Made by a program: the position numbers and the translations under genes. A model generated the notes under the pieces. It had not been told where the DNA came from, did not search any database, and saw only the letters and a program-made list of their open reading frames with translations. DNA of 62,830 bases, filler included. It is 18 parts of 18 records of this genome, joined end to end, with 100 filler letters (N's around TTAATTAATTAA, not from the genome) between each part and the next. Parts side by side here need not be neighbours in the genome. Positions count along the whole stretch, not along the records: positions 53,281 to 59,308 come from SRR16133337_13396; 17 more parts are not named here. One strand, written 5' to 3'. Shown here piece after piece: positions 1 through 62,830 of this stretch; the first letter of the stretch is position 1, and the number at the start of each line of letters is the position of its first letter.

Positions 1-1827
1 TTTGTGACAAATGCGTTGTCAAAAACAAGTCCAGGTTGCATGAGCCATTCATTCAAACGAGGCATTTCAAGCCAACTCCCAAGATTCTTGTCCTAAAAAC
101 CAATGTGAAAAAATAATAAAACAAACTACAACAAAAGCCCACGGATTTCACATTAAAATTTTGCTCTTGCACACCATATCATCAAGGTAGTAAATTAGGA
201 AATTTGGTGGTTGTTTTGCACAAGTAAGAGCCACGAAGAGTGACCAAACAAAAAGCTTCATGCTTGTCCAAAGACGCAAGTTTTCAAATTGCAAAAACAC
301 GTCGAGTCTCTGAAGCCGCGGAGGTCAGTTTTTTCGAAAAGAAGCCACAAATTTTCTACTTTTAGGATTTTTAGTATGTGGAAAGTATTGAAAATGTTCT
401 TTATGGGAGATTTTTGGAAATTGTTACATTTCATACGCGTTGCTGGGAAAGAATCCAACTTTAAGCTTTCATTTTCTCTGATTTATATTTGTGAAACCCA
501 ACAGTTTATTCGTAGTTTTTCACTGGTTCATTTTTCATAATGAAATAAAATGAAGTCATTATTTCGGCGGTCATTATTTAATAACCTACTGTAGCCAGCA
601 TGGCTATCAAAAAAGTGAGTCAATAATTCTGTACGGCACCGCAATTCTCTGTAGAGAAGTAGATAAAAAGGAGAAACATATTTTAGAGATTCATACAATT
701 TTTCATGTTTGTGATGTGTAAAAGTTCAAATATTTTATTGTGTGATGGGGCGTACGTGAAGTATTCCATATTGTGTGATTCATACTCTTTTCTTCTTTTT
801 TTAGAAACAGTAAACAATCTAAAAAACCTTGGGTATGTGAAGTTGTACATAATAATGTTTTATCCGTACACAATAATGTGCCATCCATAAAAATTGGAAC
901 GATACAGAGATCATCAGCCATGTCTCTGTGCAAGGGTGGCATCACAAAAATCGAGAATGTATCAGGGTTTTTTGGTTAGCGATTTTTCACATTTTCAAAC
1001 AGGCAAGAGATCTTACAATCATGTCTTTTTTAGAAGTGACTTTGAAGACATGTACAGAGCTGGAGCAGCTTGTATTTTCACAGGATTCTTATTTCATATA
1101 ATTTCATCTATTCTAAGTTCGATATCACGGGAGAGATACGGAGTTGTTTCACAAACTTTATTCTACAAACAAGGTAATTCTCAGATTGTAGATTTGTATC
1201 TATACACCGCGTTAACTTCTCGACCTTGAAACATAGGAAAAAAATCGTTTTGGTATTCCAGAGTGTATTTTTCCCATGTCATTTTGGGTGTATTCAAATG
1301 TTTTTTAATATCATAATTCTACATTGTAATTCACTTTAAAGGTAATTGTGAACGGGATGGGATACAGCATCCAACTTTTGTTTTTCGATTTATTTTTCAA
1401 ATTTCAATGAACAATCTTACAGGCCAAACGAAACCTTTTCATTTATGTATTTCACACATCAGTGCTTTTCTTGGTTGCCAAAAGAGTTGTGCTATTACCT
1501 TGACAATTTCTTTTACCGAAATATTTGGAACGGAATTTGAAATGCTGTGCGAGCCATGGTTCTTCCAGCGGAATGTTTTTCACTTGTGTGAGCCATTGGA
1601 AGCGGAATGTTTTCTTCTTTGTTGGTCGGCTTTTTAGTCCTTTTAGTTTCGCACTTTTTTTAAAAAAAGGTGCTTTTACTTTTAACTCTTGTCGTTGTGG
1701 TTTGTGGCTCCTTGGCCAAAATGAACTTTGTGGTGAAACTCTAAAAGTTAGAATACCTTTGAAGAGAAAATATGTGGGCAATTCTTCTGGCATTTTGTGT
1801 GAAAGGATCTTTTTTGTTCCCTGTTAG

Positions 1828-4407
1828 AATGTTCTCAAGACGCTCACTGTGATGACTATAATCCGTGCACATTTGATATGTGCGTCTCTAGTATGTGTTC
1901 ATACTTCTTGGCGGATGGGGACCCATGTAATTTTCAAGAACAACCTGGTGTCTGTGAGAAAGGAAGCTGTGTGATCTCTCCTGGTACGTCTGTAATACTT
2001 TTTTCGTGCAGTGCAAAACATTATGAGATTGTTCCTCTGTTTTGCTTAGATGCTCAAGTCTTTAGTGTAGTACATTCATAATACGCATTGTTTTGTTGCC
2101 TGTACAACCAATGACTTTAAGAAAAATGCAGAAAATGCCCAAGCGATAGATTATTTGTAGTAAATCAAAAAATCAGATACGCGAATACAAGCATGCGAGA
2201 ACTTTTTGATAGCGCATCGTATTTCGGGATTTGTGGAATGGTATTTTAAATTGTCATTTTTCTTTCATTTTTCGTCTCGTTTTTTAAGTCCTGGGCTCCC
2301 TAGTAGATTAGATGTAATTTTACTCATATAGCTGACTTACGCAAATACGTATTGTGGGGTGAAACTATAACATTGAATTCAATTTTTCAAATCGAACAGT
2401 GTACCCAAAAGCTAGGTTTGTGTTTTACATATACTTTTTCATGAAAAAGTGCTAGTATCACTGTTTTGTATGCACAAAAATACTATATTGTGATGGGCGT
2501 CACAACAGAAATGTATTCGTTTTAAAATATAAACATGCAGATGTAGTAAAAAGTATTGTGCAATTTCTTGACAATTGGTTAATTTTGTGTATGGTATATT
2601 GTAAGTGCTAAAAAAGTTTCTATATTCTTCCATACTATATCGCGGTCTCCAGTGTTTTGTGAATACTATCTTGTGATCTTGCCAAAACTACGCATTAAAT
2701 ATTTGAATTATATCAAATTAGATCTTGAATATTTTTTGTAGATAAGAACATCACATTTACCCCGGAAGAAGCATCTCTTTTAGCTGCTAATTTCTTTGAA
2801 GTCAATGGGACAAGAGAAGTTCGCCATCCAGATGCAATTTGGTTTGAAGAAATGAGACAAGCGAGCCCATCTCCACAAAAAACAGCATTCGTTTTTGGAT
2901 GTAATAAAGGATTCAATGCACTCGAAACTTTAATAATGTGGGATGATACTTCGCATCCTTTTAGCAGAACTGAATGGTATGAAATGCAGAAACAACAAAT
3001 TACATCAAACTGTGGCGGCGCGAATTGTAGTGCTTTGGAAATTTCTCCTATTCGAGTTAAAGGTATGCAAAATCGTGGGAAATTGTTGTTGTTTTTGATT
3101 GATGGTTCTTTACACTTTCTTCTTTGCTCGCTTGTTTGTAAGGTTATTTATTTACTAATTTTATTAGTATATTATAAATCTATTACATCCCAGGGGAGAA
3201 ATACATGATCCATTAATTATGGGAAAGAGTTTCAGAGTACTTATTTATAATTTTTGTCAAACATTTAAAATGATACCCCTTCTCACTCATTTAGAAAGCA
3301 AATACACATAAAAAGTACAATCCTCTCTTTTAAAGACTAAAAACTATAAACGTTTTAATTTAGGTGTAGTGCGTATGTATGTGTCTATTTCCGTGGTTGT
3401 ACTCGAGGCATCACACTATTATTCAACGAATTTATGTGAGTTAATTGCTCGCTTTGAATGAAAAAAGAGCGATAAATTTGGATTTTGTCGATTACAAATA
3501 CCTAGTACAGGCTTTTACCTTAGTTTGGAACATTTATGATTTGTATTTATATATTTTCGTTTTATTTTTATTTTTACTTAGATCATTCTGAGAGATCACC
3601 AATTGTATTTTGTATTGAACCCCTACCCGATAATATCGAACTTTTAAAACAATCTTCCGAGTGGCTCGGATACGACAAACCGCATGGAGGACATGTGCCC
3701 ACTGCGTTTCCAATTGTATTTGCTGCAGGTAATAGAGAACGAAGACATTTCATGCCCAAAAATTAAACAATTTATCTTTGTGATACTCCCGAAAAATTCT
3801 CTCAGAATACACACGAGCAGAGACAATATTTCATTTTTGTGCCATAACCAAACAAATTTTGCCACTTTACAGACTTATTTCTTAAAACAATTATTTAACC
3901 AACTTTCGTTGTCAATCGGAAAGTGGAGACGGGACTCTTACTCGTCCGCAATAGTAAGCTTTTACATACCATAAATTCAAACAAAATTCTTTTTATTCCA
4001 ACTTTGAATTTACTGTTTCAAAAGATGATTTTTTTGTTTTTGCTTTTGGAATATTGAGTCACAATTCCGTCATAAGAATAAAAGATAATAACTTTTGTAA
4101 TCCAAATTTTAGGTTCTGATACAGATGGAACGGTCGAATTTTCGAAACATGGTGGAAAAGGAAATGAAATTGAATCAATTAGATCTGAGGCTGGTTCTGA
4201 CACCGCGCCAGTGGAAGCAATTACAGTTGATACTCTCAAAAATCGCTACAATCTTCAAAAAGTTGATATTTTACAAATTGACACTGAAGGACATGATCCA
4301 GCTGTTTTATATGGCGCTCGAAAAACACTAGAACATGTTCGTTATATTGAATTTGAAAGTCACAACCGTGGGTTGTGGGCACAAACACGATTATCAAATG
4401 TGATAGA
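1828..4407 (+). CDS. Eukaryotic spliced gene (partial): FkbM/Methyltransf_21-family SAM methyltransferase, probably with an upstream Cys-rich exon
   Basis: Phase-compatible GT-AG exons at 1828-1983 (CSQDAHCDDYNPCTFDMC...), 2742-3062 (...FVFGCNKGF...), 3582-3728 (VFCIEPLPDNIELL) and 4113-4407 (ITVDTL...VDILQIDTEGHDPAVLYGARKTL..IEFE). These match FkbM motifs in order. Joining of the first exon is inferred from phase only. Confidence 0.75.
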
Positions 4408-4699
4408 GTAAGTGTTGATACTTTAATTCACACACAATGGATTCCACAATCCAAAGAGCTCCCGCTTCTGATAAAAATTACAAGATATTGATATATATTT
4501 TTTCTCGAGAAATGAGACTTGAATCCATTTACCTATGAAATGAACTTAGTAGTTTTAGAGTCCATACAATTAAAACAGCGCTGTTGGATCAATTACTGCC
4601 TTTTTTGCATCAAATAAATCATTAACAAATTAAACATTCGCACATCAAAATATCCATTTTTCTTAATTCCTTAGTTTCTTCCCCTTTTGTATGAGTTTT

Positions 4700-4799
4700 N
4701 NNNNNNNNNNNNNNNNNNNNNNNNNNNNNNNNNNNNNNNNNNNTTAATTAATTAANNNNNNNNNNNNNNNNNNNNNNNNNNNNNNNNNNNNNNNNNNNN
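4700..4799. other. Artificial contig spacer (first of 17)
   Basis: N-run + TTAATTAATTAA + N-run, 100 bp. Other copies start at 8125, 12187, 15687, 18206, 21471, 23574, 28468, 31214, 33352, 35981, 38174, 40286, 44453, 46631, 53181 and 59309. Confidence 0.98.
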
Positions 4800-4844
4800 A
4801 AAAATTTTAGGGGGCTATTTTTGTTTCTAGGGGGTGGAGGTATC
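4800..4844 (-). mobile_element. Putative IS/MITE terminus, divergent copy D
   Basis: Reverse complement GATACCTCCACCCCCTAGAAAC... resembles the ATACTCCGCC..TAGAAACCCGAA copies at 21426, 46731 and 59281, and runs off the contig end. Confidence 0.45.
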
Positions 4845-4866
4845 CCTAGACCAATCTAGTTTATTG

Positions 4867-5886
4867 ATGAAGAAAACACTGCTGATTTTTACATTTCTAT
4901 ACACTTTAATTTGCTATTCACAAAGGGGAGGGGAATCGGTTTACAGTTTTTTAAATTTATCTACTTCTGCCAAACAATTGGCTTTGGGAGGTGCGGCACT
5001 AACTATTGAAGGGGATGTAAACATGCCTGTGTGGAATCCTGCAACTATAGATTCTACGATGAACAACAAAATGGCCGCCAATTATACAAGTTATTTGGCG
5101 GGGATTAATTTGGGATCTGTAGCCTATGCAACGAAAGTGAATGATAGGTTAGGGATGTTTCATGTAGGAGTTACTTACCTAGATTATGGAATCTTATCGA
5201 GAGCTGATGAAATAGGGACGATTACAGGAGAATTTAAAGCCTATGATTTGGCCATCTCTGTGGGCTATGCCTATTTTATAAAAACATTGAATTTGAATGT
5301 CGGTTCAAACGTAAAATGGATCAATTCTTTGATTGATACCTATTCTTCTTTTGGAATTGCCGCAGATTTTTCTGTGTTGTATAAAAGCAAAAAAAGTTCC
5401 TTGGTAACCTCATTGGTGATTCGAAATGTAGGGATGCAAATAAAAACTTTTGACGGTACAAAAGAAAAAATACCTTTGCAAATTGCTTTTGGAGTCTCTT
5501 CACAATTGAAATATGTACCTATAAAATGGTTTGTGACGCTAGATAATTTACAACAATGGAATATTTCTACAAGCAATCCTTCCAATGCGGTTATAGATAT
5601 TGAAACAAATGAGACGATTGAAGAAAAAATCTCATTTATGAGTAATGCGATTCGGCATGCAATTTTTGGTGCGGAGTTATTTCTAAATAGAAAATTTACG
5701 ATCCGTTTAGGATATAATTATAGAAGGGCTAAAGAGTTGAGTATTATAGATACAAGAACTTTTGCAGGATTTTCTTATGGGTTTGGATTGCAACTGAAAA
5801 ACTTAGAACTCAATTATGCTTTGACAAAAATTTATTCAGATTTAAATTCAAATACGTTTGGTCTTATCATCAATCTAAATCCATAA
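4867..5886 (+). CDS. porQ: Type IX secretion system protein PorQ
   Basis: Signal peptide MKKTLLIF, then QRGGESVYSFLNL..SAKQLALGG, NPA and GYNYRRAKEL. Lies directly upstream of cmk, as is typical in Flavobacteriaceae. ATG 4867 is preferred because the ORF-track GTG at 4834 lies inside the repeat. Confidence 0.85.
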   Translation: MKKTLLIFTFLYTLICYSQRGGESVYSFLNLSTSAKQLALGGAALTIEGDVNMPVWNPATIDSTMNNKMAANYTSYLAGINLGSVAYATKVNDRLGMFHVGVTYLDYGILSRADEIGTITGEFKAYDLAISVGYAYFIKTLNLNVGSNVKWINSLIDTYSSFGIAADFSVLYKSKKSSLVTSLVIRNVGMQIKTFDGTKEKIPLQIAFGVSSQLKYVPIKWFVTLDNLQQWNISTSNPSNAVIDIETNETIEEKISFMSNAIRHAIFGAELFLNRKFTIRLGYNYRRAKELSIIDTRTFAGFSYGFGLQLKNLELNYALTKIYSDLNSNTFGLIINLNP

Positions 5887-5887
5887 A

Positions 5888-6580
5888 ATGGATACAAAAA
5901 TGATCATTACCATTGATGGCTATTCTTCCACAGGAAAAAGTACAATCGCCAAAGAATTGGCAAAAAAACTGAGATATATTTATGTAGATACGGGAGCGAT
6001 GTATAGAACTGTAACTTTGTATGCTCTTGAAAACAAGCTTATAGGAACTACTTTTTTTGATTCTGAATCTTTGATAAAAAGATTAGATGCCATTGAGATT
6101 CATTTTGTTTTGAATGAAAAACTTGGATTTGCTGAAGTTTATTTAAAGGGGGTCAATGTAGAATCTAAGATTAGAGGTTTAGAAGTTTCTAACTATGTAA
6201 GTAAAGTCGCCTCTGTTCCCGAAGTCCGTAAAAAACTGGTGGCTCTTCAAAAAAAAATGGGACAAGATAAAGGTTTGGTCATGGATGGTAGGGATATTGG
6301 TACGGTTGTTTTTCCAGATGCCGAATTAAAATTTTTTCTAAAAGCTTCTGCTAAAAAACGGGCAAAACGCAGATATGATGAGCTGATCTCAAAAGGAGAG
6401 GATGTAACTTATGAGGCGATCTTAGAAAATGTGACTTCTAGAGATTATGAAGATACAATACGTAAAGATTCTCCTTTAGTAAAGGCAAAAGACGCGATAG
6501 AGATAGACAATTCAAATTTAACTAAAGAGGCTCAGTTTCAACTGATTTATGGGTTGGTTTTGAAAGTAGTGATGCAGTGA
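5888..6580 (+). CDS. cmk: Cytidylate kinase
   Basis: ITIDGYSSTGKST P-loop, YVDTGAMYR, VMDGRDIGTVVFPDAELKFFL. Confidence 0.97.
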   Translation: MDTKMIITIDGYSSTGKSTIAKELAKKLRYIYVDTGAMYRTVTLYALENKLIGTTFFDSESLIKRLDAIEIHFVLNEKLGFAEVYLKGVNVESKIRGLEVSNYVSKVASVPEVRKKLVALQKKMGQDKGLVMDGRDIGTVVFPDAELKFFLKASAKKRAKRRYDELISKGEDVTYEAILENVTSRDYEDTIRKDSPLVKAKDAIEIDNSNLTKEAQFQLIYGLVLKVVMQ

Positions 6581-6716
6581 AAGGGCAAGGCAGTGTGTAG
6601 TGAAATGGTGATGTCTTAAAACTTTGGACGCATTTAAAAAAAGGATTGTGTACACAAAAAACCTATAAGCCAAACCCTTTGGCAAGCTAAGGGTAAAAAG
6701 TGAAAGCTTAATAGCT

Positions 6717-7454
6717 TTATAGAAATTCCAAATTATTTTTAAGAATCGGTTCTAGAAGTTTTAAGTTCTTTTTGATTCCTAATTTTTGCAAAGCTTCCAA
6801 GTGTTTTTGATGATGTACATCAGATCCAACAAAATCAATCATATTGTTTTTAAGGAGTTTTTCAGCAGTCTTTTTTACAGAATCACCATAATAACTTGTA
6901 AGTGATAAAAGATTTAGTTGAAAACGACAGCCTGAATCTTTTAGCTTTTCGTAGATCTCAAATTTATCCTGATAAAAACCATAACGCTCAGGGTGTGCTA
7001 AAATAGGTTTGTATCCTGCCAATTGGATATCAAAAAGCATTTCAAATAAATTTACAGGGGCATTTAAATAAGACATTTCCACCAAAAGAAAATCTTCCTT
7101 TAAAGTCAAAAGATCTCTCGCTTTTAGAAGTTGGCAAAACTCTTCATCCAACATGTATTCTGCAGCGGCTTCCATTTTTATATACGAAAGATCTCTTTTT
7201 TCTAATTCTTCTTGAACAAGTTCCAATTTATCAAGAATTGTATCGCTACTATTTTCCCATAAACCACCCAATACATGAGGGGTTGTAATAAAGTTTTGAA
7301 TTCCAAAAGAACTCATTTTTAAAATCAATTCCATGCTTTCCTCTAAATTTTTGGCACCATCATCTATTCCTGGTAAAAGGTGAGAATGAATGTCTATAAA
7401 ATCTATGGGAAATACTTCTGCAATGGAAGTTTCTTTTTTAAAAAAATTGAACAC
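6717..7454 (-). CDS. CpsB/CapC-family PHP-domain tyrosine-protein phosphatase
   Basis: IDIHSHLLPGIDDGA, TTPH, ILAHPERY, GSDVH. Likely start is GTG 7454, because the ORF-track TTG at 7484 lies inside a TAAATTTG promoter element. Confidence 0.92.
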   Translation of the reverse strand: MFNFFKKETSIAEVFPIDFIDIHSHLLPGIDDGAKNLEESMELILKMSSFGIQNFITTPHVLGGLWENSSDTILDKLELVQEELEKRDLSYIKMEAAAEYMLDEEFCQLLKARDLLTLKEDFLLVEMSYLNAPVNLFEMLFDIQLAGYKPILAHPERYGFYQDKFEIYEKLKDSGCRFQLNLLSLTSYYGDSVKKTAEKLLKNNMIDFVGSDVHHQKHLEALQKLGIKKNLKLLEPILKNNLEFL

Positions 7455-7481
7455 ACCTTTATATTTAGCTTTATAACGTTG

Positions 7482-7489
7482 CAAATTTA
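7482..7489 (-). promoter_or_regulatory. Bacteroidetes -7 promoter element (TAAATTTG)
   Basis: Matches TAnnTTTG about 28 bp upstream of the phosphatase GTG start. Confidence 0.6.
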
Positions 7490-7710
7490 GAGAATCCTTA
7501 TGATATCTGGAATCAATATAGTAAGTATCTAAAGTACCTTTTTTAAAAGATCAATTCAATCCTCCATTCCACTCGCTTTCCAAATTTTTAGTTTTAAGTT
7601 ATAAAACGTATAACTGAAAATTCGTAGCTAGTAACTGGTAGTTTGTAATTCAAAACATTAATCTTTAAACAAACAACAGTATAATAAAGGAACTCTAAAA
7701 AATAGCTATT

Positions 7711-8124
7711 TTATAAAGCTCGTTCTAATAGAGCCATATAAAAACCATCATAACCACTTTTAGCAGGAGAAACCTTGTTTTCGTTAATCAATTTATAGTT
7801 TGTATTATTTTTTAAGAACTTTATTACCTGATCCTCATTTTCAGAAGGTAAAATAGAACAAGTTGCATAAACCAATTTACCCCCTTTTTTAACCAATTTT
7901 GAATAACTTTCTAAAATTTCAGCCTGTTTTTTTTTGATCTTTTCAATAAATTCAGGTTGTAATTTCCATTTAGCATCTGGATTTCTTTTTAAAACTCCCA
8001 ATCCAGAACAAGGAGCATCAATTAAAACTCTATCAGCACTTTCTTTTAAATTTTTTAGGGTTTTAGAAGATACGATATGTTTTGGAGTAATATTATGTGC
8101 TCCAGCTCTTTTCGCTCTTTTTTT
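7711..8124 (-). CDS. RsmB/NOP-family RNA m5C methyltransferase (C-terminal part; 5' end cut by contig end)
   Basis: Frame is open to the contig edge: KRAKRAGAHN...ADRVLIDAPCSGLGVLKRNPDAKW...LVYATCSILPSENE...DGFYMA. Confidence 0.92.
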   Translation of the reverse strand, partial: KKRAKRAGAHNITPKHIVSSKTLKNLKESADRVLIDAPCSGLGVLKRNPDAKWKLQPEFIEKIKKKQAEILESYSKLVKKGGKLVYATCSILPSENEDQVIKFLKNNTNYKLINENKVSPAKSGYDGFYMALLERAL

Positions 8125-9206
8125 NNNNNNNNNNNNNNNNNNNNNNNNNNNNNNNNNNNNNNNNNNNNTTAATTAATTAANNNNNNNNNNNNNNNNNNNN
8201 NNNNNNNNNNNNNNNNNNNNNNNNATATTACATCGTGTGGTCGTTTATCCTTTCGTGTGTACAGGCAAGCCTGTAACACAATACAAGTAGATTACATGGC
8301 CATTTTGAAGGCCTCCCTCGTAGAGAATCAGCTGAAACAAGTACATGCCAAACTGAAAGCCTCTGACAAGCCAGGCGCGAGATCAAACGTTTCAATGTTC
8401 TTCAATGTAAGTACCGATCATGTACGGTCAGTAAATGGTCTTTTTTCGTTGAAGTTGGCGCGTTACAGTATCAAAATAAGGCCTTCAAAAGTACGTGAAA
8501 ACTAGATTTTGCTGAATTTTTGTTGGTTCGTTGCGCTGTAGCAACTCGTAAACGACAAACAGACATAAACTTTTAGCACTATCCGCTAGAACAAGGCCCC
8601 GACTACCTATTGTCCAAAAATCAACAAAACCCGACCAGTAGTCCTGGAGTTAGGTCGTGGCCACTGGGGGTCTCAAGCCACATGTCTCCTTTTCAACAAA
8701 ATTTTGAAAATGATGTCTTGGTCATAAAATTTATTTACGTGTTTTCCATGTATTTGTAAGTATTTCTCATCGAATGTTTATTTCAAAGTACTTGTTTCTC
8801 ATAAAGTTATGTACTATTGTGGTAGGCACATACTTATTGCATACATTGTACTTCGCAATTTTGAGCTAAAAAAACATGGTGATTCCTCACAATAGGGAGT
8901 TGCTTTTACAAGGAAATTCGAAGCAAGAAACCCTCCCACCGCACCACCACCCCTCTCCCCTCATTTTGGGATTTCAACTATGGGACGAGGTTTTCATTTT
9001 ACAAAGGATTTGTGACCAGAGCCAAAATATTACAAAAACCCTCCCTCATTTCGGGCAAAAAACTATGCTAGAGGAAGAGGGTTTTGCTTTGAAATCTCTG
9101 TACTATGATGGAGGGGGAGTGGGTGTTACAAGTACAACGAAACATATTGGTGGATATTCTGTACAAGGAGTGCGAGAATATCCGTGAATTGTTTCTTTCA
9201 GCCTAC

Positions 9207-9332
9207 CTGTCGCATCCTCTAGAAAACAGCTACTTTCATCACTCCGGTCATCACAATTGTATTGGAAATTGCACTCCATGTATACAGGAAGACATGAGCC
9301 GTCACCGCATTCAAATCCATATTGGCCACATG
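9207..9332 (-). CDS. Eukaryotic exon encoding an LDL-receptor class A domain
   Basis: AG/GT-bounded 126-bp phase 1-1 exon: CGQYGFECGDGSCLPVYMECNFQYNCDDRSDESSC (6 Cys, DxSDE). Confidence 0.85.
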
Positions 9333-10335
9333 CTAAACAGTTTTTTAAGAAACACTTTAAAGCCAAATTTGAACGTTGCTTGCCACCTCACACATAAAAA
9401 ACCATTCAATCGGCAATTTAAAAGCACACACACACACACGCCGGCGTGATTTTCTCACATAATGATATCCTGTGATTTATAAACACTAATATTTCTTTTC
9501 TCTCGCGAAGTCATCCCCGCAGTATATCAAATTACCCCCCACCCCACACCCCCACACACACTCCTTATTTTCGGTGGTTTTTTATCCTTCAGAGGGGGTG
9601 GGTGTGGGGTGGGTGTTAATTACTATTGTGAAGTATTACAAAAATGAAAATAATAATTTTCAGAAATGGATTTTCAACATACCAGCGTACGAAAATCGGT
9701 GTTTTATGCATCAAAGGATTGTTTTCAAAGTCCGAAAACACATAAATACATTGCAGTTTGTTCATCCAACATGTGATTTCGAAAGTCTGAAAGCACTGAC
9801 TTAGTGATTTCGGACTTCGAAAATTGTTTCAAAAACAATATTAATATTCAAAAACTTAGCAAACACAAACACACACGAGCAACCACCACCCCATAGCAAA
9901 CTACCACTCCTTATTGCTTGTCCAGAACACTGTTTAAGGAGGGAGAGGTTACTCTGTAATATTCAAGCTCTTGTCTCAAAAAAATGCGTAAATTCCATCT
10001 CAACCAGGCATTGAAATATCTTCACTATACTTCCATTGTTGCTGTGTAATGGTATGACGCATTGTGTGCACAGGGTCGCGGTCCTGGTTCGAAATGCTTG
10101 AAAAACCAGCAGAAATTATGTTTTGAATTTGAACGAGCAACAAAAATGGCATCAATTATGGGAGATAATTTTTAAAAAATCAATGGGAGGAAACACTTCC
10201 CAAGAGCCATGTTTTCCCCTCAATCTGATGGTTGTTTATCCATAAACACTTCACAGCTAAAGTTCGGATAACTGCAGTGCTTTTGTAAAATATGCGATTT
10301 CAATCTCTCTCTCTCTTTCTTTCACTCCAACTTAC

Positions 10336-10641
10336 CTCCAAAAAATGCCGGGCATTCTGGATGAACACCTCCATTTTCGATAGCATTCCTAACAGACTGA
10401 ACTTGACAAGCATCATCACCAAAATTATCATGTAACCATCCCGGATCTTCGTTGTTCTCATCACATACATCGCAATAGTAGTGAAACAAATCGCAAAAAG
10501 TTTTTGCATATTCATCACCGCTTGCAACGCAAGTTGCGTTGCCTTGGTAGTAAAATTCCTCACCACAAATTTTGAAGTCATCAGGATCTAGATTTTCTTG
10601 AAGGAATACTTCTCGCCAGCGGTCTGTCATGGAACAGTTCT
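10336..10641 (-). CDS. Eukaryotic exon, Cys-rich acidic extracellular-type module, probably the same gene as the LDLa exon
   Basis: TTGTAG acceptor and GTAAGT donor, 306 bp, phase 1-1, open frame NCSMTDRWREVFLQ...HPECPAFFG. Family not recognised. Confidence 0.65.
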
Positions 10642-10772
10642 CTACAAAATTTTAATCATCATAAAATATCGAACACAGATACCATGGAGTCCATAATAAC
10701 TCCTTACATCCAATCCCACCAATAGTAAACCCGCAGCACTGTTGCGATGTGTATGCGTGTGTTGTGAGTATG

Positions 10773-11212
10773 CAGTGTTTTTTTCGGGGCGTGGGTCCAC
10801 AAATGCGGAGTCGAAACGCGATTTGCGGAGTCGAAAAAATAGAGGGTCCGCAAAAAAGATTGGGACCAAAAAAAATTTTGATGGTGGTGGAGTTAAGCCA
10901 ACCAAGAAAAAATATTTTGTGAAACGTATGTCCCTTTCTTCACTGTTGTTAACATTTGGCATTCAAAGCACTTTGAAGCGCAGACAATTTATTGCTCAAC
11001 ATTTGTGTCTCCAGAGACAACGTGACGCATATTTTATAAATCACGACTAATTACTGCGGTTTAGGAATACCCTCGCGCGAAGTGCGAATTTTTTTTTACC
11101 TTTTTGCGTCGAAATCGAGTATTGCGGAGTCGACTTTGAATTTTGCGGAGTCAGGAAGAGAAAGGGTCCGCAAAAAATACGAAGTCGAAATTTTTTGGAA
11201 AAAAAAACACTG
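10773..11212. mobile_element. Non-autonomous hAT-like MITE, 440 bp
   Basis: Terminal inverted repeats CAGTGTTTTTTT / AAAAAAACACTG. Internal repeats TGCGGAGTC (x4) and AGGGTCCGCAAAAAA (x2). Flanks GTGAGTATG and GTGAATG resemble a decayed target duplication. Confidence 0.55.
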
Positions 11213-12913
11213 GTGAATGAAAAGGCCAGTGAAACAAACGCTTGGAGAAAAAGCTAAGCTACTTGGCTCCAGGAACGAGACAACAGTTGACTACACGTAA
11301 GTTACCAGCACGAGCAACTGGTCTGGGTTTTTTTAAAGCCAATTAAATAATCGCCTTGAAGGCACCACATTGCTGCTCTATTTATACACCGCAAAGCTTT
11401 CTCAACGATTGACTCACATTACTTGTCAAGGCCTGGGCTCTGGTAACTCCGCGTTTTCGCTTGTGCAAATGTAAGCGCGCATTGTTGTCACAATTCAAAA
11501 ATTAATTCAAGTCAAATGGTAATCATTTATGTACACAATGGAAATATGCATTTTCATGGGCCAAAGATTATCGTGGCACCTTCCACACATTACAAAAGCT
11601 CACAAAAGCTCACAAAAGCGCCATGCAATAGCTTTTGTAATAGCCGCTGCGTGCACTCAAATGGACCCTCGACAAAGCCTGTACACACCTTCAAACGCAT
11701 TCTCTCGCAAAGTTAGAAAATCAGAATTTTCCAGGGTTTTTTTATCTGTAAAATACTGATCAACCACAGATTTTTACGACCAGCAGAACGATTTTCATTG
11801 TGTGCAATGTAACTTGCCTCTGCAGCCGTGAGATATATGAATGGCAAAATATCATCGCGTGACCCAAAACGTAGTGCTCGAGCCTCTAGTCATATGATAA
11901 TTGAACTGCAAATCAGTGTTTTTTCATGCATTCGGTTTGTGAAAGACATATTCTGGAAAATATAGAAAAGTGAACTGTAGCACGGTATATTCTGAGGTAC
12001 CCCCTCTCCCTCCACCCATTAAAACCCGATAACTGTGCATAAACAAAGGAGTGTGTTTACTATGAGGGGAGGATGTTACAAAATTCTCTGTACTTGCCCA
12101 CCTAACCCACCCACATGTACACCTCAAAACAAGGATGCGGTTTTTACTATGTTTTTGTATCCACACACACACACACACACACACACNNNNNNNNNNNNNN
12201 NNNNNNNNNNNNNNNNNNNNNNNNNNNNNNTTAATTAATTAANNNNNNNNNNNNNNNNNNNNNNNNNNNNNNNNNNNNNNNNNNNNTTAACTATGTTTTG
12301 CCTGTTCACTCATGTTTTTCTCTGACGGTTGGTTTCCAAAATAATTTTGGTTCATTTTCATCGCGACCTCTTAAATCTACAAAAATAGAAACAAGGTCAA
12401 TTACTACCTGTAAAAGATTGTTTCGTGAACTAAACACTTTTGTTTTTTTTAAAAAAAAACATCAAAATACACGTGTTATATGGTTGTGAGCATTGACATT
12501 TGGCACATTTTTACATTAAACCTAGTGGATCTCCATTTTTCAAAATTTTTTTTCTACAAAGGAAAAACGTGTTCATTTAAAAAGTATCAGTCATAAGTGT
12601 ATCGAAATAGTAGTTGCTCCCCTCCCACGCACCTCTTCACACAGCCACCCTATCCGTTTACTCGACTAGATATCACTCTGTGTCAAATGATGTTCAGAAG
12701 GACGCTCGCTATACATGGGAAACATTCTTTCAACATACAATTTCTTCCCAAAAACGAACGAGAAAAAAAATCAGGTATTGATTTTTCATTTTTTCGTTCA
12801 AAACCTAAAATTAATCCCATTCCTTCAATTTTTTTTTTGAAAATGAATAAGATACCTATTGGCTTGTGACCTGATAGTTTTAACGCGAATATTTTTGTTT
12901 TGTATGTTCTCAG

Positions 12914-14710
12914 GGTCCGGGTAACATTCCTAAAGACGAAATGTGGCGTATTCACACAGAATTGCAGGATGAACCGATGGATATTGATAAATTTCTTCCA
13001 ATGGATGATATTGAATTTGTTCGAAATACCGCCTCAACGATATGCTACACGGAATTTAGTGGTTAGTAGGGACACTGCACATTTCTGCCAGGTATCAAAA
13101 GTCGATAAACACAATTAAGTGACAAAAAAGATTATGTTGAAACATTTTTTCCTGAGAATTGCATTCAAGAATGTGTATTATTTTGCTCTTTGCCGCCATT
13201 TGAAAGTTGGTCCCAAAACATTTGTGATATATAATAGTAATAGAACACCCAACTTCCTTCAAATAATCACTCACATCCTTTTAATTTCAAAATTTATATA
13301 CATTTTCACATTTCTTCACACACCACTCTTCCACACCCACCTTCATATAGGCATTTTTTGGCGATTTCCAAATTTAAAAAAGGACCTAAAAAGACAGTCC
13401 TTGTTGTTGTTGTTTTTAATTGAGTGTCAGTAACTGTTTCCATATTCGAGGGCACAGACTTTTAAATACTTTTCTCGATGTTAACGTCGAGTGGGTACAC
13501 AATAATTTGGTGAACTATTAATTCGACCATGCAGATTTCAAAAAGCATGTTTGATTTTCTTCAAATGCGATGGTTGGCAAAAATAATTTATTTGTGCAAA
13601 GTAGTGAAAAAATGAAAATGACTGATTTTTGTGAAATGACCTCCCCAACCAACGTGTCCACATGTTTTTACAAAACGTTCTTTGCAACATATACCGACTC
13701 AATTTTTCATTTTCCTATTTTGCAATGTTTTATTTTTCATTCCAGAAACTCAGAAATCAAGTGAAATATTTCTCCAGGGGCAACAATTCGTGGAACTCTG
13801 TTTTTTATTGCTCTCCATTGTTTCCGCGCTGTTTCCTAACGTTTTCCTAACGTTTTTACGGACATACAGTGTAAGTTAAGAAATTAGGCGGTTGGGCGAC
13901 ACAATGTGGGGTTTTTTTCGCTGCGCTAGCAGCGTGAGCACTGTTTGGAAAAATTATTTTCGAGTGGATGTTTGTGACGAAACCGACATTGTGTTTGGAA
14001 ACAAGCTGGATTTTTGTACTGTTTAAACGACAATGCGTGATAATAAAAACAGTGTAGATTGGTACAAGAAATCTCAGTTTTCATTTTTGGAGAAATATCC
14101 GAATATGTCGCTAAAAAACCTAACAGACACCGGATTAGAAAATTATTCTTGTCGTAGGAGGGCCTAGGGTGGTGTGCGGTAAATATTTCGAAAATTAATG
14201 AAATCATGTAGGCGTTTTCGTTGTTTTCGCAAATGGCACGGTATTTCATTTCACTGGCACGGTATTTTGTTATCAAGATGTTATGTGGAAATGTGAAAAA
14301 CAGAATTCCAAAAGCAATCCCTTGTTTTTACTCTAATGTAAAGAACACTAACTTCAAGGATATTTATGTTCAAAATTTGGAACGTGTGTGGGTGTGTATA
14401 TCCAACAAAATATGTTGACAAAAAGTTTTCATTTGTAAAATACAATGTTTTAGATTTCACAAATGAAAATCAGATTGTATGAATCATTTCATTATTTGTT
14501 CTACAAAACAATCGTGAAATGTGGGGCAAATTTACTCCAACAATTCAATGTCTTCATACAGTGTGTATATGCGTGTCTTCTTAGTTCCTTCAACGATGTA
14601 CCTTGCGATAAAGTATTGCGAAGATTTTGAAAATGCGCTCGTGAGTTCGACTAACTGCGGTGGTGACACTTGTGGGCGAAATGGAATTCTTGGTGCAGTG
14701 ATGGGCGCAT
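12914..14710 (+). CDS. Eukaryotic spliced gene (partial): ADP-ribosylglycohydrolase (ARH/DraG/crystallin J1) family, C-terminal region
   Basis: Exons 12914-13061 and 14585-14710 splice in phase to ...ASTICYTEFS-VPSTMYLAIKYCEDFENALVSSTNCGGDTCGRNGILGAVMGA. Confidence 0.8.
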
Positions 14711-16419
14711 GTAAGTGCTTTCATGGATTCGGGTAGCAGATGGGAGGTGGAGTATGGGTGAAGGGAGTGTTGTGACGTGTGTGGGAGTTGGGGTGGGAGT
14801 TGGTGGGTGGGCGGTGTGATGTGGTTGATGAAAAAAACTACTCGCTTTTCAATTTTGAGTGTGTGTGCGTCTTGGTGGGCGCTATCACTGAGCAAATTGG
14901 TTACCACCAGCTCTAACATTTATCGATTATTGGAGTAGATGCGGATGTTATTTGGCGAAAATTTGATTCTTAATTTTTGTTAGTGAAACTTCACAAACTC
15001 AATAATTTTCGCATGAGACATGAAATACAACTTGAATTTCATCATAATGTTAAGAAAAATATGTTACATCTTTCAAAACATAAAACATAAAAGTGTAAGG
15101 TTTGATACTGTAAATTTCCTGGTCGTAACCCTTCCACCAGCACAACATCCTTCCACTCTCTTCCACACCTCTGCTCTAACTTGAGGCTCGAGTTTTGTTT
15201 CTCCCTCACTCTCAGATCTTAGGGCACTCCGAGATCGTAGGCAGCCCTCCTCACACTCACCGCCACCCCACACGCGCACTTCCATAACATAAATTTGGAG
15301 AGAAGTTAAGAAATTCGATGTGTGTGCAGGGCTGGACATCTGTTATTTGGATTTTTCAGAAATAAGTATCCCTTCTGGTATTTAAACATATGCCTATGAA
15401 AAAATTGGAGTGTAGGACAAAATATAATTTCGAGAGTTTTTTTCATTGTTTTGTTTGTCCAATCCTTTTATGGTGTGGAAATATTCTATCAATACTTAAG
15501 ACTTTTTTTATTGGAAACAAGTTTTTGGGACACCAATTTTTTATTGGTTCATTGGTTTTTTCACAAAAAATGAAGGGTCTTGGTGAGTTTCATTTTTCTG
15601 TAAAATGTCACAGTAATTTTTTACGACTCTAAAAACAAACACAAATTCCCACTATCGAATGTAAAAATTTGCACATGAGTTTTGTCNNNNNNNNNNNNNN
15701 NNNNNNNNNNNNNNNNNNNNNNNNNNNNNNTTAATTAATTAANNNNNNNNNNNNNNNNNNNNNNNNNNNNNNNNNNNNNNNNNNNNATCCCCCTCCACAC
15801 ACACACACACACACACCTACAACATTTGCTCATCCCTAATTCAACCACACACATCCACATCACAGCTAAGTAAGCACACCACATACACCTCCCTAACAAA
15901 GCTTTTTCTTCGACAAAAACGCGGGCATTACCACCCTTGTTTTTTTCAAAAACAGCACTTTTTCTATTTGAAAATCACAAAAAAACTTACGTGTAGGTGG
16001 ATGTGATGGGAGTGATTCATACTCCGTTGGACCATGTATTAAAATTAATAACAGTCTCCTCCACATACGCCCTTCGCCACCCCTTCCACACACACATCAC
16101 ATTACACACCGTTCACTCTCACCTCACGTCTCACACTGCCATCTAGTTTCATTTCACCTGCAGATAATGTGATAATTAATAAACATTGTTTTGTGTTTCG
16201 GATATTTTCGTGACTGTGAAATATATTTCTATCACTTTTTGGTAAGCAGAAATTTACTGTGTCTGTATGAGGGTTTAAATACAGTTTAAATTAACATTTT
16301 AAATCACACTAAGTGTAAGTTGGAGAAGGGGTATGGGGTGGTTGGATGTAACAAAAACATTTGTTTTTCTTTTTTTTCTTACTCATTGAGGTGTTTTAAT
16401 AAATATTTCATCGTTTTAG

Positions 16420-16659
16420 TTATGTGCTCCGAAAAACTGGATTTTGTTGTCCTCCTTGATACGAGCAGTTCAATCGCCGAATGGGAATCGGATATTATCA
16501 AAAGTTTTCTTGCAGACATGGTTGGATATTTTGAAATAGGACGAGCGACAGTCCGCGTGGCATTAGTCACATTTTCGGATAGACCCATCACTGTGTTCGA
16601 TTTTGATGAGTATGACTCGAAAGAAGAGATTATAGGTGCTATCTTACAAGCACAACATG
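16420..16659 (+). CDS. Eukaryotic exon encoding the N-terminal half of a von Willebrand factor A domain
   Basis: AG/GT-bounded 240-bp exon: LDFVVLLDTSSSI (MIDAS DxSxS)...FEIGRATVRVALVTFSD. Confidence 0.88.
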
Positions 16660-18370
16660 GTATGTTTTTCTGTCGAACGCGTGTATTTATTCATTGGAAG
16701 ACAACGGTACATAAGACCATATCGATGAATCCACCCCCTATCTTGCATCCACTTTCAAGGGTCATTATTTTCAAAACCGAATATGTTGGGCTGCATGGTG
16801 TGCGTGGCGTATCTCGTGACAAAATTTTTATTTTGTGAAAAAAAAAATAGTTTTTCACAAATGAACTGTTGGTGTGGAAACTACCTTCCTTTCACTTTTT
16901 TCAAGAGACTTTCATGAAAATATGACAATTAGATATATCTTGATCAAACGTGATGAGAATGTGATGTTCACGTTGTGAAAAAGTTAGAAATGCCGACAGT
17001 GTTTCACTAATGTTCCAAATTTACGCGCACACGTAAAATGAAAATCAAATTTCAAGTATATAAAATTTTGAAGATTTGATGCATTGTTTAGGAGAAACCT
17101 CTCTCACAACCATCCACAACCACACACAACTACACCCACCCGACACATTTAATATTTTTTAGATAATTTTCAAATAAAACAGTGGTGTTATTGAACAAAC
17201 CAAGCACTACGCATATTTCGAATAACATTGTTGAAGTGTGTTTGTGTGGTTGCGAGTGGAGTGTGTGCGGCGATGTGGCGGATTCTTACTCTGTTAGTCC
17301 TTGTACACTTAAAAAAATGCTCAAATTATCGTAAAACTTCCTTAAGGGGCCATCCGTTATTTACGTAAACGTTGGAGGTAAGTAGGGTGGTGGAGTGTGG
17401 GTGGGTGGTACCTGCAATGTTTATGTCAACGTGTAATCCTTTGTAAATACGCTCACAAAAATGTTTGTGTAGGATGCAAGGGGAGACGGAGTAAAAAATT
17501 AGGTTTTTGCGTGTACGTAAATAATGGATGGCCAGGAGGTTATGTCTTTTGAATAAGGAGTGGATTGGTCTCGGTTGGGTCAAGGTACTGCAGTGTTCAG
17601 GTATTAATGTGAAACAAATATGAAAGGTAGTTTCATCAACTACATGTACCTGATGTTCATTTTTTTCCCAAATGATTTTTCCAACTGAAATTCAGGTTCC
17701 AAATTGAAAATAGTAAAAAAAAAATTAAATGCAGGAACAATTGAAAATGGACAAGTATCTTGAGTCTCTAATCACTTTTTCTATGTCTCACATCATTGGC
17801 ATGTAAGACAAATTGGTTGCTGGAAAAAAAGTACTGGCAAACCAATGATTTCGTGTTTTATCAATGAATAACACACATTCCTTCCACACATCCTTCGAAA
17901 TTTGAAAAGTTGGGTTTTTTAACGTTCGCAACAATGTATTTTCGTGTTTTTTGTGAACCATTTTGTGAAATGTGTAAATTAGTGAAATTCAGATCGCTTT
18001 TCATATTTTGTTTTTGTAAAATTTTGCGAAAACGCGACTTTTTGCGAAAATACAGATATTTATTTTCGCCTAATAAACCTTCTATCTTTGAAAACCGAAA
18101 AGTTTGGAAATTGAAAAAAATTGTGAAGTAACACCTCTACGCTTGCACACTCCAAATCGATCCAACACATAAATAGAAAAGAGAGAGATTAAAAATACAT
18201 GTTTTNNNNNNNNNNNNNNNNNNNNNNNNNNNNNNNNNNNNNNNNNNNNTTAATTAATTAANNNNNNNNNNNNNNNNNNNNNNNNNNNNNNNNNNNNNNN
18301 NNNNNCAACAGTTAAACAATTTTCACTTTTGCCTATAGCCTTGAAGAAGGCAAGCCCAAAACCATCTTTA

Positions 18371-18946
18371 TTAATTTCCTGCTACAACCACTGAAAAAGT
18401 AACTTCCACATCAGTCTCTCCTCCTGCATTTGTAAGATCTCCATCCACAACACCCATAGCACTTTTCTGAGGTTCGTGACGTAAAATAATTGTAACCTTT
18501 CCTGAACCACTGGAAGACGAAGTGCTAAGTGTAAAATCAATTCCTATGGGTTGTCTATTTACATCCTCATCTTTGTACTCAGCCACGAAACCTAAGCTAT
18601 CTGAAAATTGATAAAAAAATTGGTGAGCATCTCCTTCTTCTTTCACCTCTTCCGTAATATTTTCTGCAGGGGTTTCTGTTTCATTAAGCAAAAGAATGCT
18701 TCCATCATAAATTGTATTTACAACCAAATCTCCAGAAACAGATACAAGAGGTGCTTCAGGACCTTCTCCGTCCCTATCTTTGGATTCTAAAATAATGGGG
18801 ATTCCTTCCCCAGTTGGAGTTAGTGTAATCCTCACGGTTGTGATCAATTCCTCTTCATTGATCACAATCGGATCATCTGTTTGTGTACAAGAAACGGTGA
18901 TAAAACTAAAAAAGGATGCCAATGTTAAAAATGGAATGGTTTTCAT
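18371..18946 (-). CDS. Lipoprotein associated with the TonB receptor (Bacteroidetes family; possible metal-uptake partner)
   Basis: Lipobox ITVSC, EEELITTV, HQFFY, LRHEP, GGETDVEV. Lies directly downstream of the receptor. Confidence 0.75.
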   Translation of the reverse strand: MKTIPFLTLASFFSFITVSCTQTDDPIVINEEELITTVRITLTPTGEGIPIILESKDRDGEGPEAPLVSVSGDLVVNTIYDGSILLLNETETPAENITEEVKEEGDAHQFFYQFSDSLGFVAEYKDEDVNRQPIGIDFTLSTSSSSGSGKVTIILRHEPQKSAMGVVDGDLTNAGGETDVEVTFSVVVAGN

Positions 18947-18983
18947 ACGAATGGTGTTTTTAAAAATGAATATTTTGGGTTTT

Positions 18984-21398
18984 TTAATACTTGTATTTTA
19001 ATTGAATTGAAAAATTTCTTCCTTGATCGTCAACGTAATATCGTTGACGGTTTAAATAATCTCTGTAAACAATATCTAATATATTTTGCACGGAAACCCC
19101 AAAAGTCAATTTGGATTCTTTAGAAATCTCAAAGACTATTTCTGAATATAAATTCAGTAGGTAATAAGCATTTGGGGGTTGACTTATTTCTACCAAAATA
19201 TCTTCTGTTATAGGAGTCGTTGGATTAAAAATGGGATACAAAAAATCATTGTCAGGAAAACGTGTTTGTTCTAAATGGACTTCACTTTCAAGTGCTACTT
19301 TCAAATTGTGAAATTTAGCATTTCTAAAGCGAAACCTGTTTTTTATTGTGGGTACAGGCATATAAATCAAAGGTCTTTCTCTATCCAAATCTTGCCCATA
19401 AATAAATTCAAATCCAATGTTTGTATCCAAATAATCTGAAAAAATATACGCCCCATAGAAATCAATTCCCATGAATAAGGCATTGACTTGTTTGTATTCC
19501 CAAACTAAAAAGCTTCCTCTCAAAGTGGATTCAATATCACGAGGTTCCAAAGTCACAAAATTAAGAATCTTGTTTGCATAGGCTTCAATATCAAAACTCC
19601 ATTTTTTATAATTTCCGTCTAAAGACAAAGAGGTTTTAACGGCTATTTCTTTCTGTAATCCTAAGTCTCCAAGTTCAATAGCCCCTGCAGAATGATGCAA
19701 ACCATCGCTAAAAAATTCTGAAGGATTTGGAACTCTGGAGGCCGTACTCAAATTTGCTTTTAAATTGAGTCCTTCTTTTGCTAGGTATTGAATTCCCAAA
19801 GAACCCGAAAATGCAGCGTTGTTAAAAACAGGATTTGTTAGCCATTGTGTTCCGTAATCTTCACGAATAAATTTCTTAAAGTTACGATCATAATTGCGTT
19901 CTTCCCAACGAGATTTTAAATAGAATTTTTTGGCATCTATTCTTGAAAAATCATAACGTACTCCTGTATCAATAATCACCTCATCGTTTCGTTGATAGCT
20001 TCCTAAAGCATATATGCCTGCGGTATACATGATGTAGTCTGGAATCAATCTTCTAATTCCTGTATTGGGATTCGGATAATTGACTTGATGTACAATTTCG
20101 AATCCCAAATTTGCCTTAAAATCGGTATCTGCATCATATTCAAAACTGGAATTGAGAGTATGTGTTGTTAACTCCATATCTAAAGAAGCCGTTTCCTCTT
20201 TAATTCCTTTACGAATATCAAATTCTTTTCTTTGGTTGAATTGATAAGCGTATTGCAAAGAAAACTTTCCAGCATTTTCGAACCGTTTAAAGAAATTTAG
20301 TTTTGCCAATTGATGTGTTACTTCTTGTTTAGGTTCTGAAATTTCATAGGTAAATTCCTTAATAATAAGCGGCTTTTGACTGTTGATTGCATTTACCAAA
20401 TCTGAAGTATTTCCAATATGCGAAGCTCTTAATATGCCCACTTCTGTTTGAAAAAAGCTGTAATAACTCTCAAATCCATATGTAAATTTATTTAGACCCA
20501 CCCCAAAAGAAAAATCATTTTCTCGAAGCCCCGTATTGGAAAGTACATATTTGGGCGTTTCTAAGTCTCCAAAATACTTGTGGGTGCCTTGTCCTTTAAA
20601 ATACCATCCCCTTTTAGAGGCTTTTAATAGGTTTGAGGTGATACTACTTCCACGACCATTACTGTCTATTGCAATGCTTGTACCTCCATAAATGGTGTCC
20701 TTTACAGGGGCTTTATCAGGGCTAACAATAACAACCCCGCCTATAGCATCTCCTCCATATTGCAAAGCAGAGGCTCCTTTTACAACGGTAAGTTGCGTTG
20801 CTGCATTGATATCTAAATTGGGGGCATGTTCTATTCCCCACTCCTGATCTTGCAAACGCACATGGTTATGGATTATCAAAACTCGACTACTATGTAAACC
20901 ATGAATAATAGGTTTTACAAGGGTACTTCCTGTATTCAAAGAAGAAACTCCTTTAATTTCTTTAAGAGCTTCTCCTAAAGAAGCATTACTGTATTTTTCT
21001 ATAGTTTCTATTCCTAAAGATTTATACATCCCCGAATTCCTTTTATTTATAGAAAATTGTGAGAGAATCTGAACTTCATTTAATTCTTCTAAATGATGTT
21101 CTAATCTAAAATTTTGAACCTGTGTTTTGTATACATGAATTGTTTGGAGAAGTGTTTCACAACCTAAATGTGAAATTTCAAATTCATAAACCCCTTCACA
21201 CACGTTTTCTATTTGATAATACCCGTTACTATCGGTAACTGCATATTTACTTAGACTTTTAATTTGTACTACAGAGTTTATCAATGCAGTACCCTCATGA
21301 AAATCTGTAATTTTTCCTGACAATTGATACGGACATTCTTGTGCACTTATAAGAGTACTTCCTAAACATAGAAAAACTCCAAAGAGATAGGTTTTCAT
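18984..21398 (-). CDS. TonB-dependent receptor
   Basis: 804 aa. CarboxypepD_reg-like N-domain, plug KPIIHGLHSSR..WGIEHAP..VVKGASALQYGGDAIGGV, C-terminal GRNFSIQLKYKY. Confidence 0.92.
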   Translation of the reverse strand: MKTYLFGVFLCLGSTLISAQECPYQLSGKITDFHEGTALINSVVQIKSLSKYAVTDSNGYYQIENVCEGVYEFEISHLGCETLLQTIHVYKTQVQNFRLEHHLEELNEVQILSQFSINKRNSGMYKSLGIETIEKYSNASLGEALKEIKGVSSLNTGSTLVKPIIHGLHSSRVLIIHNHVRLQDQEWGIEHAPNLDINAATQLTVVKGASALQYGGDAIGGVVIVSPDKAPVKDTIYGGTSIAIDSNGRGSSITSNLLKASKRGWYFKGQGTHKYFGDLETPKYVLSNTGLRENDFSFGVGLNKFTYGFESYYSFFQTEVGILRASHIGNTSDLVNAINSQKPLIIKEFTYEISEPKQEVTHQLAKLNFFKRFENAGKFSLQYAYQFNQRKEFDIRKGIKEETASLDMELTTHTLNSSFEYDADTDFKANLGFEIVHQVNYPNPNTGIRRLIPDYIMYTAGIYALGSYQRNDEVIIDTGVRYDFSRIDAKKFYLKSRWEERNYDRNFKKFIREDYGTQWLTNPVFNNAAFSGSLGIQYLAKEGLNLKANLSTASRVPNPSEFFSDGLHHSAGAIELGDLGLQKEIAVKTSLSLDGNYKKWSFDIEAYANKILNFVTLEPRDIESTLRGSFLVWEYKQVNALFMGIDFYGAYIFSDYLDTNIGFEFIYGQDLDRERPLIYMPVPTIKNRFRFRNAKFHNLKVALESEVHLEQTRFPDNDFLYPIFNPTTPITEDILVEISQPPNAYYLLNLYSEIVFEISKESKLTFGVSVQNILDIVYRDYLNRQRYYVDDQGRNFSIQLKYKY

Positions 21399-21425
21399 TA
21401 AATTTTGATTTAATAAGGTGGATTA

Positions 21426-21470
21426 GATACTCCGCCCGGGTAGAAACCCGAAAATTTTAGGCTTGCTATT
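21426..21470 (+). mobile_element. Putative IS/MITE terminus, copy A
   Basis: GATACTCCGCCCGGGTAGAAACCCGAAA, nearly identical to 59281-59308, running into the contig end. Confidence 0.6.
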
Positions 21471-21868
21471 NNNNNNNNNNNNNNNNNNNNNNNNNNNNNN
21501 NNNNNNNNNNNNNNTTAATTAATTAANNNNNNNNNNNNNNNNNNNNNNNNNNNNNNNNNNNNNNNNNNNNGAAAAACACAGCTGAAGAATATCATGTATG
21601 AATTTTCTTCATCGCACCAGCTGTACGTGTGCAATTCTTTGTTTTAGATTGGAGATTGCATAAGGGAAAGGTGATGATAGTAAATATGTCCTGCTGAGAT
21701 CCCAACCACGTAGATAGATAGCTCGGTTGCGCAATTGCAGTTCTGGTTCAGGGTTGCGGCATAAAGTTTTTGCTCACGAAAAAATTACAAGATATCATGC
21801 TCCCAAAAAATAAAGCCTTACCCTCCTAGCCAATAAAATTTTAACCTAAACTTTTGTAAAAGAACACC

Positions 21869-22652
21869 ATGTCTGAAAGTCAAGTTTCTCGGTTGATGCG
21901 CATTCGAAGAACGGTTCATGAGGTGTGTTATCATTTAATAAGGGGTTCGAAATTGTTGTCCTTATTTTTCTGAGTGCGTGGAAAAAACTGTGCAGAATTT
22001 TCTTCATAACTAAAGGTACAATTCAACATAAATTTCATGAATTTATGTGAATAAGATTTTGAAATGTGCACTCCTCACCTCCATTTCGTTTCTAAATTTT
22101 CTAGCCCGTTTGTTGTGGCACACCCCGTAAACTCTGTAATTTTCTTGTAGAATGTTAAAGTTTTTCGCAAAGGCATGATTTTTTTATGCGATGTGTTATG
22201 TGAATTGATGTATTTTCCATGAGGAAGAATCACATGGTAATTTTGAATTGCTTTGTTCAGTTTTACGTTTAGCGCTGAACCAATATTTGAGCTTTTTTGA
22301 CATTCCTAAATGTGCCGGATTGAAACAAACTTTAAAGGATCCGGCCGCGTATCCCTCCCTCACTTTACTGGATTCACATCTTTTTCGCTGCACGGTTTTC
22401 CGTTTGTTTTTGTTTGTTTTTCTGTAAGGCACAAAACATTCAAGATACTCTTGAATTTCATGTTAAAATTAAGATCACCTTTTTGTGTCAAAAGGGAACG
22501 TATTTTGGCACAACGATTACGTCGATGTTTTCCGTTTAAATGGCGTGTCTTCGTGTTTTGTAGATGTTGCATGATCGTGGTTATCTTGTGGCTGATTCAG
22601 ATTTGAACATGGATCGCGAAACTTTTGTTGAGAAATTTGGTGAATATCCGAG
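21869..22652 (+). CDS. RPB5: DNA-directed RNA polymerase I/II/III subunit RPB5 (first two exons)
   Basis: Exon 21869-21922 (MSESQVSRLMRIRRTVHE) and exon 22564-22652 (MLHDRGYLVADSDLNMDRETFVEKFGEYP) join in phase 0 and match the RPB5 N-terminus. Confidence 0.88.
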
Positions 22653-23917
22653 GTAAGGGAAGCATTTTTTTTAAAAAAGAGCGTTATTTTTAAGGATTGT
22701 CATCCATTGGCGAGTGTACGCTTTAAAACATAATGGTCGCTGAGTTATTGGAATTAGCATTTTCATTTTTTGTACTATGCCCACGGGGGATTGGTTTAAA
22801 AATCTCGATTTTTGAGGAACAAATATAAAATTCGACTTATTTTTTGACAGGTACTACACCAGAGGTTGCAAACGAAAAACCAAATGTCATTTTAAAACGT
22901 TCGAAATGAATAAGTGAACAAAGAAGATTTTTGCCAAAAATCAACTATTAATGCCGAAAATCAACTCTTTAACTGGAGAGCTGTGTTTTGATACGATACT
23001 GTGACGACACCCACAAACTGTTTTCTCTGATTGAATACATTTGCCAATGTATATAAATTTACAATTTCTCTGATTTTGAGTGAATGAGAAGAAAAACTGT
23101 ATTTCAATTAGTACACAACAGAATGTAGATGTTTTCGTGAAAGAACTGTGCCAAATAATTCAATGTGAAGTTGGCAGCCTTTTAGCCTTTCAGCTACTTA
23201 TTGTAAGTCGAAAGTCTTTATACTTGGCCAGCTGCGAAAGTTTCCGTAGAATATTCAATATAAGCCAGAAATTCTATTTTACCAAAATTATGGGACAAAA
23301 AATCAAAAAACTATAGAAAGCAATGAACATATACATTGAAATGCCACACAGTTTTTTTAAAATCCTATACAAATCGTACGTGGTATAAACTCCATCGTCT
23401 TTTATCAATAACCGACCACAACCACACATTCCGCCTCCACGCACGCACCCTATTATTAGTTATCTCTAACTGAAACAAATCATCAAATGTTTCAAATTTT
23501 TCCAAGAAATCATTTGGTTGTCATGTTTTTTCAAAACGTTTAAGTGAAAATTGTGGATTTCATGTTTTTCATCNNNNNNNNNNNNNNNNNNNNNNNNNNN
23601 NNNNNNNNNNNNNNNNNTTAATTAATTAANNNNNNNNNNNNNNNNNNNNNNNNNNNNNNNNNNNNNNNNNNNNTATATCTTTAATTAATTTGTCCTGTTA
23701 GTTGAGCAGCAGCCCTGAGTCGGCGGCCAAGTGGTGTGTGGCGGAGGCTGCGGTGGTGCAGTACAGTGGTGTAACAATACAATATGTTAACAATAAATAA
23801 ATTCTATATATATTTTGTAGGTAAACAAGCCAAGAGACCCTAACTAGTAAGTTAAAATATTTAAAATATTTAGGTACCTAACATCATTTAATATGATGAT
23901 AAGAACCAAGTTAAAGA

Positions 23918-26900
23918 CTATTCTAAACTATCTAGCAATTTAATTTTGATAAGTTTGTTAAACTCTTTCTCACTCTCAGAGGATTTTATAATATCTGGGA
24001 GATCATTATATAACTTAGGATAATAAAAATAAGGGTGTTTATCAAGATAGTTGAAATTTATAGTCTCCTGGAAAAAATTTTCTGCTAGACGCCCCTCCCT
24101 CCCGGATACGTCAATATTTCTACGCCAAAAATCAAACAAACAACTAGGTAGGTTATTGTGATCACGTCGAAACATTACCTTCAAAATATTAAAATCTGAA
24201 TTCTCCTTAATAGGAAGAATATTATGTTGAATAAATAATGGTTTGGTGTGATCCCTGTAACCGGCCCCAGATAAAATTCTTATTGCCCTTTTATAAATGG
24301 TTTCTAAAGGTTTTAAAGTTGTTTTATTACAAAGGCAATAAAAAATATCAGCATAGTCAATATGTGACTTAATGTAGGCACAGAATAAAAGTTTAAGGTG
24401 ACGCCCATCCAGGATGTTACGCATTTGTTTAAGTGTATACAAAGATCTACTGATTTTAGAATGAACCAAATTAATATGATGCTTAAAGTTTAGTTTATCA
24501 TCTAAGTAAATGCCGAGAACTTTTATGGTTTTTTCATCCGAATTAGGAACGAACTTAATAAGCGAAATTTTAGAGTTATCATCTTCTCCTACATTATTAA
24601 GGTTAATATAAATAGGTAAGTAAGGGGCATTGTTTATTAATGGTATATCAAATCTGTTAGAAGCCTGGAAAATCATTCCCTTACTTTTAGAAGGATGGAT
24701 AGCAAGTTTGTTAGAGGAATACCACTGTACAAGTTTGTTCAAACCATCATTAGCTTTAATAATAAGACCCTCTACCGATGTATCCTCAACAAGTGCTGAG
24801 TCATCGTCGGCAAATATTATGTTGAACAGACCTGGACAGCAGTTACCTATGTCATTAATCATTATCAAGAAAAGAATAACACCTAATATACTACCTTGCA
24901 AAACTCCTAATATTATTGAACAAAGGTTATCAGAAAAAGAATTATTTAAAAAGACTCTTTGTTTCCTATTATGTAAGTAACTCTTGAACCAAAGAAGAGC
25001 AACCCCTCTCACCCCTGCATTCTCAAGCTTTTTTAGGAGGATATTATGCTTAACGCTGTCGAAGGCCTTCATAACATCTAAAAATATCCCCAGAACTATC
25101 TTATTGTTGTTAATATTTTTAGTAATGTAATTAATAATAGTCAAGACAGCCAATTTTGTTGATAATTTGCGTCGAAAACCAAATTGTGTATTAGTGAAAA
25201 ATTTGTTTAGCTCCAAAAACTCGAGTAAACGTGAGCAAATAATTTTCTCAAAAGGTTTAGAAAAATTGTCAATAAGGCTAACTAATCTGTAATTGCTAAC
25301 TAACGTTTTATCACCGGATTTAAAGATGGGTAATGATTTGCTTATTTTAAAACGTTCGGGGAAAACACCATGCTCAACAGATAGGTTAAAAATGTGACAT
25401 AAAGGTATCTTAATTTCATCAACTATTGACTGTAAAAAACGCATACTTATACCATTAATATCTTTGGAAAGTTTAGGTTTAATACCTAGTACAAAATTTT
25501 TAAAAGTTTCCACAGAGATTGGGTTCATAAACATTGAATTGGGACAAGGCGGAGGTAGAAAGTCTTCAAAATTAGCATTGGTTGTTGGAATAAAAGTTTC
25601 GGTAACTTCCCCAATGTGAGAGAAATAATTATTGAAATAATTTGCTTTAGCTACATCGTCAAAGATAAGCGAATCATCACCCATAATAGGTCCTATAGTA
25701 TTATTTTTAGCAGGTATATTAATTGCCTCTCTTAAGACTGACCAAATCTTTTTAGAATTCGAACCAGCATCACAAATTTTCTTATTATAATGTAATTTTT
25801 TAGAAAGTCTAATCATTTTGTTATAAATAAGCCTGCGTGACCGATAAATTTCTTTATTTAATGCAGTAGGATATTTTTTTGCTTTAAAAGCAAGTTTAAG
25901 ATTGTTATCTCTAGCAATAAGAAGACCTTTAGACATAAAAGAGTTAATACGATGATACTGTTTATTAAATTTGACACGTTTAGTAGGGAATACAATTTCA
26001 TAAATCTCAAAAAAAGTGTTAAGAAAAAAATCGCAAGATTCATTAGTATCGTTTGAATTTAATACACCTAACCAGTTTTGATTAAGTAAAGCTTGTTTAA
26101 ACCGATCGATATTCTCAGTTGAAAAATCACGTAAAAATTTATAAGGTTTAATGACCTGCTTAGGTTTATCATGATTAATTTCCGTCAAAGTAAAAAAGTG
26201 ATCTGAGAAAGAATCAATATAAATACCCGATCTATTTAAAATAGTAATATCATTTATAAAAATCTGGTCTAGTGCAGTACCTTTATTATTACTCAATCTA
26301 GTGGCTTTATTTATGGTATTGATATACCCATAGTAGGCAAAGAGAGTGATTAGCTCTGTGGAATTACTATTTGAATCAGAAAGCTCAAAAAGGTTAAAGT
26401 TAAAATCACCTCCCACAATAGTGGGAAGGTTAAGATCATTTAAAAATTCTAAAAATAACTCAAGATGATTAAAAAATAAGGCATTATTTTCATTGATTTG
26501 AGAAGGAGGATGATAAACTGAACTAACTATGAATTTAATTTTTCCAGGAATGCTAAGTTGAATAACACTCGATTCAAAGATATTAGGGACAAAGAAAGCA
26601 TCATTATTAATTAAGGTTACATTAAATAAATCAGAGAAAAAAATCATTGTCCCCCCTCCCCTACTACCTCGTGGTCTCGCGTTCAAAATAGATTTAAACC
26701 CTTTAACGTTAAATGCAAAAGAATCATGAATCCAGGATTCCTGAATTAGAATAATGTCCGGGCATGCTTTTTTAAGAGTTAAATTATCCAGGAGATTATT
26801 AAATTCAACAAACTTAGCTTGAAGTGAATGGATATTACAGCTCATTATAATTATCTTGTTAGAGTTTGAGAAAGAGTTAACATAAGTATCTTCAGAGTAG

Positions 26901-27046
26901 TATAAACTGTTTAAATTAAGATCGCTCAAAATGTCTAAATAAGAAGTGTTATTATCAACGTTATCTACGGTAATATATCTAATATCAAGTCTATTATCAT
27001 CATTAAGTTCCCTGGCTCGATTACCTACACCATTAAGATCAACCAT
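23918..27046 (-). CDS. LINE ORF2: apurinic-type endonuclease plus reverse transcriptase
   Basis: APE motifs SCNIHSL, IQESW, GGG, VYHPP, GDFN, LDQIF, SDH. RT motifs NYRLVSL, QFGFR, FLDVMKAFDSV, GVLQGSILG, FADD, KVLGIYLD. Confidence 0.95.
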   Translation of the reverse strand: MVDLNGVGNRARELNDDNRLDIRYITVDNVDNNTSYLDILSDLNLNSLYYSEDTYVNSFSNSNKIIIMSCNIHSLQAKFVEFNNLLDNLTLKKACPDIILIQESWIHDSFAFNVKGFKSILNARPRGSRGGGTMIFFSDLFNVTLINNDAFFVPNIFESSVIQLSIPGKIKFIVSSVYHPPSQINENNALFFNHLELFLEFLNDLNLPTIVGGDFNFNLFELSDSNSNSTELITLFAYYGYINTINKATRLSNNKGTALDQIFINDITILNRSGIYIDSFSDHFFTLTEINHDKPKQVIKPYKFLRDFSTENIDRFKQALLNQNWLGVLNSNDTNESCDFFLNTFFEIYEIVFPTKRVKFNKQYHRINSFMSKGLLIARDNNLKLAFKAKKYPTALNKEIYRSRRLIYNKMIRLSKKLHYNKKICDAGSNSKKIWSVLREAINIPAKNNTIGPIMGDDSLIFDDVAKANYFNNYFSHIGEVTETFIPTTNANFEDFLPPPCPNSMFMNPISVETFKNFVLGIKPKLSKDINGISMRFLQSIVDEIKIPLCHIFNLSVEHGVFPERFKISKSLPIFKSGDKTLVSNYRLVSLIDNFSKPFEKIICSRLLEFLELNKFFTNTQFGFRRKLSTKLAVLTIINYITKNINNNKIVLGIFLDVMKAFDSVKHNILLKKLENAGVRGVALLWFKSYLHNRKQRVFLNNSFSDNLCSIILGVLQGSILGVILFLIMINDIGNCCPGLFNIIFADDDSALVEDTSVEGLIIKANDGLNKLVQWYSSNKLAIHPSKSKGMIFQASNRFDIPLINNAPYLPIYINLNNVGEDDNSKISLIKFVPNSDEKTIKVLGIYLDDKLNFKHHINLVHSKISRSLYTLKQMRNILDGRHLKLLFCAYIKSHIDYADIFYCLCNKTTLKPLETIYKRAIRILSGAGYRDHTKPLFIQHNILPIKENSDFNILKVMFRRDHNNLPSCLFDFWRRNIDVSGREGRLAENFFQETINFNYLDKHPYFYYPKLYNDLPDIIKSSESEKEFNKLIKIKLLDSLE

Positions 27047-27642
27047 GATCTATCAAAAAATCACCACTTACGGCACTGCACCTCCACGTCCACCATCCAT
27101 GGCACCCGATCTCAGATCTGCAACCCTGCAAATAGGACAAAACCAACATTAAAATATATAATATATAATGCTGGACACTACACTTTACTCATATTGCTTT
27201 AGAAAAAAAATATAACGATCAAAAAAAGTTAGGAAAAAGTGATAAACTGTTTAATGTTAAATATTGTTTAAAAGTTAAAAGAAAAACCCGAATACGTGGA
27301 CAATGCTAAAAAAAAATAATAAATTACCCCTATAGAAAGTAAGCAATAATTAACGACAAATTCTTTTAAAAAAAATACGATTAATATTATTTCAACTTTC
27401 TTTTTTTCATATTAGTAACAATTATAGGTTAAATCTCAGTGAAAAGAATGCGGAAACTCAGCAGAAATAAAAGAATAAATTTGGCATCATTATAATATCA
27501 TTTTAGGTTAATATTGAAAAAAAAAGAATGAGAGAAAATTAGCGAAAACTAAATATACGATTAACTTCTTATTAAATCGAATTTTAGCATCATTTTTGGA
27601 TTCAAAATTATCACTTAAAGTTTAAATTAAGTACCAATCAAT

Positions 27643-28467
27643 TCACACAGATTTATCAGACTTATCAGGCAGAATGGAGAGATCAGCAATCATCTTAGCA
27701 AATGGATTCTTCACCACCTTCCAGGGGCCAGAAACATCGAGCTTGAACATCAATCGGGTCCCGCGAACAGTCACCTTCTTGACTAGAGGCTCCTTGTGCA
27801 ACATGTCGAGTACGACACGGTTCTGCCAGGTGTAGTCGTGGCTGCACTTCACCTTGGTCCCGTTCTCGGCGTTGAAGGCATCCAAAATGCGCTTCTTCTG
27901 CAAAAAAAAATGCAATTTGTAAAATCTCGTAGTAAATTTACAAATATATTTGAAGCCTGGATATTTAACTTTAGCGTCCGGATTCGCCGGTAGAAAATGC
28001 GCGAATTCGATGACATTGTACAAATCCGGATAGTTGGTGACGCCGTCTTTCTTATAAGAAGGAAGAATATACCTTTCATAGAGCATCTTAGCAGCCAGGT
28101 CAGCATCCTTGATCTCCTCTGGCACGTTGAGAAAGTGAACGGTGAACATACGTCTCTGCTGGAAAAGCTCATTGACTGAGATCTTGGTTAGCAAGTTCTC
28201 ACCCTCGCGAATCACGTCACGTTCTTCTAGCTGTTTAATGCGTTTAACGAGCTCTGAATAGTTGGCCTTCAAATCAGCCAATTCCCCCTCAACAATACCC
28301 AGTTTTACCCCTGCCACCTCTAGTTTTTCCTCAACAGCGGAAACTCTTGTCGATACAGACTTCAAAGTATTGTCTATATTGTCTAATCTCGATACCACCG
28401 TTTTTAAAAGGCTTTTAACTTCGGCAAAATCGTTATCTTTTTCAAGTTGAGCCTTTGTTTTATCACC
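27643..28467 (-). CDS. LINE ORF1-like protein (5' end cut by contig end)
   Basis: Frame is open to the contig edge (GDKTKAQLEKDNDF...). Heptad coiled coil followed by FTVHFLNVPEE, similar to the RRM start of L1-type ORF1p. Upstream of and co-oriented with ORF2. Confidence 0.72.
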   Translation of the reverse strand, partial: GDKTKAQLEKDNDFAEVKSLLKTVVSRLDNIDNTLKSVSTRVSAVEEKLEVAGVKLGIVEGELADLKANYSELVKRIKQLEERDVIREGENLLTKISVNELFQQRRMFTVHFLNVPEEIKDADLAAKMLYERYILPSYKKDGVTNYPDLYNVIEFAHFLPANPDAKVKYPGFKYICKFTTRFYKLHFFLQKKRILDAFNAENGTKVKCSHDYTWQNRVVLDMLHKEPLVKKVTVRGTRLMFKLDVSGPWKVVKNPFAKMIADLSILPDKSDKSV

Positions 28468-28743
28468 NNNNNNNNNNNNNNNNNNNNNNNNNNNNNNNNN
28501 NNNNNNNNNNNTTAATTAATTAANNNNNNNNNNNNNNNNNNNNNNNNNNNNNNNNNNNNNNNNNNNNCGAAATTATTTTGACAATTACGCATGGATTTAA
28601 AATTGATAAATGACTGAAAATTAAAATAGTTATTTCGATATTTTCTGATATCTCACGAAACTCATTTTTTAACTAATCATTCAATAAATCTAGAATTAAA
28701 CTTTAAATCAACCCGTTTGTATCGCGGTAGTGTAAGGGACGCC

Positions 28744-30612
28744 ATGGCCACAGATGCAAAGCGGAAGAAGAAAGATGATAAGAAATCGAAAAAGAAATCA
28801 GATCTAAAGTCTGGTAATGTTGGTGGTGAAACGCTCGCTGCGGCCTCCTCCACAGCCTCAGGAGGGGGCTCTGACCATGCTTCTTCCACAAAACCAAAAA
28901 GACCTCTCAGTAAGTGAAAAATTTGGGTCTTTGGAAACTTTCACCAACAGCTTGTGGTCACTTTTGTGAAATTCAAATTGTTTTGAATATTTTTCATCAT
29001 TTTGCGTTTGTTCTCCCTGACACGTTTGTTACTCTCGTGTGCCACCCCGTGTGTGGAAATATTTTGAGAAAATGACGCTGTATGCTCTCTGAATATCTCT
29101 TTAGCCATCTTTGCTGTTGTAGGAGATGTTTTGAGTGTTTTTGTTTCGTTGATTTTCAGTGAAATATATGGCTGCGTCTTTTTGTCTATATTTTCAAAAC
29201 ATTACGGGGTGCTTGAAATGTTGATATGCTCATTTTGTGCTGCAAAAGGGGAAAATTTAAGTGCAGAATCACTGCACCAAAATATTTACCAAAAAAAAAA
29301 AAAGAATATGCCCTGGGTCAACTCTAGAAGGCCTGTTTGCGTGGCGAGATGGCTGGGCATATTTTTGATACAAACACATCCAAATGTCGCGAAAAAAATG
29401 GCTTCAGTTGGGTAGCAAGATCTGAGAAAATTGGAATTCGAACATAATTTTAACTCTTTTCGGATTGAGAGGATGTAGGACAACATTTTATTTTGGGAGA
29501 GTAATGAAAAGTTAATTTGCGTGAACATCTTTTCAAAAACAAGCGTGAACGAAACAGAATTTTGAACATGAGCAGCAATCATCTCTCTCTACGATCTGAT
29601 GATGTTTTCAAAATTGAAGGTGGATCATTTTCTGTATCTTCCTTCTCTTTAATGAGCATATTAATTGTAAACACTTTGTTCTTGCCCTGGTGTGAGGAGT
29701 TCAAATTGAGTGGGAAATGATAAAGTGCATCTTAATACATCAAATATTGTGACGGTCAAACTTTTCGAAAATAATTGAAATTGCGTGGTATTTTTCACAT
29801 CCTTCCCCGTTTTTGTGAATGATAAGACGCTAAAAGTCATCGAAATGTTCCTTTTTAACATATTTTCCACGACCCACAAAATTTCAGGTCCGTGAACCAA
29901 AAGAACCCAACATGACTTCCTAACTGTAGTATTTAGAAATGTTGAACACGTCGTGTTTTAGCCATTGATGAAAATTCTCTTGGGTGGAGTGGGTTCTGGT
30001 GAAGAGGGTTTAGTCCTTGCAACTACATTTTACCTGTTTTACTTCGAGATTATTGTTTTCAAATTAATGACAATATTCTTTTTCGCTTTTGTTGAATTTG
30101 GTACATGCAGTCGTATGTATGGCATTTCAAATTTTTCAAAAATGTTATTTTTTTCAACTACAGTTCAATTACAAAATTGAAAATTGTGAAAAATATGAAT
30201 TCATGCACGAACAATCTAAAAAACGTACATTTTCACTGAATCAACAGACGAACTTTTTCAGACCTGGGAAAAATTTTAAGCAAATTTTTTGATTTTTTTT
30301 CGCAGTTTTTTGAAAATATTAAGATGCGCATTTTTCTCCTCTGATTTGACCTCTTCATATTACGAACAATTGTCACAGGCGTTGGCACAGTTGTACGGAT
30401 GATATCTGGTTTACAACCACGATCACCTCGTTCGTCACCACCATCATTGTCTACACATTCTCATCGTCTTACATCTTCTTCCTCTTCGTATCAACGAGGG
30501 GGAGGAAGTGGTTCTCAACCAACAAATTTAACTTCTTCCTCTTCTAGCTCGCATATGCTTACAAGCGCTTCTGGTCCGAAGAACACGGCCACTACGCAAT
30601 CAACTACCAAGA
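28744..30612 (+). CDS. Eukaryotic spliced gene (partial): Lys- then Ser-rich low-complexity protein
   Basis: GCCATGG start. Exon 28744-28909 ends at GTAAGT; exon 30379-30612 (CACAG...GTGAGT) is phase-compatible. Confidence 0.6.
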
Positions 30613-32135
30613 GTGAGTGCGCACTATGCACTTCTAGTAAAATTTAGTATTGGAATTATTAAGAAATCTATTAAATTTAATATTTGGAAATTTTGTTACG
30701 TTATTTCTAAAAACAACGCTCCTTCCCGCAGATACGATTCCAGTTCGAATAGATTAAGGTCAAGGTTTTAGATACAATTAATTTTGAATATTTTTTTCTT
30801 GCCTATTCTGATTTCTTCGCCACTCCCCCATAATTGCATATTATTATTTTTCAAGAACTGTGTAAAAAATCGCCACTGATGCAGTTATCATAAATAAGTT
30901 GAAACAAAAAACTAAAAATCAAACTTTAAAAAACATTAGCCAAAAATTTTGTTGCCTAGAATACAAACGTGTGGGCTACTTGAGTCTCGTAGTTAATTGA
31001 ACTGAAAAAGGCTGTCAGATGTCGTTACTTATATCGAGTGGAGTATTTGTGAGATTAGCCGTTGGTCACAACGTCAAGCAACCTGTCTACTAGTGCATTT
31101 TTGATATAAAAACGAAACAAAAAACATAGTTTTCTACATTTTTGTTCAAAATTTGGTAAAAAATACAATGTGTTCAATTGATGTTCTGTAATGTAAACAG
31201 GCAAAACGTAGTGNNNNNNNNNNNNNNNNNNNNNNNNNNNNNNNNNNNNNNNNNNNNTTAATTAATTAANNNNNNNNNNNNNNNNNNNNNNNNNNNNNNN
31301 NNNNNNNNNNNNNAATACCTGAATCCCCAAAAGAACATTTTCAGGCAAATGTTTTGAAGGTTTTCGACTCCTTTTTTCATGTTTGCATTCTGTTGTACAT
31401 TAAAACACGGACATGCAAAAATGGGATCCTCACAAAAATTTTACGGTGTATTCTCGTAACAAGGTTCACCTTTTTGTTTTTCTGGAATCATTGTCTCTGG
31501 GACATGAAATTCAGTTTTGTTTTGTTTTTTTTTGTGTGTGTGTATTTTCATTTCATTTTTGATGGTTTGCTTGCCTATGGTACATCTTGCCGAAACGGAA
31601 AACTTTTTTGCGTTGATTTATGAAATTTTGCCTACAGTATTCGTCGTGGGGGAAATTCAAATTTTGATATTTTTTCATGAAAAGTGATGTACAAAACGAA
31701 AAGTGAAATATTTTATGTAAAAGCGAAAATCCTTCGTCTTCATTTTCATTTTTTACTTCATTTTCATTTTTCACTTCATTTCCATATGAAAATGAAAGAA
31801 AGCGAAAATTTATTTTGAATTTTCAGTTTCGCAAATTATTCACAGATTAATCTATTAATTGGTTCTCAGAAATTAATTAATTACGTAATTTTGCATGCCA
31901 CCGAAAACGTGGGCCAAGTGTTTGTGTGGGAGGTGGTGGTGGAGGGAGGTGTGTGTGGAGGTGGGAGTGTGTGGATGGTTGTTCAATAATTATTTACGAT
32001 ACGGCCACTTGAGTCTCCAAAAAAGAAAGAAAAAGGAAACCATACCAACAAAATGTATTTTTGGAATTTTTGTTGAAAAGTGCGCGTGTATGTGTCATGA
32101 GATTCGAACGATTTGTTTTTGTTTTTTCCCTTTAG

Positions 32136-32831
32136 GATACACGTATTATATCAGACCCTGATGCACCCGTTAAACAGCCCGATGTGGGCAGAATTCAACC
32201 GGCTCAAGTCGCACCATCGTCAATCGCACCTGGCCAACAGCCAAAACGTAATTTACCGCGTCCAGCACCGACTGTGCCTAAGACACAAGTGCAAAACGCA
32301 CGATCGTCCGTTGCACCAAATAAAAAAGCTCCCGTCCAAGCGCAGTTTACTGTGAGTAAAACTTCTCGCCGAATACCACCACAATTCTAATTATCGGGTT
32401 TTCAGAAGAGAAAATAATAACCTCTACAGTACCACACTAAACAAACCCACCCAGCTGCTTTCATATTTTGTTTTGTCTAGAAGGAAAAGTGGTTCTTATT
32501 GTTTTGAAAAAAATCGGTTGCGTTCATTCTCAACAAGCTGCTTATCACTACTTTTGTACCACATGCCCTTTGCAGAAAACCGAACAGTTTTGGGAGACGC
32601 ACAATTTTACTTTCCCTTTAATAATTCGTGAGCCATCTCTTTTGGTCAATTTTTTTTCCGATTGAATAGGCATACAATATGACTACTGATTACCCCCCTA
32701 CGAAGTTTGTATCTTGACATACGTCATTTTGTTGTTGTTATAGGCACCGTCCCCTCGGATGCCCGCGAGGCTTCTCCCAATTGTTCAGGGCTTAGACGCG
32801 GTTGCTAAACCTACCCACGACGCTGAACAAG
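32136..32831 (+). CDS. Eukaryotic exons of a Pro/Gln-rich protein of unknown function
   Basis: Exons 32136-32351 (DTRIISDPDAPVKQP...AQFT) and 32744-32831 (APSPRMPARLLP...), phase-0 junction with canonical splice sites. Confidence 0.6.
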
Positions 32832-34451
32832 GTGCGTGGTCATAAGAAATTGTGTTCCCTAGTTTAAGATTTGGGTTTTTGGTCGTTGCATCTTTTTTCG
32901 ACGTGCACGTTACAGACTATACCTGAATAAACCCCTTCCACGACCTTCGCTCTCCATCAAGCAGACATCTCACCAGGATTTTTTTGTTGGTGTTACTTTC
33001 AATTTTGTAGGTGTTTTGCCTGTTTTTCCAACATTTTTGGGAAATTAAATACAATGTAGCACCTATTTCTGGTAATATCCAGATGTGCTGTGTGTGTTAC
33101 GTTTTTAAAAGTAGGGATTGCAACATGTGTAACACCTCTGGCGAGAGGTTGATCACGGGTCTAATTTTTTTTTTATTTTTTTATTTAAAGGGTGCGTGGG
33201 GTGTTTATTGACGAAAAATGACGTGAATGCTTTTTTCCCGCGAAAATTCATATTTTCGCGTTTGTATTGTCAGGGGGAAAATGTAGAATGAAGTGAATTT
33301 CACTATTACGCCTACTTTGTCATGTAAAATGATGCAAAACATGATGAAATTNNNNNNNNNNNNNNNNNNNNNNNNNNNNNNNNNNNNNNNNNNNNTTAAT
33401 TAATTAANNNNNNNNNNNNNNNNNNNNNNNNNNNNNNNNNNNNNNNNNNNNCAGCCGCCATTTCAGACAAAAGTAACTCCCTACAAGAGTACAGAGCACA
33501 CAAAACTCAACGCAACTACCCTTCCTTTTCCCGACTAAAACGAAAAAAAAACTCCTGACGAAACAAAATTAATTGAGAAAAACTAAAACAAAAATCAATA
33601 TCAGCAAGCAGCAAAGTCCTCATGTCTGTGTGTTCCAGAGCGAGTGATTTCATACACAAAAACAAGAAAACTCCTTATATGGTTGGAAGTAAGTAATTCT
33701 ATACACAAAAGGGTCCAAATATGGATTAGAGTGAGGGATTTCATTCACAAAAGGGGAGATTACTCGCCGCATGGATTGGGAGGAAGGATTGCACACACAA
33801 CATATTGCAAAATCCTGGCGTGGATGGAAGTGAGAAAATTCATTCCTTAAGGCGGTAACCTCTTGGCCTAGCCGGGCCCAGTACACTCTTTCGCTTGACA
33901 TGGGAACATCTCAACATCGTTCCGCACTTCTTGCTCCTTTCTCACAAGTTTGCAAACTCCTTATTCGGCTGTGCTCGCTCGACTACTTCCCGCAAAAGTT
34001 TCACTCCCATATCCAAGGCAGTAGTCTCCCGATGTGGCTGAATCGTGTCTATCATGCCCAATAAGTCGGCCGCTTCGACTCTATCTTGCAAAAGAGATCA
34101 CCTCCTGGTCCGGCCAGGCCCGTTCGAATCGCTCCTCTCAGGTGGCAGCCTCAAGACGCGACCAGCTCCTCCACATTTACATCTAGGAAGGCAGCAACAT
34201 CTTGACTTGACTGTCTCCACTCACTTCCCCTCTTCAAACAAAGTTTTGAAGTTTAATTTTGAGTCCATAATTTTTTTGGGTGGACACACGAAGTAGGCAA
34301 GTACGTAAGAAACTGATATACGGACAACTTTATTACATTATTGTATATACTTTTAACCTCCAACGCTGTGAAGGCGGCCAAAATTTATTTCCAAACTGAT
34401 ATATCATCAGTTCTCTTACTCGCTAACTTAATTGAAGTAAAAGAAACTTAC

Positions 34452-35605
34452 CGTTTTTTGGAAGGGCCGGTGTGAGTTCTATAACCTCAATTGAATTATC
34501 GGCTATTAAATATATTAGCAGAACCGCAATATTAACAAAAAGTAAGACGCCAAGTATCAGTAGTAAGTTAAAACCACTTCTGACTTTGAGGTCGTGCGTT
34601 GTTGTTTGGTAAATACGATAAACTCGACAAACAATTGGACCGACAAATAGTACGTATGCGATTGTCCATGCCGTTAGGCGCCCAATACACACCGAGTCCG
34701 TCGCCACGCCTACAGAATACGTAATTCACTGTGAAAAAAACTATAAACACGAGCGTCTGGTGTTTCATGCATTAGAACCACCGCATGACCTCCTCGGGTT
34801 TTTGATGATTTTAAAATAAAAAAACTTGATGAGATTTTCAGAAACCTAAAGGTACTACTACAGTACCCATGATTTTTTTAAAAATAACACGCTTCTTCTG
34901 TGTGTGTCTTACTTTGAAAGGGGTGAGATTTAATATATCAGACAATGGAATTGGAATTAGATTGTGCTTTTGTTGCTTATTAAAGCGTAAAACATTTCCC
35001 TGAATGCTGCTTCGTTTCCCTACACACCCACACACCACACACCACACCCCAAGGCTCCAAACCAACAACCAACATGCATTAAGAAAACTGTGGTGTACTT
35101 CGTTTCCTTGGACCAATCAGATATTCTTCACACGTAATCACTGAAATGAGACAATAATATCTCTCAGCTTGGGATGGTAAACTACAGACACACCCCCTTT
35201 CTACAGATGAAAATCTCACATTACTCCCCACACACCCACGCAACACACCACTTGCACAAGAAGCGGCTCTATCTACAAAAATAAACAACCCCTTTTTCTA
35301 CGTTCATTGAATATGAAAAGACTTTCTCAAAGAAACGCTCCGGTTTAAACACATACCAACATTCAAAAGAGACGCGCCATAAAATACAATGGCTCCTATT
35401 GATGTGATCACAAGAAGACGTGGCTGAGATCTTACAACTATGAGATCCATTTTTATTGTTCCAACAATCGTATATGTTAAGAATAGAATACACACAGTAA
35501 TGCCGATGATAACTGAAACCAACAACACAATGAACAAATATGTGAATAAGAGACCCGAAAATGAGTGTATGTAATTTTGTACACAAAAATGGTGTAGTGT
35601 ATTGT
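34452..35605 (-). CDS. Eukaryotic spliced gene (partial): class C (7tm_3, GABA-B-like) GPCR transmembrane region
   Basis: Exons 35605-35357 (hydrophobic TM1, VVRSQPRLLVITSIG) and 34709-34452 (SVCIGRLTAWTIAYVLFVGPIVCRVYRIY, then TM4). The pattern matches 7tm_3 TM1-TM4. The acceptor of the first exon is less certain. Confidence 0.65.
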
Positions 35606-36235
35606 CTAGTAGAAGAACAAAGTATTGGTATCGAACATTTTTCGCCGGGCCTAGGGAACCTAAGGAAGTTTCAATTGCAAATGTGAAAAAAAACAATTAC
35701 AAAACTTTTTCTTTGATAAAACTATATGTTGCAACACACGTACGTGCCAAAATATGTCAGACTGTACACTTGTGTGATAACAAATATATAGAGGTATGGG
35801 ACATATCAATACATAAACCACATCAACACTCTCTATACTTCACACCCTTCTCCTACAACACCACACCCTCCAATAAACGCATACCCTTCGAAAATAAAAA
35901 ATTCTGGATTTTTTAACTTTCATATAAAAATATTTGTCATTTACTTTTTGTGGGCGGAGATTTCTCTCTGCATGGTCGTANNNNNNNNNNNNNNNNNNNN
36001 NNNNNNNNNNNNNNNNNNNNNNNNTTAATTAATTAANNNNNNNNNNNNNNNNNNNNNNNNNNNNNNNNNNNNNNNNNNNNTGAAAAAATGGTCCCGTCTA
36101 GTACGTTAAGCAAAATCAAAATCTCAGAGAAATACTTCGTGTTTTTTGAAAATATTTTTGATTTTCACACCATTCAACTTCATTCCGTTGATGATTATTA
36201 TATTTGTAATTTTAATTATGTAGTCTCACAAATAC

Positions 36236-36452
36236 CTTGTCACGGACTGAACATTCTTCGAAACCTGTGATGTCATTGACTAGGTTGCAGTCATTTATCA
36301 CCTTAATGTGATCTTTTTCTTTTTCAAAGCATTTGCTTTCTTCGTCAATGCATGTAATTTTCAGACATACGTCCCGATTTCCAACCTCCGTGCGACCTTT
36401 GTAAACAGCTGACTTAATGGAACAGTGTATTAAATCTCCCACAAAATAATTC
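36236..36452 (-). CDS. Eukaryotic exon, protein-kinase-like N-lobe (divergent)
   Basis: TTTCAG acceptor and GTATTT donor. NYFVGDLIHCSIKSAVYKG...VCLK...FEKE resembles subdomains I-III but lacks the Gly-rich loop. Confidence 0.45.
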
Positions 36453-38587
36453 CTGAAACAAATGAAGCAAATAGCCAATGATACGAATCTTTTCCGAATT
36501 TAGGAAACACAATGTGTATAAAATTTCAACCACAGCAAAGCATGACAATAGTGCTTACCCAAGCTTCGTGTCAACAAAATCGGATTGCCAATTGTTTTTT
36601 TCATCTTTTGTTTTATAAAATCCAGAGTTATTTTCTTCACTATACAATTTTTCGTCCATGCGTTGTGAAATTAAAGGCACTGGTCTTCCTAAATACATGA
36701 AAAGAAACAAATCCTAAACAACACTCTCCAAAAACTTAGGATTGCAACTTAGCTATCTTGAAGAAAAGAGCCTAATGGTTTTCAAAAGCAAAGTTTTTTG
36801 TCTTTTATCAAACAAACGAAAAAAAATCATATGTGCGAGAAAAAAACTAGTGCTATATTTCGCAACAAAATTAACACTAACACTTCTTTTTTGAAAAAAC
36901 ACTATTATAAACGGCGATCTTATAAATTTTCGGTGGCGCATAAGGCTCCAAAACCACACGCTGAGGTGTGAGCCATGAAAAAATTTTGCAGTTGTGGAAA
37001 TCGACCTTGAATCACAAAACAAACATTGTTCAAAAACAAATTACAAAAATGTGCGCTCATAAAAAATCATTGGATTTTTGAAAATATGTAACGAGTGTTG
37101 GGAAAATGAGTGAATTTACTTTTCAACTAAAAACACACAAATATATGGTAAAGGCATTCCAACAAGTAAAATTGTTTTTGCTCGTTTGAAATGTAACAAA
37201 TGTGTGTGTTTTTGCTTTTGTTGTAAGTAGGGCAACTTTATTCACACAAATAGGTTCAACGATATCAGTTTTTTTGTATTTTGATGTATAATACTATTCA
37301 AAATTAATAACCACACCCATTCCACGCCATCTAAGAACACTCTCTTCCACAAATTGTCACAAAAATGAGTTCATTGGAGTGTGTGTTGGGTTAATACTCC
37401 TGGATCCGTTAATCCATGTATACTGTGACAAACACGCACTTATAAAGTGCATAAAAGTGAATAGCGTGCAATTAAAGAGATAATGTATGTAGATGCAAAG
37501 AATGATTGTAAATATGAGCAACACTTCAAAAATCAGAAAGTATGCCTTCTGGGTTAGACTGCACACTCAAAATGCGATTTTTCAAAACGTAAGTGTGGAA
37601 AAACAAACTACTACACGTTGTTTCTAGTAAGAACACACACTTCTCAGAAAAAGCAATGTTCTAAAATTGAAAGTCTCAACTGTAGAAAAAACGACTGATT
37701 AATGTTTGACATTATCCACCTACTCGAGCCTGCCACTTCACACTTCCTTCAATAAAACAATTGGATCTGTGTTAAAAAATCTAACCGCATGCACCCACCT
37801 CCAACCCAACCCTTTTCGCGAGAACCTTGACTGTCGTCCAGATCCTCAAGAATTTCTTCTATCGATCTGGTAATTCCAAACTCGGACAAAAAACGCTCAG
37901 ATTCTGTCTTTTCATTTTTCTAATTGTCAAGCACAAAAACAAACACAAAATTACAGCATACGCACCAACATCAATTGCATTATATGTTGATAGAATACGA
38001 TTTCAACTAATTTGATAATTTTACGTAATGAGTTGTTCTGAATTCTTTTTCTGCGTTTACTTTCGCTAAAAATATTCATTGATCACAAAACACGTTTGTG
38101 TAATTAACTCCACCTGTGTCATTGATTTCTCGATGAGAAAGAGGGAGTCCAATAATACATGTTTTGCAAAAGTNNNNNNNNNNNNNNNNNNNNNNNNNNN
38201 NNNNNNNNNNNNNNNNNTTAATTAATTAANNNNNNNNNNNNNNNNNNNNNNNNNNNNNNNNNNNNNNNNNNNNGTTTCGTTTTTTCTTCAAAAATACACT
38301 CTAAAGGTTGCAATTCTGTTTTCAGGCATTGGCTTTTGAAAAATAAGTGAACTTTATAACACTTTTGAGCAGGCATTACACGTTAATCTTGGAACGAAAA
38401 GTTTTATATCCCGTCAAATGTTGTATTTTGTTTGTTTGGTTGGTTCACGATTACACAAGAATTAAGGCAATAAAAGAAAAAAACAGTGGTCAATTTTAAA
38501 ATCCAAACGGAGTAGTAAGAAGCGCGCATTCGATTGATTGCTTGTTTATTTGATTTCATCTCATCGGTGTATTTGGTATGTTGTTAG

Positions 38588-38660
38588 AACAAAAAGAAGC
38601 TCTTTCTCGTTCTAGACTACTGTCCTGGAGGAGAATTATTTTTTCATTTGAGCAAAACAG
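38588..38660 (+). CDS. Eukaryotic exon of an AGC-family Ser/Thr kinase (subdomains IV-V)
   Basis: TTGTTAG acceptor and GTAAAG donor; NKKKLFLVLDYCPGGELFFHLSKT(G). Too short to appear in the ORF track. Confidence 0.85.
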
Positions 38661-40387
38661 GTAAAGTAAAACACTTTCGGAATTGTTCATTGACAAGAAC
38701 ATGCGCACGTTTTGTCGATATGTTTTTGAAAAGAAAGGGTTGTTTGTGACAGTAGATTTTTTCAAATATGCGAAGGTGTTCCAATGGCCATTAGTTTTTT
38801 TATTACAGGAATATCGGTACCTTACAAACTTTACTTTATCCAACTACCTGCAGAAACTAACTCTTGCTTCTAGTTATATCATCACTAATGCAAACTATAA
38901 TGATATTATGGGATAATTAATTACTTTTTAGTGATGTGGTTGTGAAAAGTTTTGTGTTGTGAAAAGTTTTGTGTTGTGGGAAGATTTCAACAAACCATTT
39001 GTGTTGTTTTGTGATGACCCCATTTTTATTGAAAAGTATACAGTTTGTGTGTTTTTTAACTACAACTGACCTAAACCTATTGCTGTTCCACCGGACTCTA
39101 CTAGCAGTACCGGAAATTCTTCTTTTCTTGGATCAAATTTTAACACATTTCGATATATCCTCATCCGAGGCACTTTTAATACCAAACTCGTGATAACGGT
39201 CCAGCATCTAACTTCCCTATCCCATACACACACCACACACCCCACACATCGAGCGGACAAGGTTATGTAAGTTACAAAAAAAGATATTTTGTTGGGCATT
39301 GGAGATTGTTTCCAAATTTTACTTTTCAATTAAACACAGCAAACAGTGATCTACAAGATATTCTCCTATAAGAAAGTGGGTTTGGGTTGTTTGAGTTCCA
39401 GTGTATTTCCTTTTAAATTGAACTTTCTTTTTGCCCAATGTTTGCCGTTTTCACGGATTAGTGCTCAAGTCTGTTTAGTTTTATGGCAGGCTAACATGCA
39501 TGATCTTCAAATAAATATTCTTTCAACTGCCTGCAGAATCTAACTCTTGCTTAAAATTATATCATTACGCATACGAACTTTAATTGTATTATGGGACAAT
39601 TTATTATATATTTTTTTTGTGCTGCAGGTTGTCCACACTTCCATCATCATCTGGACACGCCGGAGATTTCAATCCGAAGATTTGTGTTGCTATATAACAA
39701 CACATTCTTTCAATGGAAAATACAGTTTGGTTGTTATTTTTTTTTTATTTGCAGCTCTTTTGACTGTTCCTCCTACCTCTAGAAAATTGCCAAGTGCATG
39801 AACTTCTAATGTTTTCGTATGTGTTATATCAAGAAAGATAACACTTTTACATACCTTCCGAGCCGCTTTTCCAACCAGCTCTTACGAGGCAGCAAATTAA
39901 AAAAAAATATATCATTTTTTGGGGTCAAAATTGTACTGTGTTTGCAAATACGGTGGCACTGAAGTGTTCAAGAGAGCATGTCCGTCACTTACGTCATGTT
40001 ATGACGTCTGACGATACACAAGAAACAAAAACAAAATTGTCCTTTGGATACCAAACGCGATGTCCGTGCAGTGACTTACTTCCTCCAGCAGAAACAAAGA
40101 GTTATGCCAGTTACAATTAAAAAATGTGTGGGTTATGACATTGAACATTTGTTCAAATTTGTCTTTCAACCAAATATATGTGTAAAAGTGTTTCAATGGC
40201 CCATTCGTTTTTATAGCAGGGTGTGCGTTCCTTGCCCTTGCAGAAACCAACGCTTGCTTCTGTTTATATCTTTGCTAATGCAAAANNNNNNNNNNNNNNN
40301 NNNNNNNNNNNNNNNNNNNNNNNNNNNNNTTAATTAATTAANNNNNNNNNNNNNNNNNNNNNNNNNNNNNNNNNNNNNNNNNNNNAC

Positions 40388-42646
40388 TGGGAAGATTCTC
40401 TTTTTGATTTTGGAATTAGAAGTTTTACAGTTGAATCTTTAGGTAAATTAGAACACATTATTAAAAAAGGGTTGGATAAATATGATTATGTAGTAATTGA
40501 TGAAGCCCATAGATTCAGAAATGAAGGAACACAATCGTATGCAAATCTTTTAGATATATGTAGAGGAAAGAAAGTGATTTTAGTTACTGCAACACCATTA
40601 AACAATACGGTTGATGATATTTTTACTCAATTAAAATTATTTCAAGCACCAAAAAACTCAACAATACCAGGAGTACCTAATTTAGAAAAATTCTTTTCTG
40701 CATTCAGAACCCAATTAAATAAAATAGACAAAGCAGACCCAGAATATAAAGTAGCAATCAAAGAAATATCTAATAAAATTAAGAACAGTATTCTTAGATA
40801 TGTAATGGTTCGTAGAACAAGAAATGATGTTGTTACCTATTTCCAAGAAGATATAGTAAAACAAAAATTAGAGTTTCCCAATTTAGAGGACCCTCAAAAA
40901 ATTGTATATAAATATGAAGGCGATTTAGAAATCACCTTTAATAAAACTATGAAATACTTGCAGGAGTTTACTTATGCAAGATATACACCTTTGTTATACT
41001 ACATTGGCAATAAAAAACTGACAGAGTTCGAAAAGCAACAGCAAAGAAATGTTGGTGGCTTTATGAAAGGGATATTGGTAAAAAGGTTAGAAAGTAGTTT
41101 TTATGCTTTTAGACAAAGTGTAGATAGGTTTATTCTTTCTTACAGCAACTTTATCAATATGTTCAATGACGGAACAGTTTACATTAGTAAAAAAGCAAAT
41201 GTATATGACTTATTAGATAATGATGATTTTGAAAAATTAGAAAGTTTAGTAGATGAAGATAAAGCACATAAATACGATTCTAAAGATTTTAGAAAAGAGT
41301 TCATTACTAAGTTAGAGTTTGATTTAAAAATACTAAAAGACATACAAACACAATGGAAAAGTGTTGATTCTGACCCAAAATTAGAACAATTCATATCAGA
41401 TTTAAAAACGGATAAAATTCTAAAAAAGAATAAATTAGTAATCTTTACAGAGTCTAAAGAAACAGGAGACTATATTTTTGAAGCATTACTAAAAGAGTTT
41501 CCAAATAAAGTATTGTTTTATTCAAGTAAAGGCGGAAGACATACAAACGACAAAATAACCTCAAATCATAATGTGGCTCGTGATATGATACAAGCCAATT
41601 TCGACCCAAATAGAAAACCAAAAGAACAAACCAATGATTTAAGAATATTGATTGCTACTGATATTTTAGCAGAGGGAATAAACTTACACCGTTCTAACAC
41701 TATTATCAATTACGATTTACCTTGGAATCCTACCAGAGTGCTACAAAGAGTTGGTCGTGTTAATCGTTTAGGTAGCACATTTTCTGATGTATTTATTTAT
41801 AACTTCTTTCCTACTACGCATTCAGATGAACATCTTGGGTTAGAAATAAATATCACTAATAAAATTCAAATGTTTCACGATATATTAGGAGAAGATGCTA
41901 AGTATTTGAGTGATAGTGAAGAGTTTGGTAGTCAAGAATTATTCAATACATTAAACAATAAAAAATCATACTCTGGTGAAGATGAAGAAGGAGATTCTGA
42001 ATTGAAATATCTTGAGAGGATGCGTAAAATTAGAGATGAAAATCCTGATTTATTTGAGAAAATAAAAAAACTACCTAAAAAAGCACGTTCAGGATTCCAA
42101 AAAGAAAAAATTGATATTGAGCAGTTAGTTACTTTCTTTAGAATAGGAAAATTGAAAAAATTCTATTTAAACCAAAGTGGAAAATCTAACGAAATAACTT
42201 TTTTTGATGCTGTAAAAGAATTAGAGTGTACACCACTTACTAAAAGAGCCAATATACCTGATGATTACTTCCTTTTATTGCAAACCAACAAATCTAAGTT
42301 TGAGATAGATACAACCATTGGTGATGAACCTTTAAAATCATCTGGTGGTCGTTCCAATGTAACATATATCGAAAAACGTTTAAAAGATAGGTCGTTTAAA
42401 AACTGTAAAACATTTACCGATTCTGATGATAAATTTATAAATGAAGTAAAAGATATGCTCAATCAAGGTACAATGGCAAAAAAGATAGCACAAATCATTA
42501 AGAAAGAATTTGAAAGAACAACAGATCCTTTAGAAATGCTAAATATTCTTAGAAAAAATATTCGTACTACTGCTATTCAACAAAATAGTAATAATAAAAA
42601 ATTCCAAAACAGAGAAGTTATTTTATCTGGATATATTATTAAGTAA
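40388..42646 (+). CDS. SNF2-type superfamily 2 helicase associated with an RM locus (5' end cut by contig end)
   Basis: Frame is open from the contig edge (WEDSLFDF...). VIDEAH, TATPLNN, KRLESS, ATDILAEGINL, NYDLPWNPTRVLQRVGRVNR. Confidence 0.9.
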   Translation, partial: WEDSLFDFGIRSFTVESLGKLEHIIKKGLDKYDYVVIDEAHRFRNEGTQSYANLLDICRGKKVILVTATPLNNTVDDIFTQLKLFQAPKNSTIPGVPNLEKFFSAFRTQLNKIDKADPEYKVAIKEISNKIKNSILRYVMVRRTRNDVVTYFQEDIVKQKLEFPNLEDPQKIVYKYEGDLEITFNKTMKYLQEFTYARYTPLLYYIGNKKLTEFEKQQQRNVGGFMKGILVKRLESSFYAFRQSVDRFILSYSNFINMFNDGTVYISKKANVYDLLDNDDFEKLESLVDEDKAHKYDSKDFRKEFITKLEFDLKILKDIQTQWKSVDSDPKLEQFISDLKTDKILKKNKLVIFTESKETGDYIFEALLKEFPNKVLFYSSKGGRHTNDKITSNHNVARDMIQANFDPNRKPKEQTNDLRILIATDILAEGINLHRSNTIINYDLPWNPTRVLQRVGRVNRLGSTFSDVFIYNFFPTTHSDEHLGLEINITNKIQMFHDILGEDAKYLSDSEEFGSQELFNTLNNKKSYSGEDEEGDSELKYLERMRKIRDENPDLFEKIKKLPKKARSGFQKEKIDIEQLVTFFRIGKLKKFYLNQSGKSNEITFFDAVKELECTPLTKRANIPDDYFLLLQTNKSKFEIDTTIGDEPLKSSGGRSNVTYIEKRLKDRSFKNCKTFTDSDDKFINEVKDMLNQGTMAKKIAQIIKKEFERTTDPLEMLNILRKNIRTTAIQQNSNNKKFQNREVILSGYIIK

Positions 42647-42649
42647 ATT

Positions 42650-43621
42650 ATGGAAAACACACCTATAAATACATCTTTTGTAACTGATATTAAAAATATC
42701 ATTAAACAAGCACGTAACAAAACGGTAGTTGCCATTAATACAACAATGGTTACTGCATATTGGCATATTGGTAAACGTATTGTAGAAGAAGAACAAAACG
42801 GGACGCAAAGAGCAGAATATGGTAAAGAATTATTAAAAAACTTAGCAACAAGTTTAAGTTCAGATTTTGGTAAAACCTTTGATGCTCGTGAGTTAAGAAA
42901 AATGAGACAGTTTTACACCTACTTTTCAAATCGGGACTCACTGCGTCCCGAATTGACTTGGACGCATTATAGATTACTTTTACGTGTAGAAAACATAGAG
43001 GCTCGTAACTACTACATACAAGAAAGTATAAGCCAACATTGGAGTACTCGAAAATTAGACAGAAACATCAGTTCTCAATATTTTCAAAGAACATTAGCCA
43101 ATCAATTGCCTAAAAACACAGAGACATCTGTAAATCACCAATTTATTAAAGACCCTTATGTATTAGAGTTTTTAGATTTACCAAACAACCTATCTCACAA
43201 AGAAAAGGATATTGAAAATGCTATTATAAAGCAGTTGCAACAATTTTTATTAGAAATGGGCAAAGATTTTGCTTTTGTTGGACAACAAAAAATGATTAAA
43301 ACCGAAACTTCTAACTTCTTTATAGATTTAGTCTTTTACAATTATATTTTAAAATGTTTTGTGGTCATAGATATTAAAACCACTAAACTAACCCATCAAG
43401 ACATTGGGCAGTTGGATATGTATGTGCGAATGTTTGATGATATAGAAAAAGCAGAAACAGACAATCCTACTATTGGCATATTACTGTGTGCAGATACTGA
43501 TAATGTAGTAGCCAAATATTCGGTTTTAAATGACAATAAACTGTTGTTTGCTTCTAAATACCAACTCTATTTGCCTACAACAGAAGAATTACAAAATCTG
43601 ATTGAAAACACATCAAACTAA
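42650..43621 (+). CDS. yhcG: DUF1016/YhcG-family PD-(D/E)XK nuclease-domain protein
   Basis: YWHIGKRIVEEEQ, LTWTHY, IKDPYVLEFL, FLLEMG, FIDLVFYN, GQLDMYV, PTIGILLC, FASKY. Confidence 0.92.
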   Translation: MENTPINTSFVTDIKNIIKQARNKTVVAINTTMVTAYWHIGKRIVEEEQNGTQRAEYGKELLKNLATSLSSDFGKTFDARELRKMRQFYTYFSNRDSLRPELTWTHYRLLLRVENIEARNYYIQESISQHWSTRKLDRNISSQYFQRTLANQLPKNTETSVNHQFIKDPYVLEFLDLPNNLSHKEKDIENAIIKQLQQFLLEMGKDFAFVGQQKMIKTETSNFFIDLVFYNYILKCFVVIDIKTTKLTHQDIGQLDMYVRMFDDIEKAETDNPTIGILLCADTDNVVAKYSVLNDNKLLFASKYQLYLPTTEELQNLIENTSN

Positions 43622-43623
43622 TT

Positions 43624-44452
43624 ATGGAAAAGAAACAAGCAATTCAACTCATATCAGATACATTTAACGCTAAGTTTGATGAAAACAGGTTTTCTCTTTT
43701 TATTAAAAATTTACTAAATGATATTGAACCTAAAACAAACCGATATAGTAGTCAAATGCTTTGGGACGATTATAAAGACCATATTAATTCGTATAAGCGT
43801 ATTGGTAAATATAAAGACCCAAAGGGCGAACGATTAGACGTATTAATAGTTGAGGTAAAAACAATAGCCAAACTCGAAAGAGCAAGAACATCTTTAAGAA
43901 ACTTTGTAACAAAACACTTGAAAACTTTCGGTAAAGATTTTGCTTTAGTGGCATTTTATGTCCGTAATGAAAATGGCGATATTGAAAAAGATTGGCGTTT
44001 CTCCTTCATTAAGTTAGAACATCAATCTTCTTTTGAGAAAGACAAAGTAAAAATCAAAGAAGACTTAACACCTGCCAAAAGATATTCTTTCTTGGTAGGC
44101 AAATATGAGCAATCGCATACAGCCAAAACTCAATTACTACCTCTATTACAAAATTTAGCCAACAACCCTACAGTTGTAGATTTAGAAAATGCCTTTAGTA
44201 TAGAGAAAGTTACAGACGAGTTCTTTGAGCAATACAAAGACTTGTTTAAAAAATTATCCAATCATTTTACAAATGATGCCCATATAAAAGCAGAACTCAA
44301 TAAAGCCAATATTGACAATGCACGTTTTACCAAAAAACTATTAGGACAAATTGTTTTCTTGTATTTCTTACAGAAAAAAGGTTGGTTAGGTGTGCCTAAA
44401 AATGAGAAATGGGGAAAAGGTCAAAAACGATTTATTCAAAACTTATACGACA
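43624..44452 (+). CDS. Probable type IIG (Eco57I/TaqI-like) restriction-modification enzyme, N-terminal part (3' end cut)
   Basis: WRFSF, KRYSFLVG, AFSIEKVTDEFF, KKLLGQIVFLYFLQKKGWLG. Methyltransferase motifs would lie beyond the contig end. Confidence 0.8.
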
Positions 44453-45446
44453 NNNNNNNNNNNNNNNNNNNNNNNNNNNNNNNNNNNNNNNNNNNNTTAA
44501 TTAATTAANNNNNNNNNNNNNNNNNNNNNNNNNNNNNNNNNNNNNNNNNNNNAAACACGTGGCAAAACATGCGAGTGAAATGGAAGCGCAATTTCAAACG
44601 GGATCTTCGTTTGTGGATCGTCTAAAACTCTTGATGGCAAAAATGAGAATGAAAGTGTGTATAAAAATATGATTTTTAAAATGAATCGAATCCTTGTTGA
44701 ATGGAGACGAACAGCACTTTTTGTGAGGGAGAGTTGGTGTTCAACAATTTCAAAAATATTATTTCACAATTTTTTGAAAAGAGTGAGTGGAGGAGCGGGA
44801 GTGTGTGGGTGTGCGTGTTGTGGTGTGTGCTGGTGTGGGGGTGGGTGGTGTAGGGTGAGTATGTGTGGGAGTGGTGCGGTTGTGGTGGGAGGTGTGTGGG
44901 TGTTGGGTGGTGGTAGTGGGGTTGGTTTGTTTCGGAAGCGAATAACTATCATTTTATGTCGTACATAGCAAGATGCGATCGCTTGTTTAGAAAGAGCCTT
45001 GTCGGTTAAATCGCACTTTTAAGTTTTTGTAGATTTGTAAAAAGCAACGTTTTTCTTTTTTTAGAGTTGTAATGTTTCAATGTGCATAGGCCAAAGTGCT
45101 TGACTTCTGTAACAAAATCAAAATATGTATTTCAGATCTCTGCAGCCTGAAAATGTTATGATAACACTATTCTTTTTTTAAAAAAAGTGCTTACGACAAA
45201 GTGTAGATTTAACAAAATACAATTATACCGCACAAAAGAAAGTGGACAAATTTATCATTAATTATTTTAACATTTTTTATAGTGACTTGTGGTATAAATT
45301 ATGAAGTTTGTCAATCGTACTGGATTTTTAAACATGCGGACACGTACATACTTCTTCAAATTTTGTGGCAGGAAAGTGATTGTTGTCGTTTCATTGTTTA
45401 GAAATTGTAGAAATCAAAGTTTCAATAACTTTTATGTGTGTTTTAG

Positions 45447-46425
45447 GATTACTTGCCGTTAGATACTCAAATTGTGAAACTTCGGGTCGCATACTTTAAG
45501 AAATTTCTTGATTCAGTTACAAAACTCGGAGCTCTTACAAGTAGTCCTGTCGGTGGTGAACTTGTTAATCTTGACAAAAACAAACCAATTGAAATGGTAT
45601 GTATGGAATACATTTGTTTTCTTCGCATTTAATTGAAATAATGTAAATTATGTAAATGCTTTCAAATATTTGTTTCGCGGATATTGAAACTTTTTATATT
45701 TTCTTTTATTCTGAGTGACCGTTTGTGGGAATAAACAAACGTTAATATTCTTTCTATTTTTTGGCAAAAATTGATCCATAAGACGTTAGGCGATGAAATA
45801 GAATATAGTGTATTTGGTCCACAAGGGTTTTCCCCCATTGAAAACAAATTATTTAAAAAGAACTTGATATCTTATCTCTCAAAATTCAAAGAATATTTCA
45901 AAAAGTATGTTATTTGTTAAGACATTTTGTAATTTAAAATATTGGTTTTTAATTATCTTAGGTGAGTGGGGTTGTGAGTGGGGTTGTGGGTGCTGTTTAA
46001 TTAATATGTTTAGATACACTATTTTTCCAGAACTTTTCACATCCATGCACGTTCCAAATTATTTTTAATATGTTTTTTTTTCTCCCTTGAGCATTCATTG
46101 AAAACACTATGCTGGACTGAATTCGCATTTCTCGCCTTTTTTTGTCTTTGATATTTTTTAGCCAACTTCTGAAACAGTTGTTAACACGATTGAAGACAAA
46201 TACACTGAAATCAAAAAATCTGATCCACAACTCGAACTCTTCACAAAAACAGAACTTTTCAAATTTTTAGAAATGACTCGCGACACAGACGTTCCTCTTT
46301 CACCGGATGATGAACACTTTCGTATCATATTTGATATTTTTCAGCGTTTTTATCCGAGAACACACGAAAATGCATCTGGGAGCCTCGCGATCGAATACAC
46401 AAAACGGTTTCAAATGTTTTTGAGG
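45447..46425 (+). CDS. Two eukaryotic exons, unknown protein
   Basis: 45447-45596 (DYLPLDTQIVKLRV...IEM) and 46271-46425 (MTRDTDVP...MFLR), both TTTTAG...GTATGT bounded. Phases do not join directly, so an exon may be missing. Confidence 0.45.
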
Positions 46426-46730
46426 GTATGTGAACCGATTCATTTTAGTTTGAATATGTGAAAGGGAAATTTTGTGACATCACAAATAATATTCGACGTG
46501 AAACATAGTATACAAGAATCACACACATTCCTTCACCACCCTTAGCAAGAATACACCCACACCTCAATCTTGCAATTTTTTTGTAAAGGGGTCCTTACAA
46601 AAAAAATAAACATACAGTCCATATCAATGANNNNNNNNNNNNNNNNNNNNNNNNNNNNNNNNNNNNNNNNNNNNTTAATTAATTAANNNNNNNNNNNNNN
46701 NNNNNNNNNNNNNNNNNNNNNNNNNNNNNN

Positions 46731-46760
46731 AAATTCGGGTTTCTAAGGGGACGGAGTATA
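46731..46760 (-). mobile_element. Putative IS/MITE terminus, copy C
   Basis: Reverse complement TATACTCCGTCCCCTTAGAAACCCGAATTT, at the contig start. Confidence 0.6.
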
Positions 46761-46840
46761 ATATAGGGAGCATTCCTATTTTATAAATAAAAACATTTTT
46801 TTAGACACTAAAAAATTAAACATTTTTAAATAACTTTTCT

Positions 46841-49800
46841 ATGATGAGAAAACTTAAAATCAATCTTTTCTGTCTTATCGCAAGCCTTTTTTTTATACAA
46901 ACCACCTCTTTTGCACAGACAGAAAATTTATGGACACCGGATACACGTGAAAACTTTGCCCTTTATCAGAAAAATTCTAGAAAGATCAATCCCAAAACTG
47001 AAAAAATATTCCGTTTAGATCTATCGCTTTTAAAAGAAAAATTGAAAAATTGTGAGCGTCGAACGGAGACCTCTTCTTTAAAAAAATCAAGTTTACAACT
47101 TCTGTTTCCTGACAAAAATGGAAAGATGCTTTCCTATTACATTTTAGAAGCTTCCATTATGAGTCCCAAATTGCAGGAAAAATATCCAGAAATAAGAGCT
47201 TATATAGGCAAGGCAATTGATAACTCTAGTACCACAATTCGTTTTAGTGTAAGTCCTTTAGGCTTTCACGGATTGAAATTTCTAGGAAATGGAGAATCCG
47301 AATTTATAGATCCCTATACAAAAGACGGTCTCTCTTACACGGTGTATTCTCAAAAAGACATTCCTGCACTTGAAAGAATAAGGCAATGCAAAGTAAAAGA
47401 AACGGCTGAAAATACCGCTCTGTATAAAGAATCTTCTCAAGCAAAAGGACTTGTAAGTGATGGAAAATTTCGAACTTTTCGGTTGGCATTGGCCTGTACA
47501 GGAGAATATGCACAATTTCATCTCAACGACCAAAACATTGCGGTTACGGCTACAGAAACTGAAAAAAAAGCAGCCGTATTAGTTGCGATGCATACTACCA
47601 TGGACCGTGTCAATGCAATTTTTGAAAGAGATGTGGGCTTAACCATGTTGCTAGTAGATGACAACACAGACGTAATTTTTTTAGATTCTACTACCGATGG
47701 ATTTACAAATGATGATGAAGAAGCAATGTTAGAGGAAGTACAAACAATTTGTGATACTCAGATTGGTTTTGATAACTATGATATAGGACATGTTTTTAAT
47801 ATAACGGATCTAGGTACTTCAGGAGTGGCAAAATTGAACTCTCCTTGTACCTCTACAAAAGCACAAGGAGTCAGCGGTTCAGAATCTCCCAAAGGAGATT
47901 CTTTTGATGTAGATTTTGTCGCACATGAAATGGGGCATCAGTTTGGGGCTAGCCATACGTTTAATAATTTTTGTGGGGGTACTAGAACTCCTTTTACAGC
48001 TGTAGAGCCAGGAAGTGGTTCTACAATTATGAGTTATGCAGGAATATGCCCTCCAAATGTGCAAGAAGTTACGGATCCTTATTTTCATGCAAAAAGTATA
48101 AACCAAATGTATACGAATATTACCACTGGAGCTAGTACTTGTGCTTTAGAATCCCCTACGGGAAATACCCCTCCAACAGCAAATGCAGGAGCTGATTTTG
48201 TAATTCCACATTCCACCCCTTTTGTTTTAAAAGGAGAAGGAACAGATTCCAATGATGGGAATTTAACCTATTGTTGGGAGCAAAACGATTTAGGACGTAT
48301 AAATCTACCTTCGGATACGAATGTAAGAGGTCCTCTTTTTCGTTATTTGCCTCCTTCAAAAACCAGTTCCGAGAGGTACTTTCCAAAACTAGAAACGGTT
48401 TTAAGTGGAAGCTTAGGAACTACTTGGGAGCAATTGCCCTCTGTAGGGCGTACTCTAAACTTCTGGTTTACGGTGAGAGACAACGATATTCTTGGAGGTC
48501 AAGTTGTAAGTGATGCGATGTTCCTTAAAGTGGAGGGAACCTCAGGACCTTTTAGGGTAACTTCTCAAAATGTTTTTGAGCTGTTTCATATAGGAGAATC
48601 TGAAACGGTAACTTGGGATGTTGCCCTTACAAATAGTCCCCCTGTAAATGTTTCCGAGGTAAACATCCTTTTGTCTACAGATGGAGGACTTACCTTTCCA
48701 ACGGTACTTGCTAGTGGGGTAGACAATAATGGAAGTCACACCATAATTGTGCCGCCTATTCTTTCTACGACGATAACTCAGGGTCGAATAAAAGTCGAAG
48801 CTGTTGACAATGTTTTTTATGCGATCAATCAAACAGATTTTCAAATTGATCCTTCTCCATTTGCGATGACTTTAGAAGAAAATAGTCTTGCCGTTTGTGA
48901 ACCTAATGATGTAATTTATACTTTTGAATACCATACCTATTTAGACTTTGTGGGTTTAGACTTTGTGGGGGAAACATTCTTTTCGGTAACAGGCTTGCCC
49001 GAAGGAACTGCTGTAGAATTTACACCTACAAGTGCAACCGCAGATGGAACTTTGGTAACCCTAGAAATTACGGGAATCAATGCGGCAATTCAAGGGGTTC
49101 ATGATTTTACATTGGTTGGAACTTCAGGTTCAGAAGTGAAAAATGTAACTCTGAATCTAGAAGTCTATAAAGAAGGCCTCAACCCCCCTTTCCTAAAAGT
49201 ACCCTTAAATAATGAGTTAAACTTGGTGACTCCTGTTATCTTAGAATGGGAAGCAGATCCCAATGTTTCTTTTTATGAAATAGAGATTGCTTCCGATCCA
49301 ACATTTTCAACTACTGTTGAAAGGGCTGAGGTAAAAGAAGCAAAGTATATCGCCGAAAATTTAGACTCCAATCGTTACTATTATTGGAGAGTAAGAGGGA
49401 ACAACCCCTGTGAAACAGGCCCCTATTCTTCTGTTTTTGGATTTTTTATGGCAAAGGTTCAAAATTTTGATTTCGATTCTGAGAAAGGGGAACTAGAGAT
49501 TCCAGATGGCGATTCTACGGGAATTTCATCTGTCATTACAATAGACAAAAGTATTGAAATCTTAGATGTGGAGGTAACCATAAACCTCAATCACGAACAT
49601 TTAGGAGATTTGAGAATCAGTTTGATAAATCCGGGAGGAATTGAGGTAGATTTGGTAAGTGAGCGCGGAGAGGATTTAGGTTTTCCTGCAAATTTTCCCG
49701 ATACCGTTTTTGATGATGTTGCTGAGTTTAGCTTATTCGAAGGTCTCTATGAGCATCTAATAGAAATCGAAGTAGTGAACAATGTCTTTTCTTCCGTGAT

Positions 49801-50239
49801 ATTCTTAGGGCCTTTTAAACCTGAAGAAGCCTTTTCCATTTTTAATGCAACAAACAGTAAAGGAGATTGGACTTTAAAAATAGCAGATTTAGACGCAGAG
49901 GATCTAGGAACCTTCGTTCGTTGGAGTTTGTCGATTTCTGGGATAGAGGAAAGAGTTGAAATTCTAATTCCTAAAGGTTTCACCCCAAATGGTGATAGAA
50001 TCAATGATACCTGGAACATCACTTACAAAGAGGATCCTAATAAAATTCCTTCTGTACTAACCATTAAAATTTACAACCGCTTTGGAGAATTGATGTTTCA
50101 AACAAAACACTATGATAATAGTTGGAACGGAGATTCTTTAAAAGGAATCAAAGTTCCTGTGGGAGTCTATATTTATCAAGTATTTTCTGAGTCCAATGAA
50201 TTTTTACCAAGAAAAGGGGGGGTGTATATAAAATATTAG
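46841..50239 (+). CDS. T9SS-secreted reprolysin-like (M12B) zinc metalloprotease with proprotein-convertase P domain and type B (gliding-motility) C-terminal domain
   Basis: Signal peptide, RTFRLALACTGEY, HEMGHQFGASH, EPGSGSTIMSY, FN3-like YYWRVR, P-domain HEHLGDLRISL..GDWTLKI, CTD IPKGFTPNGDRINDTW..IYNRFG. Confidence 0.9.
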   Translation: MMRKLKINLFCLIASLFFIQTTSFAQTENLWTPDTRENFALYQKNSRKINPKTEKIFRLDLSLLKEKLKNCERRTETSSLKKSSLQLLFPDKNGKMLSYYILEASIMSPKLQEKYPEIRAYIGKAIDNSSTTIRFSVSPLGFHGLKFLGNGESEFIDPYTKDGLSYTVYSQKDIPALERIRQCKVKETAENTALYKESSQAKGLVSDGKFRTFRLALACTGEYAQFHLNDQNIAVTATETEKKAAVLVAMHTTMDRVNAIFERDVGLTMLLVDDNTDVIFLDSTTDGFTNDDEEAMLEEVQTICDTQIGFDNYDIGHVFNITDLGTSGVAKLNSPCTSTKAQGVSGSESPKGDSFDVDFVAHEMGHQFGASHTFNNFCGGTRTPFTAVEPGSGSTIMSYAGICPPNVQEVTDPYFHAKSINQMYTNITTGASTCALESPTGNTPPTANAGADFVIPHSTPFVLKGEGTDSNDGNLTYCWEQNDLGRINLPSDTNVRGPLFRYLPPSKTSSERYFPKLETVLSGSLGTTWEQLPSVGRTLNFWFTVRDNDILGGQVVSDAMFLKVEGTSGPFRVTSQNVFELFHIGESETVTWDVALTNSPPVNVSEVNILLSTDGGLTFPTVLASGVDNNGSHTIIVPPILSTTITQGRIKVEAVDNVFYAINQTDFQIDPSPFAMTLEENSLAVCEPNDVIYTFEYHTYLDFVGLDFVGETFFSVTGLPEGTAVEFTPTSATADGTLVTLEITGINAAIQGVHDFTLVGTSGSEVKNVTLNLEVYKEGLNPPFLKVPLNNELNLVTPVILEWEADPNVSFYEIEIASDPTFSTTVERAEVKEAKYIAENLDSNRYYYWRVRGNNPCETGPYSSVFGFFMAKVQNFDFDSEKGELEIPDGDSTGISSVITIDKSIEILDVEVTINLNHEHLGDLRISLINPGGIEVDLVSERGEDLGFPANFPDTVFDDVAEFSLFEGLYEHLIEIEVVNNVFSSVIFLGPFKPEEAFSIFNATNSKGDWTLKIADLDAEDLGTFVRWSLSISGIEERVEILIPKGFTPNGDRINDTWNITYKEDPNKIPSVLTIKIYNRFGELMFQTKHYDNSWNGDSLKGIKVPVGVYIYQVFSESNEFLPRKGGVYIKY

Positions 50240-50336
50240 GAAGCTACTATTTCAAAGAATATTTTTTTAATTCTCGTAGACCTAAGTATTAAAAAAATAT
50301 TGTATTTTCACCTTTTTAAACTAAACAAATGTTATC

Positions 50337-53150
50337 ATGAAAAAATATTTTAGCCTTCTTCTATTTTTAGTATCAGGTCTTATTACGGTTGCTCAAACAA
50401 TAGTTTCAGGAACGGTTGTGGATGCTGATTCGGATACCCCTATTCCAGAAGTTAATATTTCTATTATAGGTTCTTCTTTGGGAGCGGTAACAGATTTTGA
50501 TGGAAAATTTACCATCTCTGTGAGGCAAGCTCTTCCTTTCAAACTACAAGCCAGTAGTGTAGGTTTTAAATCCGTTATCAAAACGATTACAAAAAACAAA
50601 CAAATTGTAAAATTCTCACTTCGAGAAGGAACCGAATTGGATGAAGTTGTGGTCTCAGCTTCAAGAACTCCAGAACGTATTTTCGAATCTCCAGTGACTG
50701 TAGAGTTCTTTGGACTACAAGAAATAAAAAAAACAGCCTCTATAGATTTTTATGACGGATTGGAAAATATAAAAGGAGTTGACATCAACACCAATAGTTT
50801 GACCTTTAAGTCTATCAATACAAGAGGCTTTGCAACTTTTAGAAATAACCGTTTTGTACAATTGGTAGATGGTATGGACAATTCGGCTCCTGCATTGAAT
50901 TTTCCTTTAGGGAATTTATTAGGAATGACAGAAACAGATGTCAAATCTATAGAATTGCTTTCAGGGGTCTCTTCTGCATTGTACGGTGCCAATGCCTTTA
51001 ACGGAATCCTGTTTATGACCAGTAAAAACCCTTTTGAGGTTCCTGGAATTAGTGGTTATTCTAAAGTTGGAATTACCTCTCAAAAAGCCTCTGGAAATAA
51101 CTTATATACAGATATTGGAGTAAGAATTGCACATAAATTCAACAACAAATGGGCCGCGAAAGTAAATTTAGGATATCTTCAAGGAGTAGATTGGGGAGGA
51201 AATAGTGAAGTATCTAAAGGCGCTACAGGTTTTACGAGATTGGACACGAATTACGATGGTATTAATGTGTATGGAGATGAGGTGTCTACTAATATTAGAG
51301 TCGCTTCGGGAGGCTTAGGTATTATTCCTAATGTTGAAGTTAGTAGAACAGGATACAATGAAACTCATTTGACCGACTACAAAGCAGAAAGTTTTAAAAC
51401 AGATTGGGGAATCTATTTTCGTCCGAATGAAGATGATTTAGAACTCTCTTATGTTGGGAAATATGGTTCTGGTTCTACGATTTATCAAGGAACCAACCGT
51501 TATGCAATTGATGATTTTTATATGACGCAGCACAAAATAGAAATAAAAAACGACCACTTCTTTGTAAGGGCTTATGTAACAGAAGACAATGCAGGAGATT
51601 CCTATGATATGGTATTTACAGGTATTAACATTAATAGAGCTTGGAAAACAGATAAACAATGGTTTAAAGAATACATTGAAACATTTGCAGGAATTGAATT
51701 AACAGGTAACCCACAAGGTTTAACTGAACAAGAGAAACATGACCGATCAAGATCAGTAGCCGATACAGGTCGATTTTCACCAGAATCAAAAGAGTTTAAA
51801 ACGGCCTTTAATGAAAGTATCACCAATCCAGATTTATCTGTAGGTTCTAAATTTCAAGACAACTCAAAAGTTTACCATGGAGATGCCAATTACAATTTTA
51901 CAGATAAAATTGGCTTTGCAGAAATACAAGTGGGCGGTTCTGCTAGAAGATACAGCTTAAACTCATCAGGAACAATTTACACAGATGCCGACGGTACCAT
52001 TAACTATGCTGAAGTAGGATTGTATACCCAATTGCAAAAGAAATTTTTAGAAGACGATCGGTTAAAATTAACCGCCTCTATACGTTATGATAAATCAGAA
52101 TTGTTTGAAGGCTTTTTCTCTCCTAGAGTTTCTCTAGGCTATACCTTTGGAGAAGAAAAAAATCACAATATAAGAGGTTCGGTGCAAACAGGTTTTAGAA
52201 ATCCAACAACGCAAGATTTATTTATTGGATTGGATGTAGGGAGAGCTGTTTTAATTGGTGGCGCCTCAAATAATCCTGCCAGAGATGTTAGAACCTATAA
52301 TTTAAGTGCTTTTGCACAAACCTCCGTTTCCGAATTTGGAGGAGCCACTACGGTTGATTTTGATGGACAAGGTGCCTATAAAAATTCTTACTCAGCAAGT
52401 TCGGTTCAGGAATTTGGAACCTCTTTAAATCCAGAAGATTTAAAAATTGCCAATCCCGATTTTGCAAAACCAGAACAAGTAACCTCTTTTGAAGTGGGAT
52501 ATAGAGGAAAATTAGAGAAGGTAATCGTGGACTTAAGTGGGTATTACAATTCCTATAAAGATTTTCTCTCCAATGAAGTTGTGATTGCCCCATTTTTTGG
52601 AGAAGTTGACTTTTCAGATGGGACTATTGATGTACCAGGAGTGGGAGTCCTTCCACAGCCTGTTGCCGCCATTTTAAATGGAGATTACCAAACATACCAA
52701 ACGTACACCAATACAGATGCAGACATCAATTCTTATGGAGCCTCCATTGCCATAAATTCCAACTTTTTTAGAAACTATGATATAGGCATCAATTACACCT
52801 ATACGAAATTAGATTTTGATCAAACAGCCAATCCAGATTTTCAAACAAACTTTAACACCCCAGAACACAAGGTAAAAGCAACTTTTGGAAATACAGAAGT
52901 GGTTAAAAATATTGGATTTAATATCGCTTGGAGATGGAGTGATACCTACTTATGGGAAGCCCCATTTGGAAATGGTATCGTACCCTCCTATCATGTGGTA
53001 GATGCTCAAGTAAGCTTTAAGACACCTCTCTTAAAATCGGTATTTAAAGTAGGGGCAACCAATTTATTAAAAAACGAATACTTTACTGCTTTTGGAACAG
53101 GCTATATTGGTTCTCAATACTATCTTTCCTGGGTAATTAATAACTTATAA
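50337..53150 (+). CDS. TonB-dependent receptor
   Basis: 937 aa. CarboxypepD_reg-like N-domain, VVSASRTPE, INTRGF, SSALYGANAFNG plug and a beta-barrel C-terminus. Confidence 0.93.
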   Translation: MKKYFSLLLFLVSGLITVAQTIVSGTVVDADSDTPIPEVNISIIGSSLGAVTDFDGKFTISVRQALPFKLQASSVGFKSVIKTITKNKQIVKFSLREGTELDEVVVSASRTPERIFESPVTVEFFGLQEIKKTASIDFYDGLENIKGVDINTNSLTFKSINTRGFATFRNNRFVQLVDGMDNSAPALNFPLGNLLGMTETDVKSIELLSGVSSALYGANAFNGILFMTSKNPFEVPGISGYSKVGITSQKASGNNLYTDIGVRIAHKFNNKWAAKVNLGYLQGVDWGGNSEVSKGATGFTRLDTNYDGINVYGDEVSTNIRVASGGLGIIPNVEVSRTGYNETHLTDYKAESFKTDWGIYFRPNEDDLELSYVGKYGSGSTIYQGTNRYAIDDFYMTQHKIEIKNDHFFVRAYVTEDNAGDSYDMVFTGININRAWKTDKQWFKEYIETFAGIELTGNPQGLTEQEKHDRSRSVADTGRFSPESKEFKTAFNESITNPDLSVGSKFQDNSKVYHGDANYNFTDKIGFAEIQVGGSARRYSLNSSGTIYTDADGTINYAEVGLYTQLQKKFLEDDRLKLTASIRYDKSELFEGFFSPRVSLGYTFGEEKNHNIRGSVQTGFRNPTTQDLFIGLDVGRAVLIGGASNNPARDVRTYNLSAFAQTSVSEFGGATTVDFDGQGAYKNSYSASSVQEFGTSLNPEDLKIANPDFAKPEQVTSFEVGYRGKLEKVIVDLSGYYNSYKDFLSNEVVIAPFFGEVDFSDGTIDVPGVGVLPQPVAAILNGDYQTYQTYTNTDADINSYGASIAINSNFFRNYDIGINYTYTKLDFDQTANPDFQTNFNTPEHKVKATFGNTEVVKNIGFNIAWRWSDTYLWEAPFGNGIVPSYHVVDAQVSFKTPLLKSVFKVGATNLLKNEYFTAFGTGYIGSQYYLSWVINNL

Positions 53151-53280
53151 AATTAAGAATGATGAGCGGTTAAAATGATANNNNNNNNNNNNNNNNNNNN
53201 NNNNNNNNNNNNNNNNNNNNNNNNTTAATTAATTAANNNNNNNNNNNNNNNNNNNNNNNNNNNNNNNNNNNNNNNNNNNN

Positions 53281-53362
53281 ATGACATCCAGACTGCAAGA
53301 CAAAAAACGGCATCACGGTATCACTGTTTTACCGTATCACGACAAGACTGCAAGACAAAAAA
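53281..53362 (+). repeat. Short-period (8-bp) intergenic repeat tract with an 18-bp direct repeat
   Basis: AGACTGCAAGACAAAAAA at 53290 and 53345. Octamers ACGGCATC ACGGTATC ACTGTTTT ACCGTATC ACGACAAG ACTGCAAG at 53307-53354. Confidence 0.7.
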
Positions 53363-53408
53363 AGAATCTTACAAATAATAATTCTACGGACTAAAAACGA
53401 TTAAGTAA

Positions 53409-56400
53409 ATGACAAATAAAAAAGTTGACAAAGAATTTGGTTTATCCTCATGGGCTATCCATAATAAAACAACGATTTATGTACTGATCGTTTTGATTCT
53501 ATTTTTAGGAATCTCTGCCTATTTTAGTATGCCAAGAGAGAGTTTTCCGGAAATTAAAGAAACGAAAATCTATATCAGTTCTGTGTATCCTGGTAATACT
53601 GCAGAAGACATCGAAAAACGAATCTCAAATCCTTTAGAAGACAAACTAAAAACGGTTAGTAATGTTGTAGAAATTACCTCAACATCACAAGAAGATTACT
53701 CCATGATCATTGTTGAATTTGATGAAAACATCACCGTAGAACTCGCCAAACAAAAGGTAAAAGACGAAATCGATTCTGAAATTTCTGGAGAAGACTGGCC
53801 CACATTTAATGGAGCAAAAGTAGAACCCAATGTTTTTGAATTAAGCTTATCAGAAGAAATTCCAATTCTTAATATCAATATTTCTGGAGACTATCCTGTC
53901 TCTAAATTAAAAGAGTTTGGAGAGTATTTACAAGATGAAATTGAAGATTTACCTGAAATTAAAAAAGTAGATATCCGTGGAGCCCAAGACAAAGAAGTAG
54001 AAGTTGCTGTAGATATTTACAAGATGATGGCGGCAAAAGTAAGTTTTGAAAACATTATAGATGCAATTAACAAAGGAAATACAACCATGTCGGCAGGTAA
54101 TTTTATTACCAGTGGACAAAGACGCACCATTCGTATTCTAGGAGAAATAGAAAAACCTTCAGATTTAGGAAACTTTGTCATTAAATCAGAAAATAACAAT
54201 CCTATTTATTTAAAAAACGTAGCCGTAATTTCTTTTAAAGAAAAGGAAAGAACCACCTATGCAAGGGAGTATGGCAATCGTGTTGTTATGCTGGATGCTA
54301 AAAAAAGAGCGGGTAAAAATATGGTTGCTGCCGTAGAAAAAATTCAAAAAATTGTAAAGGAGGCAAAACAAAACATTTTTCCAACAGATTTAAAAGTAAC
54401 CATCGCCAACGATCAATCTGTAAAAACAATTGGTCAAGTAGATGATTTGGTAAATAATATCATTTTTGGAGTTATTCTAGTAGTCACTGTGTTGATGTTT
54501 TTCTTAGGATTTAAAAATGCAGTTTTTGTTGGATTTGCAATTCCGATGTCAATGTTTATGTCATTAATGATCTTAAATTTATTAGGATACACAATGAATA
54601 CCATGATTCTTTTTGGCTTGATTATGGGACTCGGAATGCTGGTAGATAACGGTATTGTGGTTGTAGAAAACGTTTACCGCTTAATGGATCAAGAAGGAAT
54701 GGGAAGAGTAGAAGCTGCTAAGAAAGGAATTGGAGAGATTGCTTTCCCAATTATTATTTCTACAGCAACTACAGTTGCCGCATTTATTCCGTTAGGTTTA
54801 TGGCCAGGAATGATGGGAGATTTCATGATTCTTTTACCAATTACACTTTCTACAGTTTTAGGTTCATCTTTATTTGTTGCTATTTTTTTTAACTCAGTAA
54901 TGGTTTCTCAATTTATGAATATTGAAGATAAAAACATGCCTTTAAAGCGCATGGTAATTTTGTCTTCTGGCATGGTCATCATCGGGCTTTTCATTTTACT
55001 TTTCGGAGATGTATATCGTGCCTTAGGGAGTATTATGGTATTTACAGCGATGATGCTTTGGGTCTATAGACTTGGATTGCGTAAAATAACTCATTATTTT
55101 CAAACAAAAATACTGACTCGTTTAGAAAATTGGTACGAAAGACAATTAAGACGTTCCTTATCAGGTTGGAGAGCTTATCTATTAACTTTGGGAACCTTTT
55201 TATTATTGATTGTTGCCTTTATGACATTTGGAATTTCTGTAAGCAAACAACGAACAAAAATTGAATTTTTCCCAGATAACAAACCCAATCAAATTATTGT
55301 CTATATCGAATACCCACAAGGAACAGCTATCGAAAAAACCAACACCATTACAAAGGCAATTGAGAAGAAAGTTTTTGCTGTTTTAAACGATAAAATGTAT
55401 ATAGATGCTGGGTATAACTTTTTGGTAGAAAGTACCGTTTCTCAAGTAGGCGAAGGTGCAGGAAACCCTCAAACGGATGGAGGATCTGCTGCAGAAATGC
55501 CTCATAAAGGAAAAATTACGGCTTCTATGCGAGAGTATAAATACAGACGCGGACAAGATAGTGAACTCTTAAGACAAAAGGTTCAGAAAGCTTTGGTTGG
55601 AATTTATCCTGGAGTTTTAATTTCTGTCGAAAAAGATCAAAACGGACCTCCGGCAGGATCTCCTATTAATATAGAACTAGAAGGAAAGGATTATGCAGCA
55701 TTAATTGAAGCGGCAGAAAAAATGCGTAATTTCATCAATACAAAAAATATCGCAGGTATCGATGAATTAAAAATTGATGTGAATAGAGATAAACCTGGAA
55801 TGCAAGTTGTTGTTGATAGAAAAAAAGCGGGTGAGTTTGGTGTCGGCACGGGTCAAGTGGGACAACAACTTCGAAATTCCATTTTTGGTAACAAAGCGGG
55901 AGTCTATAAAGAAGATGGAGAAGATTATGATATTTATGTTCGTTTTAATAAAGAAAATAGATACAATAAGAGTGCTCTTTTTAATCAAAAAATAACGTTT
56001 AGAGACCCCTCTACTGGTAAAATCAAAGAAATTCCTGTATCTGCCCTAGCGAAACAAAATAATAATTCTGGATTTAGTGCCATTAAACACAAAGATGTCA
56101 AAAGAGTTGTATCTGTCTATTCTGCTTTATCGCCCGGATTTACAGATGCTGGAGCTGTGGTAAATCAGATTCAAAATGAAATGCAAAATTTTAAAGAATT
56201 TCCAAAAGGAATTCAAATTGATTATACAGGTCAAATAGAAGAACAAAATAAACAGATGGCCTTTTTAATGAGTGCTTTTTTTAAAGGTTTAGCGTTGATT
56301 TTTTTCATTTTAATATTCCAATTTAATTCTGTTTCCAAACCCGCAATTATTATGTTGGCAATCTTTTTAAGTTTGATTGGAGTTTTTGGAGGCATTGTTA

Positions 56401-56870
56401 TTACAGGAAAACCCTTTGTTATTATGATGACCATGATGGGAATTATTTCGTTAGCAGGAATCGTAGTCAATAATGGGGTTGTCTTATTAGATTACATACA
56501 ATTATTAATCGATAGAAAAAAGGTGGAACTGGGGGTAAACGAAGAGGATTATTTAGACACGAAAACAGTATTTGAAAGTATTGTACTTGCTGGTAAAGCA
56601 CGTTTACGTCCCGTATTGTTAACGGCAATTACAACCATTTTAGGATTAATCCCCCTTGCAATAGGTTTCAACATAAACTTCTTTACGCTGTTTGATGAAT
56701 TTGATCCAAATATTTATTTTGGTGGAGATAATGTTATCTTTTGGGGCCCCTTAGCATGGACTGTTATTTATGGGCTTTTTGTAGCTACCTTTTTAACTCT
56801 AATTATAGTACCCGTTTTATTCTTTTTAATCACAAAATTTAAAATGTGGTTACGCGTAAAAATGGTATAA
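53409..56870 (+). CDS. RND efflux transporter permease (AcrB/AcrD/AcrF family)
   Basis: 1153 aa with two TM halves; GMLVDNGIVVVEN, GIVVNNGVVL, RLRPVLLTA. Confidence 0.95.
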   Translation: MTNKKVDKEFGLSSWAIHNKTTIYVLIVLILFLGISAYFSMPRESFPEIKETKIYISSVYPGNTAEDIEKRISNPLEDKLKTVSNVVEITSTSQEDYSMIIVEFDENITVELAKQKVKDEIDSEISGEDWPTFNGAKVEPNVFELSLSEEIPILNINISGDYPVSKLKEFGEYLQDEIEDLPEIKKVDIRGAQDKEVEVAVDIYKMMAAKVSFENIIDAINKGNTTMSAGNFITSGQRRTIRILGEIEKPSDLGNFVIKSENNNPIYLKNVAVISFKEKERTTYAREYGNRVVMLDAKKRAGKNMVAAVEKIQKIVKEAKQNIFPTDLKVTIANDQSVKTIGQVDDLVNNIIFGVILVVTVLMFFLGFKNAVFVGFAIPMSMFMSLMILNLLGYTMNTMILFGLIMGLGMLVDNGIVVVENVYRLMDQEGMGRVEAAKKGIGEIAFPIIISTATTVAAFIPLGLWPGMMGDFMILLPITLSTVLGSSLFVAIFFNSVMVSQFMNIEDKNMPLKRMVILSSGMVIIGLFILLFGDVYRALGSIMVFTAMMLWVYRLGLRKITHYFQTKILTRLENWYERQLRRSLSGWRAYLLTLGTFLLLIVAFMTFGISVSKQRTKIEFFPDNKPNQIIVYIEYPQGTAIEKTNTITKAIEKKVFAVLNDKMYIDAGYNFLVESTVSQVGEGAGNPQTDGGSAAEMPHKGKITASMREYKYRRGQDSELLRQKVQKALVGIYPGVLISVEKDQNGPPAGSPINIELEGKDYAALIEAAEKMRNFINTKNIAGIDELKIDVNRDKPGMQVVVDRKKAGEFGVGTGQVGQQLRNSIFGNKAGVYKEDGEDYDIYVRFNKENRYNKSALFNQKITFRDPSTGKIKEIPVSALAKQNNNSGFSAIKHKDVKRVVSVYSALSPGFTDAGAVVNQIQNEMQNFKEFPKGIQIDYTGQIEEQNKQMAFLMSAFFKGLALIFFILIFQFNSVSKPAIIMLAIFLSLIGVFGGIVITGKPFVIMMTMMGIISLAGIVVNNGVVLLDYIQLLIDRKKVELGVNEEDYLDTKTVFESIVLAGKARLRPVLLTAITTILGLIPLAIGFNINFFTLFDEFDPNIYFGGDNVIFWGPLAWTVIYGLFVATFLTLIIVPVLFFLITKFKMWLRVKMV

Positions 56871-56904
56871 ATGTCCTTTAGCCTGTTTTTAGTTACTGAC
56901 TTAT

Positions 56905-56948
56905 GCAGAAAAAGAATTTGTGAAATCTGCGGATCTCTGTGGGAGAAA
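56905..56948 (+). repeat. Truncated third copy of the GxxExxY-associated hairpin, with the loop in inverted orientation
   Basis: GCAGAAAAAGAATTTGTGAAATCTGCGGATCTCTGTGGGAGAAA. The loop AAAAAGAA is the reverse complement of the TTCTTTTT loop in the other two copies. Confidence 0.7.
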
Positions 56949-56956
56949 TAAAAGAA

Positions 56957-56980
56957 ATGATGACAGAAAACAACCTTTAA
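56957..56980 (+). pseudogene. Internally deleted ('empty') GxxExxY copy, MMTENNL*
   Basis: ATGATGACAGAAAAC-AACCTTTAA equals the start of the 57065 gene joined in frame to its end across a shared AAAC. Confidence 0.85.
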
Positions 56981-57060
56981 TAAAAAGTTTCCCGCAGATC
57001 TCGCAGATTTTCGCAGATTCTTTTTCTGAGGATCTCTGCGAAATCTGCGGGAGAAAAAAA
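56968..57060 (+). repeat. 93-bp direct repeat, copy 1, containing a ~65-nt imperfect hairpin
   Basis: TCCCGCAGAT CTCGCAGAT TTTCGCAGA-loop-TCTGAGGATC TCTGCGAA ATCTGCGGGA. Four mismatches versus 57433-57525. Confidence 0.93.
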
Positions 57061-57064
57061 AGAA

Positions 57065-57445
57065 ATGATGACAGAAAACGATATCTCATATAAAATAAGA
57101 GGAATCATATTTAACATCTACAATACACTTGGTCCAGGCTTATTAGAATCCGTTTATGTAGCCGCTTTTGTGTTTGAATTAAAAAAAGAAGGTATAAACG
57201 TTAAGAAAGAAGTACCTGTACCCGTTTATTATGAAAACGAAAAATTAGAAGTTGGTTTTAGATTAGATTTGTTAGTTGAAGACAAGGTAATTATTGAAGT
57301 AAAATCCGTAGAACATTTAGCAGAAGTACATCATAAACAAGTATTGACCTATTTAAAACTCACAAAATTAAAACTAGCTATATTGGTGAATTTCAATGTA
57401 GACGATATAAAATCAGGAATCTTTAGAAAGGTAAACAACCTTTAA
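57065..57445 (+). CDS. GxxExxY protein (PD-(D/E)XK-like nuclease fold, PDDEXK_3)
   Basis: 126 aa; LGPGLLESVY signature, FRLDLLVEDKVIIEVKS, QVLTYL, LVNFN. Confidence 0.95.
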   Translation: MMTENDISYKIRGIIFNIYNTLGPGLLESVYVAAFVFELKKEGINVKKEVPVPVYYENEKLEVGFRLDLLVEDKVIIEVKSVEHLAEVHHKQVLTYLKLTKLKLAILVNFNVDDIKSGIFRKVNNL

Positions 57446-57525
57446 TAAAAAATTTCCCGCAGATCTCGCAGATTTTTGCAGATTCTTTTTCTGCGGATCT
57501 CTGTGAAATCTGCGGGAGAAAAAAA
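57433..57525 (+). repeat. 93-bp direct repeat, copy 2, containing the same hairpin
   Basis: Offset 465 bp from copy 1, 89/93 identical. Begins within the last codons of the GxxExxY gene. Confidence 0.93.
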
Positions 57526-57622
57526 ATAGATGCTATTTCCAAAATGACAGCTTGTAAATTCTTAATTTTTTAAACCTTTCCCCATCAATTCTAAAACCCT
57601 AAAAACTTTTACAATCTTTTGG

Positions 57623-59308
<1,686 letters not shown>

Positions 59309-59410
59309 NNNNNNNNNNNNNNNNNNNNNNNNNNNNNNNNNNNNNNNNNNNNTTAATTAATTAANNNNNNNNNNNNNNNNNNNNNNNNNNNNNNNNNNNN
59401 NNNNNNNNCC

Positions 59411-59428
59411 CTTAACTTAATGACATTG
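59411..59428. mobile_element. Possible IS4-family terminal inverted repeat
   Basis: CTTAACTTAATGACATTG at a contig start. It resembles, from memory, CAATG(T/C)CATTAAGTTAAG-type IS4 ends. No transposase is present in the window. Confidence 0.45.
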
Positions 59429-59519
59429 GCCTAAAGCCAAAAAACAAACCGCTAAAATTCGAAAACAGAATTATTTTAAATATCGTTAAGACACCGTATT
59501 TAATGTCTAAAATTTGTAA

Positions 59520-59527
59520 TAGCTTTG
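59520..59527 (+). promoter_or_regulatory. Bacteroidetes -7 element (TAGCTTTG) upstream of the ABC-F gene
   Basis: Matches TAnnTTTG, 37 bp before the ATG. Confidence 0.55.
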
Positions 59528-59564
59528 CAAAAATAAATTCATTCGTAAATACGCTTGTATATAG

Positions 59565-61481
59565 ATGCTTAACATACACAATTTAACCGTTTCCTTTGGA
59601 GGAGAAGATCTTTTTTCGGAAATAACTTTCAAATTAGAAAAAGGAAATAGAGTAGGGCTTGTGGGAAAGAACGGTGCAGGAAAATCTACACTCTTAAAAG
59701 TAATTGCCAAAGATATTGAAAATGATGGAGGAACCATTGCCTTTGAAAAAGAGGTAAAAATTGGGTTTCTAAGACAAGATATTGATTTTGTAGAAGGAAG
59801 AACTATTTTAGAAGAAGCATATCAAGCATTTGAAGAAATTGTAGAATTAGAAGCAAAACTTTCAAAAATTAACCAAGAATTAAGTATACGTACAGATTAT
59901 GAAAGTGCCTATTATACACAGTTAATTCATGATTTAGATACCGTTTCTACCCGTTACGAATTGTTAGGAGGCTATAATTACCAAGGAGATACCGAAAAAA
60001 TTCTACAAGGATTAGGTTTTCAAAGAGACGATTTTGATAAGCTAACAGATACGTTTTCTGGAGGTTGGCGTATGCGTATCGAATTGGCAAAGTTATTATT
60101 ACAGAAAAATGATCTTCTATTACTCGATGAACCCACCAATCACCTAGATATTGAATCGATTATATGGTTAGAAAATTTCTTAAAATCTTATGCAGGAGCC
60201 ATTGTACTCGTGTCACACGATAAAATGTTCTTAGACAATGTTACCAATAGAACGATAGAAATATCCCTAGGGAAAATATACGATTATAAAAAGCCCTACT
60301 CACAATACCTCCTTTTAAGAGAAGAAATTCGCAAAAAACAATTACAATCCCAAAAAAATCAAGACAAAGAAATAAAAGCAAAACAGCAGTTAATAGATAA
60401 GTTTAGAGCAAAGGCCAATAAAGCTTCCATGGCACAATCTTTAATAAAACAATTAAACAAAGTACAACGTATTGAAGTCGATGTTGAAGACAATATGGTG
60501 ATGAATGTGAAATTTCCTTTGTCAAAACAACCTGGAAAAATAGTTGTAGAAACAGAAGCCTTGTCAAAAAGTTATGGAGACAAACAGGTGTTAAACAATG
60601 TAAATTTACGAATAGAAAGGTCTTCTAAAATTGCTTTTATTGGACAAAATGGACAAGGGAAATCTACCTTGGCCAAAATGATTGTGCATGAAATTGACTA
60701 CACGGGAAAAATAAAATTAGGGCATCAGGTTGAAATTGGATATTTTGCACAAAATCAAGCCGCATATTTAGACGGAGAAAAAACATTGTTAGCCACCATG
60801 GAAGAGGTGGCTAATGATCGTAACAGAATGCGGGTTAGAGATCTGTTAGGAGCCTTTTTGTTTGGTGGAGATGCTGTTGAAAAAAAAGTAAAAGTGCTTT
60901 CTGGAGGAGAACGAAACCGTTTGGCGATCTGTAAAATGTTGCTAACCCCTTTTAATGTCTTGATTATGGATGAACCAACCAATCATTTAGACATCACTTC
61001 AAAAAATGTGTTGAAAAAAGCATTGCAACAGTTTGAAGGAACCTTAATTTTAGTATCGCATGATAGAGATTTTTTACAGGGTTTGACAGACAAAGTCTTT
61101 GCTTTTAAAGACAAAGTTATCAAAGAGTATTTAGGAGATATTGATTATTTCTTGGAAGAACACCAAATGGAAAATTTGCGTGAAGCTGAAAAGAAAACAA
61201 AAATTGTGGTTTCAAAAGAAAACAAAAAGGAAACCTCTCAACAAATCCGACAAGAAGAAAAAAAACGCAAACAACTCAAAAATAAATTGAGTAAAATAGA
61301 ACGGACCATCTCTGATATGGAAAAAGAAATTTTAAAAATGGATGTAAAATTAGCTGAAGACTCTAAAAAAACAACCGCAGATCCTACTTTCTTTAAAACA
61401 TATCAGAACAAAAAAGAAAGTCTGGAAACATTGATGAATAATTGGGCAGAATTGGATAAAAAAATAAATGCGTTTGTGTAA
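59565..61481 (+). CDS. ABC-F family ATP-binding protein
   Basis: Two ABC domains (GKNGAGKST/FSGGW/LLLDEPTNHLD and GQNGQGKST/LSGGE/MDEPTNHLD), no TM segments, C-terminal coiled coil. Confidence 0.95.
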   Translation: MLNIHNLTVSFGGEDLFSEITFKLEKGNRVGLVGKNGAGKSTLLKVIAKDIENDGGTIAFEKEVKIGFLRQDIDFVEGRTILEEAYQAFEEIVELEAKLSKINQELSIRTDYESAYYTQLIHDLDTVSTRYELLGGYNYQGDTEKILQGLGFQRDDFDKLTDTFSGGWRMRIELAKLLLQKNDLLLLDEPTNHLDIESIIWLENFLKSYAGAIVLVSHDKMFLDNVTNRTIEISLGKIYDYKKPYSQYLLLREEIRKKQLQSQKNQDKEIKAKQQLIDKFRAKANKASMAQSLIKQLNKVQRIEVDVEDNMVMNVKFPLSKQPGKIVVETEALSKSYGDKQVLNNVNLRIERSSKIAFIGQNGQGKSTLAKMIVHEIDYTGKIKLGHQVEIGYFAQNQAAYLDGEKTLLATMEEVANDRNRMRVRDLLGAFLFGGDAVEKKVKVLSGGERNRLAICKMLLTPFNVLIMDEPTNHLDITSKNVLKKALQQFEGTLILVSHDRDFLQGLTDKVFAFKDKVIKEYLGDIDYFLEEHQMENLREAEKKTKIVVSKENKKETSQQIRQEEKKRKQLKNKLSKIERTISDMEKEILKMDVKLAEDSKKTTADPTFFKTYQNKKESLETLMNNWAELDKKINAFV

Positions 61482-61574
61482 TTTAGCTGTTAGAAACCCT
61501 CCAAATCCCTTTCCAAATTTTTAGCGATTTCATTTTACGGTTTTACAGAATACGCAACAATAATCAAATTTCCT

Positions 61575-61582
61575 TACCTTTG
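61575..61582 (+). promoter_or_regulatory. Bacteroidetes -7 element (TACCTTTG) upstream of mnmA
   Basis: Matches TAnnTTTG, 21 bp before the ATG. Confidence 0.6.
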
Positions 61583-61603
61583 CCTTCTTAAATTTTAAGA
61601 AAA

Positions 61604-62791
61604 ATGAAACGTGTAATAGTGGGGCTCTCAGGAGGTGTAGACAGTAGTGTTGCTGCTTATTTGTTACAAAAAGAAGGATATGAAGTTATCGGAATGTTTA
61701 TGAAAAACTGGCATGATGATTCTGTAACCATCTCTAATGAATGTCCTTGGTTAGAAGAGAGTAATGATGCTATGATTGTTGCCGAAAAATTAGGAATTCC
61801 TTTTCAAGTAGTAGACTTAAGCAAAGAATACAAAGACCGCATTGTTGATTATATGTTTCATGAATATGAAATAGGTCGAACTCCAAACCCAGATATATTA
61901 TGCAATAGAGAAATTAAATTTGATGTTTTTATGAAAATAGCTTTGAAACTGGGAGCAGATTTTGTTGCAACGGGGCATTATTGTAGAAAAGGTATTTTAG
62001 AAAAAGAAGGCAAAAAAATTTATCAATTACTTTCAGGAAAAGACAAAAATAAAGATCAATCTTATTTTTTGAGCCAATTGTCGCAAGAACAACTTTCTAA
62101 AGCCTTGTTTCCTATAGGAGAATTGACAAAGCCAGAAGTTCGAAATCTTGCAAAAGAGTTGGATTTGGTAACGGCTGATAAAAAAGATTCTCAAGGATTA
62201 TGTTTTATAGGAAAAGTTCGATTACCAGAGTTTTTACAGCAAAAATTAGAAGCTAAAGAAGGGGTTATTGTAACGATCCCTAAAGATTCAGAAATTTATA
62301 ACAGAACCATTCCTACGTTTGCGTCAAAAGAAGAGAAATTGTCATTTTTTGCGACAAAGTTTCGCTATTCTATCTCAGATGGAAAAACAGTTGCGAAACA
62401 CCAAGGAGCTCATTATTTTACAAAAGGACAACGTAAAGGCTTGGCTGTTGGAGGAACCATAGAACCTTTGTTTGTCATTGAAACAGATGTTGTGGAAAAT
62501 GTGATTTATACAGGGGAAGGCAAACAACACCCAGGGTTGTATCGCAACGTTTTATTTGTGGCAAATGAAGAGTTGCATTGGATTCGAGAAGATTTGAGTT
62601 TGGAAACGGGAGCTTCTATGGAAGTGATGGCTCGGATACGTTACAGACAAGCCTTGGAAAAAGCAACCTTGTATAAAGTAGAAAAAGGATTGTATGTTGA
62701 ATTTGAAAAAGTACAGTTTGCAATTACTGAGGGACAATTTGTAGCCTGGTATTTAGAAGATGATTTGTTGGGGTCAGGAGTTATTTCTTAG
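61604..62791 (+). CDS. mnmA: tRNA 2-thiouridine(34) synthase MnmA
   Basis: [52 protein letters not shown]. Confidence 0.97.
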
Positions 62792-62830
62792 GGACTTATA
62801 GCTATAGGCAGTAGGCAAGGCAAAAATGAA

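Follow-up and report, generated by a model that had tools for sequence, protein, structure and literature searches.

A GxxExxY nuclease gene bounded by phased inverted arms: a candidate selfish cassette family in Bacteroidota

Proteins of a four-helix-bundle family are encoded in intervening sequences (IVSs), which lie in helix 25 or 45 of 23S rRNA genes; in an IVS, a small ORF within inverted arms is inserted in transcribed DNA while host function is kept, and IVSs are regarded as selfish. In REP/REPIN systems a single-copy gene flanked by hairpin-forming repeats encodes the RAYT, a Y1 HUH (IS200/IS605-like) transposase, and gene-less repeat copies occur elsewhere. MITEs and insertion sequences (IS) are characterised by inverted terminal arms, gene-less internal-deletion forms and insertion polymorphism between relatives. 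Free-standing homing endonuclease genes are small nuclease genes that interrupt a near-palindromic site and spread horizontally by a selfish logic; among homing endonucleases, I-Ssp6803I is of the PD-(D/E)XK type.

The cassettes described here, in which a gene for a GxxExxY protein is associated with inverted arms, share these traits yet differ from each of the systems. Unlike an IVS, the cassette under study lies outside rRNA, between an RND gene and pyrG, its predicted cargo is a PD-(D/E)XK nuclease, and its arms bear no sense-strand RNA signature. Unlike a REP/RAYT system, it encodes no HUH enzyme, its copies number from a few to about 30 per genome, and its arms are built of three or four phased units, each paralog having its own unit variant. 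It differs from MITEs and IS in having no DDE or other known transposase; it differs from homing endonuclease genes in lying outside any intron or intein, in arriving at sites devoid of pre-existing arms and in carrying its arms along. We propose, with a probability of roughly 0.5, that the locus belongs to a widespread and, as far as we can tell, undescribed family of selfish cassettes, whose nuclease recognises phased units as duplex DNA. A literature search by family names and identifiers, which did not reach supplementary files, found no published description of a hairpin-armed GxxExxY cassette.

The window, by which we mean the whole stretch of DNA analysed (62,830 nt), comes from a highly fragmented assembly and is made up of 18 contigs, each 2-6 kb long, glued together with N44-TTAATTAATTAA-N44 linkers. 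The genuine context of the locus is therefore confined to positions 53281-59308, and any statement that nothing lies nearby is valid for those 6,028 nt. An initial annotation had placed a partial hairpin, a mini-ORF, two hairpins and a GxxExxY gene between the two host genes, and all of these features are present (Table 1). Its 93-bp direct repeats with four mismatches correspond to the repeat D1, the copies of which differ at 6 of 100 positions, four of these falling within the first ~93 nt. Likewise, the ~65-nt palindromes of three GCAGA(T) units mirrored by three TCTG units are recovered as 67-nt hairpins, with units 9 and 10 nt apart. A pattern of two units occurs five times in the window, on every occasion at this locus, with 0.40 occurrences expected.

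Table 1. Features of the locus, in window coordinates
Feature	Position	Strand	Details
RND-type efflux permease gene (putative; name from the initial annotation)	53409..56870	+	1153-aa ORF; upstream host gene, outside cassette
Truncated arm pair: inner left unit GCAGA, 7-nt loop, full right arm ending GGGAG	56905..56944	+	Inverted-repeat pairs I1/I2
Leader and decayed gene copy	56945..56981	+	Direct repeat D2 (56936-56986 vs 57044-57094)
Direct repeat copy 1, running from the final 13 nt of the decayed gene through arm pair 1 and the A-rich leader to ATG	56968..57067	+	D1, 100 nt
Complete arm pair 1: three GCAGA units left, 7-nt loop, three TCTGN units right	56988..57054	+	I3; -40.8 kcal/mol, z -6.9
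GxxExxY gene, 126 aa	57065..57445	+	TIGR04256, PF13366
Direct repeat copy 2	57433..57532	+	D1; 94% identical to copy 1, 465 nt away
Complete arm pair 2	57453..57519	+	I5; -42.6 kcal/mol, z -7.4
pyrG (CTP synthase), downstream host gene	57670..59298	+	542-aa ORF

None of 200 shuffles folded as well as either complete hairpin; the truncated arm pair folds no better than its shuffles (z -0.4). In the mini-ORF (56957-56980; MMTENNL*), the sequence of which is ATGATGACAGAAAAC|AACCTTTAA, 15 nt from the start of the gene are fused to 9 nt from its end, with 357 nt lost in frame relative to the full gene and an AAAC microhomology at the junction. The spacing of the D2 copies, 108, equals 465 minus 357 and so matches this loss in the first copy. 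The 465-bp gene-plus-hairpin unit, at first taken to be the mobile entity, is a local tandem duplication of gene and arm, the first copy of which afterwards lost 357 nt. What separate loci have in common is instead a segment bounded by outer left and right arms.

The encoded protein matches the GxxExxY profile TIGR04256 (E 3.4e-41; 140.3 bits vs a curated cut-off of 35) and PDDEXK_3, PF13366 (E 1.6e-40; 138.5 bits vs 22), and profile matches to Y1 HUH, other transposase families or anything else are absent. The motif G25-L-L-E28-S-V-Y31 is present, with G25, E28 and Y31 invariant across 43 sequences. The catalytic residues E28, D68, E78 and K80 are intact in the window protein and invariant in the same 43 sequences, which extend down to 29% identity and whose alignment contains 12 invariant columns. 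Internal stops are found in only 2 of 80 genes. As modelled by AlphaFold2 (pLDDT 96.3; elements H4-22, H28-41, E46-56, E59-71, E75-80, H87-100 and E104-109), the protein has a minimal fold of the PD-(D/E)XK nuclease superfamily, with its alpha-beta-beta-beta-alpha-beta topology and with the D ... (D/E)-x-K motif (D68, E78 and K80) on core beta-strands; a separate DNA-recognition domain is absent. The nearest folds are restriction-endonuclease-like, Cas4 (4ic1) and 3ijm, which share the fold and the catalytic motif; in VIA-align the Z values are 8.2 for 3ijm and 7.2 for 4ic1, in a range (Z 7-8) that the tool rates as common, and Foldseek gives TM 0.56 to SSO0001 (E 2e-4). Unlike Cas4 (4ic1), the protein has no Fe-S cluster module or CRISPR context. 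A sequence search of the PDB matched no chain at E<=1.

The family is very large: at E<=1e-3 it takes in 16,252 cluster representatives (clusters at 50% identity), and 25 of the 41 genomes sampled from the phylum of genome G004 carry between 1 and 11 matches each. The table of a 2012 superfamily survey lists PDDEXK_3 (PF13366) as 'Unknown' (PMC3424549), and a passage of PMC8934634 mentions GxxExxY as a domain call only. The tie between the gene and a conserved, family-specific motif in the flanking DNA provides a first concrete hypothesis for these proteins.

This tie was assessed in 80 homologous loci, or 81 with the window. Over the first 100 nt on either side of the 80 genes the density of GCAGA is about 1.2 per 100 nt, and that of TCTGC is 0.59 per 100 nt upstream and 1.34 downstream; beyond 500 nt the background for GCAGA/TCTGC is about 0.1 per 100 nt, so that the enrichment near the gene is about 10-fold. 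An arm lies within 100 nt of the gene at 67 of the 81 loci of the window clade and at 14 it does not. The commonest layout, L-gene-R, places the gene inside a single arm pair (23 of 81 loci), and in 13 the gene lies between two hairpins, as in the window (R-gene-L); we see no simple step that would turn one layout into the other. More distant paralogs have arms of their own. Nine paralogs of 29-56% identity from G001, G003 and G004 are accompanied by units such as CGCAA, CACAAAG, CACAGTG, CACAGAG and CACGGAT, and six of the nine beat all 100 shuffles. In the 41-genome sample, 19 of 29 testable genes for diverse paralogs beat all 60 shuffles and 10 do not. The expectation that GxxExxY genes would be associated with such arms is thus borne out, both within the clade and among its diverse relatives.

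The paralog arms are composed of three or four units, all of which fit the consensus CRCRRAK, the window unit being CGCAGAT. Written as C[AG]C[AG][AG]A[GT], the motif occurs 1.24 times per 100 nt in forward orientation upstream of 30 diverse GxxExxY genes and 1.22 times in reverse orientation downstream, compared with 0.19 per 100 nt for the two strands together farther out in the flanks and 0.00-0.11 around 19 four-helix-bundle (TIGR02436) genes. Judged by these counts, the consensus is specific to the GxxExxY family, although a shared consensus could reflect common descent of gene and arms instead of recognition. Seven of the 19 four-helix-bundle genes also have unit-built inverted arms, which resemble those of GxxExxY genes in build but not in sequence and beat all shuffles; such arms are seen in G001, G003 and G004. 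As the four-helix bundle is an unrelated family with the same general architecture, the arms could serve a process that is independent of their cargo.

Several properties of the arms bear on how they might be read. Among the mismatches in 98 arm pairs, A.A in the middle of the unit is the most frequent (249 cases), and in G003 and G073 single arms stand in direct arrays without a partner. Both the single arms and the systematic A.A mismatches suggest that hairpin folding as such is probably not the recognised feature, contrary to the initial suggestion that the nuclease, or a factor acting in trans, recognises the hairpins. Instead, the encoded nuclease would most likely bind several units per arm as duplex DNA. 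The cassette comprises the ~380-bp nuclease gene and, in inverted orientation, a left and a right arm, each arm being an array of three or four CRCRRAK units about one helical turn apart. The nuclease would cut at or near the arms, after which host recombination would copy or move the arm-bounded segment. Internal deletion would yield gene-less arm pairs able to persist or multiply. The copy in the window has the less common layout, its gene lying between two complete arm pairs, and bears the tandem duplication and subsequent loss described above. We infer that the nuclease binds its own arms and drives the movement of the cassette, and the same holds for the route of integration.

The mismatches and the single arms speak equally against a rather unlikely alternative, namely that the cassette is an IVS-like RNA element, in which the arms pair in the transcript, RNase III cuts the stem and the insert is thereby harmless in operons, the nuclease being cargo and movement being due to something else. 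If pairing in RNA were what is maintained, sense-strand wobble might be expected, but G.T is not in excess (90 vs 131 A.C in the 98 pairs), and the A.A at its centre weakens each unit of the stem. The prevalence of the layout in which the gene occupies the loop of one arm pair would be readily explained in this way, as would the arms at four-helix-bundle genes and the location of cassettes between translationally coupled operon genes; partnerless arms in direct arrays would not. The hairpins also lack the T-tract of an intrinsic terminator on the + strand, where they are followed by GAGAAAAAAAA, terminator-like sites being confined to the - strand, which again fits an element tolerated within transcripts. 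A precedent exists in the Coxiella IVS, which is described as selfish, with an S23p ORF in helix 45 (PMC4990558). Complementarity alone would, however, permit the units to drift, whereas CRCRRAK is kept across paralogs to ~30% identity. A search of the contig with Rfam gave no rRNA match.

The proposal of a selfish DNA cassette draws further on the edges of the shared segment and on the sites that it occupies. The window cassette resembles four other loci (L001, L002, L003 and L005) from the outer margin of the left arm to a point just past the GGGAGAAAAA of the right arm, and the outer flanks are unrelated. The shared segment is thus bounded by terminal inverted repeats, as in IS and MITEs. 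The same package of gene and arms is found at unrelated places in many Bacteroidota genomes, and this recurrence means that it behaves like mobile DNA.

If the cassette is mobile, related genomes should differ in whether a given orthologous site holds it, and this is what is seen at two such sites. The junction between an ABC ATPase gene and its permease gene is empty in G060 and G043, where stop and start overlap as ATGA, and in G011 and G046, where 14-26 nt separate the genes; it is occupied in L030, G022 and G006, the cassette lying directly 3' of the ATPase stop. Arms are absent from the empty ABC sites, and pure homing into pre-existing arms therefore cannot explain arrival there. ATGA is found on both sides of the G006 cassette, as a target-site duplication would be, but the same pattern would result if selection kept the stop and the start codon intact. 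A second site, between a gene X and a downstream gene that we take to encode a dGTPase (dgt), is occupied in L016 and G004 and empty in G015. For the RND-pyrG interval itself no empty site was found: among the matches listed in 201 sampled genomes of the family of G001, for which the best DNA identity was 77-80%, the RND 3' end and pyrG are widely separated or on separate contigs, and arms accompany the matched gene in none of the 12 best loci (11 of the RND 3' end and one of pyrG).

Horizontal spread is suggested by comparison of the nuclease with pyrG. Amino acid identities of the nuclease to G001, G002, G003 and G005 are 92, 90, 87 and 85%, respectively, and those of pyrG are 72, 69, 69 and 74%. 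At identical residues, third-codon identity is higher for the nuclease than for pyrG in G001 (0.66 vs 0.52; Fisher p 0.008) and in G003 (0.61 vs 0.42; Fisher p 0.0007), with only a small excess in G005 (0.54 vs 0.49). In a Pyrinomonadaceae MAG the arms are likewise of the GCAGA type and the nuclease gene is 75% identical to that of the window, whereas pyrG of this MAG is just 54% identical. A MAG labelled as Gammaproteobacteria (L048) was dropped as a cross-phylum case, its pyrG being 67% identical to that of the window, like that of Bacteroidota.

Strong purifying selection on the gene, as reflected in the invariant columns and the rarity of broken copies, would also be expected of a small nuclease that benefits the host in defence or repair, the arms being operators or insulators and the gene travelling in larger islands without mobility of its own. 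We consider this unlikely. Positions are conserved within groups of genera, and one synteny group (L001, L002, L003, L027, L034 and L036) keeps the same downstream gene across orders, but the 81 loci include at least five synteny groups and the gene is found in many contexts. A right arm with an A-rich tract is placed 15-20 nt before a start codon, either that of the nuclease gene or that of the host gene that follows, as an operator might be; similarity nevertheless stops at the edges of the arms and not at those of islands, insertions separate overlapping operon genes, and gene-less arm copies and tandem arrays exist. In addition, tblastn found no match in INPHARED phages, and plasmids gave only eight distant matching records, all below 60% identity and mostly large replicons.

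Under the selfish-cassette proposal, gene-less arms would be products of internal deletion. At 7 of the 81 loci extra copies of the 5' or 3' end of the resident gene lie between arms, and their deletion end points differ. In the genome G073 about 29 arm hits, spread over at least eight contigs and amounting to about 13 extra loci, accompany a single cognate gene, and gene-less repeat copies also occur elsewhere in the genome of G015. In G003 and G004, arms are found at few loci and almost only beside the cognate gene. A pattern of three GCWGA units matched 44 of 101 genomes, many of the matches being chance-like; since it also matches coding repeats, only clear CGCWGAT-type matches were read, to the exclusion of loci L154-L159 (G066 and G015).

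Dispersed gene-less copies, together with hairpin-forming sites that flank a small, promoterless-looking gene, recall integron-type attC cassettes or a system of the REP/RAYT type whose recombinase or HUH transposase is supplied from another locus. The analogy with REP/RAYT, drawn in the initial annotation, holds in so far as gene-less arms outnumber the gene in some genomes, such as G073, but it does not extend to G003 and G004, whose few arm loci are unlike REPs, and the cassette gene encodes no HUH transposase. Integron cassettes carry attC sites with R''/L''-L'/R' boxes, and their array is headed by attI and an IntI integrase. The analogy with attC finds no support: the 6,028-nt contig has no integrase-like ORF, and the GCAGA/TCTGC units bear no resemblance to the R and L boxes of the attC core. 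The context of the locus is a single 6-kb contig, and the rest of the source genome might encode such an enzyme; within that contig, by ORF reading, no transposase or integrase gene is present, in agreement with the first description of the locus, and neither is a HUH gene. The arrays moreover hold the same gene or its remnants and not varied cargo, and the unit consensus follows the cargo family, all of which makes an origin of this kind very improbable.

As to the sequence itself, one 6,028-nt contig of the public run X1 spans the locus with zero differences, and 18 further short contigs of this run match the hairpin parts alone. The spanning contig is the only public one to cover the locus and is probably the source of the window, so that it provides no independent proof against misassembly. 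It is extremely unlikely that the locus is a purely local occurrence without broader significance, whether a tandem duplication or a misassembly of repeat-rich spacer DNA. Although the assembly is fragmented and a local duplication does underlie the 465-nt periodicity, the repeat copies are not identical and the same architecture recurs in 80 independent assemblies, complete chromosomes among them. Joints indicative of excision or circles were not seen in run X1, which was available as contigs, a form in which rare molecules are dropped.

A broader version of the selfish-cassette proposal can be put forward tentatively. The ~125-aa nuclease may itself mobilise a new class of minimal mobile elements. 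It would read the arrays of phased CRCRRAK units of both arms as duplex DNA, each paralog being tuned to its own unit variant, and then cut, with host repair copying or moving the arm-bounded cassette. Gene-less pairs and single-arm arrays would then be non-autonomous derivatives, and the four-helix-bundle cassettes would constitute a parallel class with another recognition protein. The observations point to selfish DNA, with a possibly new route of mobility, that fits between coupled operon genes in the absence of any known transposase, integrase or HUH enzyme, and the four-helix-bundle parallel bears on the origin of ORF-bearing rRNA intervening sequences. In practical terms, the arms yield spurious small ORFs in annotation, and hairpin repeats of this type may break short-read assemblies.

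An Rfam match to a snoRNA was discarded as due to chance, its 25.6 bits falling short of the gathering score of 55. A scan for sigma-70 promoters was uninformative, with five sites vs 4.1 expected. Upstream of pyrG, at position 57646, the sequence TACTTTTG matches TAnnTTTG, which we take to be the consensus of the Bacteroidota -7 box, and is a candidate for this element.

The GxxExxY gene of the window and its arms appear to form a selfish cassette, a reading to which we give a probability of about one half. The nuclease would read the phased units of its own arms and make a break, and host recombination could then copy the arm-bounded segment or move it. The initial annotation had proposed a candidate mobile cassette in which the gene lies between twin hairpins, and a re-reading of the sequence bears out its order of elements, with the same features in place.

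Layout of the cassette locus between the RND-type ORF and pyrG
Feature	Position	Remarks
RND-type ORF	ends 56870	upstream of cassette
Truncated arm pair	56905-56944	
Mini-ORF	56957-56980	24 nt
Complete hairpin 1	56988-57054	-40.8 kcal/mol, z -6.9
GxxExxY gene	57065-57445	126 codons; matches TIGR04256 and PF13366
Complete hairpin 2	57453-57519	-42.6 kcal/mol, z -7.4
pyrG	starts 57670	preceded by 150-nt spacer

Three units, 9 and 10 nt apart, make up each arm (GCAGA in left arms, TCTGN in right arms). Both complete hairpins lie inside 100-nt direct repeats (94% identity, 465 nt apart), and their folds are matched by none of 200 shuffles. All five instances of the two-unit pattern in the 62.8-kb window (0.40 expected) belong to the cassette locus. 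The mini-ORF consists of the first 15 nt and last 9 nt of the GxxExxY gene, equivalent to a 357-nt in-frame deletion with AAAC present at both break points. It is thus a deleted gene copy, and the locus consists of the gene and its arm pair duplicated in tandem, the first copy having decayed. Upstream of pyrG by 17 nt, TACTTTTG (57646-57653) fits the Bacteroidota -7 promoter box, TAnnTTTG; given this candidate box, pyrG need not rely on transcripts reading through the cassette.

The window joins 18 contigs of 2-6.5 kb each, linked at 17 places (4700-4799, 8125-8224 and so on to 59309-59408) by N44-TTAATTAATTAA-N44. As these linkers are artificial, gene neighbourhood across them is meaningless and the true context of the cassette is 53281-59308 only. 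The motif TAGAAACCCGAA is found at three contig ends (21441-21452, 46734-46745 on the minus strand and 59296-59307) with flanks in common (TATACTCCG...), one copy lying immediately 3' of pyrG; this appears to be another family of intergenic repeats, palindromic ones, at which the assembly broke. (CA)n runs form two contig ends, at 12157-12186 and 15787-15816.

Scanning a single genome for each species gave 80 homologous loci, with products 62-92% identical to that of the window, spanning Flavobacteriales, Bacteroidales, Cytophagales, Chitinophagales and one Pyrinomonadaceae MAG. Within the first 100 nt of these genes GCAGA is found at about 1.2 per 100 nt on either side, and TCTGC at 0.59 upstream and 1.34 downstream; both are down to about 0.1 per 100 nt past 500 nt. 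With an arm defined as at least two units 7-12 nt apart, one lies no more than 100 nt from the gene in 67 of 81 loci, the window's own included. The suggested tie between GxxExxY genes and GCAGA-type hairpins therefore extends beyond the window. Judged by its nearest arms, the gene sits inside one arm pair (left arm upstream, right arm downstream) in 23 of the 81 loci and between two arm pairs, the window layout, in 13. Arms of the same type flank it in others (two right arms in 7/81, two left arms in 3/81), 21 loci have an arm on one side and 14 are armless on both. Long tandem arm-pair arrays occur, for example at L004, L042, L050, L059 and L068. Extra 5' or 3' ends of the locus's own gene lie between arms in 7/81 loci, with differing deletion end points; gene-less arm pairs thus arise repeatedly from gene-bearing units via ordinary deletion. 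Six loci (L001, L002, L003, L027, L034 and L036) share a downstream gene, in three orders, for an ORF of ~580 aa (product start MKIPLNEFEQLIDEKILKRG) whose start codon lies ~15 nt past the right arm; this gene may travel together with the cassette or receive its leader from it.

When the window cassette is compared with loci L001, L002, L003 and L005, likeness runs from the outer left-arm edge (TTTCCCGCAGA) to just past the GGGAGAAAAA of the right arm, the flanks outside being unrelated. Several synteny groups exist among the 81 loci. In one, an ABC ATPase gene and its permease gene have the cassette between them, a site matched at E<=1e-20 in 15 of 81 genomes sampled from the family of genome G004. 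The cassette follows the ATPase stop immediately in G022, G006 and L030; without it, the two genes overlap by ATGA (G060, G043) or are 14-26 nt apart (G011, G046), and seven further genomes carry unrelated inserts of 65-334 nt. In a second group the cassette is found between the start of what we take to be a dGTPase gene (dgt) and the terminator of the gene upstream of it, X; L016 and G004 are occupied. The site that carries the cassette in Gillisia holds 38 nt only in G015 (L193, G015:C6:660900-661560; flanks 77-81% identical), including a GCAGAT...ATCTGT mini-palindrome, GCAGATgaaatgatccATCTGT, which may be a single unit left over from a cassette since lost.

The nuclease of the window is 92, 90, 87 and 85% identical to those of G001, G002, G003 and G005, as against 72, 69, 69 and 74% for pyrG. 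At identical residues, third-codon identity is 0.66 for the nuclease and 0.52 for pyrG in G001 (Fisher p 0.008), 0.61 and 0.42 in G003 (p 0.0007), and 0.54 and 0.49 in G005. The Pyrinomonadaceae MAG has GCAGA arms as in the window around a gene 75% identical, with pyrG at 54%. Taken together, the boundaries at arm edges, the many contexts, the occupied and empty sites, the closer nuclease and this cross-phylum case indicate that the arm-bounded unit has been gained, lost and horizontally transferred. As to the window's own site, the matches listed for 201 sampled genomes place the RND 3' end and pyrG on separate contigs or at a great distance from each other, and DNA identity to the nearest relatives is only 77-80%. 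In a MAG labelled Gammaproteobacteria (L048, G246), pyrG shares 67% identity with that of the window, on a par with Bacteroidota genomes, and the taxonomic label or bin is doubtful.

Arms also exist apart from the gene. In the 5.2-Mb genome G003 and the 4.0-Mb genome G004, triple-unit arms occupy only a few loci, mostly adjoining the cognate gene; they give 26 and 9 matches, and the reversed control gives 1 and 0. G003 holds two left-arm-only tandem arrays, L093 (G003:C1:787188-787490) and L094 (G003:C1:1270673-1270841), in which CCCGCAGATTACGCAGATTTTCGCAGA plus a ~30-nt spacer recurs with a ~56-nt period, without right arm or gene; they are read through as spurious ORFs (e.g. ...STDYADFRR...PQITQIFAEG). 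Genome G073 has about 29 arm matches on at least eight contigs versus one cognate gene, and the 13 gene-less loci read there are mostly single arms in direct arrays. At L141-L149, on several of its contigs, single right arms (TCTGCGnnnnTCTGCGnnnTCTGCGGGAGAAA) recur with a 110-350-nt period; these arrays also hold a second recurring module (...CGATAATTGCCATTTT...), a composite repeat that falls outside the cassette model. Eighteen more short contigs from the sequencing run containing the window's contig match hairpin parts only (90-95% likeness, other flanks), so the source sample probably has more copies.

The main rival to the selfish cassette, possible if rather doubtful, is an element like an intervening sequence (IVS), whose arms act as an RNA stem. 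In 98 arm pairs aligned without a folding program, G.T mismatches (wobble, if on the sense strand) number 90 and A.C mismatches 131, which gives no hint of a sense-RNA stem under selection. Most frequent of all is the A.A mismatch (249 cases), located at the unit centre, where A occupies 74-83% of 96 distinct left arms; in 95 right arms read on the other strand, A accounts for 48-63% and T for 25-36%. The window hairpins have no T-run 3' on the plus strand. With the single-arm arrays, this pattern is easier to reconcile with units that are recognised as duplex DNA than with a folded hairpin as the target, and is still compatible with folding.

Similar arms surround other genes. G001, G003 and G004 have 3-5 TIGR04256 matches each, and nine paralogs in them (29-56% identity) have inverted arms of the same build from other units (CGCAA, CACAAAG, CACAGTG, CACAGAG, CACGGATTA). 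Upstream/downstream complementarity beats all 100 shuffles in 6/9, stands at 4-5/100 in two more and fails in one. A sample of 41 genomes from G004's phylum has the family in 25, with 1-11 matches per genome, many being stop-containing fragments, and 19 of 29 testable loci out of 30 beat all 60 shuffles. Every arm unit read there fits C-R-C-R-R-A-K; C[AG]C[AG][AG]A[GT] occurs at 1.24 per 100 nt (forward strand) in the 150 nt upstream of the gene and its reverse complement at 1.22 in the 150 nt downstream, against 0.19 in far flanks, both strands summed. G001, G003 and G004 contain 15, 3 and 11 matches to TIGR02436 (four-helix-bundle), the family named after 23S rRNA intervening sequences. Unit-built inverted arms also flank its genes (L120-L139), 69 nt long at L138, and 7/19 beat all 100 shuffles. 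Their units differ (TGTTTA, AAGCTGT, AATGA), and near these genes CRCRRAK does not rise above background (0.00-0.11 per 100 nt). The architecture is thus common to two unrelated cargo families, with unit sequence tracking cargo.

Next comes a nuclease gene that benefits its host and has regulatory arms, which we consider unlikely. Mobilisation in trans of an integron or RAYT type is very improbable, and an artefact still more so. A search of literature full text, supplementary files being outside its scope, turned up no account of the arms and no function.

The window gene matches TIGR04256 (GxxExxY) at 3.4e-41 and PF13366 (PDDEXK_3) at 1.6e-40. Across 43 sequences with identity down to 29%, no variation is seen at G23, G25, E28, Y31, D68, E78, K80, Q92, Y96, L107, N109 and F110. 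In the AlphaFold2 model (pLDDT 96.3, pTM 0.90) the protein is predicted to be a minimal PD-(D/E)XK fold, with no additional DNA-binding domain in the predicted structure. Foldseek ranks Cas4 SSO0001 first (E 2e-4, TM 0.56), and VIA-align 2 lists 3ijm (Z 8.2), BpuSI (7.5), CinB (7.3) and Cas4 (7.2), a Z range that the tool calls common. At E<=1e-3 the family comprises 16,252 cluster representatives (clusters at 50% identity). Nineteen of the best 150 representatives, including P0008, P0012, P0014 and P0015, are tandem fusions (240-295 aa, two matched stretches corresponding to two GxxExxY domains), which suggests that the single-domain protein may act as a dimer. In-frame stops are present in 2/80 homologous genes, L046:3001-3378 (two stops) and L055:3001-3375 (one stop), which are probably pseudogenes.

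Follow-up and report, generated by a model that had tools for sequence, protein, structure and literature searches.

How did a seven-codon reading frame, MMTENNL*, come to stand directly upstream of an intact GxxExxY gene whose two ends it reproduces? The original prediction offered either a duplication of the unit followed by a deletion at a microhomology, giving a MITE-like mobile derivative, or a target site into which a 357-bp core inserts. The DNA analysed here is a stretch of 62.8 kb, hereafter called the window, in which short contigs are strung together by 17 N-linkers into a pseudo-molecule; the feature is situated on a 6.0-kb piece of it (53282-59308). The locus is organized as follows.

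53409-56870, plus strand: gene of an AcrB-family RND transporter, the upstream neighbour (PF00873, E 2.3e-152).
56906-56944, unstranded: H0, a truncated hairpin in which a single heptad, the final one, remains of a left arm, along with a flipped loop and an R-type arm.
56945-56956, plus strand: A-rich leader of the hollow copy, within direct repeat D2.
56957-56980, plus strand: hollow ORF MMTENNL*, the first 15 nt and the last 9 nt of the gene.
56968-56971, plus strand: AAAC junction microhomology, single here and present twice in the full copy (57076-57079 and 57433-57436).
56990-57052, unstranded: hairpin H1 (left arm 56990-57017, loop 57018-57024, right arm 57025-57052).
57053-57064, plus strand: A-rich leader of the full gene, in repeat D2.
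57065-57445, plus strand: full GxxExxY gene, 126 aa, matching TIGR04256 and PF13366.
57080-57436, plus strand: 357-bp core missing from the hollow copy, codons 6-124; its placement is ambiguous by the 4-nt AAAC.
57455-57517, unstranded: hairpin H2 (left arm 57455-57482, right arm 57490-57517).
57518-57532, plus strand: degenerate leader copy and ATG after H2, the end of the 100-nt repeat D1.
57670-59298, plus strand: CTP synthase gene (pyrG), the downstream neighbour (PF06418, E 8.1e-125).

The original prediction describes the junction correctly. The 21-mer AAAGAAATGATGACAGAAAAC is found twice, at 56951-56971 and at 57059-57079, where it constitutes the leader and the first five codons of the ORF 57065-57445. 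The 15-mer AACCTTTAATAAAAA is found at 56972-56986 and again at 57437-57451, the latter being the last two codons, the stop and the tail of the full gene. In the hollow copy AAAGAAATGATGACAGAAAAC abuts AACCTTTAATAAAAA, that is, the leader and first 15 nt of the gene are fused to its last 9 nt and tail, and the translation of 56957-56980 confirms the in-frame empty copy MMTENNL*. Exactly 357 bp, corresponding to codons 6-124 of the full gene, are absent, and the seven remaining codons do not encode the nuclease domain, as residues 6-124 are gone. The reading frame is preserved because both AAAC copies share one codon phase.

A repeat search of the locus gave the direct repeats D2 (56936-56986 versus 57044-57094) and D1 (56968-57067 versus 57433-57532; 100 nt, 94% identical, at a spacing of 465). 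In local alignments, the 5' match (56936-56971 with 57044-57079) is identical at 34/36 positions and the 3' match (56968-57000 with 57433-57465) at 32/33, with AAAC common to both matches. At 489 nt, the full unit (57044-57532) is 357 nt longer than the hollow unit (56936-57067), which has 132 nt. Hence, both the exact loss of 357 bp with AAAC at the two junctions and the tandem of one hollow and one full unit are borne out, and a duplication of the unit followed by a microhomology deletion fits the repeats, the alignments and the unit lengths best. The microhomology is short at 4 nt, a point that was counted against an account by slippage. The duplicated parts differ at 2/36 positions in the 5' match and at 6/100 positions in D1; as the copies are about 6% diverged, the event is not very recent, and the description of the rearrangement as recent does not hold.

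The full gene encodes a minimal RecB/Cas4-like PD-(D/E)XK nuclease of 126 residues. Its ORF scores 140.3 bits with TIGR04256 GxxExxY (E 3.4e-41, cut-off 35) and 138.5 bits with PF13366 PDDEXK_3 (E 1.6e-40, cut-off 22). An AlphaFold2 model calculated with a 72-sequence alignment, which replaced a shallower one of 20 sequences (pLDDT 63.2), has a pLDDT of 96.1. The best Foldseek matches in the PDB are the AddA nuclease domain, Cas4 (SSO0001, Pcal_0546) and lambda exonuclease, with E from 3e-3 to 1e-2 and TM up to 0.57 (4ceh_A, E 2.9e-3; 4ic1, TM 0.56-0.57). Matches to Cas4 profiles are weak (E 0.0035-0.0076) and agree with Foldseek, and a profile search of PDB sequences with the protein gave 0 matches. 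Residues G25, E28, Y31, D68, E78 and K80 show no variation or at least 90% conservation in both alignments, of 20 and of 72 sequences, and Q92 and Y96 are also invariant or nearly so. As D68, E78, K80, Q92, Y96 and the glutamate of the GxxExxY motif are all conserved, the protein is likely, by its sequence, to be an active nuclease. It resembles Cas4 and the RecB-family nuclease domains in its fold, in the catalytic D...ExK and in the QxxxY motif, but it is a 126-aa minimal core with neither a helicase partner nor a CRISPR context, and the similarity lies below the family level. The family is very large: 7,999 of the 8,000 candidates scored in a word-indexed homologue search had E <= 0.001 (best identity 92%), and an exhaustive search gave 16,252 clusters at 50% identity with E <= 0.001. 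In its entry for the GxxExxY family, a survey of PD-(D/E)XK proteins gives the function as 'Unknown' (PMC3424549).

The ends of this protein bear directly on the origin of the hollow copy. M2, E4, N5 and L126 are invariant in 20/20 aligned GxxExxY proteins, and the ends of these homologues read MTEN... and ...RKVNxL. Since the family conserves MTEN and KVNxL at its ends, the stubs of 15 and 9 nt derive from a gene. Furthermore, the hollow and full copies have in common an ATGATG start and a AACCTTTAA end, unlike most close relatives of the full gene, which mostly start with ATTATG or a single ATG and have a GGNCTN-stop end, and this points to a local origin of the hollow copy. The DNA similarity of the window to related loci is confined to 56954-57530 and is continuous across the boundaries of the supposed core.

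Both copies are embedded in hairpins. H1 and H2 are imperfect palindromes that follow directly after the hollow and the full copy, respectively. H1 has 28-nt arms that are 82% complementary and a 7-nt loop (DNA fold of -20.3 kcal/mol, z -4.46), and H2 has 28-nt arms that are 79% complementary and likewise a 7-nt loop (-19.0 kcal/mol, z -4.28); the arms of each contain three CGCAGAT-like heptads. H0 alone folds weakly (-5.4 kcal/mol). However, 39 nt of H0 (56906-56944) are 72% complementary to 56990-57028, which includes the H1 left arm, and as the R-type arm of H0 is complementary to the left arm of H1, the region 56900-57049 folds as one long stem (-28.3 kcal/mol, z -4.21) with the hollow ORF as its loop. 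The full gene has the same geometry, with the right arm of H1 and the left arm of H2 being 94% complementary over 18 nt and 402 nt apart. Six of the eight near-matches to ATCTGCGGGA in the window fall at the GxxExxY locus, and TRF detected the 10-nt heptad period alone. A scan of the locus for sigma-70 promoters and terminators was uninformative, and Rfam 15 gave 0 matches at the gathering threshold in 56700-57700 (E <= 10), the sub-threshold ones being generic hairpin (miRNA precursor) matches only. A third gene remnant after H2, suggested by the string AAATGACAG, was dismissed, as its alignment score of 23 is not significant against a shuffle mean of 23.7. An integron cassette with an attC site, next to an integrase and attI, is not indicated: the 6-kb contig holds only the AcrB-family gene, the GxxExxY unit and pyrG, and the arms are phased heptads.

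The same arms accompany the gene in other genomes. Genome contigs were scanned with the GxxExxY protein, giving 80 loci at 62-92% identity, nearly all in Bacteroidota, each taken with up to 10 kb of flank per side; together with the window these make 81 loci. An arm profile was built from 97 R-arms and 98 L-arms. The L-arm consensus is TTTCCCGCAGAT-nn-CGCAGAT-nnn-CGCAGAAA and the R-arm consensus is its approximate complement, ending in ATCnGCGGGA-gAa; hence an arm consists of three CGCWGAT heptads spaced 9-10 nt. The profile detected 435 arms, and 79/81 loci have one or more of them no further than 700 bp from the gene. Under a token definition stricter than the profile, the flanks, taken to a maximum of 10 kb, contain 3.59 arms per kb in the first 500 bp next to the gene, 0.06-0.26 per kb at 0.5-4 kb and 0.04 per kb or less beyond 4 kb. 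The loci are distributed over the following arrangements.

L-gene-R, the gene inside a palindrome: 30 loci.
R-gene-L, the gene between two hairpins, as in the window: 18 loci.
R-gene-R: 7 loci.
L-gene-L: 7 loci.
Arms downstream only: 16 loci.
Arms upstream only: 1 locus.
No arms: 2 loci.

Complete hairpins number at least one in 47 of the 81 loci and three or more in 18, with a maximum of 8. In 16/81 loci a lone gene is flanked by a single L arm and a single R arm, and its vicinity is free of stubs.

A more careful comparison of the arms indicates what is conserved in them. The heptad spacing is 9 or 10 nt, approximately one helical turn, in 239/256 L spacings and 241/259 R spacings. The centre base is A in 317/397 L heptads, whereas 218 of the 402 R heptads have T at this position and 139 have A, so that many of the predicted hairpins carry A-A mismatches. 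In 91 hairpins, compensatory change at the heptad centres was absent (105/273 complementary versus 111 ± 4.7 for shuffled partners), the positions between heptads were complementary in 84/455 cases, below the 118.8 ± 8.7 expected from shuffling, and the first heptad had 0 L=T/R=A pairs versus 8 T/T pairs. A hairpin selected for base pairing, whether as RNA or as single-stranded DNA, was therefore rejected for lack of covariation between the arms: heptad sequence and phasing are conserved and base pairing is not. This pattern is more in keeping with arrays of protein-binding sites than with an RNA or single-stranded DNA structure under selection. No description of an association between GxxExxY genes and repeats was found in open-access papers and bioRxiv.

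Eleven distant GxxExxY genes extend the comparison: eight matches obtained by tblastn in plasmid records (31-44% identity, all below 60%) and second copies in three of the loci (L017, L061 and L077); tblastn of phage records with the protein found none. In Bacteroides finegoldii and Bernardetia the gene has CACAGAG heptads upstream and three CTCTGTG downstream, and in Gemmatirosa it has CGCAGAG/CTCTGCG hairpins. The second copy in L017 has CACAAAG/CTTGGTG-type arms and is separated by 7 kb from another copy of that genome whose arms are of the CGCWGAT type, and the second copies in L061 and L077 and the Fusobacteria, Treponema and Prevotella genes have other inverted or direct flank repeats. 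When the upstream and downstream flanks were scored for inverted or direct repeats, the scores of 8/11 distant genes were reached by at most 1 of 173 control pseudo-sites and those of two further genes by 3-4 of them; the Sphingomonas gene showed no signal in the same comparison. This alignment-score test was used instead of a strict exact-6-mer periodicity test, which was positive for 3/11 distant genes versus 1/231 controls. The heptad sequence thus changes with the protein subfamily.

Partial copies of the gene were sought in every locus with the 18-mers of its own gene start and end (at most 3 mismatches) or with its own gene by blastn. They occur beside a full gene in L012, L023 (three), L035 (two), L044 (two) and L073 (four), which with the window makes 6/81 loci, and each of these loci has its own junction. 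In L023, an isolate genome scaffold of Gillisia limnaea, units of a hairpin and a hollow copy lie on both sides of the full gene; the hollow copy has kept about 48 nt from the 5' end of the gene and about 25 nt from its 3' end, the two overlapping by about 4 nt, and after a frameshift it now reads MDENEIAYKILGALYLNRQ*. L073 has four 161-nt units upstream of the gene that retain about 43 nt of its 5' end, and in L035, L044 and L012 repeats of the 3' end plus hairpin only are found. By eye, both junctions in L044 have microhomologies (TTTAA and an A-run), the chromosome-level Bacteroidales record L003 has about 6 units with a period of about 110 nt, spacers that resemble start and end stubs and a remnant start of ATA, and L040 contains ATGACAGAAATAAT, in which the junction position GAAAAY/GTAAAY is as in the window. 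The remnants in L003, L040 and L022 rest on reading by eye, as short gene-start remnants (12-mer, at most 2 mismatches; 0.29 per kb near the gene versus 0.136 far from it) proved too noisy a test. Since L023 is an isolate scaffold and L003 is chromosome-level, arrays of this kind also occur outside fragmentary assemblies. All the partial copies found at distances of up to 700 bp from a gene stand in tandem with a full one, and beyond 1 kb the search gave only short or low-complexity matches and one that repeats a non-genuine gene start in L036. The recurrence of partial copies elsewhere was counted for an account by decay. Several genomes have many near-identical hollow units, and therefore the hollow units themselves have been amplified; a purely passive decay model does not require such amplification.

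Taken together, the most likely explanation, to which we assign a probability of roughly 0.78, is that the hollow copy arose by deletion from one member of a tandem duplication, at a locus rich in hairpins and prone to recombination. A 465-bp unit comprising the leader, gene, tail and hairpin would have been duplicated in tandem, by unequal recombination or by replication slippage between the repeated hairpins. The gene of the upstream copy would then have been situated between the R-type arm of H0 and the complementary L-type arm of H1. An inverted-repeat stem around short direct repeats is a classic setting for slipped mispairing. If the two arms paired in single-stranded DNA, they would bring close two AAAC repeats, contained in GAA-AAC of codons 4-5 and in GTA-AAC of codons 123-124, which would be situated within the H0/H1 stem, at 24 and 19 nt from its base. 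Slipped mispairing between these repeats would delete the 357-bp loop and leave the junction that is observed; the part played by hairpin pairing is suggested by general knowledge of such deletions. The copies have meanwhile diverged to the observed extent of about 6%, and no selection would be needed to account for a remnant that is in frame. We infer that the duplication preceded the deletion.

The two ends of the hollow unit invite a different interpretation, namely a MITE- or REPIN-like derivative that is non-autonomous and relies for its copying on the nuclease supplied in trans by the full unit. Both arms are kept while the gene is gone, as the R-type arm of H0 and the L-type arm of H1 flank the stub; near-identical hollow units are multicopy elsewhere (4 in L073, 3 in L023 and, by eye, about 6 in L003); and the arms are found almost only beside GxxExxY genes, their type following the protein subfamily. 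However, the partial copies near a gene (up to 700 bp) are restricted to tandems with a full gene, the arm density declines steeply away from the gene, and arrays can be explained by tandem amplification through unequal crossing-over without any transposition. The junction 21-mer ATGACAGAAAACAACCTTTAA occurs once in the window (0/100 shuffles contained it) and 0 times in the 88 fetched loci (1.24 Mb), and no target-site duplication was seen by eye at 15 simple L-gene-R elements of 446-567 bp. A MITE-like mobile derivative, as originally proposed, is hence unlikely. The other proposal, an unoccupied target in which the core inserts with a duplication of AAAC, or is restored by recombination between stubs and arms, would explain why AAAC flanks both sides of the core and why the remnant is in frame, and the arms and stubs would supply about 100 nt of homology per side. 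Yet the stubs are the conserved coding ends of the family, the similarity to relatives is unbroken across the core boundaries, and the lone genes between one L and one R arm have no stubs. Moreover, gutted copies in L023, L073, L035, L044 and L012 have other junctions, and hence there is no fixed mobile core. We regard an insertion site as very improbable.

Nearly as improbable, though marginally less so, is an assembly artefact in which a deletion allele and a full allele of a mixed population were stitched in tandem. The window does consist of linked short contigs, and repeats of about 100 nt are hard for short-read assembly. But H1 is distinct from both H0 and H2 at several positions, as would not be expected of a simple repeat collapse or chimera, the junction between H1 and the gene has few bases in common with either alternative, and equivalent tandems of hollow and full units occur in the L023 scaffold and in the L003 record. 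Finally, the seven-codon ORF between hairpins might be a functional leader peptide or regulatory unit under selection, given that its start, stop and frame are intact and that it lies upstream of the full gene and pyrG. Against this, the shared codon phase of the AAAC repeats accounts for the intact frame, and remnants elsewhere are not conserved as ORFs: that of L023 is frameshifted, that of L003 begins with ATA, and L035, L044 and L012 retain 3' ends only. This reading is scarcely credible. The best explanation remains that the instability of this hairpin-rich locus produced the hollow unit as a by-product, and not as an insertion site or a proven mobile element.

The deletion itself has a well-known parallel in the 'precise excision' of Tn10 and Tn5, a deletion between short direct repeats that is stimulated by inverted repeats. 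In both cases a segment bounded by inverted repeats is lost and the direct repeat, here AAAC, is reduced to one copy; the direct repeats of the present locus are, however, internal coding sequence and not a transposon target duplication. MITEs are internal-deletion derivatives of transposons with terminal inverted repeats. Similarly, the hollow unit keeps both inverted ends and has lost its coding interior, but it lacks a target-site duplication, AAAC being internal coding sequence, the data at hand contain no dispersed copies, and GxxExxY is not a known transposase. Multi-site transposon ends and iterons carry several phased protein-binding repeats per end. The GxxExxY arms resemble them in having three repeats per arm at about one helical turn, in the inverted orientation of the arms and in their conserved termini (CCCGC...GCGGG), and differ from them in that no DDE or other known transposase and no target duplication are present, the heptads being putative binding sites.

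The architecture also resembles that of REPtrons and TIRtrons, which in the relevant passages of PMC3733652 are RAYT/TIRYT genes flanked by REP palindromes or long inverted repeats. These systems and REPIN doublets share with the present one a small single gene bracketed by short palindromic or inverted repeats, hairpin doublets and clusters beside the gene, and a repeat type that is specific to the gene variant. The inverted palindromic units around the gene that characterize a REPtron are found in 79/81 loci, 30 of them L-gene-R and 18 R-gene-L. The differences are that the protein is a PD-(D/E)XK nuclease here and a Y1 (HUH) RAYT transposase there, that the arms are three phased heptads in place of GTAG- or CGTC-tagged stem-loops, and that the repeats, in flanks of up to 10 kb, lie almost only beside the gene and are not dispersed.

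Several observations hint at a selfish unit or one that moves horizontally. The GC content of the gene is below that of its flanks in 81/81 loci (mean of 31.7% versus 39.0%). The window has 87% protein and 78% DNA identity to a Bacteroidales record, whereas many Flavobacteriaceae copies are only 70-77% identical. A quick tree of 79 proteins (125 columns), from which L046 and L055 were left out on account of internal stops, requires 21 changes of class label, compared to a minimum of 5 and a shuffled mean of 29.8; as this tree is weakly resolved, its discordance with taxonomy is treated only as compatible with transfer. The elements are usually co-oriented with their neighbours (58/70 downstream, 65/78 upstream), and in 23 of the 54 loci that have an R arm as the closest one ahead of the next co-oriented ORF, the first start codon of this ORF is at most 25 nt away. 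It is possible, although we hold this more doubtful than not, that GxxExxY genes and their subfamily-specific phased-heptad arms constitute a hitherto undescribed selfish module of a nuclease and its binding sites, a PD-(D/E)XK counterpart of REPtrons and TIRtrons. In such a module the nuclease would recognize the heptads in duplex DNA, the module would settle a few nucleotides upstream of host start codons and spread between lineages, activity on its own arms would drive both amplification and gutting, and hollow units would be its non-autonomous offspring.

In summary, the hollow copy taken alone is an ordinary microhomology deletion. The wider result is the regular inverted-heptad architecture around a very large protein family, which explains why GxxExxY loci break assemblies and gather tandem junk. 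This architecture also suggests a testable hypothesis: the GxxExxY protein may recognize its own flanking repeats in a sequence-specific manner.

The window is a pseudo-molecule of short contigs that are linker-joined at 17 sites within positions 4700-59408. Each linker consists of 44 N, TTAATTAATTAA and another 44 N (for example, at 53181-53280 and 59309-59408), and hence adjacent pieces are not necessarily neighbours in the genome. Another piece, at 30300-31200, looks unlike the AT-rich bacterial sequence surrounding it: serine/threonine-type codons form long runs there, and no bacterial ORF is obvious. This piece may be a contig foreign to the bin.

The repeats flanking GxxExxY nuclease genes differ between paralogues, even within a single genome. 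Locus L017 carries two such genes separated by 7 kb. The copy at 3208-3579, which is 51% identical to the window's protein, is flanked by CACAAAG/CTTGGTG-type repeats, and the copy at 10001-10378, which is 76% identical, by CGCWGAT-type repeats. More distant GxxExxY genes are also bracketed by arms:

L081, 1130-1610: arm-bracketed distant GxxExxY gene on a Bacteroides replicon
L082, 1150-1640: the same arrangement on a Bernardetia replicon
L083, 250-950: the same arrangement on a Gemmatirosa replicon

Here, the brackets are triple heptads of the sequence CACAGAG/CTCTGTG or CGCAGAG/CTCTGCG, and their termini are GAACC...GGTTC-like.

A comparison of the arms in the 80 related loci (L001-L080) and the window shows that A occupies the central position in 80% of L heptads, but R heptads have T there in 54% of cases and A in 35%. 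As a result of this strand asymmetry, A-A mismatches are common in the hairpins. No compensatory changes between arms were found in the same set. Downstream of the gene in L054 (10379-11100), eight consecutive L-type arms follow one another with a period of about 95 nt, and R arms are absent. The hairpin model does not account for this array.

The genes themselves vary in integrity and domain number. The GxxExxY copies of L046 and L055 are probable pseudogenes, as their reading frames are interrupted by internal stops. Several protein representatives of about 265-295 residues (P0128, P0132, P0134, P0135 and others) contain two GxxExxY domains in tandem and may have arisen by fusion of tandem gene units.

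Three genomes, representing two orders, have the same gene immediately downstream of the element (L001 2444-2500, L002 10382-10460, L003 10379-10460), with a start that reads ATGCAAATACCATTAAACGAATTTGA or a close variant. This pairing could reflect conserved linkage or co-transfer.

Downstream of the arrays in L001-L080, an R arm is the final arm ahead of the next co-oriented ORF in 54 loci, and in 23 of these no more than 25 nt separate it from the first start codon of that ORF. The distance from the R arm to this start codon is most often 5-15 nt, and GxxExxY itself has the same R-arm-to-ATG spacing in loci where the gene lies between two hairpins. The R arm with its A-rich leader looks like a portable unit set immediately 5' of a start codon, or else this position looks like a favoured landing place.
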